Assembly: GCA_033549025.1 (NCBI GenBank)
Contig: JAWSUS010000013.1
Span: forward strand, 1-64,000
Direction of reading: 5' to 3'
Source: Desulfuromonadales bacterium
GTDB lineage: Bacteria; Desulfobacterota; Desulfuromonadia; Desulfuromonadales; SZUA-540
Length of the DNA stretch: 64,000 nucleotides
In this document: piece by piece, positions 1 to 64,000 of the stretch
Position numbering within the stretch: position 1 is the stretch's first letter
How the letters are laid out: each line of letters opens with the position of its first letter
Translations under genes and position numbers: made by a program
Notes under the pieces: model-generated
Database searches by the model: none
The model's input: the letters and a program-made list of their open reading frames with translations, nothing else
What the model was told of the DNA's origin: nothing

Positions 1-108
1 AAATCGACTGCGGTCCGCCTCGTCATGAAAAATGTCCTGCCCGGCATTGCCTCGTAGCATGACGTGAAAACAGGCACATGGAAAATGAACTCTCGGCTTT
101 CTTGGCAT
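1..108 (-). mobile_element. 5' part of a second RAYT/TnpA-Y1 (HUH) nuclease gene copy, running off the window
   Basis: ATG at 108 reads MPRKPRVHFPCACFHVMLRGNAGQDIFHDEADRSR..., nearly identical to the copy starting at 830. Confidence 0.85.
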
Positions 109-156
109 GGCCTAAAGTTAAGGCCGTTTCCCCGTTTGTCAAGCCTGACCCCTTTT
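1..156. repeat. Direct repeat copy 1 (matches 723-878)
   Basis: 156 bp with 4 mismatches (positions 78, 116, 121, 125) to 723-878; offset 722 bp; identity ends abruptly after GCCTGACCCCTTTT. Confidence 0.97.
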
Positions 157-830
157 GCTCCCACAAGCGGCGGGGGCTCTGCCAGCTTTTCATGACAACC
201 CGCCAACACTTCCTCTACGAAAGAATCGTCCCCTAAAATCCGCCCCTCGTAGGTGCCCCGGTGAAATTCTCGGCAGTATCCATCCGGCTGACCTCCTTCT
301 ACAAAATCGCGATAATGGTCCACTGATCTTCCCGCATCATCGCTGAACTGGCTCAACACCCAATCGACTGTGAGCAAGGGAAGGTTCTCGCGGGATAGGT
401 ACGCATGGTGACTTGACCAGGGATAATCATCCAGGTTTGCCACCATGCCCGCTCGCAGCGGATTTCGATGAACGTAGCGTACCAGCGCCAGCAGATACGC
501 CTCCGCGTCAATCAGCAAGGCTTTGAATCGCCCCTGAAAGATGTGGCCGGTCTGTTGAAATTTTTTGTTGAGATATTGAGTATAGCGAAAGGAGAGATTG
601 TGCATGATTCGCGACAGGGCTGTTTCTTTCACCTGTACAACAAGATGCACATGATTGCTCATCAGGCAATAGGCGTGGATACGATGCCCAAAGCGGGCTA
701 TGCCTTCCTGCAGCAGGAAGAAAAATCGACTGCGGTCCGCCTCGTCATGAAAAATGTCCTGCCCGGCATTGCCTCGTAGCATGACGTGAAAACAGGCACC
801 TGGAAAATGAACTCTCGGCTTTCTTGGCAT
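157..830 (-). mobile_element. REP-associated tyrosine transposase-like (Y1 HUH) gene, apparently 3'-truncated by the adjacent copy
   Basis: Manual translation from ATG 830: MPRKPRVHFPGACFHVMLRGN...AYCLMSNHVHL (HUH motif)...GHIFQGRFKA...RYVHRNPLRAGMV (catalytic Tyr)...YPWSSH...GRILGDDSF. No stop before the window edge; the frame reads out of register into the second copy. Confidence 0.88.
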
Positions 831-878
831 GGCCTAATGTTACGGCTGTTTCCCCGTTTGTCAAGCCTGACCCCTTTT
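723..878. repeat. Direct repeat copy 2, including element end GGGGTCAGGC-TTGACA (minus strand)
   Basis: Matches 1-156. Minus strand reads AAAAGGGGTCAGGC-TTGACA-N16-TAACAT-N6-ATG. Confidence 0.95.
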
Positions 879-919
879 CCGTTCCCTGCCTTTCCCGCGC
901 GCCATGCCTGGCGCACCAC

Positions 920-947
920 AAAAAAGCCGGGCTCCAAGGAGCCCGGC
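920..947 (-). terminator. Rho-independent terminator of the porin-cytochrome operon
   Basis: GCCGGGCTCC-tt-GGAGCCCGGC followed by TTTTTT on the minus strand. Confidence 0.88.
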
Positions 948-981
948 AATTGTAGTGCTAAAGTTTAGATTGGGCAGTGCA

Positions 982-3222
982 TCAAGGACGTTCAGTACCC
1001 AACCAAGCTGCCCCAGCGGGATAGCTGGCGCTGTAATCGGCGATGGTGCCGTGGAGAGTGCCGTCTTCGAGGTAGTCAATGGAGTCGAATATCAGGCGCT
1101 TCACATAGTAGCGATTGTGGGCGAAACCACCTTTCTCGTCCGAGGTTAGCTTGGAGTTCTGGAAAGCTCGCAGGTCATTCTCCACAGCACTGTTGTGGTC
1201 AATCAAAGCACCGCTGTAATTGGTGATGGTGTTAGCTAACAGTGCGAGCAGAATGTCCCCTGCCTCCTGGTATCCCTCTGACTCGTGCTCCAGTTCGGCC
1301 GTGGCCTGATCTACATGCGCCTGCGTCACCACGGTGGGAACCAGGGCAGTACCGTTCCAGAGGTTGTAAGTCTCCCCGATCTGGCTGGAAGAGAGGAACA
1401 GGGCGTGCTCGCCATCATGGCAGCCAACGCAGTTGGTCGCAACAATATCGGTGATCACACCAGTCTCATCCTTCTCCACCACAGCGAATTCATGGTTGGT
1501 GTCGTCACCGTCCATGTGACAGGCCACACAAGGACCGGCCCCATCCGCGCCGAGGCTATCATGGGCAAAGTATACTTTGTTGCTGTAATCAAGCCCAGCA
1601 AACTCAGCCCCAACATGGGTTAGCTCACTATAGAGCGTTGCTGCAGCGGGTGCGTGATGGCCAGCAAAACGGGAGCTCGTGGAAACAATTTCATTATTTC
1701 CACGACCGGCATGACAAACATTACAGGTATTGGAGCTCCCTGATTCCGGCAGAACCACATCGACCCCACCATAGGTGTAAGGCGCTGTAACAGCACCCTG
1801 GACACGAAGGGCGCCCGAGTTGTTAGCATGGCAGCCCCAGCAGTAGAGCAGTTCATTCTGGCCAGAAGAGGTCACTGCACCGAGATCATCTTTTGTCCAG
1901 CCTACCAAGTGAGAAAAATCGTTGTTGGCGGCGTCGTAGCTTGCAGGGTCTGCCACATAGTTTACGAAACCTGTGGTAGTGTGGCACATCTGGCAATCCT
2001 GGCGGTTCCCAGCATCCCAGTCATAATGTGTGAAGCCACCATTGCTTGTTTCATCAGTTGCACCCGCCTCACGGTATACGATAACTCCATCAAACGTGTG
2101 GCTATCAGCATTAGCCGCTTCTTTGGCCTCAAGGATGCCACCGGCATGTCCTGATTTAGCCCAAGATTTATTGATGGTCGTATCTGCAGCATGCACATTG
2201 TGACAGTCACGGCAGACGCGCTCATTTGTCGGATCCATCGTGTAACCTTCAATCTTGGCATTCCCATTGGCATAACTAGTTTCCGGATCATCATAGTGGG
2301 AAGATGAAATTACACGCTGGTAACGGGATGCATGGTATATCAGATCACCGGAAGCACCGTCAGTTGAGCTGGACCCTGCAAGTTGAGTTACCCCAAGCAA
2401 AGTGTCTATTTGTGCATCATGCGCCTGATGACAGTTAGTGCACGTAGCATATTCAGACGACTGAACCACATGCTCACTGGCGCCATGGCCTTCTGTCACT
2501 TCACCCTTCAGAAGTTGATTCGCAACATGAGGGTCATGACAAGTACGGCACTGAATGGCGTGAGTCGTCCCCTCAATGGGAAGTGTGACAGCAAGTCCTT
2601 CAGGGGAGTTAACAGCCTTGTACATGCGAGCGCCCTCGTCATTGTGACACTTGACGCAGATCGCTTCATTGCGACCATCAGCATCAGCGTGGGGGGAGGC
2701 CACATAATCCTCAAGGATATTATCTCCTTCAGGATGGTACCTGTTATGATCCATTGCACTGTTATGGCATTGACCACAGGCGTCATAGCTTGGTGAAGCA
2801 TTAGGGATCGGTCCTACCCCGAAGTGTTCACCACCGGCCCCATGACAATTTTCACAGGTAACTGCAGCCAATCCAGCCGCAGGCACATTTGCCGAATCAA
2901 TGTAACCTTCAATAAGCACGCCATCACCAATGGGATCATGGCACTGTAGGCAATCGCCAGAGGCAGCATCAATATGATCACTGTGTATTACGTGCTTACC
3001 TGCCAAGAAACCGGCAACTTCATCCGCACTCCAGGAAAACCCTTCATGACACTCAATACATTTATCCGCCCCCACATAAGCCAAACCGCTTACGGGGTCA
3101 GTACCCAACTCCGTGCCGCCACTGGTGGCCGAACCACTGGAGTCCCGGTTGCTGCCGCAACCTGCCAGGGCCAGCGACAAAGCTGCACCCACGGCGAACA
3201 AGGCAAACATTTTCCTTTGCAT
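982..3222 (-). CDS. Outer-surface multiheme c-type cytochrome lipoprotein (OmcB/OmcC-like), 13 CxxCH motifs
   Basis: Lipobox LAGC after a hydrophobic signal peptide; CIECH, CLQCH, CENCH, CGQCH, CVKCH, CRTCH, CTNCH, CRDCH, CQMCH, CWGCH, CNVCH, CVACH, CVGCH; last gene of a porin-cytochrome triad. Confidence 0.92.
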   Translation of the reverse strand: MQRKMFALFAVGAALSLALAGCGSNRDSSGSATSGGTELGTDPVSGLAYVGADKCIECHEGFSWSADEVAGFLAGKHVIHSDHIDAASGDCLQCHDPIGDGVLIEGYIDSANVPAAGLAAVTCENCHGAGGEHFGVGPIPNASPSYDACGQCHNSAMDHNRYHPEGDNILEDYVASPHADADGRNEAICVKCHNDEGARMYKAVNSPEGLAVTLPIEGTTHAIQCRTCHDPHVANQLLKGEVTEGHGASEHVVQSSEYATCTNCHQAHDAQIDTLLGVTQLAGSSSTDGASGDLIYHASRYQRVISSSHYDDPETSYANGNAKIEGYTMDPTNERVCRDCHNVHAADTTINKSWAKSGHAGGILEAKEAANADSHTFDGVIVYREAGATDETSNGGFTHYDWDAGNRQDCQMCHTTTGFVNYVADPASYDAANNDFSHLVGWTKDDLGAVTSSGQNELLYCWGCHANNSGALRVQGAVTAPYTYGGVDVVLPESGSSNTCNVCHAGRGNNEIVSTSSRFAGHHAPAAATLYSELTHVGAEFAGLDYSNKVYFAHDSLGADGAGPCVACHMDGDDTNHEFAVVEKDETGVITDIVATNCVGCHDGEHALFLSSSQIGETYNLWNGTALVPTVVTQAHVDQATAELEHESEGYQEAGDILLALLANTITNYSGALIDHNSAVENDLRAFQNSKLTSDEKGGFAHNRYYVKRLIFDSIDYLEDGTLHGTIADYSASYPAGAAWLGTERP

Positions 3223-3257
3223 AAAAACCTCCTTTTGGTGTTAAAACGAAGTAAGCG

Positions 3258-4079
3258 TTAGTGACACTTACGACAGGTCTTTCCGTCGCTGGCCCGCTTG
3301 AGGCGGCCGTCCATATCGCTCCAGTCCGCAGGGTGAGGATTCACCCTCAGACCAGTCGTGGCGCTGTGGCACTTGAGGCAGATATCCCCTTGCGGGTGGC
3401 AGGCCTGGCAGGTGGCCAGATTTTTGCGCGCCTCGCGGGCATGGGCTTGCGACCAACCCGTGGTGCTGGGGATAACCGAACCGCTGGTGTGGCAGCCAGC
3501 ACATTGCGTTTCGTCGTATTGGGCGTGCATGCCATCCAGAGTGCCGTCGGTCCAGCCACGGCGGTGTGAATCAAGAGCCAGGTCAGCCGGAGCGAACTGG
3601 TTGTGGCAGTCGGAGCAGTAGTTGGGCTCGTGGCAGCTGGAGCACAGCTGCTGGTTGGTGCGGGCGGCGATGGGGTGGGTTACGTGGAAATCGCTGCGAT
3701 GCACGTTGATCATGTTGTTGCCGAAGTCACCCATTTCATCGGAACGCCCCGAAGTGTGGCAGTCCATGCAGTAGCTCTGCTGGTGGCAGGCGGCGCAGTC
3801 ATAGGTGTTGCCCTTGGCAAAGGGACGATGGTTGAGGGCCCAGACGGGTCCGTGGGTTTTGAGGCCCGGCATCTCGACGGTGTCGACGAAGTCCTGATCG
3901 TGACACTGCAGACAGACCGAGGTCTCGGGAACGATGCTCTGCGCCCCCTCCACGTGGCAGGTGGCGCAATCCGTCCCTTCGATGTAGGTCAGATGCTCGG
4001 CGTGGTCGAAATCGACCGCCAATGCCGGTAGCGCCCACGCAAAGGTGACGGCCATAACGGCGATTAAACAGCGGATCAT
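3258..4079 (-). CDS. Periplasmic decaheme c-type cytochrome (OmaB/OmaC-like)
   Basis: Sec signal peptide (ALA-V) and 10 CxxCH motifs in 273 aa. Confidence 0.92.
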   Translation of the reverse strand: MIRCLIAVMAVTFAWALPALAVDFDHAEHLTYIEGTDCATCHVEGAQSIVPETSVCLQCHDQDFVDTVEMPGLKTHGPVWALNHRPFAKGNTYDCAACHQQSYCMDCHTSGRSDEMGDFGNNMINVHRSDFHVTHPIAARTNQQLCSSCHEPNYCSDCHNQFAPADLALDSHRRGWTDGTLDGMHAQYDETQCAGCHTSGSVIPSTTGWSQAHAREARKNLATCQACHPQGDICLKCHSATTGLRVNPHPADWSDMDGRLKRASDGKTCRKCH

Positions 4080-4094
4080 ATCGTCACTCCTTTA

Positions 4095-5309
4095 CTAAAA
4101 GAGGATGTTGAGGCGAACGCGGCCACGATTGTAGTAGTCCCACAGATCACTCTCAACCCGCTCGATCTTGGCCTGCACGTTGACCTTCTTGGTAATGTAC
4201 CCGGTCACGTCAGCCCAATAGCGGGAGCTGGTGGTTTCGTCATCTTCGTCATCGATGCGGCGATCGAGAACATCGACCTCCAAACCGACGCCAGCCTGTA
4301 CGTACGAATTGAACAGATAGGCAGCGCGAGCTTTGAAGCCCATGAGATCCTGGCCGTCGCCGTCTTCACGCACAACACCGGTCAGATAACCGGAGAAGTT
4401 GCGGGTACGGATTTTCTCGATACCGGCTTCGAAGACGTCGGCGTCAGCGAACTCGGGGTAGATCTCGCGAGTGTAGCGGCCAAAGGCGTGCAGACCCACG
4501 GAGATGCGGTAGGTCAGTTCGGCCATGACTTCTTCGTACTCGTTGACGGCAAAGACGGAATAAATGGAGGTGGCGGAGAATACCGGGAGGGAGTAGAGAT
4601 ATTCAGCCCGCAGGCCCCATTTGTCGTTGGGACGGTACTTGGCGCCACCCAGGAAATAGGAGACGCTGTTGGACAGGTAGTCGAACTGGACTTCACTGTA
4701 GAGGTTGAGCACGTTGCGGAAGTCGTAGTCGACATCGAGTCCGAAGAGCTCTTTGGCCAGTTCGCCGTTGTCCCACTTCTGTACGTAGGACAGACCCAGG
4801 TCGAGGCTGTCGAAGAAGCGGCCGCTGAGCTCGCCACCGAACATGAGGTCGTCGGCGCTGTAGCCGCTGTAATAGGCGACGTCGCCACCGCCGAACAGGG
4901 CCAGCTTGAGGGGACCGAGGTTGTCATAGTCGAGATAGAGACCGTCCATCATCGAGGCCCCGGCCGTGGTGGAGATGAACTGCCGACCGAGCTTCAGATT
5001 CAGGTCGTCAATCAGGTCCTTCTTTTCGAAATAAGCGTAATAAAGACGGCTCTCGATATCCACTTCGTCCTTGAAGTCATCGGCCAGGCGGCCGTAACCA
5101 CGGAAGTCGAGTCCGTCTCCGTCGATGTCCCTGACGTTGAGCATCAGGTACTGATAGGCCGGCATGGCGGTGTCGCCCTCGGCATCATCGTACCATTCGA
5201 TCTCGGTGCTTGAGCGTCCCGAGATCGAGGCTGCCAGCGCATCGACCGCCGGCATCAGCGCCAGCAGCATCGCGGCCATGCAGACCGTCCATCGGTGCCA
5301 TACTTTCAT
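4095..5309 (-). CDS. Outer-membrane beta-barrel of a porin-cytochrome conduit (OmbB/OmbC-like)
   Basis: Signal peptide, alternating amphipathic strands, C-terminal Phe (RLNILF), directly upstream of two multiheme cytochromes; AAGGAGG RBS. Confidence 0.85.
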   Translation of the reverse strand: MKVWHRWTVCMAAMLLALMPAVDALAASISGRSSTEIEWYDDAEGDTAMPAYQYLMLNVRDIDGDGLDFRGYGRLADDFKDEVDIESRLYYAYFEKKDLIDDLNLKLGRQFISTTAGASMMDGLYLDYDNLGPLKLALFGGGDVAYYSGYSADDLMFGGELSGRFFDSLDLGLSYVQKWDNGELAKELFGLDVDYDFRNVLNLYSEVQFDYLSNSVSYFLGGAKYRPNDKWGLRAEYLYSLPVFSATSIYSVFAVNEYEEVMAELTYRISVGLHAFGRYTREIYPEFADADVFEAGIEKIRTRNFSGYLTGVVREDGDGQDLMGFKARAAYLFNSYVQAGVGLEVDVLDRRIDDEDDETTSSRYWADVTGYITKKVNVQAKIERVESDLWDYYNRGRVRLNILF

Positions 5310-5550
5310 GTTGCCTCCTTAACATGATGGCTGTGAAGTAACCCCGGATAATATCCGGCAACTCAATCAGGCCTGCCTCCAACCCCTCCCAAGGTCAGCA
5401 TCAGGCCTTGCCTTCTTATGGTTCTCTTTTCGTTATCGCCTCCTTTGCTTTGTGTTGTGACAGGGGAAATCTCACTAAATTGAGGGAAAATTTCGAAGCC
5501 ATTTTAACCCCATGGTTCATGAGACAAATACCTTATCTGTTATCTTGTTA

Positions 5551-5566
5551 AGCAGTTTTCGTACCA
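5551..5566 (-). promoter_or_regulatory. Sigma-54 (-24/-12) promoter of the porin-cytochrome operon
   Basis: TGGTACGAAAACTGCT = GG-N10-GC, oriented toward the porin gene. Confidence 0.7.
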
Positions 5567-5711
5567 GTTGCGAGCGTTCCTTTAAAAATAGCCCCATATC
5601 CCACCCTGTCAAGGAAATGCCCTATTTTTCGCGCCACAAAGATTAGCTTCATTTTTTAATATAGAAATCGGCATGTTGCAATCAACAGGGAGGTCGTCTC
5701 CCTTTCGGTCA

Positions 5712-5734
5712 TATAGCGACATGACGTCGCTATA
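5712..5734. promoter_or_regulatory. Perfect 9-bp inverted repeat, candidate activator (enhancer) site
   Basis: TATAGCGAC-atgac-GTCGCTATA, about 150 bp upstream of the sigma-54 promoter. Confidence 0.5.
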
Positions 5735-5885
5735 AAGCCGAGCGATCCACTAGGAATTCATTAATCTGAATTTCCATATATGGTAACATCTTCATGTGAC
5801 TGGCTGCCCCTCGGTGAAGGTGATAAGATGCAGGCAGGTCAGCCGGCCCAAGCCGCTACCGCTACCTTCAAACAGGAGTCATGTT

Positions 5886-6470
5886 ATGTCTGCCCACAAA
5901 TTCAACCCGGCCAAACTGGCCAAGCTGAACCACCCCGACCGCTACAACCGTGAAAACCCTGAACGGATTTGGGAAACGCTGGCACTTGATGATCCGCGGG
6001 TGATCGTCGATATCGGGGCCGGCACCGGCTTCTTTGCCATCCCCTTCAGCCGTCACATGCCCGAAGGTGTGGTGTATGCCTGCGATATCGCCGACGAGAT
6101 GCTGGACTGGCTGGAGAAAAACCTCCCCGCCGAGCTGCAGGGACGGGTAATACCCGTTAAAATGGAGGAACGGACCGTACCGCTGGCGGCGGAACAGGCC
6201 GACCTGGTGCTTATGGTCAACCTGCATCATGAACTGGAAGATGCGGCCGCAATCCTGGCGGAGGCCTGGCGCCTGCTCAAACCCGGCGGCAAGGTGGCCA
6301 TCGTCGACTGGAAAGATGAGGAAACCGAGAGCGGCCCCCCAGTGGAGATTCGGCTCAGTGAGTCGCGCATCCGCCAGCAACTGGCCAACGCCGGCTTCGG
6401 ACAGCTCAAAACGCATGGCATCCTGCCCTGCCATCATTTTTTTGAGGCCCGCAAACCGTTCAACCAATGA
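5886..6470 (+). CDS. Class I SAM-dependent methyltransferase
   Basis: VDIGAGTGFF motif I; ATG 5886 with AGGAG RBS. Confidence 0.88.
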   Translation: MSAHKFNPAKLAKLNHPDRYNRENPERIWETLALDDPRVIVDIGAGTGFFAIPFSRHMPEGVVYACDIADEMLDWLEKNLPAELQGRVIPVKMEERTVPLAAEQADLVLMVNLHHELEDAAAILAEAWRLLKPGGKVAIVDWKDEETESGPPVEIRLSESRIRQQLANAGFGQLKTHGILPCHHFFEARKPFNQ

Positions 6471-6494
6471 GATAACAAGGGAAAGGACTGAGCC

Positions 6495-7850
6495 ATGGCG
6501 AAAGAGAGACTTCTGGTGATTGGCGGCGACGCCGCCGGCATGAGCGCGGCTTCGAAGGTTCGGCGGCAAAAGCCGAAAGCCGAGATCATCGTCTTTGAGC
6601 GTTCCCCCCATACCTCCTACTCGGCCTGCGGCATGCCCTATTACATTGCAGGCATGGTGGAAGAGGTCGATTCTCTGGTCGCCCGCACCCCCGCCCAGTT
6701 CCGCGAAAAGTACAACATCGACGCGCGGGTGGAGCATGAAGTGCTCGAAATCGATCCGGTCCAGGCGAAGCTGCGGGTCCTGAATCGCGAGAGTCGCACG
6801 GAAAGCTGGGAAAGCTACGATCAGCTGCTCATCGCCACCGGGGCCGAGCCCTTCTGCCCCGAGATGGCCAACGCCCATGCGCAGGGTATTTTCGGGCTTT
6901 CCACCCTACAAAGCGGTATCAGGGTGCGGGAATTTCTCGACCAGGAGCAGCCCAAACAGGCGGTGGTGGTCGGCGGAGGCTATATCGGGCTGGAGATGGC
7001 GGAGGCGCTGGTGCGGCGGGGGCTGAAAGTCTCGCTGATCCAGAAGGGGGAGCAGGTCATGGAGACCCTCGACCCCGACATGGGCGCGTTGGTCTCGGAG
7101 GCGCTGCGAGAAATCGGCGTCACCCTTTACCTGGAGGAGACGTTGCAGGGTTTCGAAGCGCAGGACGGCCGCGTGACCGCGATGATCACCGATCAGCGCA
7201 CCCTGCCGGCCGACTGCGTTATCCTGGGCATGGGAACCAGCCCCAACAGTCACCTGGCGGCCGAGGCCGGTCTGGCCCTGGGGGTGAAGGGAGCCATCAA
7301 GGTGAACGCCCGCATGCAGACGGACCGGGACGGGATCTGGGCGGCGGGTGATTGCGTGGAGTCGATGAATCGCGTGAGCGGCCGCCCCATGCACATTGCC
7401 CTGGGGACCGTGGCCAACAAACAGGGGGTGGTGGCCGGTACCAATATCGCCGGCGGCTATGCCACCTTTGCGGGCGTACTGGGAACGGCGGTCAGCAAAA
7501 TCTGCCAATATGAAGTGGCGCGTACCGGACTGCTGGAGAGGGAATTGCCGGCATTAGGGCTGGAGGCGGCCACCGCCACCATCCGCAGCCGCACCCGGGC
7601 CGGTTATTATCCCGGTGCCGGACGCATTACGGTCAAGCTGCTGGCGGAGAAGGGAAGCGGCCGCCTTCTGGGCGGGCAGATTGTCGGGCTGGAGGGCGCG
7701 GCCAAGCGTATCGACATCCTGGCCACGGCTCTCTATGCCGGCTTGCGGGTACAGGACATCGTCGATCTCGACCTGAGCTACGCCCCGCCCTTTTCACCGG
7801 TATGGGACCCGGTGCAGACGGCGGCGCGGCAGCTCTTATCGCTGGTGTAG
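6495..7850 (+). CDS. CoA-disulfide reductase / NADH oxidase family flavoprotein
   Basis: GGDAAG FAD motif, SYSACG redox Cys, GGGYIG NAD motif, C-terminal YAPPF. Confidence 0.9.
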   Translation: MAKERLLVIGGDAAGMSAASKVRRQKPKAEIIVFERSPHTSYSACGMPYYIAGMVEEVDSLVARTPAQFREKYNIDARVEHEVLEIDPVQAKLRVLNRESRTESWESYDQLLIATGAEPFCPEMANAHAQGIFGLSTLQSGIRVREFLDQEQPKQAVVVGGGYIGLEMAEALVRRGLKVSLIQKGEQVMETLDPDMGALVSEALREIGVTLYLEETLQGFEAQDGRVTAMITDQRTLPADCVILGMGTSPNSHLAAEAGLALGVKGAIKVNARMQTDRDGIWAAGDCVESMNRVSGRPMHIALGTVANKQGVVAGTNIAGGYATFAGVLGTAVSKICQYEVARTGLLERELPALGLEAATATIRSRTRAGYYPGAGRITVKLLAEKGSGRLLGGQIVGLEGAAKRIDILATALYAGLRVQDIVDLDLSYAPPFSPVWDPVQTAARQLLSLV

Positions 7851-7853
7851 GAT

Positions 7854-9221
7854 TTAAAGAAAACCGAATTTCTTCATGCGGTAGCGAAAGGCGTCGATGC
7901 CCAGGTGAAGCAGCTTGGCCGCCTTGGACTGGTTGCCTTCCACCACCTCCAGGGCCTGGCGGATGAGCTCGCGCTCGACCTCTTCGATATCCACCCCTTC
8001 CGGCGGGATGCGAAAATTCATGGGGCCGCTGCCGGTGGTGGCTTTAGCGACGATTTCCTGGGGGAGATGTTCGAGCAGCAGCGTTTCATCGTTTTCAAGG
8101 ATGATCGCCCGCTCGATGACGTTCTTGAGTTCGCGGATATTGCCCGGCCAGCCGTATTCGAGCAGGAACTTCTCGGCCATCTTGGAAATCCCCTTGACGC
8201 TCTTGCCGAACTCCCGATTGAAGTGAGAGACGAAGTGCTCGGTGAGCGGGATGATGTCGTCCTTGCGCTCGCGCAGGGCCGGCAGATAGATGGGGATGAC
8301 CTGGATGCGGTAGTAAAGATCGTTGCGAAAAATGCCCTCTTCGATGGCTTTGAGCAGATCCTTGTTGGTGGCGGAAATAATGCGGACGTCGACACGGATA
8401 TCCTTGGTGCCGCCCACCCGGCGGAAGGAGCGCTCTTCCAGTACCCGCAGCAGCTTGGCCTGCATTCCCGGCTCCATGTCACCGATCTCGTCCAGGAAGA
8501 TGGTGCCGCCGTCGGCCAGCTCGAAAAGTCCCTTCTTGAGCATCTTGGCGTCGGTAAAGGCGCCCTTCTCATGCCCCATCAACTCGCTTTCGAGCAGGGT
8601 TTCGGGGACGGCAGCGCAGTTGATGGCCATAAAAGGCTTGTCGGCGCGTGCACTCTCGTAGTGAATGGCCTTGGCGATCAGTTCCTTGCCCGTGCCGCTT
8701 TCGCCCTGGATCAGGACGGTGCTGGCGTCGCTGCGGGCGATCTTTTCGACCATGGCCAGCACGTTCTTCATGTGGCGGCTGCTGCCGATAATCTGGCTGA
8801 CGCCGAACTTATGGGAGTGCACCGTGCGCAGGTTGGCGACTTCTTTCTTGAGGTCGCCGGTCTCGAGGGCCTTGTTGATGACGATGGCCAGCTCATCGAG
8901 ATTGAAAGGCTTGTTGACATAGTCGAAGGCGCCCATGCGCATGGCCTGAACGGCTGTTTCGAGGACCCCGAGCGCCGTCACCATGATGACGATGATCTCG
9001 TCGTCGAGCTCCTTGACCTTCTGCAACACGTCCAGACCGTTGATGCCGGGCAGCTGGATATCGAGAAGAATGAGGTCGGGCGCATCGTCCTGCACGGCCT
9101 TGAGGGCCTCTTCGCCGGAAGCGGCCGTCCCCACGTCATACCCCTGCTTGCGCAGGTTCTGTTCAAGAGACCAGCGGATCAGATGTTCGTCGTCCACAAC
9201 CAGAATCTTATACTTACGCAC
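7854..9221 (-). CDS. Sigma-54-dependent response regulator (NtrC family)
   Basis: REC domain, GESGTGKE Walker A, GAFTDA loop, Fis-type HTH. Confidence 0.95.
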   Translation of the reverse strand: MRKYKILVVDDEHLIRWSLEQNLRKQGYDVGTAASGEEALKAVQDDAPDLILLDIQLPGINGLDVLQKVKELDDEIIVIMVTALGVLETAVQAMRMGAFDYVNKPFNLDELAIVINKALETGDLKKEVANLRTVHSHKFGVSQIIGSSRHMKNVLAMVEKIARSDASTVLIQGESGTGKELIAKAIHYESARADKPFMAINCAAVPETLLESELMGHEKGAFTDAKMLKKGLFELADGGTIFLDEIGDMEPGMQAKLLRVLEERSFRRVGGTKDIRVDVRIISATNKDLLKAIEEGIFRNDLYYRIQVIPIYLPALRERKDDIIPLTEHFVSHFNREFGKSVKGISKMAEKFLLEYGWPGNIRELKNVIERAIILENDETLLLEHLPQEIVAKATTGSGPMNFRIPPEGVDIEEVERELIRQALEVVEGNQSKAAKLLHLGIDAFRYRMKKFGFL

Positions 9222-10710
9222 TTTCGACTCCTTCCAGCCCTAAAGCCTGCCCCGCTGTAACAGGCAATTCAATCGTAAATGTCGTCCCCTCACCCAGTCG
9301 GCTTTCCACGCTGATCGTTCCCTGGTGCTGCTCAAGGAGCTGCTTGCAAATGGGCAACCCCAAGCCGGTACCCTGGGTTTTGGTGGTATAAAAGGGGACA
9401 AAGATCTTGTCGAGTTCTTCCTGGGGAATGCCCTTGCCCGTATCGGAAATTTTCAGCTGCACGACGGACAGTCCGTGCCTTTCCACCAGCCCTGTAGTCA
9501 GCATGAGCGACCCGCCGGCCTGCATGGCCTGAATGGCGTTGATACTGATATTGAGCACCACCTGCTGGATCTGCTTTTCATCGGCCCACACCGGCGGCAA
9601 ATCGCGGGTCAGGTCTTTGCGGCGGTGAATATTGCGGGCCTCCGGATGCTGGGAAACGAAAAAGAGTGTCTTCTTCACCAGGTCGTTCAGGTCGACATAG
9701 GAGAATTCCGGTTTTCCCGGACGACCGAACACCAGCAAATCGGTAGCCGTTTTATCCAGTCGACGAATCTGCTCGAGAATCTGCTGAAAGATATCGCGCC
9801 GCGGGTCATCTTCGGAAAAATCGTCGGCCATGACCGAAATAGCGCTGCTGATGCCGGCCAGGGGATTCTTCACTTCGTGGGCAACCCCTGTGGCCATCTC
9901 GCCCAAAGACGCCAGGCGATCCGCCCGCTCCATTTGTTGAAAATGATAACTTTCGAGCTGCTTTCGCGCCTGCTGCAGATTCTCGACCATGGAGTTGAAA
10001 CTGCTGCTGACCCGAGCCATCTCGTCATTTCCCTCGGAGATCAGGCGGACGCTGAGATCGCCGTTCTCGACCTGGGCCATCTTATCCATCAGCATCAGGA
10101 TGGGTCGCTTGACAAAACGGATGAGAATGACGGCACTGCCGATGGAGAGGAGCAGGAGGATAACCCCGGTGGTGGCAGCAAAAAACTCGGTAGACTCCTT
10201 CAGGCGCTCCGTAGAGGGCGACAGGGAGAAATTAAGGCTCAACAAGCCGATAATTTCGTCCTGCCGCTGCTCGTGACAGCGATAGCAATCCTGCTGGGAA
10301 CGGATGGGGCGCACCATGCCTAGGACCTCTTCGCCATTGACCTCGAAGGTGGTTGCAGAGCCTTTCTTTTGGTACAGCGCAAACTCCCTCGGGCTGACCT
10401 GCGTACCGATCTCGTCTGGCTGGGCGGACTTGATGATTGTGCCGTCCGGCTCAAAAATGCGGACATGCACGATGCGGCTGCCGCGACCGACATTTTCCAG
10501 GGTCGCCTGCACGTCATCGCTGTTGCCGACACGCATGGCGTTGAAAATGGCGTTTTCAATGGTCGTCAGCAGAAGCTCGGCGCTCTCTTCGGCGGACATT
10601 TCCATGTCCTGATGATCCCGCTGTATGTGCACCAGGGAAAAGGCGGCCACCCCGATGGACAACAGCAGAATATTGAGCAGGATCACGCGACTGATAAGAC
10701 TCTTGAACAA
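9214..10710 (-). CDS. Sensor histidine kinase with periplasmic CxxCH heme-c motif and HAMP domain
   Basis: Two TM helices flanking CYRCH; HEVKNPL H-box; GTGLGL G2 box; overlaps the regulator gene. Confidence 0.93.
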   Translation of the reverse strand: MFKSLISRVILLNILLLSIGVAAFSLVHIQRDHQDMEMSAEESAELLLTTIENAIFNAMRVGNSDDVQATLENVGRGSRIVHVRIFEPDGTIIKSAQPDEIGTQVSPREFALYQKKGSATTFEVNGEEVLGMVRPIRSQQDCYRCHEQRQDEIIGLLSLNFSLSPSTERLKESTEFFAATTGVILLLLSIGSAVILIRFVKRPILMLMDKMAQVENGDLSVRLISEGNDEMARVSSSFNSMVENLQQARKQLESYHFQQMERADRLASLGEMATGVAHEVKNPLAGISSAISVMADDFSEDDPRRDIFQQILEQIRRLDKTATDLLVFGRPGKPEFSYVDLNDLVKKTLFFVSQHPEARNIHRRKDLTRDLPPVWADEKQIQQVVLNISINAIQAMQAGGSLMLTTGLVERHGLSVVQLKISDTGKGIPQEELDKIFVPFYTTKTQGTGLGLPICKQLLEQHQGTISVESRLGEGTTFTIELPVTAGQALGLEGVESA

Positions 10711-10760
10711 CAGCAGGCCCCCCTGGCTGACCGATAAAGTACGGGATGTGACGGACCCGA

Positions 10761-11702
10761 TCAGGCCTTTTTCTGCAGGACCCGCTGGGCGGCTTCCACC
10801 AGATGGGCGGGTGTCAGTCCGTAATGGGCCAGCAGATCTTCCGCCGTGCCCGACTGCCCAAAGACGTCGCGCAGCCCGACGCGCTCAACCGGCACGGGGT
10901 GACTTTCACAGAGAGCCTCGCAGACGGCGCCGGCCAATCCGCCGATCACCGAATGCTCCTCTGCCGTCACCACCGCCCCGGTTTCACGGGCGGCCTTGAC
11001 CACGAGATCGGTGTCGAAGGGCTTGATGCTGCCCAGGTGCAGTACCCGCGCCTGCACCCCGCCTTCGGCGAGAATGGCGGCTGCTTCCAGCGCCTGCGCC
11101 GTCATCAGGCCGGTGGTGATGAAGGTCAGGTCGCTGCCGTCACGCAGGACATGCCCCTTGCCAATGGTAAAGTCGCAGCCGTGTTCGAAGACGACCGGCA
11201 CTTTGGAACGGCCCAGGCGCACGTAGACGGGTCCATCATATTTGGCGACCGCCCGGATGGCGGCTTCGGTTTCGGGACCATCGGCGGGGCAGAGCACGGT
11301 CATATGGGGCAGCGCCCGCATGATGGCCAGGTCTTCCACCGACTGGTGCGAGCCGCCGTCCTCACCCACGGTAATGCCGCCATGGGTGGCGACGATCTTT
11401 ACGTTGAGTTTGGCGTAAGCCACGGACTGGCGGATCTGCTCGAAAGCGCGGCCGGCGGCAAAAACGGCGAAAGTGGAGGCAAAGGGAATCATCCCCCCCG
11501 CGGCCAGGCCAGCGGCCATGCCGACCATGTTCGCCTCGGCGATGCCGGCATTGAAGAAGCGATCAGGGAACTCTTTGGCAAACAGAGCGGTTTTCGTCGA
11601 TCCCGACAGGTCGGCATCCAGGGCCACGATACGGGTATTTTCACGGCCGAGTTCGACCAGGGCTTTGCCATAGGCATCTCTAGTTGCGATCATCTCGCTC
11701 AC
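10761..11702 (-). CDS. Transketolase, C-terminal subunit
   Basis: GIAEANM, GEDGGSHQ, GPVYVRL motifs. Confidence 0.93.
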   Translation of the reverse strand: MSEMIATRDAYGKALVELGRENTRIVALDADLSGSTKTALFAKEFPDRFFNAGIAEANMVGMAAGLAAGGMIPFASTFAVFAAGRAFEQIRQSVAYAKLNVKIVATHGGITVGEDGGSHQSVEDLAIMRALPHMTVLCPADGPETEAAIRAVAKYDGPVYVRLGRSKVPVVFEHGCDFTIGKGHVLRDGSDLTFITTGLMTAQALEAAAILAEGGVQARVLHLGSIKPFDTDLVVKAARETGAVVTAEEHSVIGGLAGAVCEALCESHPVPVERVGLRDVFGQSGTAEDLLAHYGLTPAHLVEAAQRVLQKKA

Positions 11703-11747
11703 GGTATCCTCATCACTTTGGTTTAGTTACTTAAAAAAATTGTCGGA

Positions 11748-12566
11748 TCACAGCTGCTTGAGCGCCTCGGCCAATTCGGCGTCACTGGGCGGCACGCCAT
11801 GGTAGCTAGCCTTGTGCTCGAAGAAGGAAACGCCCTTGCCCTTCACCGTACGGGCGACAATCATGGTGGGGCGACCCTTGGTCTTTTCGGCGTCGGCCAG
11901 AGCCAGACAGATGGCGCGGATATCGTGCCCGTCAACCTCGAGCACGTGCCAGTTGAAGGCGAGGAACTTGGGGCCCAGCGGACCGACGTTCATCACTTTG
12001 GCCACTTCGCCGTCGATCTGCAGTCCGTTCTGATCAACAAAGACGCAGAGATTGTCGAGTTGGTAATGCGCCGCGGCCATGGCGGCTTCCCACACCTGAC
12101 CCTCCTGCACCTCCCCGTCGCCCAGCAGGCAGTAGATGCGGCTGTCGGGTTTGCGAAGACGGGCCGCCAGCGCCAGGCCGACAGCCTGGGAAAAACCCTG
12201 GGCCAAAGAACCGGTGCAAACCTCGACCCCCGGTGTCTTGTTCATGTCGGGATGTCCCTGCAGATGGCTGCCCAGACGGCGCAGCCCCTTGAGGTCGTCG
12301 CGAGAGAAATAGCCCGCTTCGGCCAGACAGGCATAGAGGGCCGGAGCAGCGTGGCCCTTGGAGAGCACAAAGCGGTCGCGATCCTCCCAGGCGGGATTAC
12401 TGGGATCGTGGCGCATCTTGTGGAAGAAGAGGACGGTCAGCACGTCGATGGCGGAAAGGCTGCCGCCAGTGTGGCCGGACTTGGCCGAGTTCAGCATTTT
12501 GAGAATTTCGACACGGAGATCGCGGGCTGTTCGCTCCAACTCCTGCACGGTCTGGTCAGTCAACAT
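11748..12566 (-). CDS. Transketolase, N-terminal (TPP-binding) subunit
   Basis: SGHTGG, DRFVLSKGHA, GDGE..EGQ.WE motifs; start placed at MLTDQ (12566) after GGGAG. Confidence 0.93.
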   Translation of the reverse strand: MLTDQTVQELERTARDLRVEILKMLNSAKSGHTGGSLSAIDVLTVLFFHKMRHDPSNPAWEDRDRFVLSKGHAAPALYACLAEAGYFSRDDLKGLRRLGSHLQGHPDMNKTPGVEVCTGSLAQGFSQAVGLALAARLRKPDSRIYCLLGDGEVQEGQVWEAAMAAAHYQLDNLCVFVDQNGLQIDGEVAKVMNVGPLGPKFLAFNWHVLEVDGHDIRAICLALADAEKTKGRPTMIVARTVKGKGVSFFEHKASYHGVPPSDAELAEALKQL

Positions 12567-12618
12567 CAGGCGGGTGCTCCCTTTCACAAACGTGCCCGCA
12601 CAGCGGCGGGCAAATGGA

Positions 12619-13107
12619 TTAGCGGGTTTTCTTGTCGTCGCCGACAAGGTAGGAAAAAATCAGATCATCGAGACTTTCCGCCGAGGCAGCGGAAGTCGGC
12701 GTGGTTTGCGAAGACGGCGAAGAAGACTCTTTGGTGGCCGTAGCAGGGATGGGGGCCTTCTTTGGGGACTCCGGCGGACTCGGTTCGGCGACCGCAGGCG
12801 CCGGCTCCTTTTTGCCCTGGGAAACGGACGAAGCGGCGGGCTTTCTGCCAAAGAGAGCCGCGTCGAGTTCCCCGTCTTTAAGCCGCCGGAGCATCTCCCG
12901 ATGCTGCGTTTTCATACGGCTTTCGACGACGGCTTCAAGGTTTTCTGTGCCAAGGATATCGGCATAGGAGGTTTTCTGGGACGCCAGAATGGTTCCGCCC
13001 TTGTAGAGCAGGGTGACGATATGGGGACTCTTCAGACCGCCGTCTTCGGTCTGAACATGGTAAACCTCGTTTTTATAACGGAAATTATGATTGAAGCCAA
13101 CGACCAT
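12619..13107 (-). CDS. Hypothetical protein (ordered N-terminal domain, Pro/Ser linker, C-terminal SLDDLIFSYL helix)
   Basis: RBS GAGGGA, host-like codon use, co-oriented with neighbours. Confidence 0.75.
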   Translation of the reverse strand: MVVGFNHNFRYKNEVYHVQTEDGGLKSPHIVTLLYKGGTILASQKTSYADILGTENLEAVVESRMKTQHREMLRRLKDGELDAALFGRKPAASSVSQGKKEPAPAVAEPSPPESPKKAPIPATATKESSSPSSQTTPTSAASAESLDDLIFSYLVGDDKKTR

Positions 13108-13210
13108 GCCGTCCCTCTCATCATCCTGTAATAATCATGGCGAAACTAGCATACTCCGCCAAATGGCGCAACAGGATTGATGTTATTCCGTCTTAACACC
13201 ACAGAGGCGG

Positions 13211-15622
13211 TTAGTCCTTGCGAGCCTCACGGAAGAGCGCCTTGACCTTGTCCACCGCTTCCAGGGCATCGGCGGCATAGAGATCGGCACCGATGCTGTC
13301 GGCGTAATCCTGACTGACCACGGCGCCACCGACCATGGTAAAGACCCGCACCCCGGCATCCCGCAACTGGCGGATAGTCACCTCCATCTGGTTCAGGGTC
13401 GTGGTCATCAACGCCGACAGGCCAACGGCATCGACCTGATGATGGGTCGCCTGTTCGACAATGCGGGCCGCCGGCACGTTCTTGCCGAGGTCGATGACCT
13501 CGAAACCGTGATTTTCCAGCAGGGTACAGACAATGTTTTTGCCGATGTCGTGAATATCTCCCTCGACGGTGGCCATGAGAATGCGCCCCAGCCCGCGCCC
13601 CTGTTGCCCTTTCATCTCTTGCTTCAGCCGGCCAAAGGCCGCATGCATGGTTTCAGCGGAAAGCATGACCTGAGGCAGGAAGATCTGATTCTTGCCGAAC
13701 CGGCGACCGACTTCTTCCAGACCGGGCAGCAGCCCTTCGTTGCTAACCACCAAAGGTTCCAGGCCTGCCGCCAGTGCCTCCTCGACCAGGGCGACAATGC
13801 CTTCCTGATCGCCTTCGAGAACGGCGGCAGCCAAACGCTGGCGGACATCCGGGGGGACACCGTCATTCTGCGGGGCGGCGACAGGAGCGCTGACGCCGCC
13901 GTAGACATCGATATAGGCCTCCGCCCGCTGATCCCCGCCCAGCAGCACCATGGCCGCCCGATAGGCGTCCATCATGCGCTCTTCCTTGGGGTTGACGATG
14001 GCCGCGGCCAGCCCCGCTTCCAGGGCCATGGCAAAAAAGGTAGCGGAAAGAACGGAGCGCGTCGGCAAGCCGAAGGAGATGTTGCTGACCCCCAACACCG
14101 TGCCCAACCCGAGCTCCGACTTCACCAGACGCAGAGCGTGGATGGTCTCCATGGCCCGCTTCTGCTCGGCCGAAACCGTAAGCGTGAGGCAGTCGATGAT
14201 CACATCCTCTTTGGGCAACCCCACAGCCTCGGCGGCCCGCAGGATTTTGCGAGCGACCTCAAGGCGACCCGCGGCCGTCTCGGGGATGCCCGACTCGTCG
14301 AGAGCCAGACCGATGACGGCGGCGCCATACTTACGGGCGAGAGGCAGAATTTTAGCCAGGCTTTTTTCTTCGCCGGACACGGAATTGATGAGCACCTTGC
14401 CGTCAGCGGCTTTCAAGCCTTTTTCCAGCGCGACGGGGTCGGAAGAGTCCAGAACAAGCGGCGCCGACACCACCCCGCTCACCGCGTAGACGGCCCGCTC
14501 CAGGGCGGCGGGTTCATCCACCCCCGGCCTTCCGCAGTTGACGTCGAGCAGGGTAGCTCCCGCCGCGACCTGCTCCTGGGCCTCGCGACGGATATAGGCG
14601 GTCTTGCCCTCGCGCAGTTCGGCCGTGTACTTTTTCTTGCCGGTAGGATTGATGCGCTCGCCGATCACGGCACAGGGAGCATCCCCCCCAATGGGGACGA
14701 CGGTGCTGCGACTGGAAAGGTAACCGCGCCGAGGCGGCGCCTGCCAGGCCAATGAGCGCCCCTGTAAAGCCAGACGCATGGCACGGATATGGACGGGGGT
14801 AGTGCCGCAGCAACCGCCGATGATGCGAACCCCGATGGCCAGCAGGCGGTCGTGATAGGCCGTCATCTCTTCGGGCGTGCCGGGAAAAACCGTGACGCCG
14901 TTGCGCAATTCGGGCAGGCCGGCGTTGGCCTGGGAAATCAGCGGCCGTGAGGTAACGGCGCGCATCTTTTCCAGCAGGGCATAGATACCGTCGATGCCCA
15001 GGCCGCAGTTGGAGCCGATCACGTCCACGCCAAGGGCGTCCAGGGTCACCGCCGCCGCTTCCGGCGGGGTGCCGAGCACGCTGCGGCCGCCGTCATCAAA
15101 GGTCATCTGGGCGACAATGGGCAGGGAAGAGAACTCGCGGGCCGCGATCACGGCAGCGCGAAGTTCGCGGATATCGAGAAAGGTCTCCATAGTGACCAGG
15201 TCGGCGCCGGCATCGGCAAAGGCCCGCACCTGCTCGCCGAAAACCGCGACCATCTCATCGAAATCGGCATCGCCGACGGGAGTCAGAAAACGCCCCGTGG
15301 GACCGATGGAGCCAGCCACGAAGCGGTCGTGACCGGCGGCCTGCCGCGCCAGCTCGACGGCGCGGGCATTGAGATCATAGACCCGATCCTGCAGGCCATA
15401 GTGGCCCAGCTTGGCAGAACTGCCGCCAAAGGTGTTGGTGACGATGATATCGGCACCAGCCTCGACGTACTCCCGGTGGATGCCGACAACGACCTCGGGG
15501 GCGCTTTCGTTCATGGCCTCGGGGCAACCGCCCGGGGCCAGCCCCCGCTCCTGCAACATCGTTCCCATAGCCCCGTCGAGAATCAGAACCTGTTTTGCGA
15601 GCGCCTCACGAAAATCGGCCAT
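13211..15622 (-). CDS. metH: Cobalamin-dependent methionine synthase (Hcy, pterin and B12 domains; no AdoMet reactivation domain)
   Basis: LDGAMGT, GGCCGT, IGERINPTG, GDIHDIGKNIV motifs; 803 aa. Confidence 0.9.
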   Translation of the reverse strand: MADFREALAKQVLILDGAMGTMLQERGLAPGGCPEAMNESAPEVVVGIHREYVEAGADIIVTNTFGGSSAKLGHYGLQDRVYDLNARAVELARQAAGHDRFVAGSIGPTGRFLTPVGDADFDEMVAVFGEQVRAFADAGADLVTMETFLDIRELRAAVIAAREFSSLPIVAQMTFDDGGRSVLGTPPEAAAVTLDALGVDVIGSNCGLGIDGIYALLEKMRAVTSRPLISQANAGLPELRNGVTVFPGTPEEMTAYHDRLLAIGVRIIGGCCGTTPVHIRAMRLALQGRSLAWQAPPRRGYLSSRSTVVPIGGDAPCAVIGERINPTGKKKYTAELREGKTAYIRREAQEQVAAGATLLDVNCGRPGVDEPAALERAVYAVSGVVSAPLVLDSSDPVALEKGLKAADGKVLINSVSGEEKSLAKILPLARKYGAAVIGLALDESGIPETAAGRLEVARKILRAAEAVGLPKEDVIIDCLTLTVSAEQKRAMETIHALRLVKSELGLGTVLGVSNISFGLPTRSVLSATFFAMALEAGLAAAIVNPKEERMMDAYRAAMVLLGGDQRAEAYIDVYGGVSAPVAAPQNDGVPPDVRQRLAAAVLEGDQEGIVALVEEALAAGLEPLVVSNEGLLPGLEEVGRRFGKNQIFLPQVMLSAETMHAAFGRLKQEMKGQQGRGLGRILMATVEGDIHDIGKNIVCTLLENHGFEVIDLGKNVPAARIVEQATHHQVDAVGLSALMTTTLNQMEVTIRQLRDAGVRVFTMVGGAVVSQDYADSIGADLYAADALEAVDKVKALFREARKD

Positions 15623-16236
15623 CAGTTTCTCCCTTCCGGATCGGTTGCCAGAGGCTCGGCAGGAGCCACGGCGGCGGGCTCGCGGGCGAAGCGAAAGTCC
15701 ACCGTCACCGGCTCAGCTATCCCGACATGCCCCCGGATGCTTTCACGGCGCTGTCCCTCAATCAGAAACTGCACCTGCCGAATATAGGGGAAATTGGCCG
15801 CCAGCGTATTCGTCACCCCATAAACCGTCATCAGCTCGGAAAAACTTCCTCCCGGATGAAGCGACACCAGGTCGGCGCTGAAATCGACCGTGGCCAGCGA
15901 GCCTTCCACCCGGATATCCCGCAGCACGGTTTGCGCCGGCAAAACAGCCAGGGAGGAGGTAGCCGGCCCGTCGATCAGGGCCTGCATGGTATCCCGCAGG
16001 CAATCTTCCTCCTGCTGGCAATCTTCGATCTCGCGGGTCTCGGGGAGCAGGTAGTCGGCCGAAGGGGCGGCGAAATAGAGCATGATTTCGCGCATGACTT
16101 TGGGCTCTTCCACCTCAACCGGCTGCGGCACGGGAGTCGGCGGCGACGCCAGATAGTTTCTCAGCACCAGCGCACCCAGCGCCAGCACGATCACGGCTGC
16201 AACGATCAGAAGCAGGCGATTACCCTTCATAAACAT
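15622..16236 (-). CDS. GerMN-domain membrane-anchored protein
   Basis: N-terminal TM helix; LYFA...L..E.R, ALIDGP, VDFS, VQFLIEG motifs; adjacent to murI. Confidence 0.82.
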   Translation of the reverse strand: MFMKGNRLLLIVAAVIVLALGALVLRNYLASPPTPVPQPVEVEEPKVMREIMLYFAAPSADYLLPETREIEDCQQEEDCLRDTMQALIDGPATSSLAVLPAQTVLRDIRVEGSLATVDFSADLVSLHPGGSFSELMTVYGVTNTLAANFPYIRQVQFLIEGQRRESIRGHVGIAEPVTVDFRFAREPAAVAPAEPLATDPEGRN

Positions 16237-16278
16237 CGATCTCCTTACACTTTTCAGACTGGCGATAAAATCAGACGG

Positions 16279-17082
16279 TCAGATCCAGTCGAGTTCGATC
16301 TGCTCCACACCGAGCAGATCCGCTCCCAGAAAGGCCCCGCCCACCTTCTCAAAACGGGTCGGCACATCGGTGACGAAAAAAGATCTTTTCCCGGAAGCGG
16401 TCCGGCGCAACAGATCGGCCGAGGCCAGGGTTTCAGCCACCGTGCGGGCAGTCTCCTCCGCCGAATCGATCAAACGTACCGCCTCGCCCATGACGGCGCG
16501 TATGGTGTTTTTCAACAAGGGATAGTGAGTGCACCCCAAAACCAGGGTGTCGATGGCGTGAGCCCGGAGGGGAGCCAGATATTCCTCGGCCGTCAAATGG
16601 GTCACGGGATGATCGAGCCAACCCTCTTCCGCCAGGGGCACAAAAAGAGGACAGGGAACATTAATGACGTCGAGGGAGGAATTGCAGCGATGGATGGCAG
16701 CGGTGTAGGCGGCGCTCTTGACGGTTCCTTCGGTGCCAATCACACCGATGCGGCCAGAACGGGTCTGGGCCGCCGCCGTACGGGCGCCCGGCTCGATCAC
16801 GCCAATGACGGGCAGGCTGAAGTGCTCCGCCAGCGCCGGCAACGCCACGGAAGAGGCCGTATTGCAGGCCACCACCAGCATCTTGACCCGATGCTTGACC
16901 AGAAAGGCGGCCGCCTCCAGGGCGTAGCGCACGACGGTCTGCGGGCTCTTGGTCCCGTAGGGAACCCGGGCCGTATCGCCGAGATAGACAATATCCTCAC
17001 CGGGGAGCTGGCCCACGATCTCCTTGAGAACGGTAAGCCCCCCGACCCCTGAATCAAAAACACCTATGGCACGTTCGGACAA
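16279..17082 (-). CDS. murI: Glutamate racemase
   Basis: IGVFDSGVGGLT, VACNTAS, LGCTHYP; TTG start at 17082. Confidence 0.96.
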   Translation of the reverse strand: MSERAIGVFDSGVGGLTVLKEIVGQLPGEDIVYLGDTARVPYGTKSPQTVVRYALEAAAFLVKHRVKMLVVACNTASSVALPALAEHFSLPVIGVIEPGARTAAAQTRSGRIGVIGTEGTVKSAAYTAAIHRCNSSLDVINVPCPLFVPLAEEGWLDHPVTHLTAEEYLAPLRAHAIDTLVLGCTHYPLLKNTIRAVMGEAVRLIDSAEETARTVAETLASADLLRRTASGKRSFFVTDVPTRFEKVGGAFLGADLLGVEQIELDWI

Positions 17083-17129
17083 AAGAGGCCCTTTCCGTCG
17101 GATAGCTGAAGCGCCTGAACAAGCATGCA

Positions 17130-17158
17130 ATCCTAGAAAAACCACCCTGAAAAGTCAA
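17130..17158 (-). promoter_or_regulatory. Sigma-70-type promoter for murI
   Basis: TTGACT-N17-TAGGAT. Confidence 0.6.
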
Positions 17159-17273
17159 GGAAAACGCCCTTTTTTCGCTTTGTCTTCCTGATAAAAACTG
17201 ATATGGTACTCAATCGGTCGCACCCAGGTGCTTCACACATCCGCAACCTTATCCAGCAAGGGAGATTGGCTTC

Positions 17274-17606
17274 ATGGATTTTTCCAGCGTCGCTGAATTC
17301 TTTGAGCGCTTCCAGACCGAACGGGTTATCGAATTTCTCAACGACATGAACGTCGGTGAGCTCATTTACAACCCCCTCTTCCTGGGCATCATGGGCGGCC
17401 TGGCCATTCTGGCCCTGATCATGCGCTGGCGCATGCTGCTCGTCACCCTCTTCAGCGTTGTCGGTTTTGCCGGTCTGATTTCCTACACGCTGGAGCGCGG
17501 CACGGATATCAGCAGCCCCAGCGATCCGACGCTGCTCATTTTCGTCGTCGCCGGGGCCGTACTGGTTATGGCGGCCATCTATTTCCTTTTTATCAAAGGG
17601 GACTGA
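17274..17606 (+). CDS. Small membrane protein (about 3 TM helices), unknown function
   Basis: GGGAG RBS; hydrophobic segments. Confidence 0.75.
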   Translation: MDFSSVAEFFERFQTERVIEFLNDMNVGELIYNPLFLGIMGGLAILALIMRWRMLLVTLFSVVGFAGLISYTLERGTDISSPSDPTLLIFVVAGAVLVMAAIYFLFIKGD

Positions 17607-17663
17607 TGACACGCCCTTTCCTACCCCCGTTCTGACCTCATCTGACTCACTGGTGGAGATTCC

Positions 17664-17933
17664 ATGCTGAAAAAACGTGATTTAGCCCTGATCGCTCTCG
17701 CCGTTATCATCGTGGCCTTTCTCTGGGCTGCTCCCGAAGAATCGACCAGCCGCGTCCCCTACGACGATACCCATCGCCCGTACTTCGAGATGGTCAAAAA
17801 AGAAGGCAAAAAAGCGGCAGAGAAACATTGCGAAACCTGCCACAATGCCGAGGGCGTCCCCTTCCCGGCCGAGCATCCTCCCAAATTCCGCTGCCTGTTC
17901 TGCCACAAACTGGAAGAAACGCCGTCATCCTAG
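17664..17933 (+). CDS. Small membrane-anchored diheme c-type cytochrome
   Basis: N-terminal hydrophobic helix; CETCH and CLFCH; GGAG RBS. Confidence 0.85.
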   Translation: MLKKRDLALIALAVIIVAFLWAAPEESTSRVPYDDTHRPYFEMVKKEGKKAAEKHCETCHNAEGVPFPAEHPPKFRCLFCHKLEETPSS

Positions 17934-17951
17934 AGCGCAGGCGTTTAGGCC

Positions 17952-18566
17952 ATGTCTGAACTCGATAATCGCCCGAGGGAAATCGATCTCAGCGAAGCGA
18001 TGGACGGCCTTTGCCGCGACCTCTGCCTCCGCCTGCCGGAACTGCGTCACATTGATCCCGACCGGGTTCTGTTTTCTCTCAGCCGTTCGCGGGCTGGCGG
18101 CACCCACGGCGTCTATGCCCGCATCGCTCCCCTGCGGTTTTCCAACGGCCAGGTGGAAAACAGTCGCCGCCGGGGACGCTACCTGGAAACCTTTCGGATG
18201 CCCCGACTTCGGCACGACGGGCGCGACATTCTCTACCTGATCACTCTCATGACGCCCCGGTTTCTGCGCCTGTCCTTCGAGCAGAAACTCACCACGATCA
18301 TTCACGAGCTCTATCATATCTCTGAAGGATTCGACGGCGACATCCGCCGTTTTCCTGGCCGCAATTTCGCCCACGGCTCTTCCCGCGCCGCCTACAACCG
18401 CATCATCGACACCCTGATGCAAACCTATCTGCGCACAGACCCCGACCCGGCCCTGCTCGCCCCCCTGCGCCTCGAGGAAATAGACTGGCAGGAAGGGCGC
18501 GTCAGGCTGTCAGGGCTGCGTTTTCCTCTGCCCAAAGCCAAACTGGTCGCCCGCGTGCGTGTTTGA
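17952..18566 (+). CDS. Putative zinc metallopeptidase
   Basis: HELYH (HExxH) motif. Confidence 0.7.
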   Translation: MSELDNRPREIDLSEAMDGLCRDLCLRLPELRHIDPDRVLFSLSRSRAGGTHGVYARIAPLRFSNGQVENSRRRGRYLETFRMPRLRHDGRDILYLITLMTPRFLRLSFEQKLTTIIHELYHISEGFDGDIRRFPGRNFAHGSSRAAYNRIIDTLMQTYLRTDPDPALLAPLRLEEIDWQEGRVRLSGLRFPLPKAKLVARVRV

Positions 18567-18589
18567 AGGCGGAGCAACCACCCTCCACC

Positions 18590-18618
18590 AAATAAAACAC
18601 CGGGGACAAACCCCGGTG
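18590..18618 (-). terminator. Terminator downstream of nikMN
   Basis: CACCGGGG-N5-CCCCGGTG followed by TTTTATTT on the minus strand. Confidence 0.7.
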
Positions 18619-18653
18619 CCGATGTTCGCAAAAAGTTTTCGCGTCACGCCGTC

Positions 18654-19682
18654 TCAGGCCGATTCCCGGCTTCTTCTTTTCAGCAAAAGACCGACGACTG
18701 CGGCCAACAGCAGGGTCAGCGCGCCGCCGACGATCCCAGCGGCCGACGTACCGGCATCAGCCTGCGGCCAGGTTTCTTTTTCAGCAACTTCCGCACTCTG
18801 TTCTTCCGAACGGAAACCATAGTCCGGGAAAAGGGCCAACCGCTGCTGCACCCTCGCCAGACCGCCGTGCAGCCCTTCTCCTCCACTCTGCTCCTCTTCG
18901 AAGCCCGCCTTGGCAAGGGCCCATTCGAGTCCATCAGGATGAGCGGAGGCAAACCAGGAAAAGACTCCACCGACCAGCATTGCCGCAGCCAACAGAACGG
19001 CCAGGGCCTTTTTGCGTCGGCGCGGAGCAGCCGCAAGGACCGGAGTCATCCTCAGCAGATCGGGACGCGCCTGTCCCACATAGCGGACCACCGCCGCGGT
19101 GACCAACCCCTCCACCAGGCCGATCCCCAGATGGATGGGTTGCATGAGCAGAGCAAAGGCGACAAAAGGCAAATCGGCCAGCCCCGACAGGGTCGTCTGC
19201 AGAACGACCGCGAAGGCGCCGAACTGTAAGGCGACAACCGCGGCCAGAACCGTTGCGAAGGTCCGCCTGTCATTGCCGCCGTCGCCCGCCGCCAGGGGGC
19301 GGTAAATGAGCGGATAGGCCAGCAGGCAGGGGAACAGGCCCAGATTGACGATGTTGCTGCCCAGCGCCAACAGCCCGCCATCGGCAAAAAAGAGGGCCTG
19401 CACCGTCAGCACCGACGCCACCACCACAAAGGCAGCGTGGGGGCCCAGCAGAATAGCAAGGAGAAGGCCGCCGCCGAGATGGCCGCTGGAACCGGTTCCC
19501 GGCAGGGTGAAATTGATCATCTGGGCGGCAAAGACAAAGGCCCCCAGCACCCCCATGAGGGGCACCATCCCGTCCTCCAGGCGTCCGTTAAGACGCCGGG
19601 CGCAGGTGCCGAGAGTGGCGCCGGCAGCTACCCACATCGTGCCGCCAACGGCAGGAGACAGCAGGGCATCGGACATGTGCAT
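18654..19682 (-). CDS. nikMN: ECF Ni/Co transporter S component, fused NikM-NikN (CbiM plus PDGLE domain)
   Basis: Metal-binding N-terminus MHMSD, GSSGHLGG, ADGGL, PDGLE motif; GAGGAG RBS. Confidence 0.88.
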   Translation of the reverse strand: MHMSDALLSPAVGGTMWVAAGATLGTCARRLNGRLEDGMVPLMGVLGAFVFAAQMINFTLPGTGSSGHLGGGLLLAILLGPHAAFVVVASVLTVQALFFADGGLLALGSNIVNLGLFPCLLAYPLIYRPLAAGDGGNDRRTFATVLAAVVALQFGAFAVVLQTTLSGLADLPFVAFALLMQPIHLGIGLVEGLVTAAVVRYVGQARPDLLRMTPVLAAAPRRRKKALAVLLAAAMLVGGVFSWFASAHPDGLEWALAKAGFEEEQSGGEGLHGGLARVQQRLALFPDYGFRSEEQSAEVAEKETWPQADAGTSAAGIVGGALTLLLAAVVGLLLKRRSRESA

Positions 19683-19737
19683 GGGAAAACTCCTCATCGA
19701 GGTATTGCGGCCAGATGATGCCACGTTTTTCATTTTC

Positions 19738-19785
19738 GTGTTACCAGTCTGTCTGCAATAGTAATTTCGTGGCGTGGATTGTCAA
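19738..19785 (-). promoter_or_regulatory. nikMN promoter with overlapping putative NikR operator
   Basis: TTGACA-N16-TACTAT; operator TTACTAT-N13-GTAACAC overlaps the -10 element. Confidence 0.65.
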
Positions 19786-19867
19786 GCTTTCAGGGCCTGG
19801 ATGACTTTATCTCCCAACCCTTAAATCTTTTAGCCACGAATAGAAGCGGATAAAAGTCGATTCCAAT

Positions 19868-19899
19868 AAAAAAGGCGACCCCCAAAAAGGAAGGTCGCC
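19868..19899 (-). terminator. Terminator downstream of nrdG
   Basis: GGCGACC...GGTCGCC stem followed by TTTTTT on the minus strand. Confidence 0.65.
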
Positions 19900-19925
19900 A
19901 GCAGAGATAAATCAGAACTGCCCCG

Positions 19926-20621
19926 TCAGAGCCCGCGGATCTGCACGTCCTCGGCGTAGGTCTCGGCCAGGGCGGCAAAGCGTCTGACCTCGTCTGCCGG
20001 ATGGGGTTCAAGGGCCTGCAGGCTTTCAGCGAGGGCATGGCGGGGCACGAACTGCTGCAATACCCAGGTGCGTGCCCCGGCAATGGCCTGGCCGATGCGG
20101 TGGATATCGGCCTCTTCGACCAGACCGGGAACGCAGGTGGTGCGGAATTCGTATTCCACCCCGGCCTTCAGGACCAGTTCGAGGGAACGCCGCAGAGCCA
20201 AGTCATCGACGGGAGCGTTATGCAGTTCCCCGTAGCGCTCGGACGAGGTCTTAAGATCGATGGCCAGGTAATCGACCAGTTTTTCCCAGAGCAGGCCTTC
20301 GAGCACCTCGGGTGCCAGCCCGTTGCTGTCGAGCTTCACCAGCAGGCCGAGGCTTTTGACCTGACGCAGGAAGGGAACCAGCCCGCCATCCACCGTCGGC
20401 TCACCGCCGGAAACGACGACGCCGTCTATGAAGCTGCGCCGCGAGCGGAGCTCGTCGATCAGGTCGTCGACAGGATAATCGGGATAATGGCCGGGATTGA
20501 GAACCAGGTCGGGGTTGTGGCAGAAGGGGCAAGTGAGATTGCAGCCGCCGTAAAACACCAGGGAAGCGATCCTGCCCGGGTAATCGAGCAGGCTCGTCCC
20601 CTGAAATCCTTTGATGGGCAT
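19926..20621 (-). CDS. nrdG: Anaerobic ribonucleotide reductase activating radical-SAM enzyme
   Basis: GCNLTCPFCHNP (CxxxCxxC), SGGEPT; follows nrdD. Confidence 0.93.
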   Translation of the reverse strand: MPIKGFQGTSLLDYPGRIASLVFYGGCNLTCPFCHNPDLVLNPGHYPDYPVDDLIDELRSRRSFIDGVVVSGGEPTVDGGLVPFLRQVKSLGLLVKLDSNGLAPEVLEGLLWEKLVDYLAIDLKTSSERYGELHNAPVDDLALRRSLELVLKAGVEYEFRTTCVPGLVEEADIHRIGQAIAGARTWVLQQFVPRHALAESLQALEPHPADEVRRFAALAETYAEDVQIRGL

Positions 20622-20624
20622 GGA

Positions 20625-20771
20625 TTACTCGTCGCTGCCCGCCTGGCCGACCACAAACTCGGTGCGGTCCTTGAATTCCTGTTTCTTGCCCTTGTTCCAC
20701 TGCTGAACCGGGCGAAAGAAGCCGCAGACACGGGAGTAAACTTCGGTTTTTGCGTCACATTTGGTTGCCAT
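20625..20771 (-). CDS. Stand-alone glycyl-radical domain of class III RNR (48 aa, absent from the ORF track)
   Basis: MATKCDAKTEVYSRVCGFFRPVQQWNKGKKQEFKDRTEFVVGQAGSDE; AGGAGG RBS; matches the canonical NrdD C-terminus YSRVxGY.RPV..WNxGKxxEFxDR. Confidence 0.9.
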   Translation of the reverse strand: MATKCDAKTEVYSRVCGFFRPVQQWNKGKKQEFKDRTEFVVGQAGSDE

Positions 20772-20789
20772 AATGCCTCCTGGTGGATG

Positions 20790-22778
20790 TCAAGCCGCCT
20801 TCCCCTCGTGGTTGTGGGGGCAGGCGAAATGTTCACCGGTGATGTAGCCATGCACCGGACAGATCGTAAAGGTGGGGCTGATAGTGAAATAGGGCAGATG
20901 GAAGTTCTCGGCGATGCGCCGCACCAACAGGCGGGCGCTGCGCCAATCCTCCAGCCGCTCCCCGAGGAAACCGTGAAAAACGGTGCCACCGGTATAGAGG
21001 GTCTGCAGGCCGTCCTGATGCTGCAGAGCCTGGAAGATATCCTCGGTGCTGCCGACGGGCAGCTGAGTCGAGTTGGTATAGTAGGGCTCGTCGCTGCCGG
21101 CGGTGATGATGCCGGGGTACTTCTTGCGGTCGCGGTTGGCCAGGCGGAAGCTCGTCCCCTCGGCCGGCGTCGCCTCCAGGTTGTAGAGATGCCCCGACTC
21201 CTCCTGAAAGACCTCCAGCTGCTTGCGCATGAACTTCAGGGTCTCTTCCGCCAGCGCCTTGCCCTCGGGCGTATCGATGGATTTGCCGACCAGGTTCAGG
21301 CTGGCCTCGTTCATCCCCAGCAGGCCGATGGTGGAAAAGTGGTTGTCCCAGTAATGGCCGCTGCGCTCCTTGATGCCGGAGAGGTAGAAGCGGCTGAAAG
21401 GATAGAGGCCTTCTTCGGTAAAGCGGTCGAGCTGCTTGCGTTTGATTTCCAGCGACTCGTGGGCGAGCTTCATCAGTTCGGCGATGCGCTCGAAAAAAGC
21501 CTCTTTTGTTTTGGCGACGTAGGCTGCCCGCGGCAGGTTCAGTGTCACGACGCCGATGGAACCGGTCAGCGGGTTGGAACCGAAGAGACCGCCGCCGCGC
21601 CGGCGCAGTTCACGGTTGTCGAGACGCAGACGGCAGCACATGGAACGGGCGTCGGCCGGGTCCATGTCCGAATTGATGAAATTGCTGAAATAGGGGATGC
21701 CGTATTTGGAGGTCATCTCCCAGATCGGCTGGAACCGGGGGCTTTCCCAGTCGAAGCCGACGGTGATGTTGTAGGTGGGGATGGGGAACGAGAAGATGCG
21801 CCCCGAACTGTCCCCCTCCATCATCACCTCGCAGAAGGCCCGGTTGAACAGGTCCATCTCCTCCTGGAAATCGCCATAGGTGACATCCATCAGCTCGCCG
21901 CCGATGACCACGGCCTCATCCTTCATGTTGCTGGGCGGCGTCATGTCCATGGTGATATTGGTGAAAGGGGTCTGGAAGCCGACCCGCGTCGGCACGTTCA
22001 TATTGAAGATGAACTCCTGAACGGCCTGCTTGACCTCCTTGTAGCTGAGCTGATCGTAGCGGATAAAGGGCGCCAGCAGGGTATCGAAGTTGGCAAAGGC
22101 CTGGGCCCCGGCCGCTTCGCCCTGCAGGGTGTAGAAGAAGTTGACCGCCTGCCCGAGGGCCGTACGGAAGTGCTTGGCGGGGCCGCTCTGCACCTTGCCG
22201 TAGGCGCCGGTAAAGCCCTTGAGCAGCAGCTCTTTCAAGTCCCAGCCGCAGCAGTAGACGGAGAGCATGCCGAGATCGTGAATATGATAGTCCCCCTCAC
22301 GGTGCGCATCGGCGATGTAGCCAGGATAGATTTTGTTCAGCCAGTAGTTGCTGGTGATATTGGCCGCGATATGGTTGTTGAGCCCCTGCAGCGAATACCC
22401 CATGTTGGCGTTTTCGTTAACGCGCCAATCTTCCTGGCTCAGGTAGGAATCGATCGCCTCGATGGATTCCTTCATGAACTCCTTGGTCCGGCGCAGATTG
22501 TCGTGCTGCTGCCGGTAAAGGATGTAGGTCTTGGCGGTCTGGGCGTGGCCGTTCTCGATGAGGCTCTTTTCCACCAGGTCCTGCACGTTTTCCACGGTGG
22601 GAATACGGCCATCCTTGTAGATGACCTCCAGGATGCCGACAACCTGACGGGCAATACGGGCCGCCTTGTCCATGTCCTTGCCGCCGACGGCGCGGACGGC
22701 CTTCTGAATGGCCTCGGTGATTTTCTGCTCCTCAAAAGCGACCAGCCGGCCATCCCGTTTGCGAATGTATTCGAGCAT
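20790..22778 (-). CDS. nrdD: Class III (anaerobic) ribonucleoside-triphosphate reductase, catalytic chain lacking the glycyl-radical C-terminus
   Basis: N-terminal ATP cone (IRKRDG), HIHDL..YCCG, RSMCCRL, NLEATPAE, YYTNS, YTGGTVFH; ends at CPVH...CPHNHEGKAA-stop. Confidence 0.95.
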   Translation of the reverse strand: MLEYIRKRDGRLVAFEEQKITEAIQKAVRAVGGKDMDKAARIARQVVGILEVIYKDGRIPTVENVQDLVEKSLIENGHAQTAKTYILYRQQHDNLRRTKEFMKESIEAIDSYLSQEDWRVNENANMGYSLQGLNNHIAANITSNYWLNKIYPGYIADAHREGDYHIHDLGMLSVYCCGWDLKELLLKGFTGAYGKVQSGPAKHFRTALGQAVNFFYTLQGEAAGAQAFANFDTLLAPFIRYDQLSYKEVKQAVQEFIFNMNVPTRVGFQTPFTNITMDMTPPSNMKDEAVVIGGELMDVTYGDFQEEMDLFNRAFCEVMMEGDSSGRIFSFPIPTYNITVGFDWESPRFQPIWEMTSKYGIPYFSNFINSDMDPADARSMCCRLRLDNRELRRRGGGLFGSNPLTGSIGVVTLNLPRAAYVAKTKEAFFERIAELMKLAHESLEIKRKQLDRFTEEGLYPFSRFYLSGIKERSGHYWDNHFSTIGLLGMNEASLNLVGKSIDTPEGKALAEETLKFMRKQLEVFQEESGHLYNLEATPAEGTSFRLANRDRKKYPGIITAGSDEPYYTNSTQLPVGSTEDIFQALQHQDGLQTLYTGGTVFHGFLGERLEDWRSARLLVRRIAENFHLPYFTISPTFTICPVHGYITGEHFACPHNHEGKAA

Positions 22779-22851
22779 CCCTCTCTCCCTCCTTTTGTGC
22801 TGAATGAACAGTGCGAATTTAGCACAGGAAAGATCGCTGTCAAGGCAAAAA

Positions 22852-22899
22852 ACACAACATATAGACATTGATATTTCACACACCCACAACATCTGGTGA
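22852..22899. promoter_or_regulatory. Tandem NrdR boxes
   Basis: ACACAACATATAGACA (22852-22867) and CCACAACATCTGGTGA (22884-22899), 32 bp apart, matching acaCwAtATaTwGtgt, upstream of nrdD and a TTGACA-N16-TAAATT promoter. Confidence 0.85.
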
Positions 22900-23023
22900 T
22901 ATAACGGGCATAACCTGTGAAATGACGGTGGACAGAGACGGCCAAGTCCCCAATATTCTTGACCCCTTCGGGGAGGCGTGCTAAAGACTCTGGAATATCA
23001 CCAAAACCAACGGGGATTTTACG

Positions 23024-23443
23024 ATGGCCGACCTGACCCGCTTCGGCATTTCCATGGACGAACGCCTGTTGTCGCGCTTCGATGAGCTCATCACGGGCAA
23101 GGGCTACGCCAACCGCTCCGAGGCCATTCGCGACCTCATTCGCAACGCCCTGGTCGAAGACCGCTGGGCCCGGGACGATGAGGAGATCGTCGGCACGGTG
23201 ACTCTGGTCTACGATCACCACACCCGCGACCTGGGGGACAAGCTCATCGAGCGCCAGCACACCCACCATCAGGCCATCGTCTCGACCTTGCACGTCCACC
23301 TCGACGCCCATCACTGCCTGGAAGTTCTGGTCGTCAAGGGAACCGCCGGCAAAGTAAGACAACTGGCCGACGAACTCATCGGCACCCGCGGCGTCAAACA
23401 CGGCAAACTGGTAACCACCACCACGGGCCAGGATCTGGCCTGA
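23024..23443 (+). CDS. nikR: Nickel-responsive regulator
   Basis: RFGISM ribbon, [22 protein letters not shown]. Confidence 0.96.
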
Positions 23444-23475
23444 CCTCGGCAATCGGCGGCCTCGCCCGCCCAACC

Positions 23476-23502
23476 GTGCCACGAAAACGTCATTCGTAAC
23501 AC
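23476..23502. promoter_or_regulatory. Putative NikR operator upstream of nikQ
   Basis: GTGCCAC-N13-GTAACAC pseudo-palindrome; same spacing and same GTAACAC half-site as the site at nikMN. Confidence 0.7.
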
Positions 23503-23515
23503 CAAAGGCTCCGCC

Positions 23516-24328
23516 ATGGCCCATATCAGCACAGCGCTCCTCAACCTGGGAACTCTGGACGACCTGGCCGCCCGCCAAAGTCCCCTGCATCGTCTCGACC
23601 CCCGAGCCAAAGTGCTCACCACCCTAATTTTTGTCGTCACGGTGGCCTCCTTCGGCAAGTATCAGGTCGCTGCCCTGCTGCCCTTTTTGCTCTTTCCCCT
23701 CGGGCAGATCGCCGTCGCCGGCCTGCCCTTGACCACCTTCATTCGGCGACTGCTCTTTATTGCCCCTTTCGTCCTCTTCATCACCATCCTCAATCCTGTG
23801 CTGGATCGGGAGATTCTTCTGCAGGCCGGCCCTTTGGCCGTCAGCGGCGGCTGGCTTTCCCTGGCTTCCATCCTGCTGCGCTTCGTGCTGACCATTGGCG
23901 CCGCCCTCGTTCTGATCGCCACCACCGGCTTTCCCGGGGTCTGTCGCGCCCTGGAGCAACTGGGCGCCCCCCGCATTTTCACCATGCAACTGCTCTTCCT
24001 CTATCGCTACATTTTTGTCCTGATCGAGGAAGGACTTCGCCTTTTCCGGGCCAGGGCGCTGCGCTCCTTCGGCAAAAAGGGGCTGGAATGGCGTGTTTAC
24101 GCCCTGATGACCGGGCAACTGCTCATGCGGTCCCTGCAGCGGGCCGAGCGCATTCATCAGGCCATGCGGTGCCGCGGTTTTGACGGAAAACTGCCCGCCA
24201 TGCACCAGGCCCGTTTCGGCCGGCAGGAAGTCCTCTTTACCCTGGGATGGAGCGCCATTTTCATCCTGCTGCGCCTTTGGAATCTTCCCCATTGGATAGG
24301 GGGATTATTCATGGAGCTGTTTTCATGA
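23516..24328 (+). CDS. nikQ: ECF transporter T component (NikQ/CbiQ)
   Basis: SPLHRLDPRAK, YRYIFVL, AMRCRGF. Confidence 0.9.
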   Translation: MAHISTALLNLGTLDDLAARQSPLHRLDPRAKVLTTLIFVVTVASFGKYQVAALLPFLLFPLGQIAVAGLPLTTFIRRLLFIAPFVLFITILNPVLDREILLQAGPLAVSGGWLSLASILLRFVLTIGAALVLIATTGFPGVCRALEQLGAPRIFTMQLLFLYRYIFVLIEEGLRLFRARALRSFGKKGLEWRVYALMTGQLLMRSLQRAERIHQAMRCRGFDGKLPAMHQARFGRQEVLFTLGWSAIFILLRLWNLPHWIGGLFMELFS

Positions 24329-25083
24329 CCGAACTCATGGTTCAAGCGAAGAACCTGCAATACAGCTATCCCGATGGGACCGACGCCCTGCGGGAAATTT
24401 CCTTCGAGGTATACCGGGGGCAGTCCCTGGCCATCACCGGGGCCAACGGGGCCGGCAAATCCACCCTGCTGCTCCACCTGAACGGCCTGCTGACGCCCAC
24501 ATCGGGAACGCTGACAATCCAAAATGTCGCCCTCGGCCCCAAAAACCGCGAGAAGGTACAGCGCCGGGTCGGTCTGGTCTTTCAGAATCCGGACGATCAG
24601 CTGTTCATGCCGACCGTCTGGCAGGATGTGACCTTCGGCCCCCTGAATCTGGGCCTGAGCGCCGAGGAGGTTACAGCCCGGGCCACCGAAGCCCTGAACC
24701 AGGTCGACGCCCTTCACCTGAAGGATCGGCCGCCTTTTCGCCTCTCCGCCGGCGAAAAACGCCGGGTCGCCCTGGCGACGGTCCTGGCCATGCAGCCGGA
24801 CATCCTGGTGCTCGACGAACCGACCACCGGGCTCGACCCCTGCAGCCGCCGTCAGCTCATCCAACTGCTCAACGGCTTTGGGCACACGCTCATCCTTGCC
24901 AGCCACGATCTCGATCTGGTCATGGATGTGTGCGAAAGGACGCTTGTCCTGCATGAAAGGAAGATTGCCGCGGAAGGAGCGACCGGGGAGATTTTTACGG
25001 ATGGGGAGTTGTTGCAGCGCTGCCGCCTGGAGAAACCGCTGGGGATGCGGGGATGTCCCCTTTGCGGAAGGGTGAAGCCCTAA
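24325..25083 (+). CDS. nikO: ECF transporter ATPase (NikO/CbiO)
   Basis: GANGAGKST, FQNPDDQLF, LSAGEK, LDEPT; ATGA overlap with nikQ. Confidence 0.9.
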   Translation: MTELMVQAKNLQYSYPDGTDALREISFEVYRGQSLAITGANGAGKSTLLLHLNGLLTPTSGTLTIQNVALGPKNREKVQRRVGLVFQNPDDQLFMPTVWQDVTFGPLNLGLSAEEVTARATEALNQVDALHLKDRPPFRLSAGEKRRVALATVLAMQPDILVLDEPTTGLDPCSRRQLIQLLNGFGHTLILASHDLDLVMDVCERTLVLHERKIAAEGATGEIFTDGELLQRCRLEKPLGMRGCPLCGRVKP

Positions 25084-25098
25084 GGGCGAAACCCCCGC

Positions 25099-26139
25099 CT
25101 ACCGTCCCTCTTTTAACAGGGCTTCCAGTCGGGCCAATCGAGCTTCGAAACGTTCAAGACGCTTTATGATATCGGCCGAGGCGGAGGTTGCCTGCTGGGT
25201 CTGCAGAGCCGCCGTGATAAGTTCAGGGTGCTGGCTGGCATAACCGGCACCAAACAGTTTATCGATCTGGGCCACAATGCGGGACAGATCGGCCGAAAGG
25301 GTCTCCGTGGCTGAATCCTCGGCGGCAGCATACTCAGCGGCCAGGGCCGACAGATCCTTTTTCGCCGCAGTCTGGGCCTCCTCGTCAGGTTCGGGCTCAC
25401 CGCCCGTCTCAACCACCGGCATGTCCCCGCCTGTCCCCTTTTCACGGTCCGCCTGCTGGGCCAAGGTCTCCGTCACAAAGCGATCCAGCCTATCGAGAGA
25501 TTCGCCTTTGGTCGCCTGCAACGCCGGCTCCGGTGTTGGCTCCGGTGTTGGCTCCGGTGTTGGCTCCGGTGTTGGCTCCGGTGTTGGTTCGGGTCTTGGT
25601 TCGGGTCTTGGTTCGGGTCTTGGTTCGGGTCTTGGTTTCGGCGCTGGTTCAGGCTCAGGGGCTGGCGCGACCTCATCCAACGGCTTGGCGACTTCACCAC
25701 TGACTTTCTTTTCCACCAGGGTCTTCGCCACGTCGGCAGGAGCCTCTTTTAGTTCGGCCTTTTTTTCCACCGCCACCGGTTTGGCGACAGCCGGCACAAT
25801 TTCCTCCTGGGCCGGCGGAGAAGGCGCTTTTGGTTGGGCCGTCTGCTCTTTTTTAACACCCACCGCACCGGGGCCTTTCGGCTCCGGCGCTATTTTGGGC
25901 TGAGAACTCTCCTTGGCCACCGCCGGCGCTTTTTCTTCGCCTTTATCCTGTAAAAACGCCGAAGGCTGCGCACCGAAACGATCCAGGGACGACTCCATTC
26001 CCAGAGCCGATCCGGTTGAGGTGCTCTCTTTCAGCGCCGCGCCGCAGCGGGGGCAACGGGAAACTTTCGCCCCGGTCGAGGTGAGCAGGGATACCTTGCG
26101 TCCGCATTCAGGACACTTACTTTCACTAACAAGCGCCAT
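25099..26139 (-). CDS. Hypothetical protein: N-terminal zinc ribbon, Pro/Glu-rich repetitive linker, helical C-terminal domain
   Basis: CPECG...CPRCG; (PEPR)/(PEPT) repeats; AAGGA RBS. Confidence 0.75.
25526..25633. repeat. Compound in-frame 12-bp tandem repeat
   Basis: (GGCTCCGGTGTT)x5 then (GGTTCGGGTCTT)x4, all units perfect. Confidence 0.97.
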
Positions 26140-26278
26140 TTTTTCATCCTTTTCCTTAATTAGAAAAGGGTAGCATAAAATTCTTTGGAGGGAATGGCGT
26201 GGAGGCAAAAACTTTGAGTGGGAACCGAGTCTGGCGCCATCGGCTATTTTTTCAGCTTATTGTCACCGCAAAAGATGT

Positions 26279-26305
26279 AAAAAAAGGCCGGACAAGCCGG
26301 CCTTT
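26279..26305 (-). terminator. Terminator downstream of the chemoreceptor gene
   Basis: AAAGGCCGG-N5-CCGGCCTTT with a T-run on the minus strand. Confidence 0.8.
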
Positions 26306-26333
26306 AAAGAGATTCGTCTAAAACCAGAGAAGA

Positions 26334-28544
26334 TCAGTAACGCCCGAACTCCTCGTCATCCAGGGCGATGACCTGCGAGGCGTCCTGAACCTTTGAGGGG
26401 GCCGGTGATGACTGGGCCTCCCAGCCGGATGCGGGTGCGGGCTTGGCGGGCGCCGCCGAGGGCAGGCTCAGGGTCGGATTCGGGTCGAGCTCTGGCTGAA
26501 CGTAGTCCTGGCCGAGATTTTTCAGAGAAAAGCGGGCCAGCATCTGCTGCAGCTGGGCAGCCTGACTCGACAGCTCTTCGGCGGCGGCGGCGCTCTCTTC
26601 GGCGTTGGCCGTATTCTGCTGGGTCACCTGATCGATCTGGCCCAGCCCCTGGTTGACCTGGGCGATGCCCTGGGCCTGTTCGTTGGAGGCGGCGGCGATC
26701 TCGGCCACCAGGTCGGTGGCCTTGGAAATGCCGGTCACAATCTCGCCCAACGCGACAGCGGTACGGTCGGCAATCTCCGAACCGTTCTGAGCCTTTTTCA
26801 CCGAACCCTCGATGAGCTCAGCCGTTTCAGCCGCGGCCTTGGCGCTGCGGGCGGCCAGATTGCGCACCTCTTCCGCCACCACGGCGAAGCCCTTGCCGTG
26901 CTGACCGGCGCGGGCCGCTTCGACGGCGGCGTTCAGGGCCAGCAGATTGGTCTGGAAGGCGATTTCGTCGATGACTTTGATAATGCGGGAGATGTTCTCC
27001 CCCGACTCGTTGATGTCGTTCATGGCCGCCACCATCTGCTGCATCTGAGCGTTGCCGTTTTCGGCCGCGCCGCGGGCGGTCGTGGCCAGATGATTGGCCT
27101 GGGTGGCGTTTTCGGCGTTGAGGCGGGTCTGGGAAGCCAGTTCGGCCATGGAGCTGGTAATCTGCTCCAGCGAACTGGCCTGCTCTGTCGCCCCCTGCGA
27201 GAGGGACTGGCTTGAATCGGCCACCTGGGCGCTGCCCGAGGCCATCTGAGATCCGGCCACATGAATCTGGGCCAGGATACCGTTGAGGTCTTCCCCCACC
27301 CGACTGAGAGCACGGCGGATGACATCCTGCTCATCACGGGGACGCACTTCGAAAGTCAGGTCCCCATCGGCCAGCTTCTGCAACGAAGCCACCACCTCGC
27401 CCTGCAGACTGTCGGCAAAACCATCCATGGCCGCAGCCATCTCACCGATTTCGTCCTTGCGCTTCATGCGCAGACGCTGGTCCAGGTGACCGCGCTCCAG
27501 GCCCCGGATCATGGCGACGGCGCGCTTCATGGCCCCCGAGATATCACGAGAGATCAACAAGCCCAGGGCGATGGCCAGAATGATAGCCAGAATCACTGCC
27601 ACCACCATGGCCGTGCGGGCCTTGGCGGCCCCGGCCTGCGCGTCGGCGCTGTTTTTCGCCGAATGCTCGGTGTCGGCCGTCATGATCTGTGCGAGAAGCT
27701 TTTCCACCGCGGAAAAAGCCTGACGTTCGCTACCGAAAGCCACCTGGACCGCCTGCTCCAGAAAGCCGACATTTTCCCGCACATCCTCAAGGGCTTCGTG
27801 GAAAACTGCCTCGATAGCGGCCAGCGTCGGCACAACCTCGGTGTCGAAAAGAGCTCGGGCGGCGCGGGTCTGACCGGCGGCGAGCATCTTGTTGATCTGC
27901 CCGCCGTAGCCGTGGAGGCGATTGTGGGGTTCATGGAATTTGGCGATGATGCTGTTGAAATGGGGATCGTCCGAGGTAAAGGTCGACATCCACTTGCCCA
28001 TGGCGCACAGGGCCGGGTCCAGCTGTTTCATGAATTGGTCGCCCTGGGCGATGCTCATGTCCAGGGTGTCGACCCATTTGACATGGTCGAGCTGCCGAGC
28101 GACCAGAATAGCTTCCAGGGTCTCCACGTCATCGAGTTTCACCCGCGAGGCCAACTCAACCAGTTTGGCATGCTCCGTCTTCCAGGTTTCCAGCGCGGCC
28201 GTAAACCGTTTCCAGAGGGCCGCCTCTTCATCGGAATGAGACAGACCGCCATACAGGTTGTACCCTTCGTCAAACTTCCCCCAGCGTTTTTCCAGGTTGT
28301 CGATTTCGTGCTGGCGGTCCTTGGCGGTGATACTGGCGATCACCATGGTACGCTCCGCCGACTTGATACCGTTCATCCCTTCCATCATCAGGGCCAGGCC
28401 CCGCAGGGCCGGCACATTGACCTCGGCCTGCTCCCGCAACGACCCTTCGGTGGAGCGGATGCCGAACCAGCCGACGGCGCCGACGAAGGCGCAGATAAGG
28501 GCGACAATGACAAAAGCGCCCGTGAGTTTCGCAAAAATCTTCAT
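26334..28544 (-). CDS. Methyl-accepting chemotaxis protein; periplasmic four-helix-bundle region with inserted CZB domain, two HAMP domains, C-terminal pentapeptide EFGRY
   Basis: Two TM helices; DHVKW...LCAMGKW...[26 protein letters not shown]. Confidence 0.93.
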
Positions 28545-28615
28545 AAAAAAACCTCCCGCCTGAGTGAATAAATCAAATGAGCTACGACAAGCAGCACTCA
28601 TCTTAGAGGGCGTTA

Positions 28616-28631
28616 AGCAAGCACAATGCCA
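28616..28631 (-). promoter_or_regulatory. Sigma-54 promoter of the CZB chemoreceptor gene
   Basis: TGGCATTGTGCTTGCT, near-consensus -24/-12. Confidence 0.8.
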
Positions 28632-28719
28632 GAAAATATGGACGTTTTTGAGGCAATGACAGCCTCCTGATCCGTCCCAAAGTCAAATAACCGTCCTTTG
28701 GGTGCCGGGATATTGGCTT

Positions 28720-31488
28720 TTACAGTCTCACCGCCGCCCGGCCATACTGGCCATAGGGAGCAGCTTGCGCTAAAAGGGGCGCCAGCTCTTCCACCCGGCA
28801 GGGACGACTGAAGAAGTAGCCCTGCATCTCCAGGCAGTCACGGGTTTTCAGGTAGTCGAGCTGAAGTTCGGTCTCGACTCCCTCGGCGATGACATTCAGG
28901 TCGAGACTGCGGGCCAGGGCCAGAATGGCTTCAACGATGGCCTTGTCGCTGCCGTCCTCGGGGAGGCGGCGCACGAAGGACTGGTCGATCTTCACCCGGT
29001 CGATAGGGAAGTTCTTCAGGTAACTCAGCGACGAATACCCCGTGCCGAAGTCGTCGATGGCCAGGCTGATGCCGCGCACTTTCAGATCCGTGAGGGTCAT
29101 GATGGTGCTCTCGATGTTGTCCATCAGGTGCCCCTCGGTCAGTTCCAGCTCCAGACACTCGGAGGGGAGTCCCGTTTCTGCCAGCACACGGTCGATCAGG
29201 TCGATGAATTTGGGCTGTTTGAACTGCATCCCCGAAATATTTACCGCCACTTTCACCTCGGGGTTGCCGTTGTCGCGCCAGGTGCGGCACTGACGGCAGG
29301 CGGTACGCAACACCCATTCGTCGATGGCCAGAATCAGCGCCGTCTCTTCGGCCAGAGGGATGAACTCGCCGGGGGAGACCAGTCCTTTGACCGGATCCTG
29401 CCAACGCACCAGGGCCTCCAGACAGGTGATGCGCCCCGTGTCCAGGTTGATCTGGGGCTGGAAGCAGAGGAAAAATTCATCGTTAAGCAGCGCTCTTCGA
29501 ATGCCGTTTTCCAGTTCCAGCCGCTTCAGGGCCAGGCCGTTCATATCCTCGGAGAAGAAATGATAGCGGTTGCGCCCCAGACGCTTGGCCTCGTACATGG
29601 CGATATCGGCGTTTTTCAGCAGGGTGTCGGCGTCTTCGGCGTCCCGGGGAAAGAGGGCGATGCCGGTACTGCAGGAGCTGTAGGTCTGATGCCCGCCCAC
29701 CCATAACGGCTCGGTGAAGATGTCGAGAATCCGCTGGGCGAAGATCGCCGGGCTGTCATCGTGTTCGACATCTTCCAGAATAATGGCGAACTCGTCGCCG
29801 GAAAGGCGCGCCACCGTATCCATATTGCGCGTGCACTCTTCCATGAGCCGCGCCACGCGGGTCAGCAATTCGTCGCCCATCTGATGGCCGAGGGAATCGT
29901 TGATATTCTTGAAGCGGTCAAGATCGACAAAGAGCACCGCCAGCTTCTTTCCACGACGCTGGGCCATTTTCATTGATTGCCGCAGGCGGTCCATGAACAG
30001 CCGGCGATTGGGCAGGCCGGTGAGGGCATCGAAATAGGCCAGTTCGCGGATACGGCTTTCCGCCTCCTTGCGCTCCGTTACGTCACGGGAGATGTGAATA
30101 ATCTGGCGAATCTTACCGTCGGCCGCCTTGATGGGGACGGCGACGACCTCTTTGTAGCGGGTTCCCTCGGGCGTCTGCACTTCGTTTTCGACGACGACCT
30201 TCTCGCCCGCGGCGGCGCTGCGCACCAGCGAACAATCGCGGCCATCGTTGAAGCAGGGGGAAGAAAATCCGTGGATCACCTCATGACAGGTGCGACCCAG
30301 CACCCCCTTTTCGTTCAGACAACCTTCCTCCGAGAGAAACACTTCATTGACGGACAAAATGCGGTAATCCTGGGCGTCGATGACAATCAGCGCGTCGTGC
30401 AAACTGTTGATAACGCTGGCATTGAATTCACTGAATTCCCGCAGGGCGTCTTCCACCGCCTGGCGCTCGCGGATGTCTTCCTCCAGCAGGCGATTGGTGT
30501 GATGCAGTTCTTCCGTGCGCTCGGCCACCTGAGATTCCAGGGTATCCCGGCTCTGCTTGAGGTTGGTCGAGAGACTGTTGAAGGCGGCGGCCACCTCGTT
30601 GAGCTCAAGGGTGTCGAAAGAACCCACCTGCTCACCCAGCCGCGATTCGTTGTGAACGATCTGCACGACCTTGTCTTGAATCGTCCCCAGGGGTCTGATA
30701 ACAAAGCGTCGAGCCAAAAACCACTGCAGGGCAAAGAGGCCGATGAAAACGGCGCCAATCACCCCGTAAAGCCTGTGGGAAAAGCGATCGGCGTTGGCAT
30801 AGGCCGCCGCCAGAGGGATGCGAACGGAGAGAGCCGAGACGAGCTGGCCTTCAAAACGGTCGAAGCTCCTTTCCGGTCCATAAAGCGCAACCAGGTCGGC
30901 GGGGGCTCTGTCGGGATCGAGGTGACAGCGCAGACAGGAAGCCTCCATCGCCTCACCGCGCACCATGACCTCAAAAAAGGGCTTTCCGTCGATTACCCGT
31001 ACGCCTGACCACTCGTTCAGACTCGGATTCTGGCGCAGGGCCTCGAGAAACGCGCGCTCATACTCATCGGCTTCGTTGTCCGGGCTGCGGGCATCTACCG
31101 CCGCCTCCTTGTAGTAGAGCCCGTCGTTATTTTCTACATTGTCGTAGAAGATTCGGTTGATTTCCCGCACGGCATAGGTCGACGACATCCAGGTCGGGTC
31201 AAAATAGGCTGGTTCCACGGAGCCACCCTGACCCAACCGCTCAAAGAGGCGGGGCTTGAGCTGGCTGTTGAAGTATTGGTGAACGGCCAGGTTGCGCTGC
31301 AGAATCACTTGGGAGCGCCCCCGGGCCTCCTCCAGAGAGTGGCGCCGCATGCCGTAGTTGACAAAAGCCACCAGAGCCAGACTTGCCACCACAAAGAGGA
31401 CCACATTGACCAAGCCCAACACATGGCTGATCCGTGGCGTCCCACCTTTCTGCGGCGACTTCCGTGTTTTCTGATCTAAATGGGCCAT
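28720..31488 (-). CDS. Membrane diguanylate cyclase/phosphodiesterase: heme-c (DUF3365-like) sensor, HAMP, PAS, GGDEF, EAL
   Basis: CLRCH between TM helices; RLSGDEF; EALVRW, DDFGTGYSSL; alternative start at 31509. Confidence 0.92.
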   Translation of the reverse strand: MAHLDQKTRKSPQKGGTPRISHVLGLVNVVLFVVASLALVAFVNYGMRRHSLEEARGRSQVILQRNLAVHQYFNSQLKPRLFERLGQGGSVEPAYFDPTWMSSTYAVREINRIFYDNVENNDGLYYKEAAVDARSPDNEADEYERAFLEALRQNPSLNEWSGVRVIDGKPFFEVMVRGEAMEASCLRCHLDPDRAPADLVALYGPERSFDRFEGQLVSALSVRIPLAAAYANADRFSHRLYGVIGAVFIGLFALQWFLARRFVIRPLGTIQDKVVQIVHNESRLGEQVGSFDTLELNEVAAAFNSLSTNLKQSRDTLESQVAERTEELHHTNRLLEEDIRERQAVEDALREFSEFNASVINSLHDALIVIDAQDYRILSVNEVFLSEEGCLNEKGVLGRTCHEVIHGFSSPCFNDGRDCSLVRSAAAGEKVVVENEVQTPEGTRYKEVVAVPIKAADGKIRQIIHISRDVTERKEAESRIRELAYFDALTGLPNRRLFMDRLRQSMKMAQRRGKKLAVLFVDLDRFKNINDSLGHQMGDELLTRVARLMEECTRNMDTVARLSGDEFAIILEDVEHDDSPAIFAQRILDIFTEPLWVGGHQTYSSCSTGIALFPRDAEDADTLLKNADIAMYEAKRLGRNRYHFFSEDMNGLALKRLELENGIRRALLNDEFFLCFQPQINLDTGRITCLEALVRWQDPVKGLVSPGEFIPLAEETALILAIDEWVLRTACRQCRTWRDNGNPEVKVAVNISGMQFKQPKFIDLIDRVLAETGLPSECLELELTEGHLMDNIESTIMTLTDLKVRGISLAIDDFGTGYSSLSYLKNFPIDRVKIDQSFVRRLPEDGSDKAIVEAILALARSLDLNVIAEGVETELQLDYLKTRDCLEMQGYFFSRPCRVEELAPLLAQAAPYGQYGRAAVRL

Positions 31489-31536
31489 AAGAACTTGTTC
31501 CCCTAACATCTGTCTATTTCATAGCATCGATAAAAT

Positions 31537-32604
31537 TTAAAGGCAGACCCTCAGCACCGCCGGGGCCAGCCCTTCCAGGGGCAGCACCCTGTCCACCCCA
31601 CCTTTTCTAATTGCCTCCTGTGGCATACCGAAAACAACGCAGGTGGCCTGGTCCTGGGCGAAGGTGACGGCGCCGGCCTCTTTGAGTTCGAGCATGCCGC
31701 GGGCACCGTCGTCCCCCATACCGGTCATGATCACCCCGACGGCGTTCTTGCCGGCGTAGCGGGCCGCCGAGCGGAAGAGTACATCGACGGAGGGGCGATG
31801 GCGGCTGACCAGGGGGCCGTCCTTGATCTGCACGTAGTAGCGGGCGCCGCTGCGTTTGAGCAGCATGTGGTGATTGCCGGGGGCGATGAGCACGTGGCCG
31901 CGCAGCACCGAATCGCCGTCTTTGGCTTCGGCGACGGAGACGGCACAGAGACTGTCGAGGCGTTTGGCGAAGTTGGCGGTGAAATTCTCCGGCATATGCT
32001 GTACCACGACCACACCGGGGCTGTCCATGGGCAGGGCCTGCAGAAAGACCCGCAACGCCTCGGTGCCGCCCGTGGACGCGCCGACGGCCACGACCTTTTC
32101 GGTGGTCTGCAGCATGGCGCCCGAGGCCGGCTTCTGCAGCACGGCATCGGCGGTCAGCTTGGGCGCCGCCTTGATGGTGCGCTCGCTGAGGCGGTGCGGC
32201 TGAGCCGAGGCAGCGGCCTTGACGGTATCGCAGATGCGCAGGCGGGATTCTTCCAGAAACTGCCGCGTGCCCAGGCGGGGCTTCTCGATAATTTCCACGG
32301 CGCCGTATTCCAGGGCCTTCAAGGCCGTCTCCGTCCCCTGGCCCGTCAGGCTCGAACAGATGACCACGGGGATGGGGTGCTGGCTCATGATCTTCTGCAA
32401 AAAGGTGATGCCGTCCATGCGCGGCATCTCGACGTCGAGGGTGATGACGTCGGGGATCTCCTCCTTCAAACGGTCGGAGGCGATAAAGGGGTCGGCCGCC
32501 GTGGCCATGACCTCGATCTGCGGATCGGAGGCGAGGAGATCGGCCAGAGTCTGGCGCACCAGGGCCGAGTCGTCGACAATCAGCACGCGGATTTTTTTCT
32601 TCAT
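31537..32604 (-). CDS. cheB: Chemotaxis methylesterase
   Basis: REC domain plus GASTGG, QHMP, RPSVD, TGMGDDG. Confidence 0.96.
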
Positions 32605-33086
32605 GACCGCCCTCCCTGCCCCAGCCGCTTGAGCCAGACTTCGCCTGTATGTGAATGAAACAGAATCTTGCGCCCCTGTTTGCCTCCCGTATCGGAGGAA
32701 GCGACCCGCAACCCCGCCCCGTTGATAAAATCCATGGCCGCCCGGATATTTTTAGTCCCCACGGTGCCGCCGGAAAAGCCGCCGGTGGTGGTCAGCACAT
32801 CGGCGCCGCCGAAGACCTTGACCTCGATCTCACGGCGCAGAATCCTGCGCTTTTCAAATTGCTCCAGCATGTGGGCCAGGGCGCAGTTGACGAACTTGAA
32901 ACAGTCCTCCGTGGTGCTGGAGGGGAGCAGGGCGTGGCAGATCGCCGCCAGACCCGTTCGCTTGTGGAAGAAGGTCACTGCCACGCACGATCCCAGAATG
33001 GTGGATACCAGGGCTGGTTCGCTGAGAATGAGCAACTCGGCCGGCATCAGAAAAAACGCATTGGGCGGCGCGGCAAAATCGGTCAT
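32601..33086 (-). CDS. cheD: Chemoreceptor glutamine deamidase
   Basis: [28 protein letters not shown]. Confidence 0.92.
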
Positions 33087-33922
33087 CGCATAAACCTGTA
33101 CACGGTAGGAGCGACCTGTTTCAGAGGCACGTTATAGCCGTGCAGCGACTCGGAATGGCCGAGAAAAAGATAGCCGCCCGGCCGCAGATAACGGCAAAAG
33201 CGGTTCATAAGCTGTTCCTGGGTCGGCTTGTCAAAGTAGATGATGACGTTGCGGCAGAAAATGATGTCCATGGGCTCGGGCCAGCCGAAGTCGTCATCCA
33301 TAAAATTCAGGCGACCAAACGTCACCTGGGCCCGCTGCGCCGGGGCGATACGCACCAGAGGGCTGTTGGGATCCTTGCTCTTGAGCAGGTATTTTTTACG
33401 AAAGGCCTGGCTGACGGGGGCGATCAGCCGCTTTTCGTACACCGCCCGCCTCGCCTTTTCGAGCACACGGGTACTGATGTCCGTGGCTAAGATATCAAAT
33501 TTGAAACCCGGCACCGTCTCGGCATAGTCGGAGAGCACCATGGCCAGGGTGTAGGGTTCTTCCCCGGTGGAGCAACCGGCGCTCCACAGACGCAGGCGAC
33601 GGCGCATCCCGGCCCCAGAGGTGCGGGCCAGTTCGGGCAGGGTGGTGGCGGTCAGGTAGTCAAAATGGCTCGGCTCCCGAAAAAAATCCGTCTTATTGGT
33701 GGTAACCGCGTCAAGGAGATGGACCAGCTCTTCGCCCTGCCCCTCTTCGCTGAAGACATGACGGCAGTAGTCGTCGTGGCTATCCAGTCCCAGAGCGCGC
33801 ATACGCTTGGTCAGACGCCCCTCGAGCATGGTCTTCTTGCCCGGCGGCATCTTGATGCCCAGCTCATCGTAAATGAAATGACTGAGCTCGTTGAAGGTTT
33901 TGGCGGAAAGGCCTGATTTCAC
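33083..33922 (-). CDS. cheR: Chemotaxis methyltransferase
   Basis: TTNKTDFFRE, WSAGCSTGEEPY, IFCRNVIIYF. Confidence 0.96.
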   Translation of the reverse strand: MKSGLSAKTFNELSHFIYDELGIKMPPGKKTMLEGRLTKRMRALGLDSHDDYCRHVFSEEGQGEELVHLLDAVTTNKTDFFREPSHFDYLTATTLPELARTSGAGMRRRLRLWSAGCSTGEEPYTLAMVLSDYAETVPGFKFDILATDISTRVLEKARRAVYEKRLIAPVSQAFRKKYLLKSKDPNSPLVRIAPAQRAQVTFGRLNFMDDDFGWPEPMDIIFCRNVIIYFDKPTQEQLMNRFCRYLRPGGYLFLGHSESLHGYNVPLKQVAPTVYRFMR

Positions 33923-33936
33923 CCGTATCTCCTATG

Positions 33937-33968
33937 GTCGCCCCCGGCGATGGACCACCGGGGGCGAC
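33937..33968. other. Intra-operon GC-rich stem-loop between the MCP gene and cheR
   Basis: GTCGCCCCCGG-N10-CCGGGGGCGAC, perfect 11-bp stem, no U-tract. Confidence 0.7.
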
Positions 33969-33976
33969 TCTGCAGG

Positions 33977-35965
33977 CTAGAAGCGCTCGAACTCGTCGTC
34001 CAGCTTGTCGCTGCCCGACCCCATGTCCAGCTGCAGACCCTTGCCGGCCGTTTTCGGCGCGGAAGGCTTGGCCGCCGGCTTGACCGAGGTCGCTTTGGGC
34101 GAAGGCAGGGCGCGGGTGGTAACGCGGGCGGCACTGCCGCTGTTCACCTTGAAGAAGGCGATGGTGTGCTGCAGCTGCTCGGCCTGGCTGTTGAGCTCTT
34201 CCGAAGTCGAGGCCATCTCTTCCGAAGCGGAAGAGTTCTGCTGAATGACCTGGTCGAGCTGCTGGATGGCCTTGTTGACCTGCTCGGCGCCGGCATCCTG
34301 TTCCCTGCTGGCGGCGGAGATTTCCTGCACCAGCTCGGCGGTACGCTGGATGTCGGGCACCATGCGGGCCAGCATTTCGCCCGCCTTTTCCGCCACTTCG
34401 ACGCTGCTGCTCGACAGGTCGCTGATTTCGGCGGCAGCGTGCTGACTGCGCTCCGCCAGCTTGCGCACCTCGGCGGCCACCACGGCGAAGCCCTTGCCGT
34501 GCTCCCCGGCCCGGGCGGCTTCGATGGCGGCGTTCAGGGCCAGCAGGTTGGTCTGGCGGGCGATCTCTTCGATGATGCTGATCTTATCGGCGATATCCTT
34601 CATGGCCGACACGGTCTCGGCGACGGCCTTGCCGCCGTCCTGGGCGTCGCGGGCCGACTGGGTGGCGATTTTCTCCGTCTGCAGGGCGTTATCGGCATTC
34701 TGACGGATGTTGGCGGCCATCTGCTCCATGGAGCTGCTGGCCTCTTCGGCGGCTGCGGCCTGTTCGGTGGCCCCCTGGCTCATCTCTTCAGAAGAAGCGG
34801 AGAGCTCCTGGCTGCCGGAAGCCACGTTGTCGGAGGCGTTCTGCACGTTGCCGACGATCTCGGTGAGTTTTTCCACCATGTTCTTCATGGCCGCATAGAC
34901 GCTGGCTTCGTTCTTCACAACCAGATCCATTTTCAGAGTCAGGTCGCCATCGGCAATCTTATTGGTGACCTCTTCAATCACCGAGGGATCGCAGCCGAGC
35001 TGGCGCAGGATGCCGCGAATCAGGAAGAGGGCCGCGAGGATACCGATGATGACGGCCACGATGGCCATGATGATGATCACGCGGATGGCCTGATCGTTGG
35101 CGGCCTGCACGCGGGGGCCCAGTTCGTCCTGAGCAGCCATGATGCTGAGCTTCAGATCTTCTAAATCCAAAACTATCTGATCACCAAGGCTTTCCATGGA
35201 CTCAATTTCTTTGTTGCGCTCAAATATGAGGTTGGCCACTTGATCGAAGTCTGCGGCATACTTTGTTTGGTAATCCATTACGGCGGCCAAAAGACGACGC
35301 CTTTCCGGGTTTTTCAACTCCCGATGCAACACCGCCAGTCCTTCGACGCAATCAGCCAGTTCCTTGTGGACCCGCTCTACATCTTCCAAGCTGTTTGCAT
35401 CAAGAAAACGCATCGCATAAACCCGGGCCAGCAACAGATCACGCAGCGCAAGGCTGGCATTATAAGCAGCAACCATGTCACCATCGGCCCGCGCACTAGT
35501 CAATATAGCTGTCAAATCTCTCTCTGCGGCAACCCCGAATTCACCTAAGTTTTTGACAAGCGCATTACGCTGTTCCCGCACACCGGCAATTTTTTCAAAG
35601 CTGGCACCGTATGCTTTGGCTTCTTCTTCAACTTTGGCCAGCTGTCGCTTTCGCTCTGGGTTTTGGATTGAATTCCCCGCTTCCTCAATAAACCCTTCCA
35701 TTGCCGAATACCGTCTATTAAATCGCTCCAGATCGTCTGTATGGCCACTGTTAATAAAATTCGCAGAAGCCACCTGGGCATCCAGCAGGTTGGCCTGAAT
35801 GCGACCACTCGTATTTGTGTTGCGGGCCATGCGGCGGTAATCGGAAAAATCTTTCGATGACTGGCTGATGGCATTGAAGGCCACGAAGCCGATGATCACC
35901 AGCAGGGCCAGCACCACCCCGAAACCGGCCGTCAATTTCTTGGCCAGACTCATTCCTTTAAACAT
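33977..35965 (-). CDS. Methyl-accepting chemotaxis protein with a large helical (HBM-like) periplasmic sensor; C-terminal pentapeptide EFERF
   Basis: Two TM helices, [20 protein letters not shown]. Confidence 0.94.
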
Positions 35966-35994
35966 AAAAACCTCCTGAATTAATTGTGTTTGAA

Positions 35995-36501
35995 TCAGAC
36001 TTTAACGGTTTCGTCCCCGGGTTGCCCGCCGGTCACTACCGCCAGCTCATCGCTGGAAAAGACCCGGTCGATGTCAAGAATGATGATGAACTGCTCGTCG
36101 CGCTTGCCCATCCCCTTAATGAACTCGGTACGCAGCCGCGTGCCAATGCGGGGGGGCGGCTCGATCTGATTGGGCTCCAGGTCAAGAACCTCCTGTACCG
36201 AATCGGCCAGGGCGCCAATGACGGTGGTCTCCCCTTCCAGGTCGATCTCGGTGATGATGATGCAGGTGTTGACGGTCTTCTCCGTCCGGGTCATGCCGAA
36301 CTTGAGGCGCATGTCCACCACCGGCACCACGTTGCCGCGCAGATTGATGACCCCGCGCATGAATTCGGGCGTTTGCGGCACCTTGGTCATTTCGGTGAAG
36401 TCGAGCACCTCGCGCACCTTGTCGATACCCAGGGCAAAGACTTCGCCATCCAGCCTGAAGGTCAGGTACTGGTTGGTCTCCATGCCGTTTTCCACACTCA
36501 T
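35995..36501 (-). CDS. cheW: Chemotaxis coupling protein
   Basis: QYLTF, GVINLRG..VPVVD. Confidence 0.95.
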
Positions 36502-36537
36502 ACGTACTCCTTCCTGTTTCGATATATGGGACTCTGT

Positions 36538-38667
36538 CTATTTACGGTTTTCTTGCTGTTTTTCCTGTTCCACCGCCTTGAGCAGAGAGGCGATATCGAG
36601 GATGAGGGCCACGGAGCCGTCGCCAAGGATGGTGGCGCCGGAAACGCCCTCGATCCCGCGATAGAAGCGACCCAGGGACTTGATGACTGTCTGGTGCTCG
36701 CCGATGACGTGATCGACCACGAAGCCGATCTGCTGCTGGTTGACGCGGGTGATAACGATCTGCTCGACGGCCGGCCGCTCCCCGGTCATGGCGAACTGAC
36801 GGCGCAGATCGATGTAGGGAACAAGCTGGCCGCGGACGTTGACCAGGCTGCGACCACTGGCCTGGCCGCGTGCCTCGGCGGTCAGCTCGATGCACTCTTC
36901 GATGGCGTCGAGGGGGAGGACAAAATGGCTGTCACCAAGGCGCACCAGCAGGCTCTCGATAATGGCCAGGGTCAGGGGAAGGCGGATGCTGATGAGGGTT
37001 CCCTTCCCCGGCTGACTGTCGATCTCCAGAGTGCCGCGCAGGGCCTCGATGGCCCGCTTGACCACATCCATGCCGACACCGCGGCCGGAGACGCTGGTCA
37101 CCGAAGCGGCTGTGGAAAAACCGGGGGCGAAGATGAGCTGGTAGAGATCGCGGTCGGCCAGCACGTCGGCCTCGCTGATAAGATCCCGGTCGATGGCTTT
37201 CTGGCGGATGGCCTCGCGGTTGAGACCGCCGCCGTCGTCCTGAATGCGGATGATGACGCTGTCGCCCGAATGCTCGGCGGACAGGTGGATGGTGCCCAGG
37301 CGAGGTTTGCCCGCCGCCTGACGTTTTTCCGGCGATTCGATGCCGTGGTCGATGCTGTTACGGATAAGATGCACCAGGGGATCACCCAGTTTTTCGATAA
37401 CGGTCTTGTCCAGCTCCGTATCGCCGCCGCTGGTCTGCAGGTCGATCTCTTTGCCCAGTTCGCGGGAGAGGTCGCGCACCAGGCGTTTGAACTTGCTGAA
37501 GGTGGTGCCGATGGGGAGCATGCGGATATTCAGGGTGTTGTCGCGCAACTCCGCCGTGAGGCGTTCGACCTCTTCGGCGATGGCCAGCAGGTCGGCGTCG
37601 TTGCGCTGGGCCGCCACCTGGCTCAGGCGCGACTGCACCGTGACCAGCTCGCCGACCAGGTCGACCAGGGCATCGAGCTTCTCCGCCGGCACCCGCAGAC
37701 TGCTCTGGGCCTCTTCCTGCTTGCGTTTTTCCTGCAGCTGGCGAACCTGGTTCTGCTCGGCCAGGGCCGCCGTAACCTGGCTGGGGGCAACCAGGCGCGA
37801 TTCGATGAGTTTTTCGCCGAGCTTTTTCTGCTGGCCGAGCAATTCCTGCAATTTTTCCTGACTGATATCGCCCCGCTCGACCAGAATCTCGCCCAGCTTT
37901 TTGGTGTGGCCTTCGGCCAGATCAAGCCCGTCATCGATGCGTTCGATGCGGATTTCCGCCTCATCCTCGACAAAGATGAAGACGTCGCGGATGGCATCGA
38001 GGCCGGCCTCGGTGGTCAGCACCACATCCCAGAGGACGTGGCACTCTTCCGGGTCGAGATCATCGAGATAAGGGATGTTCTGCGGCTGGGCCACAATTTC
38101 ACAGGAACCGAGATCACGCAGTTCGTTGAGCAAAAGGACCGGGTTGGTGCCGCCCCGCAACAGTTGAGGGAAAGGTTTGAAGCGCACCCGGTACACGGCA
38201 ACCTCGGCCTCCGTCTTTTTGCCGCCCCTTTTCTCTTCTCCTTTTGGATTGTCGGCCGCCGCCGGCTGCGGCTGCAGGGCACGAAAGGCTTTGACCAGGG
38301 CGGTGCCTTCCTGGGAGTCGTCGGGACGAGCGGGATCGGCCGCGTCGAGCAGGCGCTTGATCTGGTCCCGAGCCGCCAGGGAGAGGTCTACCAGCTGGCG
38401 ACTGACGGACAGTTGGCCGTTGCGCACCAGGTCAAAGACCGTTTCGACCTCGTGGGTAAAGGCGGCGATGGCCTCGAAGCCGAACATGGCCCCCGACCCC
38501 TTGATGGTATGCATGGCCCGGAAAACCCGCCCGACCACGTCCATATCTTCGGGCCGCTCTTCGAGCTCGAGCAGGGATTCTTCCAGTTCGGCCAACAACT
38601 CGTTGGCTTCTTCCCGAAAGGCGGCCCGCTGCCTTTCCATCATGGCGGCGATGTCACTCGTGCTCAT
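36538..38667 (-). CDS. cheA: Chemotaxis histidine kinase
   Basis: FRAMHTIKG Hpt, HLIRNSIDHG, SGRGVGMDVV, C-terminal CheW domain; start at 38667 after GGAGG. Confidence 0.96.
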   Translation of the reverse strand: MSTSDIAAMMERQRAAFREEANELLAELEESLLELEERPEDMDVVGRVFRAMHTIKGSGAMFGFEAIAAFTHEVETVFDLVRNGQLSVSRQLVDLSLAARDQIKRLLDAADPARPDDSQEGTALVKAFRALQPQPAAADNPKGEEKRGGKKTEAEVAVYRVRFKPFPQLLRGGTNPVLLLNELRDLGSCEIVAQPQNIPYLDDLDPEECHVLWDVVLTTEAGLDAIRDVFIFVEDEAEIRIERIDDGLDLAEGHTKKLGEILVERGDISQEKLQELLGQQKKLGEKLIESRLVAPSQVTAALAEQNQVRQLQEKRKQEEAQSSLRVPAEKLDALVDLVGELVTVQSRLSQVAAQRNDADLLAIAEEVERLTAELRDNTLNIRMLPIGTTFSKFKRLVRDLSRELGKEIDLQTSGGDTELDKTVIEKLGDPLVHLIRNSIDHGIESPEKRQAAGKPRLGTIHLSAEHSGDSVIIRIQDDGGGLNREAIRQKAIDRDLISEADVLADRDLYQLIFAPGFSTAASVTSVSGRGVGMDVVKRAIEALRGTLEIDSQPGKGTLISIRLPLTLAIIESLLVRLGDSHFVLPLDAIEECIELTAEARGQASGRSLVNVRGQLVPYIDLRRQFAMTGERPAVEQIVITRVNQQQIGFVVDHVIGEHQTVIKSLGRFYRGIEGVSGATILGDGSVALILDIASLLKAVEQEKQQENRK

Positions 38668-39019
38668 GGCCATCCTCCACCCAGAGGCAATTGTCAGGGG
38701 CGTCGCTCTGCGGGCAGCTGCAGTGGCGGTCAAAACCGGCCTCGGTCTTAAGAGCCTCCAGTGATGCGGGCAGGCTGGCCAGGGTCAGGGATTTTCCCGC
38801 CCGCACGGCGCTGCGATGGGCGGCGCAGAGAAGCTGCAGCCAGGGAAAGTCCACCTTTTGCGCCTGGGAGCAGTCGACCACCACCTGGTCGCTTTGGCTC
38901 AAGGCCCGCTGCAGCAGCGTTTTCAGCTCGGCGACTTCCTGGATGGTCAGCGCCCCCTTGAGACGAACCAGGCTGGCGCCCTCATTTTCTTCAATAATTT
39001 GGTGTGTCTGTTGTTCCAT
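38654..39019 (-). CDS. STAS-domain protein of the chemosensory cluster
   Basis: LKGALTI, VDCSQ..VD...QLL; lies between cheY and cheA. Confidence 0.85.
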   Translation of the reverse strand: MEQQTHQIIEENEGASLVRLKGALTIQEVAELKTLLQRALSQSDQVVVDCSQAQKVDFPWLQLLCAAHRSAVRAGKSLTLASLPASLEALKTEAGFDRHCSCPQSDAPDNCLWVEDGHEHE

Positions 39020-39048
39020 GAGTTCCCCTTGTCGGAGCGGCAGGTAAA

Positions 39049-39411
39049 TTATCCGATGAGCTTCTTGACCACTCCGAGCAGCTTGGCCGGATCGAAAGGT
39101 TTGACGAGCCAGCCGGTAGCGCCGGCGGCCTTGCCCTTGGCCTTAAAGTCATCGCCGGCCTCGGTGGTGAGCATGAGCATGGGGGTGAAACGGTAGGCCG
39201 GCAGGCCCCTGAGGTTCTGGATGAGGGTAATGCCGTCCATGTTCGGCATGTTCAGGTCGGTGATGACCAGATCGAAGCTCTGCCCCTGGGCCTGGTTCAG
39301 GGCGGCCTGCCCGTCGGCGGCCTCCACCACCTCGTAACCGGCCCCCTTCAGGGTGAAGCTGACCATTTGCAGAATGGAACGGGAATCGTCTGCTGCCAGA
39401 ATTTTTTTCAT
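39049..39411 (-). CDS. cheY: Chemotaxis response regulator
   Basis: ADDS, TDLNMPNMDG, LTTE, KPF. Confidence 0.93.
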   Translation of the reverse strand: MKKILAADDSRSILQMVSFTLKGAGYEVVEAADGQAALNQAQGQSFDLVITDLNMPNMDGITLIQNLRGLPAYRFTPMLMLTTEAGDDFKAKGKAAGATGWLVKPFDPAKLLGVVKKLIG

Positions 39412-39462
39412 GTGCCCTCCGTATGTTCGTAAAGTGTGCAAGCCGCGCAAGGGGCGGCATTG

Positions 39463-40656
39463 TTAAAAGAGTTCGATGGACCCTTCATCCAGGGTCTTCT
39501 GCGACACGGGGTTGTGCTGGGCCTGCTCCACCAGAACGGCCGCCTGCCCAAGGACTTCCCGGAGGGCCTGTAGACGGGCGCTGCCATCGACGGCACCCTC
39601 CCCTTCCGGTTCATCCGCCGATTGCCCCAGAGGCAGGGAGGAGAGGTCGTTCAGCACCGCTTCCAGCACCTCGATGCGCCCGTTGACATGGCCGAGCACC
39701 TGATGGGCCATATCCTGAAATTGCAGGGAAGTGACCAGGGAGCGCACCTCGAGGCCAACGCTCTCGGCGATGGCGGAAATCCTGGCGGCGGACTGTTCCA
39801 CCTGGCTGTCGAATTCGCGACTCTTCTGCAAAAGGCCGGAGACGCGGCCACGGGCATCGCTGACCATATGGGCGTCCTGGGCGGCCATCTGCTCCATGGC
39901 GGCACCCACCGCGGCCAGACCATCGGAAATCCCGCTGACCGCGTCACCAATCTGGTCGCTGAAACGGTTGGAACGGGCCGACAGATTGCGCACCTCTTCG
40001 GCGACAACGGCAAAGCCCTTGCCCGCCTCGCCGGCCCGGGCCGCCTCGATGGCGGCGTTGAGCGCCAGCATGTTGGTCTGCCGGGCGATGGTACGGATTT
40101 CTCCCAACTGGCTGAGCACCGTGCCAAAGCGGGCATTGGTCTGCTGCATCTCGCGAATGAGGCGTTCGGCCACCTGCCCGTTCTTTTCCGCCGCTTCGAC
40201 GAAGCCATGGAGCATGGTTTCGATCTCGGAGAGGAACGCGGCCAGGGACTGTTTGCCTTCCGGCGTCTCCCCGCTTTCCGCCGCCTTGCCGGTCAGCTGC
40301 AACGACAGCTGCTGCTGTTGCCGCGTCTGCTGCTCAAGCCCGGTAAAACCCTGCACCAGACGGTTGATGGCATCGTCGAGAATGCCCTGCACCTGGGTGT
40401 TTTCCGAACGCATGCTGGCGAACTGGCTGTTGAACTTTTCCTGCAGGTCGGTAAAGAGGGTTTGTGTCACCTGCTCCAGTTCCATCACCCCCTCGGTAAC
40501 GGACAAGTTAGCGACGGGATCTTCCCCACCCGGCTCTGGCTTGACGGAACGCAGCCGGCCGGCCACCGTCTCCGCTGCTTTTTGGGCGCCTCTCTGCAGG
40601 GACGGCAGAACCCGGCGGACAACCTTCTGACTGAATTGGGACATCTGTAAGAGCAT
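39463..40656 (-). CDS. Soluble MCP-like protein with a CheZ-like C-terminus
   Basis: No TM helix; [29 protein letters not shown]; ends GSIELF. Confidence 0.85.
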
Positions 40657-40688
40657 GAAATTTCCTTTTTTTGATGTATCCAAAAGCC

Positions 40689-41078
40689 TTATTCCCGTGG
40701 CGAGGTCTTCGCCCCCAGAAGCGAGGCGACCAGGCTCTGGGCCGGAGCCAAGGAGAGTTCCTTTTCCACCAGGGATTTCCCCTGCAAGAAAAGATGCCGC
40801 GCCAGCTCACCCTGCACATCGAGCACCAGCAAAGGCCTGTCCCCTTCCTGGCGGCACAGCCCTTTGAGAAAAGCCGATTTACGCACTTCGCTCCAGCGGC
40901 CTGCCACCAGGACGAGAGCCGCCTGCGGCTGACGGTCACCGTAGACCGACAGCCAGTTGATCGCTTCTTCCAGCCCCTGGACGTAGGCCACCTGATAGCC
41001 GGCCAGTTCCAGCAGAAACCCGGTGGACGTCGATCGTTTACAACCCTGTTCGCAATACAAAATCATCTGGCGGTTCAT
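40689..41078 (-). CDS. Degenerate receiver-like hypothetical protein
   Basis: REC-like pattern (LLELAGYQV...EEAINWL) lacking the acidic pocket; AGAGGAG RBS; first gene after the sigma-54 promoter. Confidence 0.6.
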
Positions 41079-41132
41079 ATCTCCTCTACTTTCGCAGCAC
41101 CGCTTAACGCCGGTGTTCTGGGCATTTCCTTG

Positions 41133-41148
41133 AGCAAGGGCGATGCCA
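41133..41148 (-). promoter_or_regulatory. Sigma-54 promoter of the chemosensory operon
   Basis: TGGCATCGCCCTTGCT (GG-N10-GC). Confidence 0.82.
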
Positions 41149-41206
41149 AGCGGCACACATAACTCAAACTGCCGATTTTATTATTGTTTCTCACCCGGCA
41201 AAAAAC

Positions 41207-41319
41207 AAAAAGGCTGCAACCAGAGTTGCAGCCTTTTTCGGATAAAACCAATATTTGGTTTTATTTTTGCTATGTTAGGTGGCCATGCCACCAAAGTTGA
41301 CAGTGCAACCCTGGTTGCA
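41207..41319. promoter_or_regulatory. Repeated TGCAAC-N4-GTTGCA palindromes (candidate activator sites); the first also forms a terminator-like hairpin
   Basis: TGCAAC-CAGA-GTTGCA 41215-41230 (within AAAAAGGC...GCCTTTTT), TGCCAC-CAAA-GTTGAC 41286-41301, TGCAAC-CCTG-GTTGCA 41304-41319. Confidence 0.7.
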
Positions 41320-41327
41320 CCCTTTTC

Positions 41328-42746
41328 TCAAGACGAGGTGGTGTTTTTCTTCAGCCTTTTACTCAAAGCCTGCCGGGATATGCCCAGCATGCCGGCGGCG
41401 ATGCCCTGATTCCCCTGGGCCCGGCGCATGGCTTCGTCAACCAGCTGTGACACCGCTTCTTCGATGCTGGGGAGTTTGGCGGGGAAAGAGCAGGTCGTCG
41501 CGGCCGCCGTCTCTTCCGCGTCAGGCATTTCGGCCCTCCCGTTCGACTCACCCATAGCCTTTTTGAAGGCCGCCATGGAGAGCTTGCCCGATTCGTGCAG
41601 ACTCAGGGCATCGTAGACCATGGCCCGCAGCTCGCGGACATTTCCAGGAAAATGATAGCTGCCGAGCAAGGTCAGGAGTTCGGGCGGGGGCGTGGGGTGT
41701 TTTTTGCCCAGCTCCTCGGCGGCTTCGGTCAGAAAGCATTCGAGCAGCAGGGGCAGATCGTCGCGGCGCTGGCGCAGCGCCGGGACCTGGGCATGGTGGC
41801 CGCGCAGGCGGTAGTACAGGTCCTTGCGGAAACGCCCCTGCTTCTGCAGCAGCTCCAGGTCCTGGTTGGTGGCCACCACGATACGCGCCCGGCAGCGCTT
41901 GGGCTTGTCGCTGCCCAGGGGGAGATATTCGCCTTCCTGCAGCAACCGCAGGAGCTTGACCTGCGACAGGGGGCTGAGATCGCCGATTTCATCGAGAAAG
42001 AGCGTGCCCCCCGCAGCCTGCTCGATCATCCCGGGGCGCGGCTGGTCGGCACCGGTGAAGGCACCGCGCACATGGCCGAAAAGGGTATCGGAGAAGACAT
42101 TGTCATCGAGCCCCGCCACATTGACGGGGACCCAGGGCTCTTCCTGACGGCTGAGCAGGTGGACGGCCCTGGCCAGCAATTCCTTACCGGCACCGCTCTC
42201 GCCCGTAATGAGCACCGGCTGCCCGCTCGGCGCCACCGCTTCGAGATAGCGGAACAGGGCCAGCATACGGGGGTTTTGGGTGTGAATGCGGCTGAAAGCC
42301 TCGGGGTTGCGAAGCTCTTCGTTGAGCACCTGCTGCTGCAGAGCGCGGTTTTCGCCCTGCAGTTCGAGAAAGCGCAGGGCGCGATGAATTCCGGCCAGCA
42401 GGGGGCCTTCTTCCGAGGTCTTCACCAGAAAATCGAAGGCGCCGAGCTGCATGCACTGCACGGCCGTTTCAACCTGGTTCAGGGCCGTGTTGACGATAAC
42501 GGGAATCTCGGGATACTGCTCGACGAGCAGGGGGAGCAGTTCATCGCCCGGCAGATGGGGCATGGTCAGATCGAGCAGGATCAGGCTCACCGGGCGTTCG
42601 GCCAGGATACCCAGCACCTGGCGGCTGTCCTGGCATTCGATGATGTCGGCGAAACCGCCGCTGCGCTGCAGGGTGCGGCTCAGCGCCCGCAGCCACAGGG
42701 GTTCATCATCGACCAGCAGCAAGGACTTGTTGTGACGTATGGGCAT
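41328..42746 (-). CDS. Sigma-54-dependent response regulator (NtrC family)
   Basis: REC domain, GESGAGKE, GAFTGA, Fis-type HTH. Confidence 0.95.
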   Translation of the reverse strand: MPIRHNKSLLLVDDEPLWLRALSRTLQRSGGFADIIECQDSRQVLGILAERPVSLILLDLTMPHLPGDELLPLLVEQYPEIPVIVNTALNQVETAVQCMQLGAFDFLVKTSEEGPLLAGIHRALRFLELQGENRALQQQVLNEELRNPEAFSRIHTQNPRMLALFRYLEAVAPSGQPVLITGESGAGKELLARAVHLLSRQEEPWVPVNVAGLDDNVFSDTLFGHVRGAFTGADQPRPGMIEQAAGGTLFLDEIGDLSPLSQVKLLRLLQEGEYLPLGSDKPKRCRARIVVATNQDLELLQKQGRFRKDLYYRLRGHHAQVPALRQRRDDLPLLLECFLTEAAEELGKKHPTPPPELLTLLGSYHFPGNVRELRAMVYDALSLHESGKLSMAAFKKAMGESNGRAEMPDAEETAAATTCSFPAKLPSIEEAVSQLVDEAMRRAQGNQGIAAGMLGISRQALSKRLKKNTTSS

Positions 42747-42751
42747 ATCCT

Positions 42752-44758
42752 CTACTCCTCTGCGGCGACGGGCAGGCGCAGGATCACCCGCGTTCCCAGT
42801 CCCGGGGTCGATTCGAAAGACAGGGTGCCGCCGTGTTCCCGGACAATACGCGACGATACGGACAGACCCAGCCCCGTGCCGCCTTCTTCGCGACGGGTGG
42901 TAAAGAAAGATTCGGTGAGGCGGGGCAGGTTCTCGGGGGCGATGCCCACTCCCTGATCGGCCACTTCGAGGACCGCTTCGGACGCCGGGACGTCGAAGGA
43001 GGTTCGGATGGTGATGGAACGGCTGCGGTCGGGCAGGGCCTGGCAGGCGTTGACCACCAGGTTGATGATGACCTGCTCGATGCGCTGCATGTTGCCAAGC
43101 AGCGGCGGCATGTCTGCCGCATAGTGCGTCACCAGATGATCGGTGGCCTTGTGGATGGGGTTGGCGACCAGGCGCAGAGCGGCCTGCACCGCCTCGTTGA
43201 GGAAAAAGCTCTCGTGGCGGTCCGTATGTTCGCGCCGTACGAAATCCTTAAGATCCTCGACAATGCGTTTGATGCGGCGGGCGCCCCCCTGGACTTCATC
43301 CAGCACTTGGGGGATCTCCTCGCGCATACGCTGGTAGGGGAAGCCGGCGAATTCACCCTCGGGATCGTCACCAAAATGGGCATCGAGAATGGGCAGGGAT
43401 TCGCTGAAGACATCCTGCAGCAGGGGCAGGTTGAGCAGAATGAGAGCGTTGGGGTTGTTGATCTCATGAGCCACCCCCGCCGTCAATTCCCCCAGAGCCG
43501 CCAGACGACTGGATCGGTTCGCCTCTTCGCGCAGCTTGAGCTTTTCGGTGATGTCGCTGGCCAGCTCGATAACCTGGCGCACCGTACCCTTTTCATCCTT
43601 CAGGGGAAAGGTCTTGACCCCCCAGATACGGCCGTCGGGGGTCGAGATGACCTCTTCTCCCGTCTGTCCCGTATCAAAGGTAATTTGGGCCGGGCAGTTG
43701 CCGCAAGGTGTATCGGCCCGGTGGCAAAGGGAATGACAGGTTCTGCCCACCATCTCTTGCGGTGTGATGCCCAAATAATCGGCCGAACTCTTGTTGGCCC
43801 AGACGATCTTAAGAGCGGGATCCAGCAGGTGCAGGATATCGGGTATGCCGTCGAGCAGGGTTTTCAACTGTTCCGACAGCTCCCGGTTCTGCTGTTCGCT
43901 CGCCCGTAGCGCCAATTCACGGTCGGCGATAGTCGTGGCCATGTCTTTGAAGGCCGTCGTTACCTCGCCAATTTCGTCATCGGGCCCCGCAGGCAGGGAT
44001 AAGCGATAATTCCCTGCCGCCACGGCCAGGGCGGCCTGACGCAGGGGCCGCAAGCGATTGAGAATGAAGACGCTGAGCATGGCGATAAGCGCAATGAAAA
44101 GGATGAGGTAACCGGTGAGATGGTCGACCAGATTCATCCAGAACAGCCGGTTGCTCATGGTGGTGACTTCCACCCCCGGCATCTTGATGCTGAAAATGCC
44201 GACGAGCTCGCCCACCTTGTAGTCATAGCCCGCATCGTAGCGGGCACGGATACTGGCGGGAGCCGTGGCATTCTGGCCATGGCAGGTAAGGCAATAGGCC
44301 TCGGCCCGGATGGGGGTGGCGTACTGATAGATCGACTGACCGGATTCATTCGGATAGACGTGCAGACGTTCTTTTTCTGCCGGGTTTTCGCGGAAATAGG
44401 CGATGGCCTGGCTCTCGACCTCGTCCGCCCGGTTATCGGCATTGCGGGGATGTTCCGAGACATTATTGAAACTGATCCCGCCGGTGTTGCGGGTGGAGAA
44501 ATCCTGCGAGATGCGCAGCAGGGCGTGGGCGGGGAGAAAACCGAGGGTCTGATCGGTGAGGGGGATGCCGCTGTCTATGAACTGGTGATGGTAGACCTGG
44601 CGCGTGGCCATGACCATGCTGTGCAGGGCCCGGGCTTCTTTGAGCTTGAGTTCGCGCACCTCCCACTGCACCCCCTGGTAGCGCAGAATTTCCACCAGAA
44701 ACAGGGAGATGGCGAAGATGAAAATCATGGCCAAGGTCAGGCGGGTGCGCAATCGCAT
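42752..44758 (-). CDS. Sensor histidine kinase: heme-c (DUF3365-like) sensor, HAMP, Cys-rich PAS, kinase core
   Basis: PRNADNRADE..E and CLTCH in the periplasmic part; HEINNP; GTGLGL; alternative TTG start at 44776. Confidence 0.93.
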   Translation of the reverse strand: MRLRTRLTLAMIFIFAISLFLVEILRYQGVQWEVRELKLKEARALHSMVMATRQVYHHQFIDSGIPLTDQTLGFLPAHALLRISQDFSTRNTGGISFNNVSEHPRNADNRADEVESQAIAYFRENPAEKERLHVYPNESGQSIYQYATPIRAEAYCLTCHGQNATAPASIRARYDAGYDYKVGELVGIFSIKMPGVEVTTMSNRLFWMNLVDHLTGYLILFIALIAMLSVFILNRLRPLRQAALAVAAGNYRLSLPAGPDDEIGEVTTAFKDMATTIADRELALRASEQQNRELSEQLKTLLDGIPDILHLLDPALKIVWANKSSADYLGITPQEMVGRTCHSLCHRADTPCGNCPAQITFDTGQTGEEVISTPDGRIWGVKTFPLKDEKGTVRQVIELASDITEKLKLREEANRSSRLAALGELTAGVAHEINNPNALILLNLPLLQDVFSESLPILDAHFGDDPEGEFAGFPYQRMREEIPQVLDEVQGGARRIKRIVEDLKDFVRREHTDRHESFFLNEAVQAALRLVANPIHKATDHLVTHYAADMPPLLGNMQRIEQVIINLVVNACQALPDRSRSITIRTSFDVPASEAVLEVADQGVGIAPENLPRLTESFFTTRREEGGTGLGLSVSSRIVREHGGTLSFESTPGLGTRVILRLPVAAEE

Positions 44759-44837
44759 GGGGGCTCCGGGTGTCAAGAAATTGGCTTGTTAACAGTCCGG
44801 AGGGGAGAATTGCAAACGGCGTGCCGCCTGCACGGCG

Positions 44838-45545
44838 CTAGAGACCCAGGTAGGCTTTTTTCACTTCATCGTTATTGAGCAGGTTTTCAGCGGAGTCGAC
44901 CAGGGTGATGCGGCCGTTTTCCATGACATAGCCGCGGTCAGCCAGCTTGAGGGCCTGGTTGGCGTTTTGCTCCACCAGCAGCACGGTGGTGCCGTATTCC
45001 TTGTTGACTTTGCGGATGATTTCGAAGATCTGCTGAATGATCAGGGGCGCCAGCCCCAGCGAGGGTTCGTCGAGGAGCAGCAGACTGAGGCGAGCCATAA
45101 GAGCACGGGAGATAGCCAGCATCTGTTGTTCGCCGCCGGAGAGGGTGCCACCGAGCTGATGGCGGCGCTGGGCGAGGATGGGGAAGAGTTCGAGGATGAT
45201 CTGCAGATCCTGCTGAGCCTTCTCCTTGTCCTTGCGTAGAAAGGCCCCCATCTCCAGATTCTCCATGACCGTCATGTTGGGGAAGATACGGCGTCCTTCC
45301 GGCACCTGGCAGATACCGAGCTGGACGATTTTTTCGGGGCTCATACCGTTAATGGGCGCCCCCTTGAAGTAGATTTCGCCCCGGCGCGGCGGCACGATGC
45401 CGCAGATGGACATGAGAGTGGTGGTCTTGCCGGCGCCGTTGGCGCCGATGAGGGCGACGATCTCCCCTTCGGCGATGTCGATGGAAACATCGTGCAGGGC
45501 CTGAATATTGCCGTAGTAGGTCTGGACGTTGCGCAGGCTAAGCAT
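44838..45545 (-). CDS. livF: Branched-chain amino acid ABC transporter ATPase
   Basis: GANGAGKTT, VPEGRRIF, LSGGEQQM. Confidence 0.93.
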   Translation of the reverse strand: MLSLRNVQTYYGNIQALHDVSIDIAEGEIVALIGANGAGKTTTLMSICGIVPPRRGEIYFKGAPINGMSPEKIVQLGICQVPEGRRIFPNMTVMENLEMGAFLRKDKEKAQQDLQIILELFPILAQRRHQLGGTLSGGEQQMLAISRALMARLSLLLLDEPSLGLAPLIIQQIFEIIRKVNKEYGTTVLLVEQNANQALKLADRGYVMENGRITLVDSAENLLNNDEVKKAYLGL

Positions 45546-46326
45546 GGGCTTCCTCTCCAAGGTACGCCTCGATGACGCGGGGGTTGTGCCGAATTTCCTG
45601 GGGGGCGCCTTCGGCGATTTTCTTGCCGTATTCCATGACGGTGATGCGGTCGGAGATATTCATGACGAGCTTCATGTCGTGCTCGATGAGCAGGATGGCC
45701 ATGCCGTCCTCGTCGCGGATGCGCACGATGAGTTCGTCGAGGGCCCGGGTTTCCTGGGGATTCATCCCCGCCGCCGGTTCGTCGAGCAGCAGCAGAAAAG
45801 GATCGGTGGCCATGGCGCGGGCGATTTCCAGGCGGCGCATGGCGCCATAGGGGAGATTGCGGGCGAATTCGTTGGCGAAGGGGGCCAGGCCGACCTTCTG
45901 CAGCAGGCGGTAGCTCTTCTCGATGGTGTCGACCTCTTCCTGCCGCGCTTTTTTGCCGCGCAGAATGGCGCCGAGGATGCTGGTGCTGGTACGGCAGTGG
46001 CAGCCGATCATGACGTTTTCAAGCACGGTCATGGCCGGAAAGAGGCGGATGTTCTGAAAGGTGCGGGCCATGCCGAGAGTGGTTATCCGGTTGGGCTTCA
46101 GACCGTTGATGCGGCGGCTTGGCCCCTTGGGCGGATGGATGAGAACATCCCCGCGGCTCGGTTTGTAGATGCCGGTGACACAGTTGAAAAAGGTCGTCTT
46201 GCCGGCGCCGTTGGGACCGATCAGGGCGACGATCTCTCCCGGGCACACCTGCAGATCGACCCCGTCAATGGCCCGCAGGCCGCCGAAATCCATGGTCAGA
46301 TGGCTGACTTCAAGCAGTTTATCCAT
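45538..46326 (-). CDS. livG: Branched-chain amino acid ABC transporter ATPase
   Basis: FGGLRA, GPNGAGKTT, RTFQNIRLF, LDEPAAG. Confidence 0.93.
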   Translation of the reverse strand: MDKLLEVSHLTMDFGGLRAIDGVDLQVCPGEIVALIGPNGAGKTTFFNCVTGIYKPSRGDVLIHPPKGPSRRINGLKPNRITTLGMARTFQNIRLFPAMTVLENVMIGCHCRTSTSILGAILRGKKARQEEVDTIEKSYRLLQKVGLAPFANEFARNLPYGAMRRLEIARAMATDPFLLLLDEPAAGMNPQETRALDELIVRIRDEDGMAILLIEHDMKLVMNISDRITVMEYGKKIAEGAPQEIRHNPRVIEAYLGEEAHA

Positions 46327-47554
46327 GTTCCCCCTTGCCGGCGGGTTCTGCGGAGAGACCGCGATATTCGTACTTGCGACGGATGTTGCTGACCAGCCCC
46401 TGGGGCCGGAAGATCATCATCAGCACCATCACTGCCCCGAACACCAGCATGCGGTAGTCGGAAAAGGCCCGCAGGTACTCGGGCATGAGGATCAGCACCA
46501 GGGCCGCCACGATCACCCCGACGATGGAGCCCATGCCGCCAAGGACGACGATGGAGAGCACGATGGCCGACTCCATGAAGGTGAAGCTGTTGGGGTTGAT
46601 GTAGGTGTTGCGGGCGGCGAAGATGACCCCCACCAGTCCGGCCCAGAAGGCGCCGAGGGCGTAGGCAGACAGCTTGGTGCGGGCCATGTCGATGCCCATG
46701 GCCACACAGGCGATCTCGTCCTCGCGCAGGGCGATCCAGGCCCGGCCGATGCGGGAATCTTTGAGGCGGTTGACGACGAAGATGGTGAACAGCACCAGCA
46801 GGATCATCAGGTAGTAGGTATAGATCGTCGCCCCTTCGATACTCATGTCAAGGCCGAAGAGACCGGGCCGGTCGATATTGGCGATCCCTTTGGCCCCGCT
46901 GGTAACGACTTCCCAGTTCTCGATGACGATTTTAGCGATGGACCCGAAGCCGAGGGTGACGATGGCGAGATAGTCACCGCGCAACCGAAGAATGGGGAAG
47001 CCCAGCAGGGTGCCGAGCAGAGCGCCGGCCAAGCCGCCCAGAGGGAGGCAGATCCAGAATCCGAAGCCGAACTGGGTGTTGAACAGGGCGTAGGTGTAGG
47101 CCCCGATGGCGAAGAAGGCGACGTAGCCCAGATCGAGCAGACCGGCCAGCCCGACGGTGATATTGAGGCCCAGTCCCAGCACGACAAAAATCAGGGCCAG
47201 CACCATAATGTTGACCTGGTAGACGTCAAAGATCCAGGGGAAGAGGATCGCAAAGGCCAGGACGGCCCCGATGAGGGGACGGTAGATCCTGGCCTCTTCC
47301 AGAATGCGCTGGCCGATTCCCGGCCGCACCTCTTCTTCTCCCATTTCCATCTTTTTCGAACGTTTCGCCCGCCGCGCCAGAGCCCAGCGCCAGATGAAAG
47401 AAAGCGCAAAGGCGCCGAGGCCGACCCAGAGGACATTGAACCAGCGCCACTCCACCAGGTTCTTGAGGGTATTGACCTTCACCACCACGAAGGGAAAGGT
47501 GAGGAACATGAACCAGAGCGCAATGCCGAGAGAATGTTTGATGTGTGCCAGCAT
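46319..47554 (-). CDS. livM: Branched-chain amino acid ABC transporter permease
   Basis: GLAGLLDLGYVAFF, LRLRGDYLAIVTLGF. Confidence 0.93.
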   Translation of the reverse strand: MLAHIKHSLGIALWFMFLTFPFVVVKVNTLKNLVEWRWFNVLWVGLGAFALSFIWRWALARRAKRSKKMEMGEEEVRPGIGQRILEEARIYRPLIGAVLAFAILFPWIFDVYQVNIMVLALIFVVLGLGLNITVGLAGLLDLGYVAFFAIGAYTYALFNTQFGFGFWICLPLGGLAGALLGTLLGFPILRLRGDYLAIVTLGFGSIAKIVIENWEVVTSGAKGIANIDRPGLFGLDMSIEGATIYTYYLMILLVLFTIFVVNRLKDSRIGRAWIALREDEIACVAMGIDMARTKLSAYALGAFWAGLVGVIFAARNTYINPNSFTFMESAIVLSIVVLGGMGSIVGVIVAALVLILMPEYLRAFSDYRMLVFGAVMVLMMIFRPQGLVSNIRRKYEYRGLSAEPAGKGEHG

Positions 47555-47574
47555 GGTTTAAACTCCCGCCACCC

Positions 47575-48477
47575 TCAGACCTTCTGCTTGACGGCCTTGC
47601 CCAGCAGGCCGGCCGGTCGCAGGATGAGGATCAGAACGAGGACGCCGAAGGCAAAGACGTCCTCATAGGCGCTCGACACGTAACCGGCGGCGAAGGCTTC
47701 CGCCAGTCCCAGCACCAGGCCGCCGAGGGCGGCGCCGGGAATATTGCCGATGCCGCCCAGCACCGCAGCAGTAAAGGCTTTGACGCCGGCCATGAAGCCG
47801 ATGTAGAAGTTGATCTGCCCGATATAGGAGCCCACCAGCACCCCACCGATGGCCGCCAGCACCGAGCCGATGATGAAGGTCATGGAGATGACCCGGTCGA
47901 CGTTGATCCCCACCAGCCGGGCCATGATGAGATCCTGCTGGGTCGCCCGCATCGCCTTGCCGATGCGCGTGTACTTGATCAGCACGGTCAGCCCGATCAT
48001 GCTCAGGGCGCTGGTCACCAGAATCACCAGTTCGGCCGAGCCCATGATGTGGGCAATAGGTTCCATAAAGGCGAAATCGGGCACGAGCTGCGGAAAGGGG
48101 AGAAAGTCCGGCGTCTGCGCCAGCAGGACGTAATTTTGCAGAAAGAGCGACATGCCGATGGCGCTGATCAACGGCGACAGCCGCGGGGCGTTGCGCAGGG
48201 GCCGGTAGGCGATGCGTTCAAGGGTGAAGCCATAGGCGGCGGCGTAGATGACGGCGATAAGGGCGGCCAGGATGAGGATGGACACCCCGGAAAATCCGTA
48301 GATGGTCAAAACGCCGGAGACGATCAGAGCCACGAAGGCGCCGATCATGTAGATCTCGCCATGGGCGAAGTTGATCAGCTGGATGATGCCGTACACCATG
48401 GTGTAGCCCAGGGCGATGAGGGCATAGATGCTCCCCCGGGTCAGGCCGCTCAGAAAGAGTTCGAGAAAGTAGTCCAT
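47575..48477 (-). CDS. livH: Branched-chain amino acid ABC transporter permease
   Basis: YALIALGYTMVYG..INFAHGE, AAVLGGIG. Confidence 0.93.
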   Translation of the reverse strand: MDYFLELFLSGLTRGSIYALIALGYTMVYGIIQLINFAHGEIYMIGAFVALIVSGVLTIYGFSGVSILILAALIAVIYAAAYGFTLERIAYRPLRNAPRLSPLISAIGMSLFLQNYVLLAQTPDFLPFPQLVPDFAFMEPIAHIMGSAELVILVTSALSMIGLTVLIKYTRIGKAMRATQQDLIMARLVGINVDRVISMTFIIGSVLAAIGGVLVGSYIGQINFYIGFMAGVKAFTAAVLGGIGNIPGAALGGLVLGLAEAFAAGYVSSAYEDVFAFGVLVLILILRPAGLLGKAVKQKV

Positions 48478-48488
48478 ACGACTCCAGC

Positions 48489-48520
48489 AAAAAGGGGGGC
48501 AGGCCTGCGCCTGTCCCCCC
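48489..48520 (-). terminator. Intra-operon hairpin/terminator after the binding-protein gene
   Basis: GGGGGGACAGGC-N4-GCCTGCCCCCC followed by TTTTT on the minus strand. Confidence 0.7.
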
Positions 48521-48525
48521 GTGCG

Positions 48526-49650
48526 TTACTGAACTTCGACGAAATGGCCGCCCTTGACCTGGTAGACGGAAAAGCCGACCCCTTCGGCATCGCCGCGGGC
48601 GTCGAAGCGGATCTTGCCCAGCGTCGTGTCGACATAGGAAGTCTTGAGAGCGTCCGAAAGCTTGGCGTAGTCGACACCGCCCGCCACCTTGATGGCGTTG
48701 AGGGCGGCCTGGATGGCGGCATAGCCCTGGTCGTAAAAGGTACCCGGTTCCTTGCCATACTTGGCCTTGTAGGCATCACGGGCCTCATTGTTAAGGGGGA
48801 AGCGGGAAACGTCCATGGGGCCGGTGGCATAGACGCCCTCGGCGTTGGCGCCGGCAATTTCGAGAAAGCCATCCCCCTTGATGCCGTCGGGGCCGATGAA
48901 GGCGACGTCAACACGCTTCTTCTTCATCTGCCCCACCAGTTTGGACGCCTCGGGGTGATAACCCCCAAAAATAACCGCATCCGCTCCTTCGCGGCGGATC
49001 TTCTGCACGACGGCCGAGTAATCCATGGCGCCGGGGGTAATCCCTTCGTACATCACCACTTTGGCCAGACCACCCTGCTCGATGGTCTGCTGGGCGAAGT
49101 CCGCGAACCCCTTGCCGTAATCCCCCTTGTCATGAATGAGGGCGACCTTCTTGGCCCCGAGCTGGCCGGTGACGAACTCGGCTGCGAGCTTGCCCTGCAT
49201 ATCGTCGGAGGCAATGGTGCGGTAGAAGTTGGGATATTCCCCGCTCTGGGTCAAGGTCGGGGTCGTAGCGGAGGGGGAGATGGCGATAACGTTGGCTTCC
49301 TTGTAGATGCCGAGAGCGGCCTTGGTGGCGCCGGAGCAGACATGGCCGATGACAACGGCGGCGCCCTGGGACACCAGCCGGGTCGCCACGTTGGTGGCAA
49401 TTTCGGGTTTGCATTGGTCATCGAGGAGCAGCAGCTCGATCTGGCGGCCCAGCACGCCGCCTTCGGCGTTGACCTGCTCAGCCACCAGCTGGACAGCCTC
49501 CATGGTCGGGATGCCGTAGGGGGCCAGGTCACCGGTATGGGGGCCGGCCACGCCTATTTTAAAAGTGTCCGCCGCCCAGGCCGGAGCCGTCAGGACAAAG
49601 AGACAAAGACAGAGGATGGAAAAAACGCGTCTGCTACGATAGAAGCTCAT
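48526..49650 (-). CDS. livK: Branched-chain amino acid ABC substrate-binding protein (LivK/LivJ family)
   Basis: Signal peptide AWA-A; IGVAGPHTG, DDQCKP, GHVCSG; start at 49650 after AGGAGG. Confidence 0.9.
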   Translation of the reverse strand: MSFYRSRRVFSILCLCLFVLTAPAWAADTFKIGVAGPHTGDLAPYGIPTMEAVQLVAEQVNAEGGVLGRQIELLLLDDQCKPEIATNVATRLVSQGAAVVIGHVCSGATKAALGIYKEANVIAISPSATTPTLTQSGEYPNFYRTIASDDMQGKLAAEFVTGQLGAKKVALIHDKGDYGKGFADFAQQTIEQGGLAKVVMYEGITPGAMDYSAVVQKIRREGADAVIFGGYHPEASKLVGQMKKKRVDVAFIGPDGIKGDGFLEIAGANAEGVYATGPMDVSRFPLNNEARDAYKAKYGKEPGTFYDQGYAAIQAALNAIKVAGGVDYAKLSDALKTSYVDTTLGKIRFDARGDAEGVGFSVYQVKGGHFVEVQ

Positions 49651-50031
49651 ACTTTCCTCCTGGTCAGAAAAATAAACCGCACTTGTGAACCAACCGTTCA
49701 AGGTATAGCTTTAATCCCCAGCCTCCGTCAAGAGCTAATCCCATGAAATAACGATGAAATTCATTCAAAAAACACGATAAGTCCGAACACCTCGTGGACC
49801 TGCCGTGATCTTTTCAGCGCCGGTTTCTCGCCGCACCGTTATGGGCCGACTTCATTCCCAAAGAAGTTTACCGCTTTTTCTGGGAGAAAAAGCGCCTCGC
49901 TTTCGCCGACAGTCCCCGAGGTTGTGAAAAATACTCTTAAACGTGGAAATCGAAGCCAAAGAGGGAAACCGTGACATGGATCGCGGTTAATGAATCGGAT
50001 CTTTTGCTGCAAAAACCTTGACTTTTAGCTC

Positions 50032-50060
50032 TTGTCCACCATCTTTTGCCATGGTATAAG
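50032..50060 (+). promoter_or_regulatory. Putative sigma-70 promoter
   Basis: TTGTCC-N17-TATAAG with extended TG, upstream of the small Cys protein and ABC operon. Confidence 0.5.
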
Positions 50061-50120
50061 CTGCTTGTTCAGCCCTTTTAATACCGGGGCGGCCTTGATA
50101 ATTCGGAAAGGGGGCATACT

Positions 50121-50276
50121 ATGAATCGTGGACGCAAGGAACCCGTGCAGGTGGTCTGCCCCAAATGCCGCTTTACCGAGATCGTCTATCTGCCCATGGA
50201 AGACCTGCCCCGCTGCCCTGAATGCAACACGCCCATGATCATCCAGGAACTGCTGGATGAAGGAAAATCCTACTGA
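50121..50276 (+). CDS. 51-aa zinc-ribbon/rubredoxin-like microprotein (absent from the ORF track)
   Basis: MNRGRKEPVQVVCPKCRFTEIVYLPMEDLPRCPECNTPMIIQELLDEGKSY; two CPxC motifs; purine-rich RBS; GC-biased third positions. Confidence 0.85.
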   Translation: MNRGRKEPVQVVCPKCRFTEIVYLPMEDLPRCPECNTPMIIQELLDEGKSY

Positions 50277-50312
50277 CGACAAGAAGGTTTATTCATCCCA
50301 AGGAGAGACGTC

Positions 50313-51110
50313 ATGAAACGATTGACTTTGCTGCTGCTCCCCCTGCTACTTCTGCTGGCCCTCGCACCGGTCTCGATGGCCGACACCCTTGACGACATCA
50401 AGGAGAGAGGCGTGCTGCGCGTCGGCATGGAGCCGGGCTACATGCCCTTTGAACTGACCAACCAGAAGGGCGAGATCATCGGCTTCGATCCCGATGTGGC
50501 TAAACGCATGGCCAAAAAACTCGGCGTCAAACTGGAACTGGTCAGCACGGCCTGGGACGGCATCATCCCCTCGCTGATGACCGGCAAGTTCGACATCATC
50601 ATGAGCGGCATGACCATCACGGACGAGCGGGCCGAGGTGGTTGACTTCGCCAATCCCTACATCATCATCGGCCAGACGGTCCTGCTGCGCAAGGATCTCG
50701 CCGGCGAAGTAACTTCCTACAAAACCCTCAACGACCCCAAGTACAAGATCGCTTCCAAACTGGGCACCACCGGTGAGTTCGCCGCCAAGGAGACCTTTCC
50801 CGACGCCCAGTACTTCTCCTACGAGACCGAGCAGGAGGCCGTCATGGAGGTCGTCAGCGGCAAAATTGACGCCTTCATCTACGATTCCCCCTACAACGCC
50901 GTGGCCTTCGCCGAAAAGGGTCAGGGCAAGCTGGTCTTTCTTGACCAGCCTTTCACCGAAGAGCGCATCGGTTGGGCCGTACGCAAGGGCAATCCCAAGA
51001 TGATCGCCTTTCTCAATGCCTATCTGGAGGAAATCAAGGCCGACGGCACCTATGACAAGATCTACACCAAGTGGTTCAAGGACGACACCTGGCTGAAGGA
51101 ACTCCAGTAA
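50313..51110 (+). CDS. Polar amino acid ABC substrate-binding protein (family 3)
   Basis: Signal peptide; GFDPD, WDGIIPSL..GKFD, MTITDER. Confidence 0.93.
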   Translation: MKRLTLLLLPLLLLLALAPVSMADTLDDIKERGVLRVGMEPGYMPFELTNQKGEIIGFDPDVAKRMAKKLGVKLELVSTAWDGIIPSLMTGKFDIIMSGMTITDERAEVVDFANPYIIIGQTVLLRKDLAGEVTSYKTLNDPKYKIASKLGTTGEFAAKETFPDAQYFSYETEQEAVMEVVSGKIDAFIYDSPYNAVAFAEKGQGKLVFLDQPFTEERIGWAVRKGNPKMIAFLNAYLEEIKADGTYDKIYTKWFKDDTWLKELQ

Positions 51111-51179
51111 GATCCCTCGCCAGAGATTAACGACAACGGCCCCGCCAGGGGCCGCTTGATTTAAGGAAGACCTGACGTT

Positions 51180-52139
51180 TTGAATTCCGGCCATCATCTT
51201 TTTTATTCGAAGCTTCTGCTCGCCGCCATCCTTATCCTGGTGGCGGCGGGAATGTGGGGCGCCACGGCCCGGGTGGACTACACCTGGCGCTGGGAACGCG
51301 TCCCCCAGTATTTCCTCTACAAGGGGGAAGATATTCATAAAGCCGGCGAGGATGGCCGGGTGGACCAATTGCAGGTCCAGGGGAAAAGCGCCCTCATCCA
51401 GATGCGGTACGACAACGGCGAGACCGAAGAATTCACCGTTGAGGCGGACACGGTAAAGGTGACCGCCGGCGAAGAACTCTTCGAAGGGGACATCCTCGGT
51501 TTCAGCTCCAGCTGGCATATCGGCCCACTGATTCAGGGGCTGTGGGTCACCCTGTGGCTCTCCCTGCTGTCAAGCATTCTCGGTCTGGCCCTGGGCCTGG
51601 TGACGGGCCTGTGCCGCGTGTCGAAGAACTACGTCCTCAAAAGCCTGGCTTCCCTTTACGTCGAGTTGATTCGCGGCACCCCCCTGCTGGTACAGATCTT
51701 TATCTTCTATTTCTTCATCGGCACGGTGCTCAACCTCGACCGCATGGTGGCGGGCATTGGCGCTCTCGGCATTTTTGCCGGCGCCTACATCGCCGAAATC
51801 ATCCGGGCCGGCATTCAGTCCATTCCCCGGGGACAGATGGAAGCCGCCCGCTCCCTGGGCATGACCGTGCCCCAGGCGATGCGTCACATCATCCTGCCGC
51901 AGGCTTTCAAACGCACCCTGCCGCCGCTGGCCGGGCAGTTCATCAGTCTGATCAAGGATTCCTCGCTGGTGTCGGTCATCGCCATCACCGATCTCACCAA
52001 GAGCGGCCGCGAGGTCATCACTTCGTCTTTTGCCACCTTTGAAGTCTGGTTCACGGTGGCCGCTCTCTACCTTGTCGTCACGTCCCTGCTGTCGCAGGTG
52101 GTTTTCTGGATGGAACGGAGGCTTTCGGTCAGTGATTGA
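51180..52139 (+). CDS. Polar amino acid ABC permease
   Basis: [33 protein letters not shown]. Confidence 0.93.
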
Positions 52140-52866
52140 TGCACGGCACGTTGTAAAGACTTTTCACGGGCGCGGCCAGATCGTGCGCGCCGTCGACGAC
52201 GTTTCCACCACCATCGCCAAGGGGGAGGTCGTGGTTGTCATCGGCCCTTCCGGTTCGGGCAAATCGACCTTTCTACGTTGTCTGAACGGCCTGGAAACCT
52301 TCGATTCGGGCCATATCGTCATCGACGGCATGGATCTGGCCGACCGACACACTGACATCAACCAGGTGCGCCGTGAGGTGGGCATGGTCTTCCAGCAGTT
52401 CAACCTCTTTCCCCACAAGACGGTCCTGCAGAACATCACCCTGGCCCAGCAGGTAGTGCGGGGACGCAAAAACGCCGAGGCCGAGGAGACCGCCCGCAAG
52501 CTGCTGAAAAAGGTCGGTATCGCCGAGAAGGAGGCCGAGTATCCGGCCCGCCTCTCCGGCGGTCAGCAGCAGCGTGTGGCCATCGCCCGCGCCCTGGCCA
52601 TGAATCCCAAGGTCATGCTCTTTGACGAACCGACCAGCGCTCTCGATCCCGAGATGGTCGGTGAAGTGCTCGACGTCATGAAACAGCTGGCCCGCGAGGG
52701 GATGACCATGGTGGTGGTGACGCACGAAATGGGCTTCGCCCGCGAGGTGGCGGACCGGGTGCTCTTCATGGATGCGGGCAAACTCGTCGAGGAAGGCACT
52801 CCGCAGGAAATCTTTTCGAATCCGCGGGAAGAGCGCACGAAACTCTTTCTCAATCAAGTTCTGTAA
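52132..52866 (+). CDS. Polar amino acid ABC ATPase (GlnQ family)
   Basis: [32 protein letters not shown] start overlapping the permease. Confidence 0.94.
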
Positions 52867-52888
52867 GCGCCTTAAACCATCACATCAG

Positions 52889-52915
52889 AAAAGGGCGCCG
52901 GCTGGCGCCCTTTTT
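52889..52915 (+). terminator. Rho-independent terminator
   Basis: AAAAGGGCGCC-ggct-GGCGCCCTTTTT. Confidence 0.85.
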
Positions 52916-52943
52916 ATTTGGGAAAAAGGTCCGAGGAAAGACA

Positions 52944-53681
52944 GTGACACATACGAAAAACGCCGCCGATGAGGCGGGGCAGGATATTTCGCCGGGCTGG
53001 CTGCGCGAGGGACTGGCCGCCGCCGCCCCCATCGCCCTCGGCTACTTTCCCCTGGGCATGGCCATGGGCGTACTGGGCCAGAAAGCCGGACTCTCGGCCG
53101 GCATGGTCACCCTGATGTCGCTGCTGGTCTATGCCGGAAGTGCCCAGTTCATCGCCGTGGCCATGCTGGGGACGGGAGCGGGACCGGGGGCGATCATCCT
53201 GACCACCTTCGTCGTCAACTTCCGCCATCTGCTCATGAGCTTCGCCCTGTCGGTGCCCCTGCGCGGGGCACGTCGCGGTTTTTTGTCCCTCTTTTCCTAC
53301 GGCATCACCGACGAGACCTTCGCGGTCAACATGACCCGCTTCCGCCAGGACGGCTGGGATCGACGGCGCGCCCTGGTGGTCAACGAAGGCTCCCACCTGG
53401 CCTGGGTCGGCGCCACCACCTGTGGGGCCTGGGCCGGGGCCTTTATTCCCGCCGGCGCCTTCGGCATCGACTATGCCCTGGTGGCGATGTTCCTCTGCCT
53501 GCTGGTCTTTCAGCTGCAGGGGCGCCTCTATGTACTGACCGCCCTGGCCACCGCCATCCTTTCCGTCGTCCTCTACCTGTTCGTTCCCGGCAACGCCTAC
53601 GTGGTGCTGGCTTCGGTGGGTGGCGCCACCATCGGCTTTCTGCTGCAGAAACGCAAAAACCGCACGCGGAGGACGTCATGA
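52944..53681 (+). CDS. azlC: AzlC family amino acid exporter
   Basis: YAGSAQF, NFRHLLM, ITDETFA. Confidence 0.9.
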   Translation: MTHTKNAADEAGQDISPGWLREGLAAAAPIALGYFPLGMAMGVLGQKAGLSAGMVTLMSLLVYAGSAQFIAVAMLGTGAGPGAIILTTFVVNFRHLLMSFALSVPLRGARRGFLSLFSYGITDETFAVNMTRFRQDGWDRRRALVVNEGSHLAWVGATTCGAWAGAFIPAGAFGIDYALVAMFLCLLVFQLQGRLYVLTALATAILSVVLYLFVPGNAYVVLASVGGATIGFLLQKRKNRTRRTS

Positions 53682-53998
53682 GTCTGGTGGACTATCTGCT
53701 GCTGGTCGCCGGCATGGGAGCCGTGACCTACATCCCCCGCTGGCTCCCCCTCTTTGCCCTGGCCCAGCGCCGACTGCCTCAGGGGCTGGTCGACTGGCTG
53801 CGACTGATCCCCGTCGCCATCCTCAGCGCGCTGGTGGCTCCCGCCCTGCTGACCGACAGCGCCACGCGCACCCTGTCCTTTGGTAAGCCCGAATTCTGGG
53901 TTGCCATCCCTACCCTCTTCTTCGCCTGGCGGACCCGCTCCCTGGCCGGTACCGTCATCTTCGGCATGGTCCTGTTCTGGCTGGCCGGAAAATTTTAA
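53678..53998 (+). CDS. azlD: AzlD family membrane protein
   Basis: VTYIPRWLP, PVAILSAL; ATGA overlap with azlC. Confidence 0.88.
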   Translation: MSLVDYLLLVAGMGAVTYIPRWLPLFALAQRRLPQGLVDWLRLIPVAILSALVAPALLTDSATRTLSFGKPEFWVAIPTLFFAWRTRSLAGTVIFGMVLFWLAGKF

Positions 53999-54010
53999 AA
54001 ACCCGGAGGA

Positions 54011-54463
54011 TCAGGAGGTCGCCGCTGTTTCGTGGCTGGGACGGCGCGGCACGACGGCCAGAGTCAAACGCGAGATGCAGACCAGCTGGCCCTGTTCATT
54101 GCTGATACGGATTTCCCACACCTGGGAACGGCCGCCGATATGGATGGGCGTGGCGAGGCCGGTGACAAAGCCCTTGCGCACCGGGCGCAGGCGGTTGGCG
54201 TTAATCTCTTGACCGACGCAGACCTGACGTTCCTGATTCACGCAGAGGTTGCCGGCGATGCTGCCCAGATGCTCGGCCAACGCGACGGAGGCGCCGCCGT
54301 GCAGAACACCGAAAGGCTGATGCACCCGCGCCGCCACCGGCATACGCGCCACCAGAGTCTTCTCGCCGATCTCGGTAAATTCGATCCCCAGATACTCTCC
54401 CAGGTTCCCCGCCGACAGGGCGTTGATTTCTGCCAGGGCATATTCTTTGAACCAGATGGCCAT
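54011..54463 (-). CDS. Hotdog-fold thioesterase (PaaI/MenI-YdiI family)
   Basis: QPFGVLHGGASVALAE. Confidence 0.9.
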   Translation of the reverse strand: MAIWFKEYALAEINALSAGNLGEYLGIEFTEIGEKTLVARMPVAARVHQPFGVLHGGASVALAEHLGSIAGNLCVNQERQVCVGQEINANRLRPVRKGFVTGLATPIHIGGRSQVWEIRISNEQGQLVCISRLTLAVVPRRPSHETAATS

Positions 54464-54585
54464 AGTGCAATTCTCCCCCTGATATTTTGGTCCAAGCTCT
54501 CGCCTTCCAGCGATTTTCTGTTTGAATGGGTAAAAAGAAGCACGGACGAGAACGTTTTTTCTGCGCGCTGAGTGGGGGGAAGACG

Positions 54586-55257
54586 ATGAGAGAAAACCCC
54601 ATGCGGAAAATGCTGCGGGTCATCGACCTGGAATACGGCCAGACCGCCTATGTCACGGGGCGCCTCAAGGCACCTCCCCGTATACTCGAAGCCATGGCCC
54701 GTGTGCCCCGGGACGCTTTCGTGCCGGCAGAAATGAAAGCCCGCGCCTATGACAACAACGCGCTCCCCATCGGCCGGGGACAGACCATCTCCCAGCCCTT
54801 CATCGTGGCGCTGATGACCGACCTGCTGGAGACCGAACCGGATGACGTCATCCTCGAAATCGGCACGGGCTCAGGCTACCAGGCGGCGGTTCTGTCTCAG
54901 TTGGTAAAACAGGTCTACAGCCTGGAGATTCTCCCTGAACTGGCCGAGCGCAGCGCTCGCCTGCTGGCGGAACAGGGCTGCGCCAACGTGGAGGTCATCT
55001 GCGCCGACGGTACCAAGGGTCTGCCGGCGCGTGCGCCCTTTGACGGCATCATCGTCACGGCCGCCGCTGGCCACATTCCGCCGGCCTTGCCGAAACAGTT
55101 GAAGACGGGTGCTCGCCTGGTCATCCCCGTGGGACCTCCTTACGGACACCAGGAGCTGCTGGTGGTCGACAGAGAGGACGACGAAAAAATTCGCAGCCGC
55201 TCCGTCCTCGGCGTGGTTTTCGTCCCCCTGACGGGCGCCGGGTGGACCGACGCCTAG
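54586..55257 (+). CDS. pcm: Protein-L-isoaspartate O-methyltransferase
   Basis: GQTISQP, LEIGTGSGYQAA, APFDGIIVTAA, FVPL; start at 54586 or 54601. Confidence 0.92.
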   Translation: MRENPMRKMLRVIDLEYGQTAYVTGRLKAPPRILEAMARVPRDAFVPAEMKARAYDNNALPIGRGQTISQPFIVALMTDLLETEPDDVILEIGTGSGYQAAVLSQLVKQVYSLEILPELAERSARLLAEQGCANVEVICADGTKGLPARAPFDGIIVTAAAGHIPPALPKQLKTGARLVIPVGPPYGHQELLVVDREDDEKIRSRSVLGVVFVPLTGAGWTDA

Positions 55258-55271
55258 ACGAGCAGCGGCGC

Positions 55272-56165
55272 TCAGCCCGGGATAACGTCTTCCGGCGGCT
55301 CGCCGCTCTCGCCCCCATCATCCCCAGCGGTCTGCTGATCGTCCGGCACCTCCAGGCTGATGCGGCCGATCTTTCCGCCGCGCAGTTCGAAGAGCAGAAT
55401 CTCGGCGGCCCGATGACGGTCGACCTCGCCGCCGGCCACCAGGCAACCCCGCCGGCGACCGATCTCGTGCAGCATATCGGAAGGCGTCGGCGGCAGTTCC
55501 GTCAGGCGGTAACGGGTCTTCAGCCCTTCCGGGTAACGGCGGGCCAGATAATCCAGCACAAAGAGCGCTACCTCGGGATATTCCATGACCGTGTCGCCGA
55601 TGGCGCCACTGGCGGCGAGACGGTAGGCGCCATCCTGGTCAGCCAGGTTGGGCCAGAGGATGCCCGGTGTATCGGACAGAACGATGCCGTTTTTCAGATC
55701 GATATGCTGCTGGCTCTTGGTGATGGCCGGCTTGTCACCCACCTTGGCGATGGCGCGACCGGCCAGGGTATTGATGAGCGTGGACTTGCCCACGTTGGGG
55801 ATGCCCACCACCATGACCCGCAGAGGCTTGCCGGGGACACCGCGGTGGGGCGCCAGGCTGCGGATCAGCTTGAGCAGACGCGGCACCGAGGCCCGGCTTT
55901 TCGCCTCGAGGGCGATGGCCTTCACCCCGTGTTGGCGCTCGAAAAAAACACCCCACTGACGGGTCACTTCGGGATCGGCCAGGTCGGCCTTGTTGAGCAA
56001 CTTGATGCAGGGTTTGTTGCCACGCAGCTCGGCCAGCAGCGGATTGGCACTGGAGGCGGGCAAGCGGGCATCGAGCACCTCGATGACGACATCGATGGTG
56101 CGCATGGTCTCGCTGATCAACCGCCGGGCCTTGTTCATGTGCCCGGGATACCATTTTATGGCCAT
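55272..56165 (-). CDS. ylqF: Ribosome biogenesis GTPase YlqF/RbgA
   Basis: WYPGHM, DAR.P, NKADL, GIPNVGKS, DTPG (circularly permuted GTPase). Confidence 0.95.
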   Translation of the reverse strand: MAIKWYPGHMNKARRLISETMRTIDVVIEVLDARLPASSANPLLAELRGNKPCIKLLNKADLADPEVTRQWGVFFERQHGVKAIALEAKSRASVPRLLKLIRSLAPHRGVPGKPLRVMVVGIPNVGKSTLINTLAGRAIAKVGDKPAITKSQQHIDLKNGIVLSDTPGILWPNLADQDGAYRLAASGAIGDTVMEYPEVALFVLDYLARRYPEGLKTRYRLTELPPTPSDMLHEIGRRRGCLVAGGEVDRHRAAEILLFELRGGKIGRISLEVPDDQQTAGDDGGESGEPPEDVIPG

Positions 56166-56493
56166 GGGGTTCTTCGCTTTCGTTCAGTTCGATTTTAAGG
56201 TCAGGGGTCTTACTGTTCAGATGCACAGATGGGCGACGTGTCTTGATTCCGGCAATTTTACGAATCCGCACGTGGCCGCGAGGGCAGACACCGGGTATAG
56301 TTTAACCATCAACGGATGCTTGTGGCAGAGCAGACGGTAGATAAAAAAACCTTCTTCATCACAGCAGCTCCTTTGGCGCGTCGAATTGCCCTCCTGATCG
56401 ACGCGTCTTTTTTTATCCGCGCCCTTCCCACAAAGAAACACCCACCAGCCTGCTTGTGACCAGTGGGTGCCCCGTCGGAAAACGTCTGAAAAG

Positions 56494-56847
56494 TTATTTC
56501 CCTTCCGCCGCCTTGAAGGCCTGCAGGTACTTCTGCAGAATCCGCCGGCCCCGCTCATCGATTTCCGTGAACTCGATCCCCGAGCAGATGCCCTCGTCAG
56601 GACAGAACTCCTCGTGCACTACCGAGCCCTTGAGCTCCACCACTTCATCCTCGAGCCCCAGGGTCAGCAGAACGGTATGGTAATCTTCCAACGGCACATG
56701 CGTCTGCAGCATCAAACCTTTTTCACAGACATTGCGGGTGCGCCCCATCCCCTGATCCACCACCTGGCCGTTCTGGTCCAAAACCACGTAATCCAGAAAG
56801 TTCAGGGAATCCTTCCGTTCTGACTCCCGCCGGTCCTGATTCTCCAT
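56494..56847 (-). CDS. PilZ-domain protein
   Basis: RRESER (RxxxR) and NVCEKG (D/NxSxxG-like), GIEF; GGGGAG RBS. Confidence 0.82.
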   Translation of the reverse strand: MENQDRRESERKDSLNFLDYVVLDQNGQVVDQGMGRTRNVCEKGLMLQTHVPLEDYHTVLLTLGLEDEVVELKGSVVHEEFCPDEGICSGIEFTEIDERGRRILQKYLQAFKAAEGK

Positions 56848-57013
56848 ATATTCTCCCCTGGTCTGAACAAAAAGGTCGAAAAGCCCATGCGGCTTCCTGA
56901 CAGCCGTGCCATTAAGTTTCGATAATTCTACCCGGCGAACCCCGGAGATACAAGGAGTTATTCTCCGGCAAAACGCCGGTCTCTTTGCCCCAGCAACACC
57001 TGGTCTGAAATAT

Positions 57014-58225
57014 TTAATCCTTGACAGCCACAACGATATACACCGGATTGTAGGCCTCGAACATCTTGTAATCGGTCAAGGGTCGGGTGCGGGCGATGTT
57101 GATGGTCGTCACCTCGACCTGGTAGCCAGCGTTGTCGAAGAATTCGTTGGCGGCCGTCAGCGTATCGAGGGTGGTGGCGTTCAGCACGATGCGCCCTTCG
57201 GCGGGGAGACGGCCATCGACCGCCTCAAGGATATCCCAAAGATTCCCTCCCGACCCCCCGATAAAAACCCGGTCGGGGTCGGGCAGATCGTCAAACACGG
57301 CCGGCGCCTCGCCTTCAATCAGGGTCACGTGGCGGGCGTTGAAGCGGTTCAGGTTTTCCTTGATGAAGCCGACATACTGGTCATTGCGCTCGATGGCGAA
57401 GATGCGGCCATTGGGGAGCAGGGAATCCGCTTCGATACTGACCGAACCGGAGCCCGCCCCGACGTCCCACAGAACCATGTCGTGGCGCAGGTTGAGCTTG
57501 GCCAGGGTCACCACCCGGATTTCTTCCTTGGTGATCAGGTGCTTGGTGGTCGAAAATTCCTCGTCGGGAATGCCGAGGGTGGGGATGTAGTCGTCGCCTC
57601 CCCCCTCGTATTCCTTGATGAGGATGAGGACATTGAGGGGAGCGGCCTTGATATCCAGCAATCCGCGCACATCGGTAACGACAATGCGTTCCTCGGCAGT
57701 ACCGAGATTCTCGCAGAGGTAGGCAGCGTAGCCTTCCCGGCCCCGCCGGATCATCTCCCCGGCGATGGCGGCCGGCGTGTTGATCTTGTCGGTCAGCACG
57801 GCCGCCTTGTCGTTGGCGACGATGCGATCAACCGCCCCTTTGATGCCCCGCCCTTCGGCGGAGATAAAGACGGCATCGTCCCACGGCTCCTTGATCTTCG
57901 CGAAGGCATACTGCACCGAACTGACGTTGGGCACAAAGTCGAGGCTTTCTTCGGGGAGATTGCGCAGCAGGTAGCGCCCGATGCTGAAAAAGAGCGGATC
58001 GCCGGTGGCAAGGATCACGGAAGTTCCTTTTTCGGTGTTCAGGCGTTCAAGCAGGCCGGCAGCGCTGCTGTCGACTACGACCTTTTCCCCGGAGAAATCC
58101 GGGAACAGGGCCAGCAGATGCTCGCTGCCGAAGAGACGCACAGCCTGATTGATAATATCGAGGGCGCGGCCGCTGAATCCTTCCTGACCCTCTACACCTG
58201 CTCCGATCACGTACACTTTTTTCAT
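57014..58225 (-). CDS. cbiET: Bifunctional cobalt-precorrin C5/C15 methyltransferase (CbiE-CbiT fusion)
   Basis: LATGDPLF, ITKEEIR, WDVGAGSGSVSIE, PDRVFIGGS. Confidence 0.93.
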   Translation of the reverse strand: MKKVYVIGAGVEGQEGFSGRALDIINQAVRLFGSEHLLALFPDFSGEKVVVDSSAAGLLERLNTEKGTSVILATGDPLFFSIGRYLLRNLPEESLDFVPNVSSVQYAFAKIKEPWDDAVFISAEGRGIKGAVDRIVANDKAAVLTDKINTPAAIAGEMIRRGREGYAAYLCENLGTAEERIVVTDVRGLLDIKAAPLNVLILIKEYEGGGDDYIPTLGIPDEEFSTTKHLITKEEIRVVTLAKLNLRHDMVLWDVGAGSGSVSIEADSLLPNGRIFAIERNDQYVGFIKENLNRFNARHVTLIEGEAPAVFDDLPDPDRVFIGGSGGNLWDILEAVDGRLPAEGRIVLNATTLDTLTAANEFFDNAGYQVEVTTINIARTRPLTDYKMFEAYNPVYIVVAVKD

Positions 58226-58307
58226 ATAACCCCTCTCAGGTTACGCCGCTGGGCGACAGCGCTTCCCAAACGTCGCCCCTCAAGGCGGCGGCTATAAAAT
58301 GCCCCCC

Positions 58308-58907
58308 TCAGCCGTTCAACAGGGAAACAACCCTGGGACCGTCGGGGTGATAATCGATGATATTGAGACAACCGAAATCCTGCGCCAGGTGAAACATTTT
58401 ATCGAGGGGCGCGCCGATGGCGTCGAGCAGAATGAGGCGATTTACGCCGCCGTGTCCGACGATGACGACCTCTTCCCCGGGGTGGGCACGGAGGATATCC
58501 TCCAGGGCCGGGCGCACCCGCTGGGCCAGGTCAAGGAGATTCTCCCCGCCGGGGACCCGGTAATGGACCAGATCGTCGAGACGGTTCTGCCATTGCTGGG
58601 GATAACTCGCCTGCAGTTCCTGCCAGGTGCGTCCTTCCCACTCGCCGACATGAAGTTCGCGCAGAGCCGGTTTGATCAGCGGCTCCAGGCCATGCGCGTG
58701 GCCGAGAATCCTGGCCCCTTCCACGCAGCGCCCCAGGTCGCTGGCATAGACAGCCTTAATGGCCCTCTCCTGCAGGCGCATCTGCAGCATGCCGAACTGG
58801 GCCCGCCCTTTTTCGGTCAGGGCCACCTCGCTCTGGCCATTATACCGCTTCTGCTCATGTCCCTGAACCTGGCCATGGCGGATAAGGTAAACGCGAGTAG
58901 GATTCAT
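58308..58907 (-). CDS. cobC: Histidine phosphatase, probable alpha-ribazole phosphatase
   Basis: LIRHG, SDL.R, HGGVNR; adjacent to cbiET. Confidence 0.8.
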   Translation of the reverse strand: MNPTRVYLIRHGQVQGHEQKRYNGQSEVALTEKGRAQFGMLQMRLQERAIKAVYASDLGRCVEGARILGHAHGLEPLIKPALRELHVGEWEGRTWQELQASYPQQWQNRLDDLVHYRVPGGENLLDLAQRVRPALEDILRAHPGEEVVIVGHGGVNRLILLDAIGAPLDKMFHLAQDFGCLNIIDYHPDGPRVVSLLNG

Positions 58908-58940
58908 CTATACTCCAGTTCCATGCGACACGCTGCCTTG

Positions 58941-58970
58941 GTTGTAGCAAACCGCCGGAAAACCTGTCAA
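58941..58970 (-). promoter_or_regulatory. Sigma-70-type promoter for cobC-cbiET
   Basis: TTGACA-N18-TACAAC with extended TG. Confidence 0.5.
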
Positions 58971-59023
58971 CGAAATAGAGGGACGCACCGCCTGTCGCCT
59001 CCTGCAAACAGAGCCTTCATCCT

Positions 59024-59653
59024 TCAGCGATACACGCGGTCATCCGCCATGATCATTTCGAACAGCTGCATGGGGGATACGTCATACCGCCGGGCGAGGT
59101 CTTTAAGCGGGACCTCCGCCGACTCCGCCGGATAGCCCTCTTCGGCGAGCACCTCTAGCGCCGCGGCCAGGTTGAGGTCGATGCGCCGGGCCAGCTCTGC
59201 CAGCGGCATCAGTTCGGCGTGAGGAAAGGGAGGCTGCACATCTTCGCCGGCGTACCAGGCCTTCTTGGCGGCGGCGCCCAACTCCATGACCTGCGAAAAG
59301 GGCGTCCACTGGGCCGCACTGCCGCCGATGACGACCAGACCAAGGACCAGGGCGGCGGCCAGCTCGCGGCGCAGGGTGAACTGTTGCCTCAGGCGGTCTT
59401 TCAGGTAGGCCATCAGCACGCGCCAGTTGTAGTAAAGGTGAAAAATCAGGACCAGGAAAAAGAGGAAGCTGAGGTTGGTATGCACGCTGCCCCAGGCCTC
59501 TTTGGTCAGCCCCAGCAGCCTCCAGTCGGTCCAGTAGGCCACCCGGCCCTCGGGAACGACATAGAGAACGAAGCCGGAGACCGTCATGACCAGGCCGCTC
59601 AGGGTGACCAGCAGGGTAATAAAGTTGCGCAGACGAAAGGGTGATGAAGACAT
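59024..59653 (-). CDS. DUF4405-like membrane protein
   Basis: SGFVLY..P.GRVAYW, WGSVH, FHLYYNW (two intramembrane His). Confidence 0.75.
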   Translation of the reverse strand: MSSSPFRLRNFITLLVTLSGLVMTVSGFVLYVVPEGRVAYWTDWRLLGLTKEAWGSVHTNLSFLFFLVLIFHLYYNWRVLMAYLKDRLRQQFTLRRELAAALVLGLVVIGGSAAQWTPFSQVMELGAAAKKAWYAGEDVQPPFPHAELMPLAELARRIDLNLAAALEVLAEEGYPAESAEVPLKDLARRYDVSPMQLFEMIMADDRVYR

Positions 59654-59751
59654 GATCGCTCTCCGTATCGGACGACAGCCGGCGAACCGGGCGGGCTCGA
59701 TGGACCATCCGTGTATTGCTGGGGAAATCTCGGCACAGGACGGAAGGGAAG

Positions 59752-60366
59752 TCAGTTGTCCTCTGTGGCTGCGGCGGGGCGCTCCTGGGCCAGCGCCGCC
59801 TCGATCCTTTCCCACACCTCGTCCCGGCCTTCGCGGTTGAGGGCGGAGAAGAGGCTGAAGGCATCCCGCGGCAGACCCGTGGCGTCCAGAATCGGCTTGA
59901 TCTGCTTTTCCCGCTGCCCCCGGGAGACTTTATCCACCTTGGTCAGAACGGGGATGGTCGGAATCTGGTACTCCTCCAGCCAGTCGAGCAGTTGGAGATC
60001 CTCTTCCCGGGGAACCCGGCGAATGTCGAAAAGTATGACGACCGCCCGCAGGTTGTGACGTCTTTCCAGAAAGGTGCGCACCATGGGACCCCAGTCTTTC
60101 TTGACCGCCAGGGGAACCTTGGCAAAACCATAGCCGGGCAAATCGACCAGGGAGAAAGTGCCGTTGATGTCGAAAAAATTCAGCAGCTGGGTGCGGCCCG
60201 GCGTCGAGGACGTTCGGACCAGGGCCTTGCGGTTGACCAGAACGTTAATCAGGGAGCTTTTCCCCACATTGCTGCGACCGGCGAAGGCCACCTCGGGGAG
60301 ATCGCTGGCGGGATAATTGTCGGGGCGGGTGGCGCTTTTGACGAATTCTGCGGATTTAATGAGCAA
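59752..60366 (-). CDS. yihA: GTP-binding protein YihA/EngB
   Basis: [25 protein letters not shown]. Confidence 0.95.
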
Positions 60367-60464
60367 GAGACCCCCGTGAAAAGTTGTTGATATCTGTTAG
60401 ACTGAAGGATCGTCAGAATAGCCCAGTTCCCATGGATTTGCAACGATACCGCCCGGTGGTGCGC

Positions 60465-60493
60465 TGGACAAAGCGAACTGCCGTGGTTATAAT
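60465..60493 (+). promoter_or_regulatory. Sigma-70 promoter for ferritin
   Basis: TGGACA-N17-TATAAT. Confidence 0.7.
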
Positions 60494-60534
60494 TTTGGCC
60501 AGTTCAACGGAAGCAGACGATGGAGGAGAACGCC

Positions 60535-61050
60535 ATGCTCAGCCCCAAGATGCAGGACGCCTTGAACGAACAGATGAAAAACGAATTCTTTTCCGCTTAT
60601 CTCTACATGGCCATGGCCGGCTACTTTCAGTCGGAAGATCTGCCCGGCCTTGCCAGCTGGATGCGCGTACAGGCCCTGGAGGAGATGACCCATGGCGAGA
60701 TGTTCTTCAACTTCATCTGCGACGCCGGCGGGCGCACCCACCTTTTGCCCGTGGATGAACCCCAAAATGATTTCTCCTCGCCGCTGGACGCCTTCGAATA
60801 CGGCCTCAAACACGAACAGTTCGTGACCGAGCGCATCGGCAAACTGCTCGATCTGGCCCGCGCTGAAAACAGTCACGCCGCCCAGGTTTTCCTGCAATGG
60901 TTCGTCACCGAGCAAGTTGAGGAAGAGGCCAGCTTCTCCCTGATCATCCGCAAACTGTCCCGCGTCAAGGACGACGGGCGCGGGCTGCTCATGGTCGATC
61001 AGGAACTGGGCCAGCGCGTCTTTACCCCGCCCGCCGCCTCAGGAGCTTAA
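60535..61050 (+). CDS. ftnA: Non-heme ferritin
   Basis: LNEQ...E..SAYLY, EEMTH, HEQ.VT, LQWFVTEQVEEE; GGAGGAG RBS. Confidence 0.92.
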   Translation: MLSPKMQDALNEQMKNEFFSAYLYMAMAGYFQSEDLPGLASWMRVQALEEMTHGEMFFNFICDAGGRTHLLPVDEPQNDFSSPLDAFEYGLKHEQFVTERIGKLLDLARAENSHAAQVFLQWFVTEQVEEEASFSLIIRKLSRVKDDGRGLLMVDQELGQRVFTPPAASGA

Positions 61051-61133
61051 GCGTTTTTGGCGCCGGCGCCGGCAACACTTCACCGCTATGACCATCGGGT
61101 CACCATCACAATTTACGTGCAAAGGAGAGACAC

Positions 61134-61619
61134 ATGGATTTACAGGAAGCGATCAAACGTTCCATCCAAACCGAAAAAAACGCCATGGACTTTTACCGTC
61201 TGGCGGCAACCCACATGAAAGACGCCGACGCCAAACGCGTTTTCGAGGTTCTGGCTCGGGATGAAAAAGAACATGCCGGGCAGTTCTTCGCCATCTACCA
61301 GGGCGGCGATATCAGCTCTTTCGATGACTTCATCGCCAAGCCCCCCAAGGAGGAGTCCGACTGGATGGCCGATCTGCGCAAAATGCTTGACGCCGATTTC
61401 AACGAGCGCCAGGCCATGGAACTGGCCATGAAAAAAGAGCAGCAACTGGAAAAGGCGCTGCGGGAGATGGCCGCCAAGATCGACGATCCCCAAGTGCGCC
61501 AGGTATACGAAGACAACGCCAAATCCACCAATCATCACTACCAGGTGATCGAATCGGAATACGCCCGCCTCATGGGCATGGTGCACGAGACGGACATCGA
61601 TACCTTCGTGCGCGAATAG
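61134..61619 (+). CDS. Rubrerythrin/ferritin-like di-iron protein
   Basis: E..AMDFY...DEKEH; second helical pair degenerate (STNHH). Confidence 0.8.
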   Translation: MDLQEAIKRSIQTEKNAMDFYRLAATHMKDADAKRVFEVLARDEKEHAGQFFAIYQGGDISSFDDFIAKPPKEESDWMADLRKMLDADFNERQAMELAMKKEQQLEKALREMAAKIDDPQVRQVYEDNAKSTNHHYQVIESEYARLMGMVHETDIDTFVRE

Positions 61620-61641
61620 TCCCGCCACGGATATAGCATGG

Positions 61642-61681
61642 AAAAAGCCTGCCCCGACTTCAGCGCGGGGCAGGCTTTTTT
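61642..61681. terminator. Bidirectional terminator
   Basis: AAAAAGCCTGCCCCG...CGGGGCAGGCTTTTTT between convergent genes. Confidence 0.88.
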
Positions 61682-61691
61682 GTGCAGGCCG

Positions 61692-64000
61692 TCAGGACGG
61701 GTCGCCGCTCTTGTTCGGCTCCAGCGGGATGGTGAAGCTCACCTTCGTGCCTCGGCCCGCCTCGCTCTCCACCCAGATTTTACCCCCGTGCATCTCCACA
61801 ATGGTTCTGGCGATGCTCATGCCCAGGCCCAGTCCGCCAATCGCCGTATCGGAGGCATCGGCCCGATAGAACTTCTCGAAAACCCTTTCCACCTGCGCCG
61901 GCGTCATGCCGATGCCCTGGTCTTCCACCGTCACCAGCAGGCGATCCTCCAGTTTTTGTCCCTCAACCCGGATGGTTCCGCCCTCAGGGGAGTATTTGAC
62001 CGCATTGCTGACGAGGTTGTCCAGCACCTGGGCCATCTTGTCCTTGTCCACGAGGACTTCGGTCACCGCTTGCGGCACGGCGATCTCGAAATGATGCTTG
62101 CCTTCTTCACGCTGGTAAGGATTCACTACCTTCAGCAGACATTCGCCCATATTGCAGGGAGCCCGGTGGAGAACAATAACCCGGCCCGACTCGATACGGC
62201 TCAGATTGAGCAGGTCGTCGACGATCTTCTCCAGGTGTTGGACCTTGTCGTAAATCGTCTGGGCGTAGTCGCGGGACTGTTCGTCCCCTGTCTCGTCCTG
62301 ATGGGTCTGCAGAAGCTCGGCATACCCCATGATAACCGCCAGGGGCGTACTCAATTCATGGGCCGCGGTGGCAATAAACTCGCTCTTCATGCGGTCGATC
62401 TCCCGCTCCCGCGTCACGTCGTGGAGCAGGGTGATCCATTCTCCGCCCGAGCGATCACGCCGATGTACCGGCGCCGTTCTGGCTTCCATGATACGGGCCG
62501 CTTCGCCGTCCTCACTAGGTAGCTCGAACACCAAGGGATCGTCCACCTTCTCCCCCGCGATGGTCCGCTGCAGGTATTGGCGCAATACCCCGGGCAGAGG
62601 GACCTGTGCCAAAGAAAGATGCGACATGGCAGGGCAATGCAGGGACAGAATCTTCTCGGCCACCGGATTGGCCATGACGAGATGTCCGCCACGGTCGGTG
62701 ACCAGCAGACCGTCGACGACCGAACGCAGAATGGCATCGATGCGGTCCCGGGCTTCCTGGGCGTTTTCCAGAGCCAGCGTCAGTGCGGCCTCCGCTTCCT
62801 GCCGGGCCGTAATATCGTCGTACAGGGCGACCACTTCGCCGGAGGGCAAACGATAGAGCCGGTTTTCCTGCCAGCGGACCTTGTCAGAGCTTCCCGGTGC
62901 CACCGAAGAGAACATCTCCGAGTTCCCGCTCTTCCAGACCCTTTTGAGCGCCTTGAAAATTTCGGTATCGCAGATTTCGGGCAAGGACTCGCACAGGCCT
63001 TTGCCAATCAGCTCTACCCGGACCATCCCCCCCATCTTCCTGGCGGCCTGATTGCAGTCAACCAGAATGAAGTCTTCCCCGTTGTCCAGGGGTTCATAGA
63101 TGGCCACGCCACTGTTCATATGACTGAACAGTTCGGTGAAGCGTGTCTCGCTCTTCTGGCGGGCCTCTTCGGCCTCTTTGCGTTCCGTCACGTCCAGAAG
63201 AATCCCCTCGATCGCCAGCAGGCGGTCGTTTTGGTCAAAAACGCCGCAGCCCTGATCGACGACCCAGCGCTCTCTCCCCTGACTGTCGAGCAGGCGGTAT
63301 TCAACCTGGAACAGGTTCTTCTGCTCGACGCTCGCCTGAATGTGTTCCCATACCCGTTCCTGATCCTGGGGATTGATCAGGTCGGCAAAGGCGACGGTGC
63401 GATTGTCGATCAGGTCCTCGGGCGTATAGCCGATCAACTCCTGGCTGCCGGCACTGACAAATTCCATGCTCCAGGACGGATCGTTTTTGCAGCGGTAGAC
63501 CATGCCTGGCAGATTGCCCATCAGGGTGGCCAGCTTGCGTTGCTCCTCCCGCAGGTTCGCTCCCATGCGGCGAAGCTGCCGCCGGTTGACCAGAAGAGCC
63601 ACCGACAGCAGGATAAAAAGGAGCAGCACCCCGAAAACCAACCAGAAAATGACTTTGTTTACCGTATAGACCGGGTCCGGCGGATAAAGAATCTGGCTGT
63701 CGGGCGGCAGTTCAGCCAGTTTGATACTGAACCGGCTCAGCTGCCGATAGTCGAACATGGCGCGGTTGGCCCCTTTGGTCACCACGGGGATCGATTCGGT
63801 CGGTTCTCCCTGCAGAATACGTACCCCGATATCCGCGGCCATCTCACCCTGAGCACTCCCGCTGACCAGCACGCCGCCGATGACCCCATGTCCGAAGTTC
63901 AGGTCCCAGGGTCCCCACAGGGGGACTGTACTGGCCTGGCTGAGGATCGACGTGGCCTCCTTGGGCTTCAGCACCTGGCCGTGGGTATCGGTGACAAACC
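61692..64000 (-). CDS. Multi-PAS sensor histidine kinase with periplasmic substrate-binding-like domain (5' end outside the window)
   Basis: Frame open to the window edge; TM helix, three PAS-like domains, HELSTPL, GLGLG. Confidence 0.92.
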   Translation of the reverse strand, partial: FVTDTHGQVLKPKEATSILSQASTVPLWGPWDLNFGHGVIGGVLVSGSAQGEMAADIGVRILQGEPTESIPVVTKGANRAMFDYRQLSRFSIKLAELPPDSQILYPPDPVYTVNKVIFWLVFGVLLLFILLSVALLVNRRQLRRMGANLREEQRKLATLMGNLPGMVYRCKNDPSWSMEFVSAGSQELIGYTPEDLIDNRTVAFADLINPQDQERVWEHIQASVEQKNLFQVEYRLLDSQGRERWVVDQGCGVFDQNDRLLAIEGILLDVTERKEAEEARQKSETRFTELFSHMNSGVAIYEPLDNGEDFILVDCNQAARKMGGMVRVELIGKGLCESLPEICDTEIFKALKRVWKSGNSEMFSSVAPGSSDKVRWQENRLYRLPSGEVVALYDDITARQEAEAALTLALENAQEARDRIDAILRSVVDGLLVTDRGGHLVMANPVAEKILSLHCPAMSHLSLAQVPLPGVLRQYLQRTIAGEKVDDPLVFELPSEDGEAARIMEARTAPVHRRDRSGGEWITLLHDVTREREIDRMKSEFIATAAHELSTPLAVIMGYAELLQTHQDETGDEQSRDYAQTIYDKVQHLEKIVDDLLNLSRIESGRVIVLHRAPCNMGECLLKVVNPYQREEGKHHFEIAVPQAVTEVLVDKDKMAQVLDNLVSNAVKYSPEGGTIRVEGQKLEDRLLVTVEDQGIGMTPAQVERVFEKFYRADASDTAIGGLGLGMSIARTIVEMHGGKIWVESEAGRGTKVSFTIPLEPNKSGDPS

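Follow-up and report, generated by a model that had tools for sequence, protein, structure and literature searches.

A two-gene class III ribonucleotide reductase in Desulfuromonadales, with its predicted glycyl-radical site on a separate 48-residue peptide

The class III ribonucleotide reductase (RNR) of a Desulfuromonadales genome is encoded in two pieces, a large NrdD chain that stops inside its zinc motif and a small peptide, encoded directly downstream, that carries the glycyl-radical loop. This two-gene layout is real and extends through the order. We think, with a probability of about 0.7, that the two products form a working two-subunit enzyme, in which the 48-residue peptide would dock on the 662-residue body, Cys5 of the peptide would complete a zinc site common to both chains, and the activase NrdG would install the radical on its Gly17. 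That the chains assemble, that zinc tethers them, that a radical forms and that the enzyme is active are predictions from sequence comparison.

The operon lies on the reverse strand of the window, that is, of the whole stretch of 64,000 nucleotides analysed. It is preceded by a putative sigma-70-like promoter (22816..22843; TTGACA-16-TAAATT with a TG extension, 10 of 12 consensus positions) and by two NrdR-box-like sites 32 nt apart, the proximal one at 22852..22867 and the distal one at 22884..22899, which match 12/16 and 11/16 positions of the NrdR-box consensus. The pair is kept upstream in 45 of 55 testable relatives, against 0 control stretches, and nrdR is present in the genome. A Shine-Dalgarno AGGAGG (22788..22793, duplex energy -12.1) precedes nrdD (20790..22778), whose 662-residue product contains an ATP-cone, the catalytic barrel and three zinc ligands, without a radical glycine. 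This large chain passes both PRK08270 (1035.7, cut-off 548) and TIGR02487 (516, cut-off 326), and its active-site cysteines (YCCGW, 175; SMCCRL, 379) are invariant in 31 aligned relatives. It terminates in CPVH-x9-CPHNHEGKAA followed by TGA (20792-20790). After 18 nt comes the 48-residue peptide gene (20625..20771) with its own AGGAGG (20776..20781), and 3 nt beyond its stop starts nrdG (19926..20621), encoding a radical-SAM activase of 231 residues (TIGR02495, 190 bits, cut-off 131). A hairpin resembling an intrinsic terminator (19874..19899, 10-pair stem plus T run) closes the operon, and no promoter-like site was seen between nrdD and the peptide gene. Along the 562 positions of Pfam NRDD, the large chain covers 1-526 and the small ORF 526-562, so that the RxxG loop sits on the peptide and not on the barrel chain, where membership of class III would place it. 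Coordinates and profile matches therefore confirm what had been predicted, an nrdD that stops without a radical motif, then a mini-ORF with its own ribosome-binding site, then nrdG. GC3 is 0.83 for nrdD, 0.73 for the peptide gene and 0.77 for nrdG. Searched alone, the peptide matched no solved structure chain.

The same arrangement is found across the relatives. From 466 GTDB matches we retained 80 loci, 71 of which have a complete junction; all 71 are split and none is fused, and the remaining nine lack a complete junction mostly owing to a contig end. In the 72 complete loci, window included, a Shine-Dalgarno word stands before the peptide gene without exception, a Cys is always found at -5 from the EVYSR glutamate (118/119 in the homolog set), and nrdG directly follows the peptide gene in 60. 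Cys5 and Gly17 are invariant across 55 aligned sequences, and no radical motif occurs in the large-chain tail of any of the 120 closest homologs. Conserved split point and ribosome-binding site had been named as a check, and fused close relatives as one possible refutation; the former are present and the latter are absent from the 71 junctions. The peptide gene is not a pseudogene either, as had been argued: besides the conserved Shine-Dalgarno and Cys5, uncorrected pN/pS over the 32-codon core is 0.067 between relatives and the window, at a pS of 0.80 that is near saturation.

That a sequencing error, pseudogene formation, readthrough, frameshifting or splicing gives, or once gave, a single chain is suggested by the window itself, where the two ORFs are in frame and separated just by the TGA. 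The other loci speak strongly against it. Their spacers range from 14 to 254 nt, are unrelated in sequence, often contain several stops and place the peptide gene in all three frames (in frame in 24 loci, shifted in 16 and 32), with no conserved intervening element and no fixed frame relation of the kind that an intron, an intein or recoding would leave. Contigs assembled in four studies, on which this check rests, span the junction without a gap, with no difference at the stop among the differences listed; those from RNA libraries cannot show transcription. Since the gaps vary through all frames while the split and strong purifying selection on the peptide persist, we reject error, readthrough, frameshifting and pseudogene, and a one-chain product is very improbable.

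Within the order, NrdD is present in 56 of 61 genomes, and only one full-length, stop-free copy was met (G052:C2, locus L103), next to which its genome has the split operon as well. The peptide profile matches 139 of 151 genomes, and the names of close protein relatives are those of Desulfuromonadales. Body, peptide and true nrdG are missing together from four genomes of a single genus; being kin, they count as one event. The genome under study is 100% complete by markers and contains neither another NrdD body nor a match to the glycyl-radical domain of pyruvate formate-lyase (PFL) type (PF01228, Gly_radical), and NrdG is therefore left without another evident target. The genome also encodes the B12-dependent NrdJ, which means that the cell may be able to do without its class III enzyme.

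The break falls at a precise place in the zinc motif. In twenty fused relatives the motif is C-x-x-H-G-Y-x6-C-P-x-C-x4-E-V-Y-S-R-V-x-G, and neither cysteine of its second pair varies. The body in the window stops after the first of these (Cys653), and the peptide starts M-A-T-K-C-x4-E-V-Y-S-R-V-C-G, which matches the register of the fused sister L103 exactly. A profile of the fused relatives places the motif on the zinc CxxC of Thermotoga maritima NrdD, described in PMC4493059, and on its Gly621, to which Gly17 of the peptide aligns (codon 20723-20721). In an AlphaFold2 model of L103 both cysteines lie in a loop between strands 655-658 and 672-677, and class III RNR structures are its first structural matches; the model was built from a 19-row alignment at a pLDDT of 83.5 (35.6 for the single-sequence fold) and is silent on ligand geometry. 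The large chain would thus contribute three zinc ligands (Cys640, His643 and Cys653, codons within 20820..20861, predicted by alignment to the fused relatives and to T. maritima NrdD), and the fourth position aligns with Cys5 of the peptide (codon 20759-20757).

The short tail of the large chain (20793..20816) offers His655 and His657 as alternatives in cis. Such a residue is common: of the 72 large chains, 68 have a His or Cys that follows the third ligand by 2-5 residues (29 precisely at the fourth position, 39 within 2-5 residues), and 98 of 120 homologs read CPHH. A tail His or Cys could complete the zinc site by itself; the peptide would in that case bind through paired strands and an inserted loop, and Cys5 would have another role or be a relic. 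We regard this as unlikely, as the position and identity of the tail residue vary and four loci (L023, L026, L028 and L029) have no spare His or Cys at all. Because these four keep Cys5, and because the His wanders while Cys5 is fixed in 72/72 loci, we think that Cys5 is probably the natural fourth ligand and that a shared zinc site would tether the peptide to the body. In the two-subunit reading the His-bearing tail might hold the zinc when the peptide is absent. The original prediction of a fourth ligand supplied in trans is consequently favoured by the register with fused relatives and by the near-invariance of Cys5, whereas the spare residue in 68 of the bodies speaks against it.

A break inside the zinc site characterizes the window and the order, but other split lineages of the phylum keep four ligands on the large chain, so that this part of the prediction holds only locally. 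NrdD is present in 81 of 121 phylum genomes, mostly as one chain, and is split in eight besides the genome of the window. L119 and L120 keep four ligands on the body, with the peptide starting from an overlapping ATG; L123 and the distant L121 also have all four on the body; and the bodies of L122 and L124-L126 end in CP(L/Y)PH, with the peptide Cys at -1. In a tree of the bodies with the C-terminal domain removed, five changes of state (at least 4-5) occur among 45 hand-picked rows, 16 of 61 having been left out (eight redundant split rows, six distant fused ones and two Gly-less paralogs; the one-chain paralogs L155 and L156, without the Gly, were kept out of the trees). In an approximately unbiased (AU) test on 32 rows, a single clade of all 13 split rows was rejected (p 2e-5), as were clades uniting the order with the L122 group (p 0.002) or with L119/L120 (p 0.0007). 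The test used a quick search and no mixture model, and it does not distinguish fission from re-fusion; under this model one origin for all splits is rejected. Comparison of these sequences therefore indicates that NrdD has been broken repeatedly in the phylum, at different positions and in lineages apart from one another.

The large chain also has a conserved end. Tails of 6-10 residues terminate in Ala-Ala, a pair shared by 117 of 120 homologs and by 67 of 73 loci, compared with 28 of 1785 long ORFs of the genome (1.6%), 0/120 peptides and 1/54 NrdG. As the pair is encoded by 14 different codon pairs, the constraint acts on the protein. A terminal AA is a signal for ClpXP; the tmRNA tag of this genome ends in LAA and clpX is present. 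The tail is thus likely a degradation tag of the ClpXP type, which would send the body, perhaps the peptide-free body, to the protease. This suggests a controlled turnover of the body that would fit quality control of peptide-free bodies, and it sits uneasily with a body that is purely reused. The fused sister L103 ends in Ala-Ala too, and the tag may therefore predate the split.

Peptide genes also occur alone, in phage DNA, and such solitary copies are frequent among viruses. A genome search revealed a second one in the same genome (G000:C1:11725-11874, 49 residues), identical to the host peptide at 29 of 36 positions (81% over 36 residues) and retaining the Cys and the Gly. It overlaps its neighbours and adjoins gemA in the early part of a Mu-like prophage that encodes a transposase, a transposition protein, GemA, an endolysin and head and tail proteins, and in which neither an nrdD body nor nrdG was found; the peptide had no PHROG match. 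This prophage stretch is essentially uncovered by the contigs of the four studies. At least two peptide-profile matches occur in 20 of 139 genomes, and the five lone copies inspected in genomes of the order all lie in phage-like DNA, four of them beside Mu-type genes. In IMG/VR, 56 of 57 peptide loci have no body in the fetched flank and 19 have Mu-like markers; these loci include near-duplicates and partly the same prophages as above, and the search patterns were biased towards Cys and Gly. An enzyme body is absent from all 30 of these viral records that were searched whole (13 at least 90% complete). To avoid circularity, a second scan used a pattern without Gly and Cys, and its 80 full-flank stretches, among 121 listed and about 590 estimated, comprised four duplicates, 11 one-chain nrdD, one peptide beside a body and 64 lone peptides. 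Where 2 kb upstream were available (52 lone peptides), RxxG is in frame in 50, and the Cys is at -5 in 25 and at -1 in 21 (both in seven), neither being present in 13. Given these 13 and the four-ligand bodies elsewhere in the phylum, a two-piece design does not in general require a zinc tether. Broken peptide genes were seen in 5 of the 57 viral loci, with a nonsense codon in L161 and small insertions in L210-L212; introns were rejected for L161, L210-L212, L242 and L285, which gave no Rfam intron match. The peptide profile further retrieves 4432 cluster representatives at E 0.001, of which the best 150 are all 43-192 residues long, many of them possibly fragments.

The lone genes fit an action of the peptide in trans. 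Most simply, the phage copies would add radical arms to host bodies during phage DNA replication. The early semi-essential region of Mu-like phages is where host-modulating genes sit, and the prophage gene lies in a region of this type, beside gemA; accordingly, the phage peptide could instead act as a decoy, by which the enzyme or activase of the host is poisoned or diverted. We find this improbable, since a transposable phage needs host dNTPs and its peptide retains both the Cys and the radical Gly.

Why the enzyme is split at all is a separate question. Oxygen cleaves class III RNRs at the radical glycine (PMC5704485), and therefore it is the small chain that damage would hit, with a radical arm that could be exchanged. 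Chemically, a free peptide could plausibly be activated, given that a 7-mer of the enzyme's own loop is accepted by the PFL activase (PMC13450708). One proposal, compatible with the two-subunit enzyme, is that the split was selected for oxygen repair, a fresh peptide replacing the cleaved one on a reused body. The precedent of GrcA/YfiD and of Y06I from phage T4 for pyruvate formate-lyase (PMC8683613), the repeated splits near the same place and the lone phage copies favour this purpose, and the cytochrome bd oxidase of the genome suggests contact with oxygen, a circumstantial point. On the other side, the operon shows no sign of a peptide reserve: the peptide Shine-Dalgarno is weaker than that of nrdD in 35 of 51 loci and stronger than that of nrdG in 39 of 39, which, with no promoter-like site before the peptide gene, indicates about equal synthesis. 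A surplus of peptide through a stronger ribosome-binding site is thus rejected. The large chain, moreover, has a likely degradation tag, and after cleavage a stub bearing Cys5 would presumably remain on the zinc and need displacing. The cheap repair of oxygen damage foreseen in the original prediction is therefore plausible but unsupported, and as the selected purpose of the split we hold it to be less likely than not.

A neutral gene fission, in which a mobile radical domain tolerates the break, drift leads to fixation and the phage copies are passengers, would agree with the mobility of this domain in Prevotella copri NrdD (PMC11226230), with the one-chain form of most NrdD in the phylum sample and with the broken state of some viral copies. 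It accounts poorly for a tree on which the state changes 4-5 times or more, for near-fixation in the order and for the Gly kept by lone copies in many unrelated viruses, and we hold it to be rather unlikely. A wider version of the two-subunit enzyme, with zinc-bridged heterodimeric protomers bearing an exchangeable cartridge as the one part that oxygen would destroy, a His/Ala-Ala tail that decides between reloading and destruction, and phages that carry the cartridge gene, is a tentative picture that we consider doubtful as a whole. If true, the cartridge would boost the anaerobic dNTP supply of the host and would be the first spare-part system of a glycyl radical enzyme (GRE) outside the formate lyases; viruses, moreover, would be exploiting it.

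In every characterised class III RNR the radical is on the catalytic chain, and a natural two-piece form makes several open questions testable, among them by what route NrdG gains access to the glycine, which the resting enzyme keeps buried, and what the zinc ribbon does. The repair of oxygen damage in GREs beyond formate lyases becomes testable as well; it is a speculation in PMC8683613 and still listed as unknown in the 2026 review PMC13450708. With a synthetic 48-mer, unlike a chain of 700 residues, one could introduce isotope labels or unnatural residues and do half-site experiments. The split also points to a very small phage auxiliary gene and explains many database entries of 45-60 residues: the short annotations suspected in the original prediction exist, under the name 'anaerobic ribonucleoside-triphosphate reductase' and without comment. 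We found no description of an NrdD made of a body and a radical peptide from two genes in the open-access literature searched; nor is there any discussion of nrdD in the paper on the Pelobacter carbinolicus genome or in its supplements.

The nearest known counterparts include the one-chain NrdD/NrdG systems (T. maritima 4COI/4U3E, P. copri 8P23, Streptococcus thermophilus 9D3X, phage T4 1H78-1H7B; NCBIfam PRK08270), all solved NrdD relatives being one chain. The enzyme of the window shares with them the ATP-cone, the barrel, the catalytic cysteines, the zinc motif, the RxxG loop, an adjacent nrdG and an NrdR-box-like pair; it differs in that the radical loop, the last zinc cysteine and the C-terminal helix form a separate product. 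As a small free protein with a radical glycine, in host and phage versions, the peptide resembles GrcA/YfiD from Escherichia coli and the phage T4 protein Y06I (PMC8683613 and PMC13450708), and the latter review states that spare parts have been identified for no GRE class but the formate lyases. However, the peptide matches NRDD only and not PF01228, its partner is an RNR, it has 48 residues and not about 127, and it is likely metal-tethered. The host peptide is, moreover, the sole radical arm in its operon, next to a body without a loop of its own, and only the prophage copy is encoded apart. It would thus work partly like GrcA without being a member of the GrcA family.

Among RNRs, the split class II enzyme NrdJa/NrdJb of Pseudomonas aeruginosa likewise has a C-terminal zinc-binding part in a separate gene, according to PMC5704485 and PMC9669993. 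That enzyme is B12-dependent, and NrdJb comprises a whole zinc finger and reducing cysteines and no radical; in the same sources the zinc sites of NrdJb and NrdD are not considered homologous. The large subunit also occupies more than one ORF in nrdA-a/b of phage Aeh1, a functional form, and in the three-piece nrdD of phage phiAS4. These are breaks of single phages, linked to a homing endonuclease or of unknown cause (PMC3653736), and no conserved release of the radical loop. In these sources, the known RNR splits are thus NrdJa/b and single-phage fragments, and to these the locus in the window adds the tail tag and a prophage copy of the peptide in the same genome.

The large chain of NrdD, which lacks the radical loop, ends in Ala-Ala (window 20793-20798). 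This terminus is conserved in 117 of 120 homologs and is likely a ClpXP-type tag. Read from their translations, genes for a NikR-like regulator and a CbiM/CbiQ/CbiO-like nickel or cobalt transporter (window 18654-19733 and 23024-25083) sit either side of the operon. A proline-rich repeat (PEPR/PEPT; window 25473-25700) lies within a 369-aa ORF on the minus strand (25099..26208).

The source genome, G000, also carries a lone intact radical-peptide gene (G000:C1:11725-11874, equivalent to L083:11725-11874 and L082:1498-1647). It is located in the early region of a Mu-like prophage, directly preceding gemA, and this prophage (about C1:3900-38100) is apparently complete. GemA and the radical peptide form one in-frame fusion in a Mu-like phage (L159:7539). 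Viral peptide genes are found in further arrangements. Some viral contigs contain the gene twice (L210:9153-10081; L170 (L088):9475 and 10001; L269/L270), those of L210-L212 being disrupted by 4-5 nt insertions, and on one viral contig the nrdD body is followed by nrdG and then by the peptide gene (L166:10001-12651). The lone viral gene at L285:3056-3887 is split by about 800 nt immediately 3' of the radical glycine codon, and a search of Rfam found no intron match for this interruption. In the archaeal virus ANMV-1 (KP703175), one protein of 144 aa (L100:12507-12941) carries an anaerobic RNR annotation, its match being confined to the radical loop, and no NrdD body is present among the 64 annotated genes listed.

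Two one-chain NrdD paralogs from other genomes, both second copies, have the radical glycine substituted, with the loops RITHY (L155, G093:C32) and RLTKY (L156, G126:C20). Large in-frame insertions, probably inteins, extend nrdD to open frames of 840-1200 aa in the genomes of L125, L126, L142 and L136 (G114, G144, G088 and G179). Finally, three genomes that have a one-chain NrdD also encode separate 104-aa-type proteins bearing an NrdD radical loop (RITGY) at L127-L129 (e.g. L128:7826-8140). They come closer to what a genuine GrcA-like spare part of an intact class III RNR would be.
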